From a bacterium (GTDB lineage Bacteria > Patescibacteriota > Minisyncoccia > UBA6257 > 02-FULL-45-10c): a DNA stretch of 35,104 nucleotides. The stretch is taken from positions 1 through 35,104 of the forward strand of contig JAJYMK010000003.1 in the NCBI GenBank assembly GCA_021786945.1, read 5' to 3'. A program made the position numbers and the translations under genes. The notes below the pieces were generated by a model that searched no databases, was not told the DNA's origin, and worked only from the letters and a program-made list of their open reading frames with translations. Below are positions 1 through 35,104 of the stretch, piece after piece; position 1 is the first letter of the stretch; every line of letters starts with the position of its first letter.

Positions 1-387
1 AAAAAATGGGGTATTTTATTTATTGAAGTGCCTAATTTTTTTTCGGTAGATACATTATTTGATTTTGAAATTAAAAAAAGAGTTTTTAGTGTACCTTATC
101 ACCTATCTTTATTTTCTCCCAGAGGTTTAAAGCAGTTGATTAATTCAGTGGGATTTAAAATCATTGAACAACGATTTTATTTTTCTTCAGTTATTGGTTG
201 CAAGATAAAAAAAATTTTGAATGTATTAAAACCTTATTTTGAATTAAGAACCAAAGAAATGGATATTAAAAAAAACAGTCAAATTTTAAACAGGTCTTTT
301 CCGCGATCTTTTTATAAAAAAATTATTTCTTATATATTGCCCGGGAGTAATATGATGATTGTTTGTAAAAAAGATAAAATTAATTAG
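1..387 (+). CDS. Class I SAM-dependent methyltransferase, C-terminal part (5' end outside window)
   Basis: Frame 1 is open from base 1 (KKWGILFIEVPNF...PYHLSLFS...L...GF). This is the typical C-terminal half of glycan-locus methyltransferases. Stop TAG at 385-387. Confidence 0.7.
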   Translation, partial: KKWGILFIEVPNFFSVDTLFDFEIKKRVFSVPYHLSLFSPRGLKQLINSVGFKIIEQRFYFSSVIGCKIKKILNVLKPYFELRTKEMDIKKNSQILNRSFPRSFYKKIISYILPGSNMMIVCKKDKIN

Positions 388-1056
388 TTGGAATATTTAA
401 ACAATATAAACATGAAAAATTTTAATTTAGTAGAAATGTATAAAAAACATCACGAAATTAATCATAGATCGGGTTTTTCTTTGCTTGAAAAAGAACGGGG
501 TAGTTTATTAGTCAAATTAGTTGGTCAGAATAAAAACATTTTAGATATTGGTTGCAGAGATGGCGTGCTTACAAAGTACTTCGCAAAAAATAATAACGTC
601 TTAGGTGTAGATGTTGATGACAATGCATTGAGATTGGCAAATAAAACTTTAGGAATTCAAACAATTCAAATGGATTTGAACGGAGACTGGACGGAATTAA
701 ATTATAAAAAATTTGATATCATAGTAGCAGGAGAAATTTTAGAGCATCTTTATTATCCGGATAAAGTATTGGAAAAAATTAAGAATCATTTGGTTTTGGG
801 GGGTATGTTTATTGGTTCCGTTCCGAATGCTTTTAGTTTAAAAAATAGGCTGAGATATTTATTCGGCCAAAAGAAAAATACACCACTAGAAGATCCGACG
901 CATATAAATCAGTTTTCCTATAAAAATATTAAAAATTTAATGGATGAATATTTTAGGGACATGAAGATTGTTGGGTTGGGAAGAGCTGGGTTTTTGGCTA
1001 AAATCTTTCCAAATTTATTTGCGTTTGATTTGTTTTTTATTTGCAGATATGAATAA
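388..1056 (+). CDS. Class I SAM-dependent methyltransferase
   Basis: ILDIGCRDG motif I, GVDVD, FDIIVAGEILEHL, GSVPN...HINQF. The start may be the ATG at 412 rather than the TTG at 388. Confidence 0.85.
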   Translation: MEYLNNINMKNFNLVEMYKKHHEINHRSGFSLLEKERGSLLVKLVGQNKNILDIGCRDGVLTKYFAKNNNVLGVDVDDNALRLANKTLGIQTIQMDLNGDWTELNYKKFDIIVAGEILEHLYYPDKVLEKIKNHLVLGGMFIGSVPNAFSLKNRLRYLFGQKKNTPLEDPTHINQFSYKNIKNLMDEYFRDMKIVGLGRAGFLAKIFPNLFAFDLFFICRYE

Positions 1057-2134
1057 TTCTAATAAAAAAGTTTGTTTTTTAATTAATAGTTTAGGATTTG
1101 GTGGGGCAGAAAGGGTCTTTGTCGACGATGCGAATAGTTTTTTTGAACAAGGAATTGAAATTTTTTTTATTATTTTGTATGGAGAGTCAGAAGCTAACCC
1201 TTTAGTTAAACAATTAAAAATTCCCCTACAAAACATCATTTTTTTAAAAGCTAGAAATAGATACGATGTTAATATTTTTAAAAAATTATTTTTCTTTTTG
1301 AAAGAAAAAAATAGATTGTGTCTGTATTCAACTCTGAATGATGCTAATTTTGTTTCTCGATGTATCTCTATTTTTTTTCCAAAAATATTTTTAGTTATAA
1401 GAGAAGCTAATACAGCAGAAAATAGAAGTTATTTGCATAAATTTTTTGATATATTAATGAATTTTAGAGCAAATACCTTAGTGGCTGTTTCAAAAAGTGT
1501 TAAAGACTCTTTTTTATCTTATCAGCCTTGGAATAAATCAAAAACTATCGTTGTTTATAATGGCGTTGATATCCCAGACATTTTCAACAAAGAAAATAAC
1601 GAGACGGTGGTTTTGACTGTTGGTAGCCTTACTTTTAAAAAAAACCATAGTTTATTAATTGATATTTTTGAAAAAATAGCAAATGAATTTCCGGAAGTTA
1701 AATTACATATCGTGGGAGACGGTATTTTGAAAGATGAGTTGTCTGATATTATTTTGTTTAAAAAATTACAAAATAGGATTTTTTTATTGGGAAAAAAGAA
1801 AAAAGAGGAAGTTTTTGAAGAATACAAAAAAGCTAGTATTTTTGTATTGTCTTCAAGTTGGGAGGGCTGTCCAAATGTTTTATTAGAAGCGATGTCGTTT
1901 GGGTTGCCAAGTATTGCTATGGGAGTTGGGGCAGTTCCGGAAATAATCGAAAATAAAGTATCTGGATTTATCGTGCCTAGAAATAATCCGTTTCTGATGG
2001 CAGAATATATAAAAGAATTATTAAGATCTAAGAATCTGCAAGAAGAAATGAAAAAAAAATCTCAAGCAAGGATAATTGATAAGTTTTCTAGAGACAAACA
2101 CCTTTCCGAATTAAAAAAATATTTATTAAATTAA
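1049..2134 (+). CDS. Glycosyltransferase family 4 (GT-B)
   Basis: GGAERV N-terminal motif, VYNGVD, and SSWEGCPNVLLEAMSFG (EX7E). Start reassigned to the ATG at 1049, which overlaps the upstream gene end. Confidence 0.9.
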   Translation: MNNSNKKVCFLINSLGFGGAERVFVDDANSFFEQGIEIFFIILYGESEANPLVKQLKIPLQNIIFLKARNRYDVNIFKKLFFFLKEKNRLCLYSTLNDANFVSRCISIFFPKIFLVIREANTAENRSYLHKFFDILMNFRANTLVAVSKSVKDSFLSYQPWNKSKTIVVYNGVDIPDIFNKENNETVVLTVGSLTFKKNHSLLIDIFEKIANEFPEVKLHIVGDGILKDELSDIILFKKLQNRIFLLGKKKKEEVFEEYKKASIFVLSSSWEGCPNVLLEAMSFGLPSIAMGVGAVPEIIENKVSGFIVPRNNPFLMAEYIKELLRSKNLQEEMKKKSQARIIDKFSRDKHLSELKKYLLN

Positions 2135-2135
2135 T

Positions 2136-2951
2136 ATGAAAAAAATAATCAATGAAGATGTTAGATTTGCTTTTGGAAGGAATTGGAGTGCTTATTTAAA
2201 AAATAATCTAATTTCCGAAGCAATTGAAATAAGTAAAGGGGGTTTAGAGGAATTTTTAGGTAAAAATCCTTTGCAAAATAAAACTTTTTTAGACTTTGGT
2301 TGTGGCAGTGGCATTCATTCTTTGGCAGCTCTGCAACTTGGCGCAAAAAAAGTGGTAAGCATTGATTTTGACGGAGATTCTGTTAAATGCTGTAAAAAAA
2401 TAAAAGAGGAAAGAGGCGATGGATATGATTGGGATATTTTACAGGGCTCTCTTATTGACGATAATTTTGTTAAAAGCCTCGGGCATTTTGATGTTGTTTA
2501 TTGTTGGGGAGTAGCTCATCATACCGGAGATATGAATAAGGCATTATATAATTTAAAGGAGCTAACTTCTGAAAACGGAGAATTGTTTGTAGCGATTTAT
2601 AATAAGGTTGAGGGAATGCGGGGTTCAAAATATTGGTGGAATATAAAAAGATTTTATAATAAATCTAGTTTTTTTATCAAAAAAATAATGGAATTATTTT
2701 ATATCTTTATTAATTTTTTGAAATTAGTTTTACGTTTTAAAAATCCATTTAGAGTCATGAATGAATATAAAAAGAAGAGAGGGATGAATTGGAGAACCGA
2801 TTTGATCGATTGGCTTGGTGGGTTTCCTTATGAATACGCCTCACCACAGGAAATTTTTAAAATTTATCACGACAAATATGGTATGGAATTAAAAAATATA
2901 AAAACAACAAATTATATTGGATGTAATCAATTTTTATTTGTTAAAAAATAA
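2136..2951 (+). CDS. Class I SAM-dependent methyltransferase
   Basis: FLDFGCGSGIHS motif I, FDVVYCWGVAHHTG, DWLGGFPYEYA. Confidence 0.85.
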   Translation: MKKIINEDVRFAFGRNWSAYLKNNLISEAIEISKGGLEEFLGKNPLQNKTFLDFGCGSGIHSLAALQLGAKKVVSIDFDGDSVKCCKKIKEERGDGYDWDILQGSLIDDNFVKSLGHFDVVYCWGVAHHTGDMNKALYNLKELTSENGELFVAIYNKVEGMRGSKYWWNIKRFYNKSSFFIKKIMELFYIFINFLKLVLRFKNPFRVMNEYKKKRGMNWRTDLIDWLGGFPYEYASPQEIFKIYHDKYGMELKNIKTTNYIGCNQFLFVKK

Positions 2952-2954
2952 ATT

Positions 2955-4778
2955 ATGTGTGGAATAGTTGGTTTTTCGTATAAAAACGAAGTTGATTTAA
3001 AAAAATCACTTCAAAAAATAGCTCATCGTGGTCCGGATAATTCCGGTTGTTATTTTGATGAGAATGTAAGTTTCGGTCACAATAGATTGTCTATCATAGA
3101 TTTATCTGATTTTGCAAATCAGCCGATGATAAGCAAGGATGGAGGTTCGGTTATTATTTTTAATGGAGAAATATATAATTTTAAAGATCTTAAAATGGAT
3201 TTGGAAAGATCCGGTGTAAAATTTAAGACCAATAGTGATACCGAGGTTATATTAAGGGGATATGAAAAGGAGGGGATCGGTTTTTTTTCTAAGATGAGGG
3301 GGATGTGGGCGTTTGCTATTTATGATAAAAAAGATAAAAAAATAATATTAAGCAGAGATTTGTTTGGCATCAAACCTCTTTATTATTCTATTGATTCAAA
3401 TAATCATTTTTTCTTTTCGTCTGAGATAAAAGGGATTAAAAATTTATTAAAATTGTCACCAAATAAAGAATTTTATTATCAGTATTTTAATTTTGGCTTT
3501 TTTGTTGCCCCGAATACTTGTTATAAAGAGGTCAAAAAAGTTGAACCAGGAGAGGTTTTGGTTTGGGATTTGATTGGTAAAAAGTTAAAATCACAAAAAA
3601 TTGATTTAATAGGAAATTATAGTAAAAATTTAGTTAATAATTTCGAAGATACTATTGATGTTTTAAATCAATCAATATTGGATTCGGTAAGGTCTCATTT
3701 TGTATCTGATGTTCCCGTTGGTATTTTATTTTCGGGCGGAAATGATTCTTCTTTGATCGCCGCTACCGCTAGCAAAATTGGCAAAAAGCCAACACTTTAT
3801 CATTTGGATATAAAAGGAAGTACTGATAGTTATTATGCTGATAAAATCGCAAATCATTTAGGGTTGGAATTAAAAAGTTATGAAATGAATAACCAGGTAC
3901 TGTCTGATCAGTATGATAAAATTTGGTCTATTTTAGACGAGCCAACTTCCGATATTTCGGTTATTCCGACTTCTCTTATTTATTCAACAATAAATAAAGA
4001 CACAAAGGTTGTTTTGAGTGGGGAGGGGGGTGATGAATATTTTGGCGGCTATTTACGACATAAAAATTTGATAGGATTGGATGGAATTAAAAAAGATAAT
4101 GGAATTTTAGAATTATTTAATTTTTTGGGTTCCGGACAATCTTTTTTTTCTTTGGAAGTATTAAATCCAATTATTAATAGATTGAGAAATGTTTCGTTGA
4201 ATAATTTTCAAAATGACTTAATTGGGTCTTATATGAAAGAAATAAAAAATATTGATTATCCTATTTTTTATAATGATACCAGGAGTTTTTTGTTCGAATT
4301 TTTTAATAAAAAAACTGACAAATTTGTTCCTAATAATTTATTTTTTGATCTTTTTTTGTATTTGCCAAGTAATTTAATGTATAAAAACGACATTTCTTCT
4401 ATGGCTAGCTCAATAGAGGCGAGAACTCCTTTTCTGGATAAGAATTTTTATAATAATGTTTTTTCTAAAATAAGGCCTGAATTTTTGCTTTCAAAAAAAT
4501 ATAATAATAAGATACTTATAAAAAAGGTTTTAGAAAGATATTTGCCAAAAGAATTGGTTTATCGAGATAAAAAAGGTTTCGGTTTTTCTTTTGATATTTA
4601 CGGAAATAAAAAAATTATTAATGATTCAATAGAGGCACTTAATTTTCATCAAAAAAATGCAGATATTTTTGGGTTGAATGAGGGGTTTATCGACTCAAAG
4701 AATGCTGAATTATTTTTAAAAAAATTTCCAAGATTTGTTTTTTCTCTTATTTCAAATTGGAAAATAACTCAAAAATAA
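2955..4778 (+). CDS. asnB: Asparagine synthase (glutamine-hydrolysing) family amidotransferase, probably glycan-modifying
   Basis: N-terminal MCGI (Ntn Cys), HRGPD, RLSIIDL, NGEIYNF, SDTEV, SGGNDSS, LSGEGGDEYFGGY, EARTPFLD, K.GF. Confidence 0.92.
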   Translation: MCGIVGFSYKNEVDLKKSLQKIAHRGPDNSGCYFDENVSFGHNRLSIIDLSDFANQPMISKDGGSVIIFNGEIYNFKDLKMDLERSGVKFKTNSDTEVILRGYEKEGIGFFSKMRGMWAFAIYDKKDKKIILSRDLFGIKPLYYSIDSNNHFFFSSEIKGIKNLLKLSPNKEFYYQYFNFGFFVAPNTCYKEVKKVEPGEVLVWDLIGKKLKSQKIDLIGNYSKNLVNNFEDTIDVLNQSILDSVRSHFVSDVPVGILFSGGNDSSLIAATASKIGKKPTLYHLDIKGSTDSYYADKIANHLGLELKSYEMNNQVLSDQYDKIWSILDEPTSDISVIPTSLIYSTINKDTKVVLSGEGGDEYFGGYLRHKNLIGLDGIKKDNGILELFNFLGSGQSFFSLEVLNPIINRLRNVSLNNFQNDLIGSYMKEIKNIDYPIFYNDTRSFLFEFFNKKTDKFVPNNLFFDLFLYLPSNLMYKNDISSMASSIEARTPFLDKNFYNNVFSKIRPEFLLSKKYNNKILIKKVLERYLPKELVYRDKKGFGFSFDIYGNKKIINDSIEALNFHQKNADIFGLNEGFIDSKNAELFLKKFPRFVFSLISNWKITQK

Positions 4779-4780
4779 TT

Positions 4781-5131
4781 TTTAAAGCTGATTAGAGAAG
4801 CTATTTACATAATATACGAGCAAAACAAATTTCTTTAATTTTAGATGTATTAAAAAATAAAAAAGAATTAAGAAATAATTTAAAATTAAATAAAAACTAT
4901 GGTACTCTTAGAAAGATATTATGGCCAATACCGCATGGTAATTATTCTTCAAATTTTGAAGAATTTATAAGATATGGAAAAGAGAAGTGAGTTGAGTTAT
5001 TTATTAGCTTCGGTTTTAAAATAGAAAAAATCATAAAGAGTCTGGTTGCTTCGAGATACGGTTTTGGTTTTGAGCGGCTGAGATATGTTTTAAAAGGTAT
5101 GTGATTTTCTTCGGTTTATATATTTATTTAA
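4781..5131 (+). pseudogene. Decayed, apparently internally deleted methyltransferase-like gene
   Basis: One frame reads FKAD*RSYLHNIRAKQISLILDVLK...LWPIPHGNYSSNFEEFIRYGKEK*VELFISFGFKIEKI...SRYGFGFERLRYVLKGM*FSSVYIFI*. Stops are at 4793 (TAG), 4988 (TGA), 5102 (TGA) and 5129 (TAA), each one base from a W, W, G or L codon. No SAM-binding motif I remains. Confidence 0.55.
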
Positions 5132-5144
5132 AAAAGATTTGATT

Positions 5145-5894
5145 ATGAATAATATAAATTTTAAAAAACATAATATAGAGTGGACCAATGAAAAGATTAG
5201 TCGTTTTTGGGATTACTGTGCTTCTAATAAGGATCTCTTTGAAGATTCGGTTGCTAAACAGAACGGAGAAGGGATTGTAAAATTTGTAAAAAAATACATA
5301 AAAAAAGATGGTCGAAATTTAGATTATGGTTCGGGTCCGGGGTATTTATTAGACTACTTATTTCAAAACAATATTTCTTGTTTTGCGCTAGATTCTTCCC
5401 CTGATTCCTTAGAAAATATAAAAGAAAAATTTAAAAATAACCCACTTTTAAAGGATGTTATTTTATCAACTAGTATTCCAAACAAAGATATCAAAACAGA
5501 AAATTTTGATTTCGTGTTTTTTATTGAGACTATAGAACATGTTTCTCCGGAATTCCTTAAAAATACACTCGAAGAAATGAATAGGATAGTAAAGCCAGGC
5601 GGCTATATTTTAATTACTACCCCAAATAAAGAAAATTTAGAGAAAAAAAAAGTAATTTGTCCGGAGTGTGGTTGTATTTTTCATAGGGTGCAACACATGA
5701 ACTCTTTTTCTGTAGAGAAATTATCAAATCTTATGTCTAGCCATGGTTTCGAACGAGTTTTTTGTAAAGAAACTATTTTTACTACCGGGGGAATATTTAA
5801 TAAGGTTAAATATATAATAAATAATTTTATGGAGCAGATTAATTTTAAAAAAAAGTTTAAACCAAATCTAATTTATTTAGGAAGAAAAAAATAA
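5145..5894 (+). CDS. Class I SAM-dependent methyltransferase with CPECGC motif
   Basis: NLDYGSGPG, FDFVFFIETIEHV, KPGGYILITTPN, CPECGC..FHR.QH. ATG at 5145; the ORF track starts at the TTG at 5139. Confidence 0.85.
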   Translation: MNNINFKKHNIEWTNEKISRFWDYCASNKDLFEDSVAKQNGEGIVKFVKKYIKKDGRNLDYGSGPGYLLDYLFQNNISCFALDSSPDSLENIKEKFKNNPLLKDVILSTSIPNKDIKTENFDFVFFIETIEHVSPEFLKNTLEEMNRIVKPGGYILITTPNKENLEKKKVICPECGCIFHRVQHMNSFSVEKLSNLMSSHGFERVFCKETIFTTGGIFNKVKYIINNFMEQINFKKKFKPNLIYLGRKK

Positions 5895-5985
5895 AAGATG
5901 GATATTTTGAATTAAAAAAATATTATGGAAAGCAAAAAATTTTAAAAAATGGTTACTTTTTTAAAAAGGTAAAGTTAATTATAAA

Positions 5986-6188
5986 TGTCTTTGCAATATT
6001 TATAATCTTGCTGAGGATGTTGAAAAAAATATATACACGGAGCTTTTGTGGAGTGTGATATTTGGAGGGGTGGGGCCGCAGCGGTAATGGCTTTTATTAC
6101 AAATAAATATAAATCAGGAATGATGATTTGGCTTTTCGATTATTTTGAGGGGTTACCGAGATCTAATAATATAGATGGAAAGTGTTAA
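5986..6188 (+). pseudogene. TylF/MycF/NovP-family sugar O-methyltransferase fragment
   Basis: 6033-6188 translates IHGAFVECDIWRGGAAAVMA...IWLFDYFEGLP, matching the TylF signatures G.FVECGVWRGG and W.FDSFEGLP. The upstream segment (CLCNIYNLAEDVEKN) is in another frame, with a frameshift near 6031. Premature TAA at 6186. Confidence 0.75.
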
Positions 6189-6540
6189 TTGTACCCTTAG
6201 AAAATATAATACCCATTATTCTGAAATTTTTATTCATAAAAAAAATAATAAGGCCAGAGAAAATTGGGCTGATTTTATTAAAATATAACTTTCTTTTTTG
6301 TCTTACTTACCAAAAGCATGGTCATTGGAAGCACATTGAATGATCCAATGGCTACCATTATCGTATAGATCTACGAATAGATGATTGATAATATATATTG
6401 AGGAAAGAATGTTTTGAATATTAGTAGTGTAGTAATTATATAAAAAAATAGACAGTAAATACAGTTAATGTAAATTTTGTTGATTTGAGAAAAAATATTA
6501 TTTTTGTTCTATCTATATTTCTATTTTAGGTAAATAGTGC

Positions 6541-7809
6541 TTACCTAGATTTTTTAAACATTAGATAATAAGAAATAATTATATTGAAAATGTTACTTAT
6601 ACCCCTAGCCACAATTAAACCAATAATTCCAAATAAATTAATCATTAAAATCATTACAACAATAGAAATTGATGGACTTAGAATACTGAATATGTAGTTT
6701 TTTTCTTTTTCCATTGTTGCTGAAACATTTGTCATAGGAAGTATGTAGAGAGAAATCAGAGAAAGCATTAACATGTAAATTTGTGAGTATAATATTGAAG
6801 AATTATATTGTGGAAAAAAAAGATTATATATTGGTTTTGCTAATACAATATAAATTATTGTAATTGTTAATGATGCGATAAAAAAAATAAATGATTTTTT
6901 AATAAGGTGTACTTTGTCGTCTCCTTGACTATGAGAAGATAATTTAGGTAATGCTATAACTTGAACACTTTTTATTAAACCATAAACTCTGTCTGGAATA
7001 TTTGTAGCAAATGCATAAATAGCCAATTTGGTTGCGCCCAAATAATGAAAAACTAAAATATTGTCCAGTTGTAAAATGGCCGTGCTTATAAAGTTTGCTA
7101 AACTTAGATGTTTGCCATAAGAAATTGTTTCCGGATCTTCTAGGTTGTTTGGTTGATATTTTTTTATAACGATAGAATATGCGATTAAATTAGCTATAAA
7201 ATTTGAAATTAAATTTACAAAAATTAAAATAACAGGATTTTTTGTAATAGTTAGACTAACTATTAAAATTGGGTAGTAGGTGAAATTTAGTATTTGATAT
7301 GTATAAAAATACGATTCAAAATTCTTTTTTCCGTTTAAAAAAGCTAAAAAAGTATTAAAGGTATTAATGAGTGGTGTGAGGATACCAACTATTAGTATGC
7401 CTAGGGCTATTTGCCAATTATTATTTAAAAAATAATAAGTACTAATTCCGACCGAAACCAGAAAGGGGATCGTTCCGTACTTAAGTTGTATTAAAATTGA
7501 TTTTTTAAATGAGCCTTCTAGCCCTCTGGCAACAGCTTGGGTTATAGCCGTATTCATCCCCGTTAGTGTGAACGCCCCAATTATTGATCCAATAGATAAA
7601 ATAAATTGATAGGTTCCGTAGTTTTCTTTTGGTAGAAACCTTGAAAATGCTATATAAAGCAAAAAAGAAAAGATGGATACTACCACTGTATTTGAATTTA
7701 TCCAAAACGTGCTTTTGGCTAAATAAACCATATCGGTTTTGGTGTATTTTTCGGTCCAGCGCAGAAAATTATGTGTTTTAACCTTTATTCTTTCTATGTG
7801 TTTTCTCAT
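6541..7809 (-). CDS. Wzx-like oligosaccharide flippase (polysaccharide biosynthesis/export protein)
   Basis: 422-aa polytopic membrane protein with RFLPKENYGTYQF and D.ILVFHYLG....AIYAFA motifs, next to glycan genes. Confidence 0.85.
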   Translation of the reverse strand: MRKHIERIKVKTHNFLRWTEKYTKTDMVYLAKSTFWINSNTVVVSIFSFLLYIAFSRFLPKENYGTYQFILSIGSIIGAFTLTGMNTAITQAVARGLEGSFKKSILIQLKYGTIPFLVSVGISTYYFLNNNWQIALGILIVGILTPLINTFNTFLAFLNGKKNFESYFYTYQILNFTYYPILIVSLTITKNPVILIFVNLISNFIANLIAYSIVIKKYQPNNLEDPETISYGKHLSLANFISTAILQLDNILVFHYLGATKLAIYAFATNIPDRVYGLIKSVQVIALPKLSSHSQGDDKVHLIKKSFIFFIASLTITIIYIVLAKPIYNLFFPQYNSSILYSQIYMLMLSLISLYILPMTNVSATMEKEKNYIFSILSPSISIVVMILMINLFGIIGLIVARGISNIFNIIISYYLMFKKSR

Positions 7810-7882
7810 TTCAATTATTAAACTATTTTTGCCGTCTTAAAGTCATTTTGCCCGAGCCTTCTTTTAGTATATTATATAACGT

Positions 7883-10078
7883 ATGCAAACAAATACTTTC
7901 AAGAATATTTTGGTTTGGACCATAAGAATCGGTCTATTAATCGTGCCTTTTATTCCGCTTTACATAGCCGCTGGCTTATTTTTCCCGTTTATCACCGGTA
8001 AAGCTTTTCTTTTTAGGGGGATTGTAGAATTGGTTTTTGCAGCTTGGTTAATATTAATTGCTTTTTATAAGGAATTCAGGCCAAAGAAAAATAATTTGCT
8101 TTGTATAGCTATTTTTATTGCTGTTGTTACTTTAGCTACCGTTGTGGGCATAAATCCCCTCAGAAGTTTTTGGTCTAATTTCGAGAGGATGGAGGGGTTG
8201 GTTATGTATATTCATCTTTTTGCTTATTTCTTGGTTCTTGGGAATGTTTTCAAAAAGAAAGATTGGTTTTGGATGTTCAATGCTTTTATAGCTTCGGGTT
8301 TAATTGAGGGTTGCTACGGTGTTTTGCAGAAAATTGGTAAAATTGCATCTCCTCAGGGTGGAAACAGAATTGATGGAACAATAGGTAATCCGGCATATTT
8401 GGCGGCCTTTATGATGTTTGTCGCCGCTTTTTGTGTTTATTTGTTTTTGAAGACAAAGAATGTTTCTGGCCGAATATATTATGCCGCTTCGGGATTGTTT
8501 TCTTTGTTGATTATTTATTTTACGGCAACCCGTGGTCCGGTTTTGGGTATTTTTATTGCTTTGATTTTAGCGGGAGCGGGGTATTTATTTTTCAAGAAAA
8601 TTGAAACCGAAAACGATAAAAAAATTAAAAAAGCCTTGCTTTGGAGTTTGGTTGGTTTGGTTTTGGTGGCGGGACTGATTTATGGATTCAAAAATGTTGG
8701 ATTTATAAAAAATAATCCGACGCTTTCCAGGCTTACCAATTTATCTTTTAGCGATACAACAATTACTTCCAGGTTTAGTATTTGGCAGATGAGCTGGAAA
8801 GGATTTTTGGAAAAGCCGCTTTTGGGTTGGGGACCAGAAAATTATGTCGTAGTATTTTCAAAATACTATACTCCGGAAATGTGGAAACAGGAGCCTTGGT
8901 TTGATAGATCTCACAACATTGTTTTTGATTGGCTTATCAATGCGGGTATTTTGGGTTTATTGAGCTATTTGTCTATTTTCTTTTTTGCCAGTCGTGAACT
9001 TTACAAAAATTATCAGAACAAAAAAATATCTTTTGAGGAACTGATTTTGGTGCTTGGTCTTTTTGTAGCTTATTTCTTCCAGAATCTTTTTGTTTTCGAC
9101 AATATCGCTACTTATATTTCTTTCTTTGCCATATTGGCTTGGATTTATAGCGTGTCTACCGAAGAGGAGCGGGCGGTTTCGCAAAAAGAAAAGCCGGCTT
9201 TAGATATAAATTATTCGCCATTGGTTATCGCCGGAGTCGTTTTGTTGGGCTTTTTCTATGCCTATCAGATGAATATAAAGCCTTATTTTGCTAATTCTGA
9301 TTTAATGAATGCATTGATGTACGACAAGTATCCTACAACCGCTTTAGGTTATTACGAAAAAGCTTTTAATGAAAATACTTTTTTGGGTAGAGACGAAACA
9401 GTCGGCCAGTTTGTAACTTTTGCCGTTTCGGCTGTAAAAGATTCGACATTGTCTACCGACAAAAAACAGGAAATCGTTTCTTTAGCAGTAAAAGAGCTGG
9501 ATACGGCAAAAAGTCAAAATCCTTTGGATCCGAGGCCGTTTATGTATTCCAGTTTGTTCTACGAGAGTGTTGGCCAAATAGATAAAGCCATTGAAAATAT
9601 GCAGGAGGCCGTAAAAATTTCTCCGCACAAACAAGATATTGTTTTGAATTTAGCTAGGCTTTATTTGGGTCAGAATGATTTTGAAAAAGCTTTGCCGATT
9701 ATAGAAAAAACATTCAATGAAGACCAAACCAATCCGAATGCTAGAATTGATTTAGCCGCAGCTTATATTTTGATGGGCGATCAGGCTAAAGCCGACCAGC
9801 TTCTTATTGAAGGATTTGGAACTACGACTGTTACGGATGATATTTTATTAAAGAGTTATAGTATTGTTAAAAAGTACGACAGAATGTTGGATATTTGGAA
9901 AGAGTTGGTAAAACAAAATCCTAAAAATATAAATTTTTATAAAGGTTTAGCCGGCGCCTATCTTTTGAATGGTAGAGTCGATTTAGCCATCGAGTCTCTT
10001 CGTATGATTGTAACTATTGACCCATCAAGGTCCTCGGAGATTGAGCAGATAATCAATCAGATTCTTGGTAGTAAATAA
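7883..10078 (+). CDS. O-antigen ligase/polymerase (Wzy_C) family membrane protein with C-terminal TPRs
   Basis: Many TM helices; RIDGTIGNPAYLA, TATRG, R..IW......F.EKPLLGWGPENY, DRSHN...D.L...GILG. C-terminal TPR-like helices (A...NP, A...SP). Confidence 0.88.
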   Translation: MQTNTFKNILVWTIRIGLLIVPFIPLYIAAGLFFPFITGKAFLFRGIVELVFAAWLILIAFYKEFRPKKNNLLCIAIFIAVVTLATVVGINPLRSFWSNFERMEGLVMYIHLFAYFLVLGNVFKKKDWFWMFNAFIASGLIEGCYGVLQKIGKIASPQGGNRIDGTIGNPAYLAAFMMFVAAFCVYLFLKTKNVSGRIYYAASGLFSLLIIYFTATRGPVLGIFIALILAGAGYLFFKKIETENDKKIKKALLWSLVGLVLVAGLIYGFKNVGFIKNNPTLSRLTNLSFSDTTITSRFSIWQMSWKGFLEKPLLGWGPENYVVVFSKYYTPEMWKQEPWFDRSHNIVFDWLINAGILGLLSYLSIFFFASRELYKNYQNKKISFEELILVLGLFVAYFFQNLFVFDNIATYISFFAILAWIYSVSTEEERAVSQKEKPALDINYSPLVIAGVVLLGFFYAYQMNIKPYFANSDLMNALMYDKYPTTALGYYEKAFNENTFLGRDETVGQFVTFAVSAVKDSTLSTDKKQEIVSLAVKELDTAKSQNPLDPRPFMYSSLFYESVGQIDKAIENMQEAVKISPHKQDIVLNLARLYLGQNDFEKALPIIEKTFNEDQTNPNARIDLAAAYILMGDQAKADQLLIEGFGTTTVTDDILLKSYSIVKKYDRMLDIWKELVKQNPKNINFYKGLAGAYLLNGRVDLAIESLRMIVTIDPSRSSEIEQIINQILGSK

Positions 10079-10110
10079 CTTTTATTCTTATATTTATTCT
10101 TCACTAAAAA

Positions 10111-10150
10111 TGTTTCCATTATTTCCGCTATAGCAAAATTTATGGAAACA
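10111..10150. repeat. 40-bp palindromic element, copy 1
   Basis: TGTTTCCAT-TATTTCC-GCTATAGC-AAAATTT-ATGGAAACA, flanked by AAAAA and TTTTTTT. Intergenic between the ligase gene and recG. Confidence 0.95.
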
Positions 10151-10202
10151 TTTTTTTGTTTGGTTAAAAATATTTTTTACGCTTTTGAATTAAAGAATAT
10201 TC

Positions 10203-10211
10203 TGGTATAAT
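10203..10211 (+). promoter_or_regulatory. Extended -10 promoter element for recG
   Basis: TGGTATAAT (TGnTATAAT), 17 bp before the recG ATG. Confidence 0.6.
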
Positions 10212-10228
10212 ATATACAATTTAAACAA

Positions 10229-12343
10229 ATGGATCTCAATACCGAGCTGAATAAAATAAGCGGTATCGGACCGAAGTTTATCCCAAAGCTAAATAAGCTG
10301 GGTATTAAAACTGCCAAAGATCTTCTTTGGCATTTTCCTTTTAGATACGACGATTTCTCGAAAATTAGCCCGATTGCCGAATTGGTGCCCAATCAGCCCG
10401 CCACAATTCATGGAGTTATTCAGAAAATAGGTTTACGCAGGACGTTTAGGAAGAAATTGGTTTTGGTTGAGGCAATTATAGTAGATGAAACAGGCGGGGT
10501 GCGCGCAATGTGGTTTAATCAGGCGTATTTGTTAAAAACTTTAAAGCCCGGTACGCAGGCCAACTTTGCCGGAAAGATTATTGAGTCAAAAGGGGACGTA
10601 TATCTTAGCAATCCAGTTTATGAAATCACTTCCAGTCACGGAATTTCTGGATCTATAAGTGGTCCGCGGCATACTGCGGGTTTAATTCCGGTTTATCCTG
10701 AAACCAGGGGTATTACTTCAAAATTTTTGAGGTTTATTTTAAAACCAATTCTTTCTTCTATCCCGCCGATTGAGGATTTTATGCCGAAAGAGGTTTTGGT
10801 AAAAAATAGTTTGCCGGAAATTAATTCTGCTTTGAAGAAAATTCATTTTCCGCTTAGAGCCGTGGATGCCGAACTCGCCAAAAAAAGATTCGCTTTTGAA
10901 GAGCTGTTTTTGTTGCAGCTCAATAATCTTAAAATAAAATCAAAATTAGCTGAGCAAAAAAGCGAAGCCATTCCTGTTGACCAGGATTTTTTGGATAAAT
11001 TAATTACTGATTTGCCGTTTATTTTAACCAACTCCCAAAAAGATGTTCTGCATGAAGTTCTTTCCGATATCCAGAAGTCTCGTCCAATGAACAGACTGCT
11101 TCAAGGCGATGTCGGTTCCGGAAAAACAGTTATTGCGGCTATAGCGGCCATTTTGACGGCGAAGCACGGCAAGCAGACGGCCATTTTGGCTCCGACCGAA
11201 GTGTTGGCCCAGCAGCATTACAGAACAATTACAAAGTTATTTAAAAATTTTGAAGGTGAAATAGAAATATTGACTGGCGCTTCCAAACAAAAGAAAAGTC
11301 TGAACGATAAGATAGAAAGTGGGCAGACAAAAATAATTATCGGTACCCATGCCATTATCCAAAAAGCGGTTAAGTTCAATAATTTGGCTTTGGTAATTGT
11401 TGACGAGCAGCACCGCTTTGGAGTAGAGCAGAGAGCTTCGCTTCTTAAAAAAGACAAGGGCTTGGGTGTTTTAATTCCGCATTTGCTTTCCATGTCCGCC
11501 ACTCCTATTCCGCGAACTTTAGCACTCACTATTTTCGGCGATTTGGATTTATCTATTATTAATGAGCTTCCGGCTGGCAGAAAACCGATTATCACAAAGG
11601 TAGTTTCTCCTACAAAGCGTATGGAAGCATATGGTTTTATAAAAGACCAGATTCTGAAGGGAAGGCAGGCCTTTGTTATTTGCCCGCGTATTGAGCCGGG
11701 AACTAAAGACGAGGAGGAAAGAAAAGTTTTGACCGAATCCCAACAAAAGATATTAGATTTGAAATCGGTTAAGGAGGAATATGAAAGATTGTCCAAAAAG
11801 ATTTTTCCCGACCTCAAAATTGCCATGCTTCACGGAAAACTGAAAAATTCCGAAAAGGAAAATATCATGAGAGATTTTCAGGATAAGAAATACGATATTT
11901 TGGTTTCTACTTCCGTGGTGGAAGTGGGTGTAGACGTGCCCAACGCCACAATCATGATGATCGAGGGGGCGGACAGATTTGGTCTGGCTCAGCTTTATCA
12001 GTTTAGGGGCAGGGTAGGGCGCAGCGAGCATCAGTCTTTCTGTTTGTTGTTTACGGATTCCGAGTCTGAATCTACTCAATACAGATTGGATTCTCTTTTG
12101 ATCGCCAAAAATGGATTTGAATTGGCCGAAAAAGATCTTGAGCTCCGCGGTCCGGGCCAATTTTTGGGCAAAGAGCAGACCGGACTTCCGGATATCGCCA
12201 TGGATGCCTTGAAAAATATTGAATTGGTAAAAGCCGCCAAGGTTTCCGCCGAAGAAATTCTTTCCAACGATCCCGATTTTTCCAAAAATCCTTTGCTTGG
12301 CGAGCGCTTCAAGCAATTCACTCAAAACATCCACCTCGAATAG
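10229..12343 (+). CDS. recG: ATP-dependent DNA helicase RecG
   Basis: N-terminal HhH and wedge domain; MNRLLQGDVGSGKT, APTEVLAQQH, DEQHRFG, MSATPIPRTL, GVDVPNAT, QFRGRVGR, GFELAEKDLELRGPG (TRG motif). Confidence 0.97.
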   Translation: MDLNTELNKISGIGPKFIPKLNKLGIKTAKDLLWHFPFRYDDFSKISPIAELVPNQPATIHGVIQKIGLRRTFRKKLVLVEAIIVDETGGVRAMWFNQAYLLKTLKPGTQANFAGKIIESKGDVYLSNPVYEITSSHGISGSISGPRHTAGLIPVYPETRGITSKFLRFILKPILSSIPPIEDFMPKEVLVKNSLPEINSALKKIHFPLRAVDAELAKKRFAFEELFLLQLNNLKIKSKLAEQKSEAIPVDQDFLDKLITDLPFILTNSQKDVLHEVLSDIQKSRPMNRLLQGDVGSGKTVIAAIAAILTAKHGKQTAILAPTEVLAQQHYRTITKLFKNFEGEIEILTGASKQKKSLNDKIESGQTKIIIGTHAIIQKAVKFNNLALVIVDEQHRFGVEQRASLLKKDKGLGVLIPHLLSMSATPIPRTLALTIFGDLDLSIINELPAGRKPIITKVVSPTKRMEAYGFIKDQILKGRQAFVICPRIEPGTKDEEERKVLTESQQKILDLKSVKEEYERLSKKIFPDLKIAMLHGKLKNSEKENIMRDFQDKKYDILVSTSVVEVGVDVPNATIMMIEGADRFGLAQLYQFRGRVGRSEHQSFCLLFTDSESESTQYRLDSLLIAKNGFELAEKDLELRGPGQFLGKEQTGLPDIAMDALKNIELVKAAKVSAEEILSNDPDFSKNPLLGERFKQFTQNIHLE

Positions 12344-12391
12344 TTTTTAGCTCTACTTTGCCGCCGCTAGCTTTATAAAAATATACAAAAA

Positions 12392-12431
12392 TGTTTCCAT
12401 AAATTTTGCTATAGCGGGATTTATGGAAACA
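12392..12431. repeat. 40-bp palindromic element, copy 2
   Basis: TGTTTCCAT-AAATTTT-GCTATAGC-GGGATTT-ATGGAAACA, between the convergent stops of recG and the PaaX/Cas2-like gene. 37/40 identical to the reverse complement of copy 1. Confidence 0.95.
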
Positions 12432-12456
12432 TTTTGATGTCCGAATTAATACCTTT

Positions 12457-13029
12457 TTATTTTAAATTAAAAAACTCTTTTATTTTATTGTTATTGGGCA
12501 GCTTATCCGCTTTGAAATAAAGTACGCATTTTTCAAGGGGTAGGCCAAAAACCGAACATAGAAAGTCCAATTCGTTTATACATTCGTAGGGGTACACCCA
12601 AATGCTTTTTTGCAATTGATACATTCCCAATTGTTTTATTTTTCCTCTGAATGCATCGCTGACCTTTTTGAATTTCTGTGGAATATCGTAAATAACAATT
12701 CTCCATTGCCCGTCCCATTTAGCCGGTTTTGGAATTTTCATATCGTCTAATTTATATTGATGCACTATATTTTTTCCGGCTTGCGTAAGCTCTATTTTGA
12801 TAGTGCCGTCTTCAAGTTCTTTGAAATTGACCAATTTCTTTTTGTTGAATTCAGCCAGTTTTTTTGATCTTCTCCTTATATCCGCTTCAGTTTTATCTTT
12901 AAAATAATTTTTTACTAATTTGTGTAAAAAATAAGGGGAGCTTGTGGCGGCTAAAGTTATAATTCCCACCCCGGCAATTTTTAAGAGCGTATCTTTTGTA
13001 AAATTTATTTTTTTATTTTTGTTTATCAT
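12457..13029 (-). CDS. Stand-alone wHTH + Cas2-like domain protein (PaaX-family, short CPR type), 190 aa
   Basis: Winged-helix-like segment (RRRSKKLAEFNKKKLV...IKIELTQAGK) followed by WDGQWRIVIYDIP...FRGKIKQLGMYQLQKSIWVYPY, the PaaX central/Cas2 ferredoxin-fold signature. Start moved to the ATG at 13029, because the ATG at 13068 lies inside palindrome copy 3 and upstream of the -10 element. Confidence 0.85.
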   Translation of the reverse strand: MINKNKKINFTKDTLLKIAGVGIITLAATSSPYFLHKLVKNYFKDKTEADIRRRSKKLAEFNKKKLVNFKELEDGTIKIELTQAGKNIVHQYKLDDMKIPKPAKWDGQWRIVIYDIPQKFKKVSDAFRGKIKQLGMYQLQKSIWVYPYECINELDFLCSVFGLPLEKCVLYFKADKLPNNNKIKEFFNLK

Positions 13030-13042
13030 ATTTTTCGTGAAA

Positions 13043-13051
13043 ATTATATCA
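13043..13051 (-). promoter_or_regulatory. Extended -10 promoter of the PaaX/Cas2-like gene
   Basis: The minus strand reads TGATATAAT, 13 bp upstream of the ATG at 13029. Its -35 region falls inside palindrome copy 3. Confidence 0.65.
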
Positions 13052-13059
13052 CATAAAAA

Positions 13060-13099
13060 TGTTTCCATAAATCTCGCTATAGCGAAAAATATGGAAACA
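13060..13099. repeat. 40-bp palindromic element, copy 3
   Basis: TGTTTCCAT-AAATCTC-GCTATAGC-GAAAAAT-ATGGAAACA, 30 bp upstream of the PaaX/Cas2-like start. Its reverse complement is 36/40 identical to copy 2. Confidence 0.95.
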
Positions 13100-13101
13100 A
13101 T

Positions 13102-13129
13102 TTGACTTTGTAATTTTTTGGATTAAAAT
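13102..13129 (+). promoter_or_regulatory. Putative sigma70 promoter, divergent from the PaaX/Cas2-like gene
   Basis: TTGACT-N16-TAAAAT, starting 2 bp after palindrome copy 3. Confidence 0.45.
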
Positions 13130-13237
13130 TAAGATGTTTTTAGTTTGTTTGTAATATTTTTTGTAAAGTTTTAAATATTTTAGTGAAAAATACTTCAATT
13201 TTTAAAATTTATAGATTTTCTAAAAGAAATTAGAAAT

Positions 13238-13272
13238 CGGGACGCTTGGTAGAGCGCCCCGTTTTTATTTTT
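13238..13272 (+). terminator. Putative intrinsic terminator
   Basis: CGGGACGCT-TGGTAG-AGCGCCCCG stem (one mismatch) followed by TTTTTATTTTT. Confidence 0.65.
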
Positions 13273-13277
13273 GGAAA

Positions 13278-13476
13278 AATTCGGCAATTCGGCAAAGCCG
13301 AAGTTAAAGAATTCGGCAACCGGAGGTTTATAAAAAATATTTTGCAAACAAAATAAAACAGGGCAAAGTTCGGCAAAACATAATTAGTCCTTAAATTGCC
13401 GAATTGTTTGTAGGGTATTTATTAATATTAAAAATATTTTGAAAAATGGATAATCAAAATTCTAGCAATTCGGCAA
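13278..13476. repeat. Cluster of TTCGGCAA octamers
   Basis: Forward copies at 13280, 13288, 13312, 13369 and 13469; reverse copy at 13396-13403; partial reverse copy GCCGAA at 13297. Confidence 0.8.
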
Positions 13477-14018
13477 ATAATGCCGGATGGTGGAATAAAT
13501 ATAGTTATGCAAAGCACGTTGCTATATTTTTTGGAGTTTTATTGATAGTTGGTGGCGGGTATTTTGTTTGGGGTAATTATTTTAGTACTAATGCGCGATT
13601 AGCTAGGCAGCAACAAGCTCAATATGAAAAATATGCTGCATGGGAGAATGATTTTAATAAAATAATGACAGAGGATAACTATGGCGGTAAGACTCCGGAA
13701 GAAACCTTGAAGATGTTTGTTGATGCTTTGAAGCAGGGTGATACAGACTTAGCTGCTAAATATTTCTATCTGGAAACCGATACAAAAGATCCCAATTTCA
13801 TGACAAGAAATAAATGGATTGAAGGATTAAAGGCTGCGAAGGAGGATGGCGCCCTGCCCGGTATTATCGAAATAGTTGAAAAAGCAAAATTTGATTCAAA
13901 ATCGTCTTGGGCGGAATCGGCGTGGTTTTCTGTATTAAATAAAGATGGAATTGCAGATTATACTATTATTTTAAAATTAAATACTTTCTCTAATACATGG
14001 AAAATAGAAAGTATGTAA
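13446..14018 (+). CDS. Hypothetical single-pass membrane protein
   Basis: N-terminal TM (VAIFFGVLLIVGGGYFVW), DNYGGKTPEETLKMFVDALKQGD.DLAAKYF motif, ends WKIESM (NTF2/DUF4878-like ending). Overlaps the next gene by 22 bp. Confidence 0.8.
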   Translation: MDNQNSSNSANNAGWWNKYSYAKHVAIFFGVLLIVGGGYFVWGNYFSTNARLARQQQAQYEKYAAWENDFNKIMTEDNYGGKTPEETLKMFVDALKQGDTDLAAKYFYLETDTKDPNFMTRNKWIEGLKAAKEDGALPGIIEIVEKAKFDSKSSWAESAWFSVLNKDGIADYTIILKLNTFSNTWKIESM

Positions 14019-17000
14019 AATTTTTAATCCCGATATGCTTAGTATTGGGATTTTTTATTGTCACTGCCAGAGATGCTTTCGCTTATGAAACAAACACTCA
14101 TGCGTTTTTAACTAAAGATGCAATTCAATTTTATTCTGAAAAGGCGGCGACCAGCACCATGACTGATTTTGAAAGTTATTTAATTGATGGGTCGAGAAGA
14201 GAGGACGATATTCCGCGATGGATGAATCATTTTTATGATCCAGTTAATAGTAAGGGACTAACTGATTCAGTTTTGGGTTCTTGGTCTGCTTCTAAGGATT
14301 GGGCTGTGAATGCCGATACGCAGAATCAGCTGAAATATAAAGTGCCGGCAACTATAGCCTCTATTTTAACCGCGATTCAACAAGGGAAAATAAGTGATTT
14401 ATCCGCCGAAACTAATTTTACTTGGAATGAGGCTTTGTATTACTGGATGAACGGCGAAAAAGAGAAAGCCGCTTTTGCGCTTGGTCATGTTTTGCATTTA
14501 ATTCAAGACGCTTCGGTACCAGATCACACAAGAAACGATCCTCATCCGGATGGAAGTATTTTTGAATCTTGGGCTGGTAAATATTCCTTAGATAATCCGG
14601 ATAATGATTTATTGGTTAGGTTAAAAGATAAAGACTTGGTTGGTTTGAATAGTCTAGATTTGTATTTTACCGGAATGGCAAAATATTCAAATAATAATTT
14701 TTATAGCGCTGATACCATTCTAAAGAATTATCAACTTCCCGAAATAAACGATTTTGAATTAATTGATAATCATTATTACTATACAGGATATTTAGATGGT
14801 CAAAAATATTATTTACTTTCTAAAAAATCCAATTTTGGTAGTGTTATTTTTGCTTCCGAGGGAACGATTACTATTAATAATGAGATTATAAATAAAAATT
14901 ACTGGTCTTTATTGTCTACCAAATCAGTTCAATATAGCGCGAGCGCAATAAAATTCTTTTTAAGTGAGGCGGATAGGTTGAAAAATGATTCTAGTTTTGC
15001 AAAAAAGAATTCATTTTTTGCTCAGGTAGTTGATTTAACAAAGCAAGTAATTTCAAATATTTTTGGCGGAAATAATAGTCAGGATTCTAATGTTGTTGCC
15101 GAAATAAACCTTGGAGATTCGCAAACCAATAATTTGGTTTCCGTTGCTTCCAAAGACACTACCAAAGATCCAGTTGTGGAAAACAGCCCTATTGATTTAT
15201 TAGACACCCCGGATATTAATGATTCTGTTATTGAAAGTCCCGAACAGGTAATTAATGAGGAGGAAATAGTAAAAGAAAGTGATATTATTCCGGAAACGGA
15301 AAATAAAGAGGTGGTTGTAAAGATTGCTGCCACCACAACGCCCATTATTCAAAATAGTCCCGTGATTTCATGCGGTTTTGAAACAAACAAAGCCTTAACG
15401 AGAAAGAACGTTTTGATTAATGAGGTGGCCTGGATGGGAAGTATAAAAAGTTCCAGTGATGAATGGATTGAATTAAAAAATACCTCAAATTTGGAAATAG
15501 ATATTTCTAATTGGCAATTATTGGATAAAGAAGAGCAAGTTAAAGTGATTTTTCCGGATAAGTCTAAAATTGCGCCAAATAGTTTTTTGCTCTTGGAAAG
15601 AACTGACGACAATACCGTCCCGAACATTAAGGCTGATTATATTTATACCGGCTCACTTTCAAATTCCGATGAAGGCTTGAGACTGTTTGATAATGGTTGC
15701 AATTTGGTTGATGAGGTTTTGGCGGGCACGACATGGCCGGCTGGTGATTCGTCAAATAAAAGGACGATGGAAAAACAAGCTGATTTAACTTGGTCTACAT
15801 ATAATGGTTCCGGGGAAGGAGTCGGGGAGGCGTTGATTTTAGGAACTCCTAAAAAAGAAAACAGTGTTAAAGTTGTTTACTCAGGAGGGGGGTCTGTTTC
15901 AACTGCGCCGGTGCAGAATAATTCAACCCCTGAATCAAAAAATACTGTCACTCAACCAGAAAAAATTTTAATTACGGAAATTCAGATAACCGGGGGTACC
16001 GGCAAAACAAACAATGATTTTATAGAACTTTATAATCCAGGGGATATTAGGATTAATTTAAATGGCTATAGACTAGTTAAAAGAACAAAATCCGGAACCG
16101 CGGATACGGGTATAAAATCATGGACGTCGGATACCTTTATCGAACCCAAAAGTTTTTATTTGTGGGCGAATAGTGATTATTCGGAAATTGTCGCAATTCC
16201 TGACGTAACAACTTCTGGTACGTTATCGAATGATAATGGTATTGCTTTAAGGTTTGGCGCGGAAGATACAGGAGTAATTATAGATTCCGTTGCTTGGGGC
16301 GAGGCCGAAAATATTTTTAAGGAACGATTAAATTTCTCTGAAAATCCGGCGGCTAATAATAGTATCCAGAGGAAAGTAGAAAACGGAATATTTGTGGATA
16401 CAAATAATAATTCGGCTGATTTTGAAATAAAAACATGCCCAAGTCCTAAAGCACAATCGAATTCCTGTGTTGTTAGTGAAAATTCAAATCAAGCGCCCAG
16501 CGCTTTTTTTGACTTTTCTACAACTACGCCAAAAATAAACGAGGAGATAAATTTTAACGCCGCATCTTCAACTGATCCGGACGGGGCTATAGTTTTATAT
16601 GAATGGAATTTTGGAGATGGCGCAGTTGCCAGTTCGACTATTGCTACATCAACTCACAGTTATGTTTCCACAGGAACGTATTCCGTTAATTTGATGGTTT
16701 ATGATGATAAAAATGCAACTTCTACTATTTCTAAAAATATAAATATTGAAACGGAATTATTAAATAAACCCAAAAAAGTTTCAAATTTTTTGGCACAATA
16801 TAATAAAATCAACAAAGAAGTTGAGTTTAATTGGGAGGAATCCGAAGATTATTTGGGCGCGACCTCTACTTTGGTTTATAGAATTAAGGATTTAAGTGTG
16901 GAGCCGTTGCTTTCGGATATAGTGGTGACGGCTTCGACAACGGCAACTTCTACTATCGATGTATTTGATAGGGAATATGTTTTTGGTATAGAGGCTATAG

Positions 17001-18397
17001 ATGAGTTTGGGATAATTTCTGATATTTCAACTGCAACTATTTTTATAGCAGGTAATTCCATAGAAGATGTAGATTACTTTATCTTCAATCAAGATAAAAT
17101 ATTAAGCGTTGACCAGGGATCGTTTGGTCGTTTATTTAAACCTCAAGCCCTGGGCATTGTTAAATCCGTAACTTTAAATTTATTTAATGCGATTAATTAC
17201 GGGGATCTTCAGGGGATTTCAGATGTAACAGTTGAATTATATGATTGGGTTGGAGATAGCACTACTACAAATCCAATTATTGGAAGGGGTCAAAAATTGG
17301 CAGTAAGTTCTTCAAAACAATTTTATGCCAATAATTCCGGAGATTATGTATGGACCTTTGATAATAATAATCAGATAGCACTAGATCCAAACAGGTATTA
17401 CTATTTACAAATTAATTCGGTTTCTGTTCGGGGAAATCTAGTTTTGTTTTGGAGTTTATCGACCCCACCGAATTCAAGTGATAAGTACTTATATGTAATT
17501 ATTAAAGCCGCCGAAGATGGAGAGGTGGTTATCAATAACCCGATTGGCAACAATGTTTATTACGATACAAATATTAATTTTGCAGTTAAATACATAGAGC
17601 CCTTAAAAAATAAATATAATAGCTTATTTATTGAATTGAGGGATTTTTATACGGAAGAATTGGTTAGTGATCAGATTATAGATTTAAGTGATGATGACAA
17701 AGAAATTGGTTGGCATGAGAAAATTGGTGGATTAAATTTAAATCGTTTAGGTTATTTTAAATTAAAGATTTATTTGTCTGATTCTGAAAAAACAGAAATA
17801 AATTTTTCTGTATTTGGAGCCACTCCTAAAGAGGGGACGTTATTGAATCAAAATAAGGTTGATAACAGTGGGATTTGGAGCGATTCTTTTTCGGGTCAGA
17901 TATTTAGGCCGTTGGTATCTGGAAATATTGATAGCTTAACAATGAGTATAATTTCCGGCGATCCCAATGAAGTTCAAGCTGATAGTTACTGGAGTATTTA
18001 TGAGTGGAATGGTAACGGGAATGATTTGTCTGGATCAATTGGCGCTTTATTGGCTACAACAACTTCTAAATTTTTGATTCCTACAACTTATTATCCAGGA
18101 CCAGTAGTGGAAACATGGGAGCTTAGTGGTGTCAATGAAATAAATTTGGATTTTGAGAAGTATTATCTTTTGTCCTTAAATATTGTTCCTAGGGTTAATA
18201 CTGGTAGAGCCGCTAGATTGTATATGCAAGGATCAACAAATGGTTCTTTGATAGACGGAAGATTAATCGGATCCGGAATTAATCAGGGGGATTTATATTT
18301 GATAATCAACAAAAAAGTAGAAACCGAACCAATTCCGGCTCCGGAGCCAGTTAGTGATGGTTTTGATTTAGCATCAACTACTCAAGAAGCAATTTAA
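13997..18397 (+). CDS. Large secreted protein: Zn-dependent phospholipase C/S1-P1-like domain, two lamin-tail domains, PKD domain, FN3-like region and a duplicated C-terminal beta domain
   Basis: Signal peptide ending AFA|YETNTH; NHFYDP and LGHVLHLIQDASVPDH. LTD motifs INEVAWMG..EWIELKN and ITEIQ..DFIELYNP. PKD motif STDPDG.IV.YEWNFGDG..H.Y...GTY.V.L.V.DD. Confidence 0.8.
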   Translation: MENRKYVKFLIPICLVLGFFIVTARDAFAYETNTHAFLTKDAIQFYSEKAATSTMTDFESYLIDGSRREDDIPRWMNHFYDPVNSKGLTDSVLGSWSASKDWAVNADTQNQLKYKVPATIASILTAIQQGKISDLSAETNFTWNEALYYWMNGEKEKAAFALGHVLHLIQDASVPDHTRNDPHPDGSIFESWAGKYSLDNPDNDLLVRLKDKDLVGLNSLDLYFTGMAKYSNNNFYSADTILKNYQLPEINDFELIDNHYYYTGYLDGQKYYLLSKKSNFGSVIFASEGTITINNEIINKNYWSLLSTKSVQYSASAIKFFLSEADRLKNDSSFAKKNSFFAQVVDLTKQVISNIFGGNNSQDSNVVAEINLGDSQTNNLVSVASKDTTKDPVVENSPIDLLDTPDINDSVIESPEQVINEEEIVKESDIIPETENKEVVVKIAATTTPIIQNSPVISCGFETNKALTRKNVLINEVAWMGSIKSSSDEWIELKNTSNLEIDISNWQLLDKEEQVKVIFPDKSKIAPNSFLLLERTDDNTVPNIKADYIYTGSLSNSDEGLRLFDNGCNLVDEVLAGTTWPAGDSSNKRTMEKQADLTWSTYNGSGEGVGEALILGTPKKENSVKVVYSGGGSVSTAPVQNNSTPESKNTVTQPEKILITEIQITGGTGKTNNDFIELYNPGDIRINLNGYRLVKRTKSGTADTGIKSWTSDTFIEPKSFYLWANSDYSEIVAIPDVTTSGTLSNDNGIALRFGAEDTGVIIDSVAWGEAENIFKERLNFSENPAANNSIQRKVENGIFVDTNNNSADFEIKTCPSPKAQSNSCVVSENSNQAPSAFFDFSTTTPKINEEINFNAASSTDPDGAIVLYEWNFGDGAVASSTIATSTHSYVSTGTYSVNLMVYDDKNATSTISKNINIETELLNKPKKVSNFLAQYNKINKEVEFNWEESEDYLGATSTLVYRIKDLSVEPLLSDIVVTASTTATSTIDVFDREYVFGIEAIDEFGIISDISTATIFIAGNSIEDVDYFIFNQDKILSVDQGSFGRLFKPQALGIVKSVTLNLFNAINYGDLQGISDVTVELYDWVGDSTTTNPIIGRGQKLAVSSSKQFYANNSGDYVWTFDNNNQIALDPNRYYYLQINSVSVRGNLVLFWSLSTPPNSSDKYLYVIIKAAEDGEVVINNPIGNNVYYDTNINFAVKYIEPLKNKYNSLFIELRDFYTEELVSDQIIDLSDDDKEIGWHEKIGGLNLNRLGYFKLKIYLSDSEKTEINFSVFGATPKEGTLLNQNKVDNSGIWSDSFSGQIFRPLVSGNIDSLTMSIISGDPNEVQADSYWSIYEWNGNGNDLSGSIGALLATTTSKFLIPTTYYPGPVVETWELSGVNEINLDFEKYYLLSLNIVPRVNTGRAARLYMQGSTNGSLIDGRLIGSGINQGDLYLIINKKVETEPIPAPEPVSDGFDLASTTQEAI

Positions 18398-18454
18398 TTA
18401 TAAGGTGTATATTAATTTGTAATTTTTGTTCCAAAAAATCATAATATAGTTATC

Positions 18455-18829
18455 ATGAAACTTTTTAATGACTGGGAAAAGTATAAGAAAATATTGATTG
18501 ATGATCAGGCTAAGAGATTCGAAAAAGAGCCGGAAAATCAGAAAAGGATTGAAGAATTAACAAAAAAGTTTGATTTATTGCAGGCTGCTTTTGATCAGCT
18601 TTCCGATGAACAGAAGGCTATGCTTGAAAACGTACCTAGAACTAAGGAAGAATGGGAGAATTTTAATGAAATCGGGGACGATATGGATAAAAAAGAAGAA
18701 CAATTGGATGAGATTTGGACCGAGATAGATTCAGCAGTTGATCAGCTTCCGTTTAGTAGCGAGGAACTTAACGAAAAATTCAAGCAGTTGGCAATGCTTA
18801 TAGCCAAGAAGCATCATTTGAATAACTAG
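18455..18829 (+). CDS. Hypothetical acidic helical/coiled-coil protein
   Basis: 124-aa ORF, E/K/D-rich with heptad-like pattern; no recognisable motif. Confidence 0.65.
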   Translation: MKLFNDWEKYKKILIDDQAKRFEKEPENQKRIEELTKKFDLLQAAFDQLSDEQKAMLENVPRTKEEWENFNEIGDDMDKKEEQLDEIWTEIDSAVDQLPFSSEELNEKFKQLAMLIAKKHHLNN

Positions 18830-18909
18830 TTTTTAATTTGACTTTTGTTCTGATAGACTGCACAATTCCACATTAGAACCTTATTTCTTATTTTAAGAGG
18901 AGGCTGTTT

Positions 18910-19155
18910 ATGTTTAAGAATTGGAAATTTATCTATACCGAATCTGATCATGCTTTTATGAATAAGGATTCGATAAAGAAGGTGGTCGTGCCATTGAAGG
19001 CCCAGTGTGCCGATGATGCCGTAAAAGAAGGAAAAGAGCTCTGGGTAGCTAGGCTGAAAGAGGGCGAGGACGCCGAGGGAGCCAAAAAGATAAACGGAAC
19101 TTACTTTTGGCCCAACAATCCTAAAGTGGTTCTGGAAATAGACATAATTCCTTAA
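18910..19155 (+). CDS. Small hypothetical protein
   Basis: 81-aa ORF with a strong RBS (GAGGAGG, 18897-18903), a possible promoter TTGACT-N17-CACAAT (18838-18866) and a downstream terminator. Confidence 0.7.
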   Translation: MFKNWKFIYTESDHAFMNKDSIKKVVVPLKAQCADDAVKEGKELWVARLKEGEDAEGAKKINGTYFWPNNPKVVLEIDIIP

Positions 19156-19184
19156 AAGCTTTCATGATTGAGCTTATCAATCAC

Positions 19185-19214
19185 AAAAGCCCCGTTTAAC
19201 AACGGGGCTTTTTT
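19185..19214 (+). terminator. Intrinsic terminator, probably bidirectional
   Basis: AAAAGCCCCGTT-TAAC-AACGGGGCTTTT followed by TT; perfect 12-bp stem. Confidence 0.85.
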
Positions 19215-19217
19215 ATA

Positions 19218-19718
19218 ATGTATAATTACAATATGATTATTGTTTTAGACAACATTCGTAGCCTTTTTAATGTTGGCACGGTTTTTAGGACCGCTGATGC
19301 CGTTGGCGCCGAAAAAATATATTTGTGCGGCATTACACCGGAACCAATTGATAGATTCGGAAGAATTCGCCCGCAATTGGCCAAAGTTTCTTTAGGTGCC
19401 GAAAAAACAATGCCATGGGAATATAGTTTGAGTTGTATAAAAGTTTTAAACGACTTAAAAAAGAAAGGTTATAAAATTTTTGCGGTAGAGCAGGATAAAA
19501 AATCGATTCCTTATTTTCGACTTAAATTGAAAAAATCGGATTTAGAAAAAGTAGTTTTGGTTTTTGGAAACGAAGTGGACGGGGTTTCTAGAAACGTCCT
19601 TAAAAAATCAGATAAAATTTTGGAAATTCCTATGCTGGGAAAAAAAGAATCTTTGAATGTCAGTGTGAGTTTTGGAATCGTAGTTTTTGGTTTGAGATAC
19701 GGAAATATAAAAAAATAG
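19218..19718 (+). CDS. TrmH/SpoU family RNA 2'-O-methyltransferase
   Basis: LDNIRS.FNVG..FRTADA, LVFGNEVDGV, EIPMLG.KESLNVSVSFGI. The start may be the ATG at 19233. Confidence 0.92.
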   Translation: MYNYNMIIVLDNIRSLFNVGTVFRTADAVGAEKIYLCGITPEPIDRFGRIRPQLAKVSLGAEKTMPWEYSLSCIKVLNDLKKKGYKIFAVEQDKKSIPYFRLKLKKSDLEKVVLVFGNEVDGVSRNVLKKSDKILEIPMLGKKESLNVSVSFGIVVFGLRYGNIKK

Positions 19719-19787
19719 CATTTTTTTACTTATTTAGTGGCTTAGCGGGGTGCGATAGTTTTGTATTTGTTATAGTATTAAAATATT

Positions 19788-20867
19788 ATGATGAAAAATA
19801 AGAAAAAATTGAAAATTGCGCAAATTGCTCCGCTTTGGTTTCCGATTCCTCCTAAAAAATATGGCGGCATCGAAAGAGTGGTTGCGCAGCTTTGTGACGG
19901 GTTAGTTGATAGAGGGCATGATGTTACGCTTTTCGCCGCTCCGGGAAGTAAAACTAAAGCTAAATTAGTTAGTGTGTTTCCAAAACCACTGATAGAGGCC
20001 GGAGTTTCCTGGTCCGATCCTTTTTGGAATTTAAGAAATTTATCCAAGGCTTATAAATTAGCCGATATCGGCAAGTTCGATATCGTTCATTCACATCTTG
20101 ATATATGGACATTGCTTTTTCAGGATTTAGTAAAAGTTCCGACGTTGCACACGATGCATAATTCTCTTTATAAAACCGGAGTAGAAATAAATAAGGATTT
20201 CAGATTAAAACTTTTTAATGAAGAAAGAAAAAAAACCAACATTGTTTTTATCAGTAAGTCGGCTAAAAAACAGTCCGCTATTAAATTTAAAAAAGACAGG
20301 GTTATATATAATGGCATAAACCTTGATAAATATAAATTTAATCCCAAGGGCGGTGATCACTTCGTCTGGGTTTCCAGAGTCGATGATTATAAGGGTATCG
20401 AAACTGCGATAGCAGCGGCTGAAAAAATGAAAATAGAATTGTTGTTGGCCGGAAGGTTGGATAAAAGCCAGGTGAATTATTTTAACAGAAAAATTAAACC
20501 GCATTTAAATAAAAAAATTCGATATGTTGGTGAATTGACCGAGGATCAGCTTTCGGTTTTTTATGGAAAAGCAAAGGCTTTTATTTATCCGATTGCCTGG
20601 GAGGAGCCTTTTGGATTGGTTGTCGCCGAATCTATGGCTTGCGGAACCCCGGTAATAGCCTATAAACGCGGCTCTATGCCGGAATTGATTGAAAATGGCA
20701 AATCCGGTTTTGTTGTTAAAGATTTTAAGGGATTATTGAAAGCTATGAAAGAAATTGAAAAAATTGACAGAGGCGAGGTGAGGAGAAGGGTTGAAAAGTT
20801 TTTCAGTAAGGAAATTATGGTAAAAAATTATGAAGATTTTTATTACGAATTAATTTCCAAAAAATAA
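19788..20867 (+). CDS. Glycosyltransferase family 4
   Basis: PPKKYGGIERVV, GHDVTLFA, IYNGI, WEEPFGLVVAESMACGTPVIA. Confidence 0.92.
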   Translation: MMKNKKKLKIAQIAPLWFPIPPKKYGGIERVVAQLCDGLVDRGHDVTLFAAPGSKTKAKLVSVFPKPLIEAGVSWSDPFWNLRNLSKAYKLADIGKFDIVHSHLDIWTLLFQDLVKVPTLHTMHNSLYKTGVEINKDFRLKLFNEERKKTNIVFISKSAKKQSAIKFKKDRVIYNGINLDKYKFNPKGGDHFVWVSRVDDYKGIETAIAAAEKMKIELLLAGRLDKSQVNYFNRKIKPHLNKKIRYVGELTEDQLSVFYGKAKAFIYPIAWEEPFGLVVAESMACGTPVIAYKRGSMPELIENGKSGFVVKDFKGLLKAMKEIEKIDRGEVRRRVEKFFSKEIMVKNYEDFYYELISKK

Positions 20868-20870
20868 AAA

Positions 20871-21941
20871 ATGAAAATAGCAATGATGGTAGCGGGGCAA
20901 TTTCCCATTCCTCAGCCCCAAAATATTGTTTACGCACCCATGGATATAGCCGCTTATATAAGCGAAGAATTGGTAAAGCGCGGGCATACAGTTCATTTTT
21001 ATGCGCCAACCGGATCTAGGGTGAAGGCAAGTAAAATTATTTCAGGAAATTTATCACCTCTAGATAAAGTCATAAAAAAATTTGAAAAAAATGCTGATTT
21101 TTGCAAGATTTTTTCTCTGTGGGATCAATATTTAATTTCATTAATATTTAAAAATCACAAAAAAGAAAAATATGATTTAATTCATATTCATCCGGTTGAT
21201 AGGGCTTTGCCTTTTGCCCTTGAAAATTTTGATGTTCCGGTGGTTTATACCTTACACGATCCTATTTATTCATGGAGAGCAAAAATATTTAATTTGTTTT
21301 CAAGTAAGAATCAATATTATGTGCCTATCAGTAATGCTCAAAAAAAGCCCGCTCCAGAATTAAATTATTTAAAGACGATTTATAACGGGATAAAATTGGA
21401 AGAATTTCCTTTTTCGGAAAAATCGGGGGATTATTTGCTTTTTGTTGGTCGGATTATGAAAGAAAAGGGCGTTGCGGAAGCAGTTCAGATAGCCAAAAAA
21501 TTAAACGAGAAACTTTTGATTATTGGACCAACATCAAAAGATAATTATTGGAATAAAAAAATAAAGCCGTATCTCGGAAAAAAAATTAAATATATTGGAT
21601 ATGTTCCAAGAAAGAAATTGTTTAGATATTATAGAAACGCAAAGGCTTTTTTGTTTCCTTTACAATGGGACGAGCCTTTCGGTTTAACTATGACGGAGTC
21701 CATGGCTTGTGGAACTCCGGTAATAGCTTATAACCGTGGTTCTATTCCCGAAATTATTAGAAATGGAAAAAATGGATTTGTTGTAAAAAATTTAAAAGAA
21801 ATGATTGTTGCAATAAAAAATATTGAAAAAATAAACCGTAAGGAATGCCGTTCTAGCGTTGAGGCGCAATTTAGTTTTAAAACTATGGCCGATAATTATG
21901 AAAAAGAATTTTTGAAAATAATTAGAAAAAATAATGATTAG
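20871..21941 (+). CDS. Glycosyltransferase family 4 (tandem paralogue)
   Basis: GHTVHFYA, IYNGI, GRIMKEKG, WDEPFGLTMTESMACGTPVIAYNRGS. Confidence 0.92.
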   Translation: MKIAMMVAGQFPIPQPQNIVYAPMDIAAYISEELVKRGHTVHFYAPTGSRVKASKIISGNLSPLDKVIKKFEKNADFCKIFSLWDQYLISLIFKNHKKEKYDLIHIHPVDRALPFALENFDVPVVYTLHDPIYSWRAKIFNLFSSKNQYYVPISNAQKKPAPELNYLKTIYNGIKLEEFPFSEKSGDYLLFVGRIMKEKGVAEAVQIAKKLNEKLLIIGPTSKDNYWNKKIKPYLGKKIKYIGYVPRKKLFRYYRNAKAFLFPLQWDEPFGLTMTESMACGTPVIAYNRGSIPEIIRNGKNGFVVKNLKEMIVAIKNIEKINRKECRSSVEAQFSFKTMADNYEKEFLKIIRKNND

Positions 21942-22401
21942 ATTAAAGCGAATATTTTTATTTTCCGGATTTTTTGTTTTAACGGCTATTTTGGGATTTA
22001 TTTATTTTTTTGTAGGCCATAAATATGGAGTTGTAAGTATAAAAATAGGGGAAAATAGTTTTGATGCCGAAGTAGCCGAATCGATGGCGCAAAAAGCAAG
22101 GGGTCTTTCATATAGGGATAGCTTGGATAAAAAGGGTGCGATGTATTTTGATTTCGGGAAAGAGGATAAATACGGTTTTTGGATGATGGGTATGAAATTC
22201 CCTATAGATATAGTTTGGATAAAAAATAATATAGTGGTTGGTATAGAAAAAAATGTTCCGGCTCCGGTCGCGGGAACTCCGGAATCGGCTTTAAAAATTT
22301 ATTACCCCCCCGAAGCAATTGATAAGGTTGTTGAGATAAGCGCGGGTCTTAGCGATGAATTGGGTATAAAAATAGGAGATAATTTTGTTATCCTAAGATA
22401 A
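21934..22401 (+). CDS. DUF192 domain protein
   Basis: N-terminal TM; AEVAES...ARGLS.R, M.FDF, FWMMGMKFPIDIVWI, VVEISAG......IKIGD. Confidence 0.88.
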   Translation: MIRLKRIFLFSGFFVLTAILGFIYFFVGHKYGVVSIKIGENSFDAEVAESMAQKARGLSYRDSLDKKGAMYFDFGKEDKYGFWMMGMKFPIDIVWIKNNIVVGIEKNVPAPVAGTPESALKIYYPPEAIDKVVEISAGLSDELGIKIGDNFVILR

Positions 22402-23618
22402 TGGAGAACGAGGAAAAACCGAAAAAGATCATAGGTTTGACGCCCAATGTTTTTTGGCTGGGAGTTGTTAGTTTGATGAATGATTTTTCCGGAGAGATGG
22501 TTTATTCGGTAATGCCGGGATTTTTAACAACCGTTTTCGGAGCCCCGCCTATCTTAATTGGTTTTTTGGAGGGATTTGCTGATGCCTTGGCCAGCTTTCT
22601 TAAAATCTATTTTGGCTGGTTTTCCGATAAGATTAAAAAAAGAAAAATTTTATCCGTCATTGGTTACTCCGTTTCCACAACCACTCGCTGGTTTCTGGCT
22701 TTTACTTCAAATTATTGGCAAGTTTTCTTTTTAAGGGCTATTGATAGAAGCGGAAAAGGACTGAGGGACTCTCCTAGGGATGCCCTCATTTCGGAATCGG
22801 TTGAGGAGAGAGATTTAGGCAGATCTTTTGGGTATCATCGCGCCATGGATACTGCTGGAAAGGTACTAGGGCCTTTGTCTGCAATTGTTATTTTGCCGAT
22901 AATATTGAATGACTACAGACTGCTTTTTAAAATCGCTTTTGTTTTTGGAATTTTTGCGGTTATGTCATTTTTCTTTGTGAAAGAAATAGGGGGACGTAAG
23001 TCTGAATTAAAAAATGAAAACGAAGTTAAAGCTCTTGATTTCAAGAAAATTTTTTCTTTAAAAGAATATACGCCTGAATTTAAGATGTTTATTCTTTCGA
23101 TATTCATTTTTGGTTTAGGCCAAATGCCTATTGCCTTAACTCTTCTTAAATCAAGAGAGGTTGCGAATGGCAGTTTTTCTATTCCCCTTATGTATTTCAT
23201 TACAAACCTTGCCTTTGCTTTATTTGCTATTCCTGCGGGAAAAATATCGGATAAAATTGGGGAGAGAAAGATATTGGTTTTGGGATTTTTGGCCGCTATT
23301 ATCGGGTATGTAAACCTCGCTGTTTTTAAAAATATTTATTTTGTTGTTTTTGGTTTTGTCATGCTCGGTGTCTATTCGGCTATGACTGATGGCATTGAAA
23401 GAGCTCTGACAACAAAACTCGTCGTTAGAGAAAGATTGGCTGCTGGGCAGGGTTTTTTGAATGCGGCAGTCGGTATTTCCTCTTTACTTTCGAGTTTGAT
23501 TGGGGGTTGGATTTGGACATCTTTCGGTTCGGCTCCGGCATTTGCCTACGGAGTTTTTATGATGGTAGTGGGACTCTTTTCGTTTATTAATTTAAACAAG
23601 AACAGAGGCGTGGCTTAA
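22401..23618 (+). CDS. MFS transporter
   Basis: About 12 TM; GWFSDKIKKRK and GKISDKIGER motif A, DRSGKGLRDSPRDALI, FGYHRAMDTAG. Confidence 0.92.
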   Translation: MENEEKPKKIIGLTPNVFWLGVVSLMNDFSGEMVYSVMPGFLTTVFGAPPILIGFLEGFADALASFLKIYFGWFSDKIKKRKILSVIGYSVSTTTRWFLAFTSNYWQVFFLRAIDRSGKGLRDSPRDALISESVEERDLGRSFGYHRAMDTAGKVLGPLSAIVILPIILNDYRLLFKIAFVFGIFAVMSFFFVKEIGGRKSELKNENEVKALDFKKIFSLKEYTPEFKMFILSIFIFGLGQMPIALTLLKSREVANGSFSIPLMYFITNLAFALFAIPAGKISDKIGERKILVLGFLAAIIGYVNLAVFKNIYFVVFGFVMLGVYSAMTDGIERALTTKLVVRERLAAGQGFLNAAVGISSLLSSLIGGWIWTSFGSAPAFAYGVFMMVVGLFSFINLNKNRGVA

Positions 23619-23659
23619 TTTTATTTTTTTGGATTACCGCTAATAAAAAGGTTAATTTT

Positions 23660-23668
23660 TGTTATAAT
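23660..23668 (+). promoter_or_regulatory. Extended -10 promoter element upstream of gap
   Basis: TGTTATAAT, 26 bp before the gap ATG. Confidence 0.55.
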
Positions 23669-23694
23669 TAATATAAATAAATATTTATAAAAAT

Positions 23695-24714
23695 ATGAAA
23701 ATAAAAATTGCAATAAATGGTTTCGGCAGAATCGGTAGACTATTATTTAGAGAGATGTGGAAAGATGATAATTTTGAAATTGTAGCCATAAATGATTTGG
23801 GTGATATTGAAAACCTGGCTTATTTATTGAAATATGACACGGTTTACAGAAAATTTAACCAAGAGGTAGTGACGGGTAGTGGGGAATTGATAGTTGGTGG
23901 CAAAAAAATAAAGATATTACAAGAAAAGGAACCGTTAAAATTGCCCTGGAAAGATTTGGGAATTGATATAGTGGTTGAATCGACTGGGGTTTTTGATTCT
24001 TACGAAAAAGCTGAAGTACACTTGAAAGCCGGGGCTAAAAAAGTTGTGATAACCGCTCCGTCAAAGGATGCCGAAAGAGATGACGCTAAAACGGTTTTAA
24101 TGGGAATTAATGAGGCTAATTTTAAGGTTTGTAAAATTACTTCAAATGGATCGTGCACTACCAATGCTACTTCTCCGGTTGCGGAAATTATGAAGGAAAC
24201 TATTGGTATTAAAAAAGCAATTTTAAATACAGTGCATTCATATACAGCTACACAAAGCATAGTCGATGGTCCGGTCAGGGGAAAAGATTTTAGAAGGGGC
24301 AGGGCGGCAGCACAAAATATTTCTCCTTCTACTACCGGTGCGGCTATATCCGTTGCCCGCGCAATTCCAGAACTTGATGGAAAGTTCGGCGGCGTAGCTG
24401 TCAGGGTGCCAAGCATTACCGGGTCATTGGTTGACTTTACTTTTATTGCCGAGCGGGACACCACTGTTGAGGAGATAAACGAAATTTTTAAAAAAGCCGA
24501 GAAAGAAAAACGCTGGGAGGGCATATTTAAAACAACAGAAGATCAGATTGTTTCATCGGATATCATAGGTGAGCCGTATGGAGCCATAATCGATCTTAAA
24601 TTTACACAAGTTGTCGGCGGTGATTTAGTGAAGATTTTTTCTTGGTATGACAACGAGGCCGGATATGTTTCTGTTTTAATGAAACATATTCAAAAAGCAT
24701 CCGAGACTTTATAG
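23695..24714 (+). CDS. gap: Type I glyceraldehyde-3-phosphate dehydrogenase
   Basis: AINGFGRIGR, ESTGVF, SNGSCTTN (catalytic Cys), HSYTATQ, STTGAA, RVP..TGS, WYDNE.GY. Confidence 0.97.
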   Translation: MKIKIAINGFGRIGRLLFREMWKDDNFEIVAINDLGDIENLAYLLKYDTVYRKFNQEVVTGSGELIVGGKKIKILQEKEPLKLPWKDLGIDIVVESTGVFDSYEKAEVHLKAGAKKVVITAPSKDAERDDAKTVLMGINEANFKVCKITSNGSCTTNATSPVAEIMKETIGIKKAILNTVHSYTATQSIVDGPVRGKDFRRGRAAAQNISPSTTGAAISVARAIPELDGKFGGVAVRVPSITGSLVDFTFIAERDTTVEEINEIFKKAEKEKRWEGIFKTTEDQIVSSDIIGEPYGAIIDLKFTQVVGGDLVKIFSWYDNEAGYVSVLMKHIQKASETL

Positions 24715-24717
24715 TTT

Positions 24718-25776
24718 ATGAGAAATTACCTTGTTTTAACTGGTTTTTTGATTGGATTATTTTTTGGAATTATTTTGGTTGGAAGGCAGATTTCCGTTGC
24801 TTATGAGGATTCGATAAATAGGGACCTAGAGGCAAAAATATTGGCTATTAAAGCTTTTGAGGCTGAAAATCTTAAAAAAGCTCAGGATTCCAGAACGGCT
24901 AATATAATTTTAGTCGGAGATATAATGCTTTCTCGTGCTGTGGGTAAAAAAATGAATTCTGTAAATAATTTTAATTTTCCGTTTTTGAAAATATCAGATA
25001 CTTTAAGGGGCGCAGATTTCGTTTTCGCTAATTTAGAAGGACCTATTTCTAATGGCGGTAAAAATCAGGGAAGTGTTTATTCTTTCAGAGCAGATCCTAA
25101 AGTAATTGATGGTTTGGTTTTTGCTAATTTCGGAGTCTTGTCTTTGGCAAACAATCATATTTGGGATTATGGGCAATCTGCTTTGTTGGATACTTTTAAG
25201 AATTTAAAAAATGCCGGCATTTTATATGTTGGTGCTGGTGAAAACTCTGCGAAAGCCAATGAATTGGCTATAAAAGAAGTCAGGGGAAATAAAATCGGTT
25301 TTTTGGCTTACACGGATTTATATCCAAAAAGTTTTGAGGCCGGAAAAAATTATCCTGGGATAAGCAACTTTGATCTGAAAAATATTCTGAATAAAATATC
25401 TCAGGCCAAGGCCAGTAGTACTGTAGATTTTTTATTAGTTTCATTGCATTGGGGAGATGAGTATGCGGATGTTCCTACAGATAAACAGAAAGAAATAGCC
25501 AGACAGCTTATAGATGCGGGAGCGGATATTATTATTGGCCATCATCCTCACGTTGTTCAGCAATTTGAATCCTATAAAAACGGTTTAATTTTTTATAGTT
25601 TGGGTAATTTTGTTTTCGATCAAAACTTCTCCGAAGAAACAATGTCGGGATATTTGGTAAAGATAAAGCTTTTGGATAAAAAAATAAAAGATTGGAGCAT
25701 ATCAGGAACAATTATAAACAAAGATTTTCAGGCTGAGCTTGATGGTTTGGTTGGCGGACAAGATATCGCTAATTAA
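24718..25776 (+). CDS. CapA/PgsA family metallophosphoesterase-like protein
   Basis: N-terminal TM; VGDIML.R, ANLEGP, SLANNH.WDYG, SLHWGDEY, GHHPHVVQ, YSLGNFVFDQ. Confidence 0.92.
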   Translation: MRNYLVLTGFLIGLFFGIILVGRQISVAYEDSINRDLEAKILAIKAFEAENLKKAQDSRTANIILVGDIMLSRAVGKKMNSVNNFNFPFLKISDTLRGADFVFANLEGPISNGGKNQGSVYSFRADPKVIDGLVFANFGVLSLANNHIWDYGQSALLDTFKNLKNAGILYVGAGENSAKANELAIKEVRGNKIGFLAYTDLYPKSFEAGKNYPGISNFDLKNILNKISQAKASSTVDFLLVSLHWGDEYADVPTDKQKEIARQLIDAGADIIIGHHPHVVQQFESYKNGLIFYSLGNFVFDQNFSEETMSGYLVKIKLLDKKIKDWSISGTIINKDFQAELDGLVGGQDIAN

Positions 25777-25784
25777 GATATAAT

Positions 25785-26246
25785 ATGAATATGGTTATTT
25801 ATATTGCCGCCGATCACAGAGGTTTTAAACATAAAGAAGAAATAAAAAATTATTTAGTTAGTCTTGGTTATTCGGTTAATGATATGGGAAATGAAAAGTA
25901 TGACGAATCCGATGATTATCCGGATTTTGCTGAAAGGGTAGCTGAAAAAGTTGCATTGGGCGGATCTTTGGGTATTTTAATTTGTGGTTCTGGAGTAGGT
26001 ATGGATATTGTGGCTAATAAATTTCCCGGAGTTCGTTCGGCCTTGGTTTGCGATCCCGAACAAGCTATGGATGCCAGAACAGATGATGATGTAAATATCT
26101 TAACAATTGCGGCCGATTACACTTCTGTTGAAGCAAGTAAGAAGATAATCTCTCTTTCTCTTACTACGGTATTTTCCGGAGAAGAAAAATACAAAAGAAG
26201 GATAAAGAAAATAGAAGAATTGGAAATAAAAATTAAAAATAAATAA
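25785..26246 (+). CDS. rpiB: Ribose-5-phosphate isomerase B family
   Basis: ADHRGF, DDYPD, GILICGSGVGM.IVANK.PGVR. Confidence 0.9.
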   Translation: MNMVIYIAADHRGFKHKEEIKNYLVSLGYSVNDMGNEKYDESDDYPDFAERVAEKVALGGSLGILICGSGVGMDIVANKFPGVRSALVCDPEQAMDARTDDDVNILTIAADYTSVEASKKIISLSLTTVFSGEEKYKRRIKKIEELEIKIKNK

Positions 26247-26252
26247 TTTTTT

Positions 26253-26897
26253 ATGAAAGTTATTCCAGCTATTAATGAGCCGACTTTCGAAAAAGTAAAG
26301 GAAAAAATTTTTCAGACCCGAGATATATTGGGGGCTTTAAGGGTGCACATCGATGTTACTGATGGTAAATTTACGGCGCACCAAACCTGGAATGATGTTA
26401 GCGACCTTATTAACCTCAGGTTTATTACCAATAATTTTAATTTTAATTTAGGTGTTCATTTGATGGTAAATAACCCAGACGAGATTATTGATTCTTGGTT
26501 TAGCGCCGGAATGCATGCTATAGTCGCTCATTTTGAAACAATAAAAAATATAGATTTAATTTTGGATAAGTGCGAAAAGAACGGAGTAGAATTTGTTTTG
26601 GCCGTAAATCCCTCTACAGCACTGGATTCAATAGGTGATATAAAAAAATATAAAAACATTGAGCTTTTAGCGGTTGAACCTGGTTCTGCCGGACAGAAAT
26701 TTGAAGAAATAACTATTGAGAAAATAAAACAACTACGCACGAAGGGATTTGGTGGTAAAATAGTAATTGATGGTGGTATTAATCCGGAAACCGCCAAGAA
26801 AGTAAGAGAGGCTGGCGCTGATGCGATAGTTTCGGCCTCGTATATCTGGAATAATCTTAATCCAAAAAAAGGTTACGAAGAATTAAAAGCAGCTTAA
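26253..26897 (+). CDS. rpe: Ribulose-phosphate 3-epimerase
   Basis: HIDVTDGKF, VHLMV..P, AVEPGSAGQKF, IDGGIN, GAD.IVS.S. Confidence 0.92.
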   Translation: MKVIPAINEPTFEKVKEKIFQTRDILGALRVHIDVTDGKFTAHQTWNDVSDLINLRFITNNFNFNLGVHLMVNNPDEIIDSWFSAGMHAIVAHFETIKNIDLILDKCEKNGVEFVLAVNPSTALDSIGDIKKYKNIELLAVEPGSAGQKFEEITIEKIKQLRTKGFGGKIVIDGGINPETAKKVREAGADAIVSASYIWNNLNPKKGYEELKAA

Positions 26898-26904
26898 TTT
26901 TTAT

Positions 26905-27762
26905 ATGGAAATTCATGAGAAAAAAATGGAATTTTTGGAAGAGATGGCCAATCTTTTGCGTGAAGATGTTATTGAAATGCTTCTGGAGGCTGGCTCCGGA
27001 CATAGCGCCGGGCCTTTAGGAATGGCCGATATTTTTTCAGCTTTATATTTTCATGTTCTTAATCATGATCCAAAGAATCCTGATTGGGCGGACAGAGATC
27101 GTTTGGTTTTATCAAATGGCCATATTTGTCCGATAAGATATGCCGCTATGGCTAGAGCTGGTTATTTTCCGATAGAGGAATTACTGACTCTGAGAAAAAT
27201 AAATTCAAGATTACAAGGCCATCCTCACAGAAAAATTTTACCGGGAGTTGAAACCACATCCGGCCCTTTGGGTTCGGGTTTGTCGCAGGCTATTGGCATG
27301 GCTTTAGCCGGAAGATTGGATAATAAAAAATATAGAGTTTTTTGCGCTATGTCGGATGGAGAATTGGAAGAGGGGAATACTTGGGAAGCTTTTATGTTTG
27401 CCGGTAAAAACAGATTGAATAATCTTGTAGCTATAATCGACAGAAATAATATTCAGATAGATGGAAATACCGAAGATATTATGCCGCTCGAACCATTGAG
27501 ACAAAAATTCGAAGCTTTTAATTGGAATGTGGTGGAAATCGACGGACATAATATTGAGCAGTTTATAGATGCAACTAATGAAGCCAAAGCAATTCATGAT
27601 AAACCAACCGTAATCATTGCTCATACTATTCCTGGAAAGGGTGTGAGTTTTATGGAAAATGATTATACATGGCACGGTAAACCACCAACAGCCGAGGAGG
27701 CTGCGAAAGCTTTAAATGAGCTTAGAACATTGGGCGGAAAAATTAAAAGCGAGCATGAATAA
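26905..27762 (+). CDS. tkt: Transketolase, N-terminal (TPP-binding) subunit
   Basis: SGHSAG, DRDRLVLSNGH, LQGHP, SGPLGSGL, SDGELEEG.TWEA...N TPP motif, PGKGV.FME....WHG. Confidence 0.95.
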   Translation: MEIHEKKMEFLEEMANLLREDVIEMLLEAGSGHSAGPLGMADIFSALYFHVLNHDPKNPDWADRDRLVLSNGHICPIRYAAMARAGYFPIEELLTLRKINSRLQGHPHRKILPGVETTSGPLGSGLSQAIGMALAGRLDNKKYRVFCAMSDGELEEGNTWEAFMFAGKNRLNNLVAIIDRNNIQIDGNTEDIMPLEPLRQKFEAFNWNVVEIDGHNIEQFIDATNEAKAIHDKPTVIIAHTIPGKGVSFMENDYTWHGKPPTAEEAAKALNELRTLGGKIKSEHE

Positions 27763-27764
27763 AA

Positions 27765-28757
27765 ATGATTAATCCTGATTTAAAACTTAATCCAAAGGTT
27801 TTTGAAAAAGATATCGAACAATTTCCGACTAGAAATGGTTACGGAGAGGGTTTGGTTTTGGCTGGAGAGCACGACGAAAACGTCGTTGTTCTTTGCGCTG
27901 ATTTAACTGAGTCTACCAGGTCTGAAGCTTTTGCTAAAAAATTTCCAAAAAGATTTTTTGAGATAGGTGTTGCCGAGCAAAACTTGGCTACGGTTGCCGC
28001 TGGTTTGGGTATTAGCGGAAAAATTCCGTTTATTTCTTCTTATGCTACTTTTTCTCCGGGTAGGAATTGGGAACAGATAAGGACTACTATTGCTTACAAT
28101 GATTCCAATGTAAAAATTGCCGGTGCTCACGCTGGAGTATCTGTTGGTCCCGACGGTGCCACTCATCAAGCCATAGAAGATATCGCTACAATGCGGGTGA
28201 TAGCCAATATGAAAGTCTTTGTTCCGTGCGACTCTATCGAAGCCAGAAAAGCCACGGTTGCCGCGGCAAAAATTTGGGGGCCTGTTTATTTAAGATTTGC
28301 CAGAGAAAAAAGTCCTGTTATGACTTCGGAAAAAACAGAATTTATTCCGGGAAAGGCGGAAATTTTTTGGGAATCAAAAAAGCCGGAGGTTTTGATAATA
28401 GGTTGTGGTCCTATTTTATACAATGCCTTGGTTGCCGCCAAAGAACTTGAGGAAGAAGAAATTGGCTCCGTAGTTTTAAATTGCCATACCATAAAACCCT
28501 TAGATGAAAAACAAATTATTGAATTGGCAAAAAAATACAAAGCCGTTGTTACGGTTGAGGAGCATCAGATAATAGGCGGGTTGGGTGGCGCAGTTTCGGA
28601 ATGTTTGGTCAAAAATTATCCGGCACCTATGGAATTCATTGGAATGAAGGATGTTTACGGAGAATCTGGCAACCCTTCCGAATTAATCGAAAAATACGGA
28701 ATGGGCGTTGGAGATATTAAAAAAGCCGTTAAAAAAGTTTTAAAAAGAAAAAAATGA
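27765..28757 (+). CDS. tkt: Transketolase, C-terminal subunit
   Basis: ADLTEST, GVAEQN, GPDGATHQAIED, GPVYLR, TIKPLD, EEHQIIGGLG. Confidence 0.95.
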   Translation: MINPDLKLNPKVFEKDIEQFPTRNGYGEGLVLAGEHDENVVVLCADLTESTRSEAFAKKFPKRFFEIGVAEQNLATVAAGLGISGKIPFISSYATFSPGRNWEQIRTTIAYNDSNVKIAGAHAGVSVGPDGATHQAIEDIATMRVIANMKVFVPCDSIEARKATVAAAKIWGPVYLRFAREKSPVMTSEKTEFIPGKAEIFWESKKPEVLIIGCGPILYNALVAAKELEEEEIGSVVLNCHTIKPLDEKQIIELAKKYKAVVTVEEHQIIGGLGGAVSECLVKNYPAPMEFIGMKDVYGESGNPSELIEKYGMGVGDIKKAVKKVLKRKK

Positions 28758-29755
28758 AGGATATTGTAACCATTGGCTCTATAACAAAAGATAATTTTTT
28801 GGAGGTTGATTATGAAATTATTGATTGGCCAAAAACGCCTTTGAAAAAAGCGATTGCTTTGCCATTCGGGGAAAAATTGGAAGTGAAAGACATCCATTCG
28901 GTATTGGGTGGTAATTCGGCAAATGCTAGCGTTACTTTTAGCCGGCTTGGATTTAAGACTGCTTGTTTTGGAAAAATAGGCGGGGATTTAGCCGGAGAAG
29001 AAATAAAAAAATGGCTTAAAGAGGATGGTGTTGATCCTATTTTTGCTGTTGTCAAAAACAAAAAGACAGCTCAGTCAACTTTATTATTAAAAGATGGCGA
29101 ACGTACTATTTTGGGCTATCATGGAGCATCAAATGAATGGATGGAAAAAGATATTCCCTGGAGAAAGTTAAAAGCCAAGTGGTGGTATCTCTCTCTTGCT
29201 GGAAGTTCTTCCGATTTTTTTATTCCTCTTATAAATTTTGCGAAAGAACAGGGAATAAAGGTAGCTTTTAATCCGAGTGGTTATCATATAAAGCATAAAC
29301 GACAGGAAATTTTGGATAATTTAAAGAATATTGATTTTTTGGTTTTGAATGAAGGCGAGGCTGCCGAATTGGTTGGAATTTCTTTCGAAAAAGAAAAAGA
29401 AGTATTTAAAAAAATAGATGAACTCATGCCGGGAATAGTGGCTGTAACTGATGGTCCGAATGGCGTAACCGTTTCCAATGGTAAAAATATTTTTAGGGCG
29501 GGAATTTTTAAGGAGAGGTTTGTTGTCGACAGGACCGGGGCTGGAGATGCTTTTGGCAGTGGATTTACAGCTGGGCTTATGGAATACGCAGAAGATTTTA
29601 ATTCTATTGATAGTATTAAACATGCTATAGTTTTAGGAAGCGCAAATGCTACTTCGGTGGTTGAACACGTTGGTGCTACCGAAGGTATTATTACCGAAAA
29701 AGATTTTGAAGAAGACAGATTTAAAGATTTTGAAATCAAAATAGAAAAAATATAA
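28754..29755 (+). CDS. PfkB family carbohydrate kinase
   Basis: GGNSANASV...RLG, LNEGEA, VTDGPNG, DRTGAGDAFGSGF signature. ATGA overlap with the transketolase C-terminal gene. Confidence 0.93.
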   Translation: MKDIVTIGSITKDNFLEVDYEIIDWPKTPLKKAIALPFGEKLEVKDIHSVLGGNSANASVTFSRLGFKTACFGKIGGDLAGEEIKKWLKEDGVDPIFAVVKNKKTAQSTLLLKDGERTILGYHGASNEWMEKDIPWRKLKAKWWYLSLAGSSSDFFIPLINFAKEQGIKVAFNPSGYHIKHKRQEILDNLKNIDFLVLNEGEAAELVGISFEKEKEVFKKIDELMPGIVAVTDGPNGVTVSNGKNIFRAGIFKERFVVDRTGAGDAFGSGFTAGLMEYAEDFNSIDSIKHAIVLGSANATSVVEHVGATEGIITEKDFEEDRFKDFEIKIEKI

Positions 29756-29757
29756 AA

Positions 29758-30996
29758 ATGGAAAAACTTAATTATTTTTCTAATGTATTGGGGGTTAGCG
29801 CAGATTTATTGGAAAAAATGGAGGAGTCGATGATTAAAAAAACCGGCAAGCTTGGTGTTTTAGAAAGAATTGTAGATGAAAACACACGAATCATTAATTC
29901 GACTTTAAATATTTTTGGTTCTGTTGATAGAAACGCTCCGGAGGTTCAGGGTATTTTGCGCCAAGCCATTTTGAGTCATGAGTATAAAGTTCTGGATGCA
30001 TTAAAAAATGCTCCGGGTAAAACCGAATTTGAAAAAGCGGCTATTTTAGCTAAAAAATTAGTTAAGGTGCCAAGCGGATTTTTTCTTAAAAAAGAAAAAG
30101 CCATCGAGATTTTAAAAAAGAGACCGCCGGAAAATCTTCTTAAATATTTAAAGCTTTCAAATATCGACGAGGCTTTAAATCAGTTTGATGTTACGGAAAT
30201 TTTTGCAACTCTAAGATTTATTGAGAGTACCGAGTGGATGCACCAGACCTTTGAAGTTGCCTATAGCAATTTCACTCCCGCTGATTTCGAAAAAAGAGAA
30301 ATTAAAATTGAAGTTTTAAGCGATGTTTGGGTAAAAATTGCCGAAAAATTTGTTGCAAAAAAACACCATAACGTAAGCCATTTAAAGGAGTTTGGCGTAA
30401 TTTTTATAAACCCAATCAAAGAAAATATTCCAGGAAAATTTTTGAGGGATTTTGCCCTGCTTTTACACTATTGTTATGAAATAAAATTTTATTCCAAACT
30501 TTTTCAATTTTATGAAAACGCTTCCGATTTTGCCGAACGCTTGAAGGCTTTACTTAGAGGCGATGTTAAGGAAATTTTAAAATCGGATCCCGGAGAGTGG
30601 CTGATAGTCCAGAGATATTTATCTAAAGAGAATCCTAATGATCCTCGCTTATTCTTACCCAGAGTCAATCCCGAATCTCTTCATTGGTTAAGAGGAGAGA
30701 GAGACTTTTCATTCTTTAATGCCGATGAAAAAAATGAAAGATTGAATCTGAAAATATGGAATAATATGGATTGGGTGGGCGGTGTTTTTCGGGGTGAGCA
30801 GGATCAGGTAATTAGTTTTGATTTGGAAGACAATGCCATGTCCCTCGTTTCTTTTATGGAAGGAAGGAATGAGAATTTCAACTATCATCAAAGAGAGGCT
30901 ATGTGGACCAGGATTTTTTCGGAATATGCCGGCGGGGAAGAGGCAATGGAAAGTTTGCTTATAGAGAATTTTGATAAGGGGATAATTAGGTTTTAA
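29758..30996 (+). CDS. Hypothetical protein of unknown function, 412 aa
   Basis: Long soluble ORF starting 2 bp after the pfkB stop; motifs KKHHNVSHLKEFGVIF, LLHYCYEI, QRYL, NPESLHW. Confidence 0.8.
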   Translation: MEKLNYFSNVLGVSADLLEKMEESMIKKTGKLGVLERIVDENTRIINSTLNIFGSVDRNAPEVQGILRQAILSHEYKVLDALKNAPGKTEFEKAAILAKKLVKVPSGFFLKKEKAIEILKKRPPENLLKYLKLSNIDEALNQFDVTEIFATLRFIESTEWMHQTFEVAYSNFTPADFEKREIKIEVLSDVWVKIAEKFVAKKHHNVSHLKEFGVIFINPIKENIPGKFLRDFALLLHYCYEIKFYSKLFQFYENASDFAERLKALLRGDVKEILKSDPGEWLIVQRYLSKENPNDPRLFLPRVNPESLHWLRGERDFSFFNADEKNERLNLKIWNNMDWVGGVFRGEQDQVISFDLEDNAMSLVSFMEGRNENFNYHQREAMWTRIFSEYAGGEEAMESLLIENFDKGIIRF

Positions 30997-31000
30997 TTTT

Positions 31001-31009
31001 TGCTATAAT
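31001..31009 (+). promoter_or_regulatory. Extended -10 promoter element
   Basis: TGCTATAAT, 27 bp before the receiver-gene ATG. Confidence 0.55.
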
Positions 31010-31036
31010 TAAATTAATATTTAAATAAATAAAAAT

Positions 31037-31444
31037 ATGTCTAACGGCAACGGTAATAAAAAAATATTAGTGGTTGAAGTTGTTGAAGATGATAGACCAT
31101 TGCTTTCGGTTTTGTGCGATCGGTTTTCAGCTGAAGGATACAACGTAATCTCCGCTTTAACGGGAGACGAGGGCTTGAAATTGGCCTTAGAGCACAAACC
31201 TGATTTAATTTTATTGGATATAGTTATGCCTAAAATGGACGGACTTACAATGCTGAAAAAACTCAGGGAGGACAATTGGGGAAAGAAGGCTAATGTTATT
31301 TTACTTACAAATTTATCCGCCGATGAAAAAATAACCAAAGCCGTTACGGAATTGGAGCCTTGCTATTATCTTATTAAAACCGACTGGAAAATGGACGATA
31401 TAGTAGAGAGGGTAAAGAGCACTCTTGAGGGAAGCGGAAAATAG
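31037..31444 (+). CDS. Single-domain response regulator (receiver only)
   Basis: VEDD acidic pair, PDLILLDIVMPKMDG (phospho-Asp), LLTN, YLIK; no output domain. Confidence 0.92.
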   Translation: MSNGNGNKKILVVEVVEDDRPLLSVLCDRFSAEGYNVISALTGDEGLKLALEHKPDLILLDIVMPKMDGLTMLKKLREDNWGKKANVILLTNLSADEKITKAVTELEPCYYLIKTDWKMDDIVERVKSTLEGSGK

Positions 31445-31447
31445 TTT

Positions 31448-32119
31448 ATGGGCTTTGTTTTTTCGAATGTTTTAATGCCTTTTATCGGCTGGGGCCAATA
31501 TTGTTTTTATTTGGCGGTTATTTTAATTGTTGCCAATAAAAGATTTGGATGGTTTAAGTATTTTTATCGGTTAAGTTATAAATTCTTAATTGGTTTGGTG
31601 TTGGGCTTTAAAATAATATATGCATCAGCCGAAACATGGGCGCAGTATTATGTCTGGTCCAATAACAACCTGACAAAACTTCTTTTAGATAAAAGTGTTA
31701 TAAACCTGGATATTTTAAGAGATTTTTCTGGTAAGTTTTTTATTTTGCTTAATAACCGTTTTGGTTATTTCTTATTTTATTCTTGGGGGAGATTTTGGTT
31801 TGAAATTTTTGTATCTTTATTGGCCGCCTCGGTTTTTTATCTTTTTTTGCTTTTACTTGAAAAATATAAAGATAGATTTTTTATTGAAGGAGAAACTGAA
31901 TTGGGTTTTTTGTTATCTCTAATGGTGGGTTGGTCAAATTTCATAGTATTTTTACCATTGGTATTCTTGAGTATTGTTTTGGTTTCTGTTTTTAAAGCGG
32001 TGGTATTGAAAGAGGCTTATACCACGATTGGTGTACCGCTAATAGTCGCGGCTTTAATTGTTTTATTGTTGGGTAATTATTTGGTTAATTTTTTAGGTTT
32101 AACTCAACTTAGAGTTTAA
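31448..32119 (+). CDS. Hypothetical multi-pass membrane protein
   Basis: About six hydrophobic segments; FIEGETELGFLLSLMVGW. Confidence 0.75.
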   Translation: MGFVFSNVLMPFIGWGQYCFYLAVILIVANKRFGWFKYFYRLSYKFLIGLVLGFKIIYASAETWAQYYVWSNNNLTKLLLDKSVINLDILRDFSGKFFILLNNRFGYFLFYSWGRFWFEIFVSLLAASVFYLFLLLLEKYKDRFFIEGETELGFLLSLMVGWSNFIVFLPLVFLSIVLVSVFKAVVLKEAYTTIGVPLIVAALIVLLLGNYLVNFLGLTQLRV

Positions 32120-32143
32120 GGGTTTATGTAGTAATATTTATAT

Positions 32144-33037
32144 ATGGACAATTTAATTGATTTAATAAGAAGTGCGGAGAAAAACAAGGTTTGTATAGGC
32201 CACTTTAATGTCTCGGACTCGATCGTTTTAAAGGCGATTTTTGAATCTGCCAAAGAACTTACCGTGCCGGTAATCATTGGAACTTCCGAGGGTGAAGCTG
32301 GTTTTATTGGTAGGGATTTAGCTTCTGCTATGGTTCAAAGATTGAGGTCGGAAAATAAATTTCCAATATTTTTGAATTCGGATCATACTCACAGCCTTGA
32401 AGAAGTTAAAAAAGCAGTCGATGCCGGTTATGATGCTATTATTTTTGATGCCAGCAAGCTTTCTTTTGAAGAAAATATAAAACAAACCAAGGATGCGGTT
32501 GAGTATATAAAATCCAAATCAGAAAATATACTTGTTGAAGGAGAGCTTGGTTACTTAGGCGATTCTTCCAAACTTCTTAAGGAATTGCCGAAAAATTTAG
32601 CTATTAATTCGGAAGATCTTACAAAGCCGGAAGAGGCGGCTATATTTGTGAAAGAAACTAAAATTGATTTATTTGCTCCAGCAGTAGGAAGTATGCACGG
32701 AATGCTCATGCTTGCCGATAAAGAGGGGAAAGCAAATTCCGTTCCTAGGCCGTTAAACATAAAAAGAATATCGGAGATTAAAAACACAGTTAAAACTCCA
32801 TTAGTTTTACATGGTGGTTCTGGAACATCCGATGAAGATTTCGTAGCCGCGATTGATGCCGGAATAAATATTATTCATATAAACACAGAAATACGAGTGG
32901 CTTGGAAAAATGCTCTGGAGAGTTCATTGCTGACAAACAAAGACGAAATTGCTCCTTATAAAATACTTAAACCGTCTTTTGAAGGCGTAAAATCAGTGGT
33001 TAAATCACGCTTGCAATTATTCAATAAATTGGTATAA
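32144..33037 (+). CDS. fba: Class II fructose-bisphosphate aldolase
   Basis: GHFNV, NSDHT, FDAS.L.FEENI..T, VEGELG, APAVGSMHG, LVLHGGSG, IHINTE. Confidence 0.93.
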   Translation: MDNLIDLIRSAEKNKVCIGHFNVSDSIVLKAIFESAKELTVPVIIGTSEGEAGFIGRDLASAMVQRLRSENKFPIFLNSDHTHSLEEVKKAVDAGYDAIIFDASKLSFEENIKQTKDAVEYIKSKSENILVEGELGYLGDSSKLLKELPKNLAINSEDLTKPEEAAIFVKETKIDLFAPAVGSMHGMLMLADKEGKANSVPRPLNIKRISEIKNTVKTPLVLHGGSGTSDEDFVAAIDAGINIIHINTEIRVAWKNALESSLLTNKDEIAPYKILKPSFEGVKSVVKSRLQLFNKLV

Positions 33038-33038
33038 T
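33011..33038 (+). promoter_or_regulatory. Putative rplY promoter within the fba 3' end
   Basis: TTGCAA (33011-33016), 16 bp, then TATAAT (33033-33038) with TG extension (TGGTATAAT). Confidence 0.55.
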
Positions 33039-33070
33039 AAACAAACTAAATTATTAAGGTTTTTTTAATT

Positions 33071-33757
33071 ATGGAATTACAAGTTCAAAAAAGAGAAAGT
33101 TCTGGAAAAGCCGCTGCTTTAAGAAGGTCTGGTTTGGTTCCGGCCGAGCTTTATGGAAAAGGCGTTGAAAATTTACATTTAGCTATTCCCACAAAGGAAT
33201 TTAAAAAAGTTTTTAAAGAATCCGGTGAAAACACAATTGTTAATGTTGTTTTGGCCGGTAAAAAATACCCGGTTATTATTCACGAGGTTTCTTATGATAG
33301 CGTTTCCGGCGATATTTTAAATGTTGATTTGTATCAGGTAAGAATGGATGAGAAAATTAAAATCAGCGTACCCTTGGAGTTTATCGGTGTTTCCCCGGCT
33401 ATAAAAGAAAAAAATGGTCTTTTGGTTAAGTCCTTGCATGAAATTGAAGTTGAGGCTTTGCCCGCAGACATTCCTCATTCTTTGCAGATTGATATTTCGA
33501 AGATTACCGAAATCGGACAAAGCTTGTACGTAAAAGATTTGGCTTTACCGGAAAATGTCAAAACCACGGTTTCTCTGGAAACTGTAGTTGTCACCGTTAC
33601 AGCTAAACTTACTGAAGAGCAAGAATTAGCCATGCAGCAAGCCGCTGGTGCCGGAGTTGAATCCGTTAAGGTTGAATCTGAAGAGAAGAAAGCTGAAAGG
33701 GATGCCGCTAAAGCCGCCGCTCAGCCTGGGGCTCCTACAGTTGAAGCCGCTAAATAA
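33071..33757 (+). CDS. rplY: 50S ribosomal protein L25/general stress protein Ctc
   Basis: LRRSGLVPAELYG, ILNVDLYQV, VPLEFIG.SPA.K, EVEALPADIP, and an Ala/Glu-rich tail. Confidence 0.95.
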   Translation: MELQVQKRESSGKAAALRRSGLVPAELYGKGVENLHLAIPTKEFKKVFKESGENTIVNVVLAGKKYPVIIHEVSYDSVSGDILNVDLYQVRMDEKIKISVPLEFIGVSPAIKEKNGLLVKSLHEIEVEALPADIPHSLQIDISKITEIGQSLYVKDLALPENVKTTVSLETVVVTVTAKLTEEQELAMQQAAGAGVESVKVESEEKKAERDAAKAAAQPGAPTVEAAK

Positions 33758-33767
33758 CCAAATAATT

Positions 33768-33793
33768 AAAAATCCCCGAAAAGGGGATTTTTT
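33768..33793 (+). terminator. Intrinsic terminator after rplY
   Basis: AAAAATCCCC-GAAAA-GGGGATTTTT followed by T. Confidence 0.85.
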
Positions 33794-33812
33794 GTTATAA
33801 TATGAAATATAT

Positions 33813-35104
33813 ATGCGTATCAGGCCCAAAATTTTTATAGATTTAAAAAAATCTCAGATTGATATTTTTTCGAAAAAAGTTTCGAGGCTGGATTTGCGTG
33901 AAGAAAAAATATTAAGAGTGCCAATTCTGAGATTTGTTAAATATTTAGGATTATTGGCAGCTTCTTTATATCTAATTTTCGGCTCGGCTTTGGCTCCAAT
34001 AGACAAAGCCAATCTTTCTTTAGCTGCGCAAAATGAAGCCGAAAGAAAACAATTAGAGGACCAACTTACTTCTTTAGAAAATCAAATTAGCCAATATCAG
34101 GATACGATTACTCAATATCAGAGTCAGGGAAAAAGTTTGCAGGGTGAAATTAATAAGCTCAATGCCAAAATTGCATCCCTTAATTTGCAGGTCAAGGCTA
34201 CAACTTTATCAATTAAAAAATTGGATGATGAAATCGCTGACAATAAATCCCAAATAAAAACAACTGAAACAGATATAGAAAAAAACAAAAGAATTTTGTC
34301 TTATACCTTACAAAGTATTTATGCCAGCGGAGATACTTCCATGATAGAGGTATTTTTGAAAAATGTTGCTGTTTCTGATTTTTATGATGACGTAAAAAAT
34401 TTGACTGACGTACAGGATAACCTAAGAATAACGTTGGAAAAAGTTATGGACTTGAAGAGCCAGTTATTGGACGAGCAGACTCAGCTATCTTTACAAAAAA
34501 AGGACGCTGACCAACTAAAAGCATATCAGCTTAGCCAAAAGCAAATTGTTGATAACACAAAAAAAGAAAAAGCGGATTTATTAACAGCCACAAAGGGCCA
34601 GGAATCAAAGTATCAGGATCTTTTGAAGCAAACTCAAAAAACAGCCGCTGAAATAAGAAGCCAAATCTTTAAGCTTCTTGGCGGAGGTGAGTTGCCTTTT
34701 GGAGATGCAGTCAAAATCGCCACTTTAGCCGAAAAATCAACAGGTGTAAGAGCATCTTTTATAATGGCTATTCTTACTCAGGAGTCTTCTGTTTCTGGCG
34801 TGATCGGCGCCAATTTGGGAAAGTGCTATTATAATACTCCAAGGAATAATTCCAGCGGAACCGTGATGAGTAATTCCCAGAAACCAGTATTTTTACAAAT
34901 AATGTCTGATTTAAAAATGGATCCGGATAAGACTCCTGTTTCGTGCCCAATTTCTTCCGATGGGGCTTATGGAGGAGCTATGGGTCCTGCGCAATTTATG
35001 CCTACTACTTGGCAGCTTTACGATGATAAAATTTCAGGAATCACCGGCAATAAACCCGCCTCACCATTTAATAATGCAGATGCTTTTACCGGCACAGCGT
35101 TGTT
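33813..35104 (+). CDS. Coiled-coil (CwlO/PcsB-like) plus lytic murein transglycosylase protein, 3' end outside window
   Basis: Absent from the ORF track because there is no stop in the window. Reads MRIRPKIFIDL..., a TM segment, a long coiled coil, AILTQES and YGGAMGPAQFMPTTW (in frame at 34971). Preceded by TGTTATAAT at 33793-33801. Confidence 0.88.
   Translation, partial: MRIRPKIFIDLKKSQIDIFSKKVSRLDLREEKILRVPILRFVKYLGLLAASLYLIFGSALAPIDKANLSLAAQNEAERKQLEDQLTSLENQISQYQDTITQYQSQGKSLQGEINKLNAKIASLNLQVKATTLSIKKLDDEIADNKSQIKTTETDIEKNKRILSYTLQSIYASGDTSMIEVFLKNVAVSDFYDDVKNLTDVQDNLRITLEKVMDLKSQLLDEQTQLSLQKKDADQLKAYQLSQKQIVDNTKKEKADLLTATKGQESKYQDLLKQTQKTAAEIRSQIFKLLGGGELPFGDAVKIATLAEKSTGVRASFIMAILTQESSVSGVIGANLGKCYYNTPRNNSSGTVMSNSQKPVFLQIMSDLKMDPDKTPVSCPISSDGAYGGAMGPAQFMPTTWQLYDDKISGITGNKPASPFNNADAFTGTAL

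Follow-up and report, generated by a model that had tools for sequence, protein, structure and literature searches.

PaaX is a phenylacetyl-CoA-responsive repressor of paa operons. A review describes the E. coli PaaX site as TGATTC(N27)GAATCA, which has a span of 39 bp, and names steric hindrance as the means by which PaaX shuts down its own promoter (PMC9493321). REP/RAYT systems consist of a gene that lies between its own palindromes, with intergenic copies of these palindromes located after stop codons, for which a role as terminator is possible. In Cas2, the aspartate at the end of strand beta1 is the catalytic residue, and no PaaX_M protein is known to possess nuclease activity. A family in which a mini-PaaX protein is associated with palindromes was not found to be described in the literature searched.

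The DNA analyzed here, in the following called the window, is a stretch of 35,104 nt on the forward strand of contig JAJYMK010000003.1 (assembly GCA_021786945.1) from an ultra-small bacterium of the Patescibacteriota (lineage UBA6257, 02-FULL-45-10c). A sequence-only reading had noted three copies of a structured palindrome around recG and a PaaX-type gene, had proposed that protein and palindromes form a cognate pair, and had left open if this is a repressor with its operators or a REP/RAYT-like element. The evidence collected here favors the repressor for the role of the protein, although a REP/RAYT-like role or one as a nuclease cannot be ruled out. The reading toward which we lean is a PaaX-like dimeric repressor with operators that may double as terminators. 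The features of the locus are:

Positions 10111 to 10150, no strand assigned: palindrome copy 1, exact match, a solo site 79 bp upstream of recG.
Positions 10203 to 10211, plus strand: putative recG promoter, extended -10 TGGTATAAT, read from the sequence, with TTGAAT at 10185-10190.
Positions 10229 to 12343, plus strand: recG helicase gene (Pfam RecG_wedge, DEAD, Helicase_C, RecG_dom3_C), bracketed by copies 1 and 2.
Positions 12392 to 12431, no strand assigned: palindrome copy 2, exact match, in the 113 bp that separate the convergent recG and mini-PaaX genes, downstream flank of the latter.
Positions 12457 to 13029, minus strand: mini-PaaX gene encoding P0001 (190 aa), identified by Pfam, AlphaFold2 and Foldseek and single-copy in the genome.
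Positions 13043 to 13051, minus strand: putative mini-PaaX promoter, extended -10 TGATATAAT, inferred by reading the sequence, 13 nt before the ATG.
Positions 13060 to 13099, no strand assigned: palindrome copy 3, exact match, in the divergent gap, upstream flank of the mini-PaaX gene.
Positions 13102 to 13129, plus strand: promoter-like site TTGACT-16-TAAAAT (10/12) from a consensus scan, facing orf13446 and the gene for a 1466-aa LTD/PKD surface protein.

The element has the form TGTTTCCAT-N7-GCTATAGC-N7-ATGGAAACA and spans 40 bp, with the 9-bp arms 22 bp apart and their centers separated by 31 bp. The window contains three exact copies (0 mismatches, 0 expected), none was found in 100 dinucleotide-preserving shuffles of the window, and no further match exists in the 35 kb even if up to three mismatches are allowed. 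The pattern and positions given in the sequence-only reading and its claim of uniqueness within the 35 kb held, as did its spacings to the gene: the end of copy 2 is 25 bp from the mini-PaaX stop (12457) and the start of copy 3 is 30 bp from the ATG (13029). The scan of the whole genome (700 kb, 99.4% complete), which it had suggested, revealed six copies, so that the motif is not spread genome-wide; all of them are intergenic. The remaining three are located at C3:110545, C3:141062, and C3:142962, two of them with one arm mismatch. Apart from the mini-PaaX flanks, copies are found in front of recG, in front of ndk, and to either side of a ferric-reductase/cytochrome b5 operon. That arms and core are invariant and only the linkers vary held in the window; across all six copies one of the 26 arm and core columns varies, compared with 11 of the 14 linker columns (Fisher p = 1.7e-6). 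The invariant block extends beyond what had been described, as AAAAA precedes each of the six genomic copies. Only 3-4 of the 7 linker positions are Watson-Crick paired, yet the pattern WWWTYYY / RRRAWWW is kept. This pattern of conservation is observed directly, and the confinement of variation mostly to the linkers in this genome would be expected for a protein footprint rather than for a hairpin. As RNA, the elements fold with -15 to -26 kcal/mol (z -5.7 to -10.5), having A-runs before and T-runs after them, and in five of six copies a stop codon lies 17-32 nt before the element. Copies 5 and 6 lie within a 132-bp direct repeat that also contains a relic palindrome of another type. No Rfam family matched the window at gathering thresholds. 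Contigs from four DNA runs are interrupted at the repeated arms and therefore carry no information on inversions or variants.

P0001 is composed of an N-terminal winged helix (approximately residues 10-95) and a Cas2-like PaaX_M domain (residues 103-177), the latter matching Pfam PF20803 over residues 103-177 with 60.5 bits against a cut-off of 24 (E 1.7e-16). The AlphaFold2 model (pLDDT 90.5) shows a winged helix-turn-helix topology, i.e., three helices and a two-strand wing at residues 10-95, followed by a ferredoxin-like domain. The best Foldseek match is E. coli W PaaX (8A39, E 3.4e-5, 187 columns), next come Rv0674, the winged helices of RosR/MarR (approximately 85-90 columns), VapD, and Cas2. 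By these model predictions the fold is directly supported as winged helix plus Cas2-like, of the PaaX type, which is what had been claimed. The Pfam model of the PaaX N-domain and PaaX_C did not match P0001, which stops 13 residues past PaaX_M, and P0001 also falls below the cut-offs of the whole-protein models, both the PaaX equivalog TIGR02277 (15.6 bits, cut-off 264.55) and Cas2 TIGR01573 (17.7 bits, cut-off 24.5). With the start placed at 13029, the N-terminus of P0001 is in line with those of homologues. Residue D115 aligns with the beta1 aspartate of Cas2 ('YDV' of the Cas2-like 3EXC) and is present in at least 90% of the 28 sequences aligned separately, while the PaaX-like Rv0674 has no aligned Cas2-type aspartate or DIP motif; this retention hints at catalysis. 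A homodimer prediction for P0001 scored 0.27, with the mark at 0.42, and speaks neither for nor against a dimer. The absence of cas1 and transposase genes noted earlier held genome-wide for Cas1 and Y1, there is no tandem CRISPR array in the window, and no paa gene was found among the neighbors scanned.

The association with palindromes was followed in a set of 101 distinct homologues, with 200 bp considered on each side and the downstream flank counted for 96; the search for related loci was seeded with the 8 closest sequences. A long palindrome is present in 49/101 upstream flanks, in 50/96 downstream flanks and on both sides in 33/96 homologues, so that the flank search proposed earlier was positive. 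The distal flanks contain 11 palindromes in 189,670 bp, which corresponds to 0.012 expected per 215-bp flank, and the enrichment at the mini-PaaX family amounts to approximately 40-fold; about half of the homologues have no palindrome at the threshold used. The palindromes of the homologues differ from those of this genome and are roughly 24-56 bp long. Upstream and downstream half-sites of the same locus have a median identity of 0.88 (28/35 at 0.75 or more), compared with a median of 0.38 and a 95th percentile of 0.67 between loci, and several paralogues encoded in one assembly have a different palindrome each. The association between gene family and palindromes and the matching of both flanks are therewith shown. 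The upstream palindrome lies at a median of 27 bp from the ATG, and a -10-like hexamer is found between its center and the start in 37/49 loci, often abutting the arm (no control was run). Perfect palindromes make up about half of those in relatives (24/49 and 30/54). Mismatches are balanced between G.T and A.C upstream (13 each) and downstream (15 and 11), and this lack of strand bias argues against a strand-specific RNA hairpin. At half-positions that differ between the flanks, 79/124 changed complementarily on both arms; such mirrored changes are not required by a dimeric repressor and imply an intrastrand-paired stage or a symmetrizing copy mechanism. Residue 118, which follows the DIP motif, shows with the second base from the dyad the highest mutual information of all pairs of protein columns and DNA positions: E occurs with TC or TA, D with TA, H with TG, and N with A-first centers. 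These classes were chosen after the data had been seen, and phylogenetically independent pair tests (3-5 pairs) all point in the same direction with p of only 0.06-0.25. An orf13446 homologue adjoins the mini-PaaX gene in 13/101 loci. By phmmer, the family comprises 2,891 representatives of 50%-identity clusters at E <= 1e-3, and 1,606 remain if E <= 1e-10 is required; with few exceptions their length is approximately 180-200 aa.

The motif of this genome was found in none of 60 relatives. Three same-genus genomes carry copies of their own type, i.e., six, three near-matching, and two plus one degenerate solo copy, and in relatives with as few as two copies both are at the mini-PaaX gene. Upstream of recG, own-type sites occur at nearly equal distances from a shared conserved promoter block, 32 nt in this genome (G000) and 33 nt in the same-genus genome G002, and in the ComEC-ndk gap own-type sites are found in G000 and G004 with a homologous right flank. 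Sites thus stay at orthologous positions, upstream of recG and in the ComEC-ndk gap, while the type of palindrome changes. The recG-upstream region of G004 contains no own-type element, only a short 18-bp palindrome, and the ferric-reductase loci of G001 and G005 have no palindrome scoring 10 or more. Within the genus recG neighbors the mini-PaaX gene; in G002 the orientation of the cassette with respect to recG is reversed, and in G001 the recG segment is inverted. Between species recG is 74-92% identical (74-86% to same-genus orthologues over the best segment), the mini-PaaX protein 57-63%, and the sites are unrecognizable. As the layout is repeated in relatives with an own palindrome each, we appear to be dealing with fast-evolving pairs of protein and DNA site that form a family not described so far.

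Copy 1 lies 32 nt after the stop of a Wzy_C/TPR gene and 32 nt upstream of the recG promoter block, a block that G002 and G004 have likewise kept in front of recG. The consensus scan did not list the recG promoter because its spacer is 15 nt, and at the mini-PaaX promoter it gave a different, weaker match. Promoter-like matches were no more common than in shuffled sequence; since the consensus scans gave no such excess, the promoter assignments rest on inspection of the letters and on what is conserved in two relatives. The predicted -35 position of the mini-PaaX promoter falls within copy 3, i.e., copy 3 overlies the mini-PaaX gene's own promoter as inferred from the sequence, and it ends 2 nt before the promoter-like site on the plus strand. 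Copy 2 folds as RNA with -26.1 kcal/mol on the plus and -19.2 on the minus strand, with U tails, and no further hairpin of the terminator type was detected by the terminator scan in the gap toward recG; copy 2 is likely to act as a bidirectional terminator.

It is most likely that P0001 recognizes the 40-bp palindromes as its cognate sites, and the claim of a cognate pair is supported in this sense, with no binding data. Binding, dimerization, repression and the regulon are all inferred. In the proposed mechanism P0001 would be a homodimeric, sequence-specific DNA-binding protein that combines a winged helix with a Cas2-like dimerization domain and binds the palindromes in duplex form. Its two winged helices would read the distal 9-bp arms, which are centered 31 bp or approximately three helical turns apart, and the Cas2-like dimer would be seated on the dyad, reading the GCTATAGC core, the 7-bp linkers not being read base by base. 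By binding to copy 3 the protein would block its own promoter, resulting in autorepression, and probably also the divergent one. Copy 2 would close the other side of the mini-PaaX gene, where it would act between the convergent genes as a terminator for both directions or as a roadblock, and the four other sites may be additional operators within a small regulon. Protein and sites would shift specificity together and quickly, leading to a private palindrome per species and paralogue.

Several observations speak against a repressor. There is no evidence for binding, expression effects or a dimer, and the promoter matches do not exceed shuffles. Copy 1 is centered approximately 90 bp upstream of the recG start site, copies 2 and 6 are in convergent gaps with no promoter to control, and a simple autorepressor does not need the downstream site that half of the homologues possess. 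The mirrored arm changes, the conserved Cas2-type aspartate, the half of homologues without palindrome, and the weak covariation tests add to this.

One alternative is a REP/RAYT-like pair based on a different enzyme, in which the Cas2-like dimer would nick or cut the center of the palindrome or resolve an extruded cruciform, whereby palindromes are copied, homogenized, inverted or replaced and regulation is secondary; the gene with its two flanking copies would be the master element and the solo sites its deposits. This is supported by the location of the gene between its own palindromes plus solo intergenic copies, the conserved D115 beside the residue that covaries with the central bases, the mirroring of 79/124 flank differences, the own type of each genome at orthologous positions, the inversions in G002 and G001, the direct repeat of copies 5 and 6 with its relic palindrome, and the REP-like position of five of six copies 17-32 nt past a stop codon. 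The tiny copy numbers (2-6 in three same-genus genomes), the lack of a Y1/HUH transposase (PF01797) in the genome and the absence of any known nuclease among PaaX_M proteins speak against it, the conserved neighborhood (orf13446 in 13/101 loci, recG within the genus) argues against recent mobility of the cassette, and the uncompensated drift of the linkers in this genome is not favored by a hairpin-dependent enzyme. We regard it as unlikely, although it is not excluded. The same applies to the bolder reading that the Cas2-like dimer is also a site-specific nickase or cruciform cutter on the dyad, an inferred activity suggested because the retained Cas2 aspartate D115 adjoins the residue that tracks the central bases.

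The further alternatives are all judged very unlikely. The palindromes could be ordinary bidirectional intrinsic terminators or mRNA-stabilizing hairpins with an incidental link to the gene, for which the stable RNA folds, the flanking A-/T-runs, the AAAA-stem-TTTT style shared with the genome's other terminator-like palindromes, and the position of five of six copies shortly past a stop codon speak. However, the genome's usual terminator-like palindromes are short, GC-rich, and unrelated in sequence, the elements were not flagged by the terminator scan, and copy 3 is in a divergent gap without a gene end. Neither the approximately 40-fold enrichment with matching flanks and a private type per paralogue nor the invariant arms and core beside varying, poorly paired linkers are explained, and the sense strand shows no excess of G.T over A.C. 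An RNA-level system, in which the Cas2-like domain would be a ribonuclease processing palindrome-derived hairpin RNAs as VapD/Cas2 RNases do, is in line with VapD and Cas2 among the structural matches, the conserved aspartate and the stable hairpins. Against it stand the strand-symmetric mismatches, the winged helix and whole-chain PaaX match, which point to duplex DNA, and the upstream copy at or before the predicted transcription start, which would often not be transcribed with the gene. Finally, P0001 might bind chromosome-organizing sites of the centromere (parS) or replication-terminus type. All six sites lie on one replichore within 133 kb, the arms begin like a half-site of the parS consensus, and the genes of Tus and RTP also adjoin one of their own sites; symmetric sites, however, cannot give polar fork arrest, and the relatives with only two copies have both at the gene. 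The parS variant was dropped, as a separate perfect 16-bp parS-like palindrome, matching the parS consensus, lies inside C3:534609-534638 near the skew minimum. The replication-terminus variant was dropped after the skew profile had placed the six sites mid-replichore, 70-200 kb from the skew switch at approximately C3:190-220 kb.

The family is large and occurs in bacteria with genomes of approximately 700 kb and few regulators. If the repressor reading is true, it would provide thousands of natural, mutually orthogonal pairs of a protein and a 40-bp site, the Cas2 fold would participate in base-specific reading of DNA, and a single genus would offer a tractable example of a repressor that shifts its specificity in concert with all of its operators. 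It also bears on the relationship among Cas2, VapD, and PaaX. If the nickase reading were true, the family would be an analogue of REP/RAYT outside the HUH type as well as a living link from Cas2 to sequence-specific DNA recognition, with an enzyme that symmetrizes, copies, inverts, and replaces palindromes in place.

Compared with Cas2 and VapD, P0001 shares the ferredoxin-like core, and its beta1 'DI' aspartate and 'Q-S' strand motifs align to Cas2. In contrast to Cas2, P0001 is encoded in a genome without cas1 and in a window that lacks a tandem array, and unlike in Cas2 and VapD the domain is fused to a winged helix, its role apparently being dimerization and reading of the DNA dyad, as inferred. 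With REP/RAYT it has in common a single-copy gene flanked by its own species-specific palindromes, dispersed intergenic copies after stops, and elements that could double as terminators. The fold of P0001 is however unrelated and has no HUH/Y1 domain, copy numbers are 2-6 versus tens to hundreds, and the palindromes are longer and usually perfect, with no evidence for DNA cleavage. PaaX, the best whole-chain structural match, likewise carries a winged helix at its N-terminus and a Cas2-like domain in the middle. The geometry of its inverted half-sites, which are about 27 bp apart and span 39 bp, is similar to that of the 40-bp palindromes here, which P0001 is inferred to bind. P0001 differs from PaaX in that it has 190 aa without a C-terminal effector domain compared with approximately 305 aa, has no paa genes among the neighbors scanned, and keeps the Cas2-type DIP motif that Rv0674 lacks. 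The sites associated with it are long palindromes, nearly perfect and with a conserved center of 8 bp, that lie on both sides of the gene, and the specificity of its family varies between species of one genus.

The pattern TGTTTCCAT-N7-GCTATAGC-N7-ATGGAAACA occurs in three exact copies in the window (at 10111, 12392 and 13060); it was matched in none of 100 shuffles of the window and nowhere else in the window itself, even if up to three mismatches were allowed. A scan of the whole source genome GCA_021786945.1 (G000; 700,109 bp in three contigs, 99.4% complete), proposed by the sequence-only reading, revealed six copies in total, all of them intergenic and each immediately preceded by AAAAA. 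The window corresponds to C3:1-35104 of this genome. The copies and the promoter-like features beside copy 3 are the following (copies 4 to 6 in coordinates of contig C3):

10111-10150, copy 1, 79 bp upstream of recG (10229-12343)
12392-12431, copy 2, 25 bp past the stop codon of the mini-PaaX gene (12457-13029, minus strand)
13051-13043, minus strand, putative extended -10 (TGATATAAT) between copy 3 and the mini-PaaX ATG
13060-13099, copy 3, 30 bp ahead of the mini-PaaX ATG
beginning 2 nt past copy 3, plus strand, promoter-like site TTGACT-16-TAAAAT (consensus scan)
C3:110545, copy 4, in the gap that separates ndk from a ComEC metallo-beta-lactamase-type ORF
C3:141062 and C3:142962, copies 5 and 6

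Among the six copies, one of the 26 columns of arms and core is variable vs 11 of the 14 linker columns (Fisher p = 1.7e-6); just 3-4 of 7 linker positions are Watson-Crick paired in the G000 copies, yet the pattern WWWTYYY / RRRAWWW is retained. The palindrome observation is real. The earlier claims of three intergenic copies with fixed spacing, found nowhere else in the 35 kb, with copies 2 and 3 at 25 and 30 bp from the gene and copy 1 beyond recG, all held; the claimed invariance of arms and core next to variable linkers held in the window, one such column varying genome-wide. As to the reported lack of cas1, CRISPR array and transposase, neither Cas1 nor a Y1 transposase was found in the G000 genome, and no tandem array was found in the window.

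According to the GC-skew profile, which changes sign at about C3:190-220 kb, the six sites are located mid-replichore. Separate from them, a perfect palindrome at C3:534609-534638, containing a 16-bp sequence that matches the parS consensus, is found close to the minimum of the cumulative GC skew, which probably puts the G000 origin near the end of contig C3. A 132-134-bp direct repeat includes copies 5 and 6 (C3:141057-141188 and 142957-143090; ~3058-3189 and 4958-5091 of locus L006) and brackets a ferric-reductase-like and a cytochrome b5-like gene. This repeat also has an imperfect 32-bp palindrome centred on GATTAATC, which occurs only at these two places and resembles the palindrome type of the same-genus relative G002; it could be a relic of an older palindrome type, or the cassette might be able to excise between the repeats. 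Window positions 1-8000 have a G+C content of 0.26-0.29 vs 0.33-0.39 in the remaining window and encode polysaccharide-synthesis genes, including a flippase-like gene (6541-7809), a picture often seen where surface-glycan clusters are exchanged horizontally.

The mini-PaaX gene is single-copy in G000 and encodes a protein of 190 amino acids (P0001) with a Pfam hit (1.7e-16) to PaaX_M, which represents the Cas2-like middle domain of PaaX. Modelling by AlphaFold2 with 28 homologues as input (mean pLDDT 90.5) predicts a winged helix for residues 10-95, with the hydrophobic N-terminal segment as its helix 1, followed by a beta-alpha-beta-beta-alpha-beta domain. With Foldseek, PaaX from E. coli W (8A39) ranked top (E 3.4e-5, 187 columns), followed by Rv0674 (3KFW), RosR/MarR winged helices, VapD and Cas2. 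By these three lines of evidence the earlier assignment as a PaaX-type protein with winged helix-turn-helix and Cas2-like domains held. Classification as PaaX equivalog (TIGR02277, 15.6 bits vs a cut-off of 264.55) and as Cas2 (TIGR01573, 17.7 bits vs 24.5) was ruled out. The family is large: after clustering at 50% identity it has 2,891 representatives at E <= 1e-3 (1,606 at E <= 1e-10). Its consensus is WDGKWR-V-FDIP...LQKSVF, with G85, P117 and Q140 invariant and a conservation of >=90% at D115, I116 and S142.

The G000 motif is present in none of 60 relatives (five of the same genus), 35 of which possess P0001 homologues. Loci from these 35 were combined with 80 loci from a collection of species-representative genomes (the best of 163 confirmed among 169 candidate stretches), resulting in 108 loci with 101 distinct proteins, and palindromes were accepted at a score of >=11 (matches minus twice the mismatches) and <=200 bp from the gene. 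Palindromes were found upstream in 49/101 homologues, downstream in 50/96 and on both sides in 33/96, while in the more distant flanks of these loci, used as control, there were 11 in 189,670 bp (0.012 per 215-bp window). They are 24-56 bp long, about half of them perfect (24/49 upstream, 30/54 downstream), with a median gap of 27 bp on the ATG side and 17 bp on the stop side; the commonest centres are GCCATGGC (26), ACGATCGT (16) and GCTATAGC (15). Where a locus has both copies (35 cases), its two half-sites are 0.88 identical (median; >=0.75 in 28), and between different loci the median is 0.38 (95th percentile 0.67). In several assemblies there are 3-6 paralogues, no two of which share a palindrome. 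At score >=11, no palindrome was seen for about half of the homologues; as G000's own elements score just 12-15, degenerate sites were probably missed. The search of homologue flanks suggested beforehand was thus positive, with own, differing palindromes at about half of the homologues, and the inference that protein and palindromes form a cognate pair is supported by this comparative evidence.

Between same-genus species recG is 74-86% identical (92% over the C-terminal part), the mini-PaaX protein just 57-63%, and the palindromes are unrelated in sequence. The relative G004 has two copies of its own type, both at the mini-PaaX gene. Its ComEC-ndk gap additionally holds a solo copy, degenerate in sequence and adjoining a right flank homologous to that beside G000 copy 4; in G002, G003 and G005 no such copy is present in this gap. 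G002 has three copies, the third being 33 nt from a conserved recG promoter block (TTTTGAAT...TGnTATAAT), and G000 copy 1 is located 32 nt from the same block. These comparisons show that two orthologous sites hold each genome's own palindrome type, and the proposed comparison at recG thereby yielded an own-type palindrome at the equivalent position in G002. In G002 the cassette has the opposite orientation with respect to recG, and a uracil-DNA glycosylase gene separates the two; in G001 it is recG that is inverted, and neither such a palindrome nor a mini-PaaX gene was found in its vicinity (genome 76% complete). In three distant relatives (loci L120, L114 and L107) recG is divergent from a mini-PaaX paralogue, with a palindrome detected in the shared gap of L120 and L114. 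As recG lies within the 1.5-kb flanks of 6/101 loci (these three and the same-genus cases), it may be a recurrent target.

Further observations were made in these genomes. recG of G003 (L047, C35) is a single 837-aa frame that is ~120 residues longer than the query between positions 491 and 494 of the latter, perhaps an in-frame insertion, intein-like or repeat. Between ndk and the ComEC-type gene, G004 (L129) and G002 (L131) have a ~170-bp GC-rich insert with inverted ends TGTCATTCC ... GGAATGACA, which is absent from G000, G003 and G005 and resembles a small MITE-type element. In G001 (C146, L045) two palindromes with the common core CTGCTACCCTATAGGGTAGCAG (4329-4368 and 4476-4503) are found upstream of a small ORF of 111-127 aa that is helix-turn-helix-like, conceivably another protein/palindrome pair of a different family.

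The 68 proteins (of 101) whose palindrome has an even length were used to compute the mutual information of each protein column with each of the DNA positions 1-14, counted from the dyad. It was highest for residue 118, directly after the DIP motif and a Q in P0001, paired with base 2 from the dyad (0.88 bits): E is found with centres TC (11) or TA (6), D with TA (4/4), H with TG (5/5), N with A-first centres (8/10) and Q with mixed centres. Phylogenetically independent pairs, taken from a tree without column 118, were concordant vs discordant in 4.8 vs 0.0 of 5 for E/D, 4.1 vs 0.2 of 5 for N and 2.8 vs 0.0 of 4 for H. They point in the predicted direction, but this support is weak, with sign tests reaching merely p 0.06-0.25 and residue classes picked after inspection of the data.

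The extended -10 between copy 3 and the ATG places the -35 position inside copy 3. In consensus scans a promoter-like site lies 2 nt beyond the arm of copies 5 and 6, and another shares positions with the arm of copy 4; such matches around the copies are no commoner than in shuffles. A -10-like hexamer, often touching the arm, lies between palindrome centre and start in 37/49 relatives (without control). The divergent gap of 416 bp (window 13100-13445) has a good plus-strand promoter-like site at 13102-13129 and a GC-rich hairpin with T tail at 13238-13270, which could bound a ~135-nt small RNA or an orf13446 leader; Rfam gave no match.

The mechanism we favour, with moderate confidence, is a PaaX-like dimeric autorepressor with operators on both sides of its own gene, which would recur at a few other promoters and double as terminators. 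Copies 1-3, if transcribed, would give U-tailed hairpins with folding energies of -15.1 to -26.1 kcal/mol (z -5.7 to -10.5). Since the convergent recG/mini-PaaX gap has no hairpin other than copy 2, this copy likely acts as terminator. A terminator role alone cannot explain the elements, because other terminator-like palindromes in G000 are short, GC-rich and unrelated in sequence and copy 3 sits in a divergent gap. Recognition of duplex DNA is favoured by the footprint-like conservation across the G000 copies and by the strand symmetry of mismatches inside homologue palindromes (G.T vs A.C 13/13 upstream, 15/11 downstream).

Against a pure duplex reading stand mirrored arm changes, a symmetry that a dimeric repressor does not need: among 124 half-positions differing between the two flanks of relatives, 79 are changed on both arms with complementarity kept, 36 on one arm only and 9 on both arms without complementarity (58, 33 and 7 without two loci having flanks of different types). 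This count is biased upward by selection on palindrome score, and G000 is an exception without any mirrored change among its copies; the pattern suggests that the palindromes pass through a cruciform or hairpin, or that some copying process makes them symmetric. An REP/RAYT-like or nuclease activity of the protein/palindrome pair is a less likely but live alternative, and the conserved neighbourhood of mini-PaaX (orf13446 in 13/101 loci, a 1466-aa LTD/PKD protein in 11/101) argues against recent cassette mobility. Of the two readings offered earlier, the repressor with operators is thus preferred and the REP/RAYT-like one stays alive.

In the full-text literature searched, which does not cover subscription journals and supplements, no description was found of a PaaX_M or Cas2-like family flanked by palindromes in bacteria of the candidate phyla. 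In comparison with known systems, P0001 differs from PaaX in lacking the PaaX_C domain; in an alignment with a Cas2-like structure its D115 falls on the 'YDV', whereas the PaaX-like Rv0674 has VTSI at this position. The palindrome geometry matches the reported PaaX site, TGATTC(N27)GAATCA (PMC9493321), which likewise favours duplex-DNA recognition.
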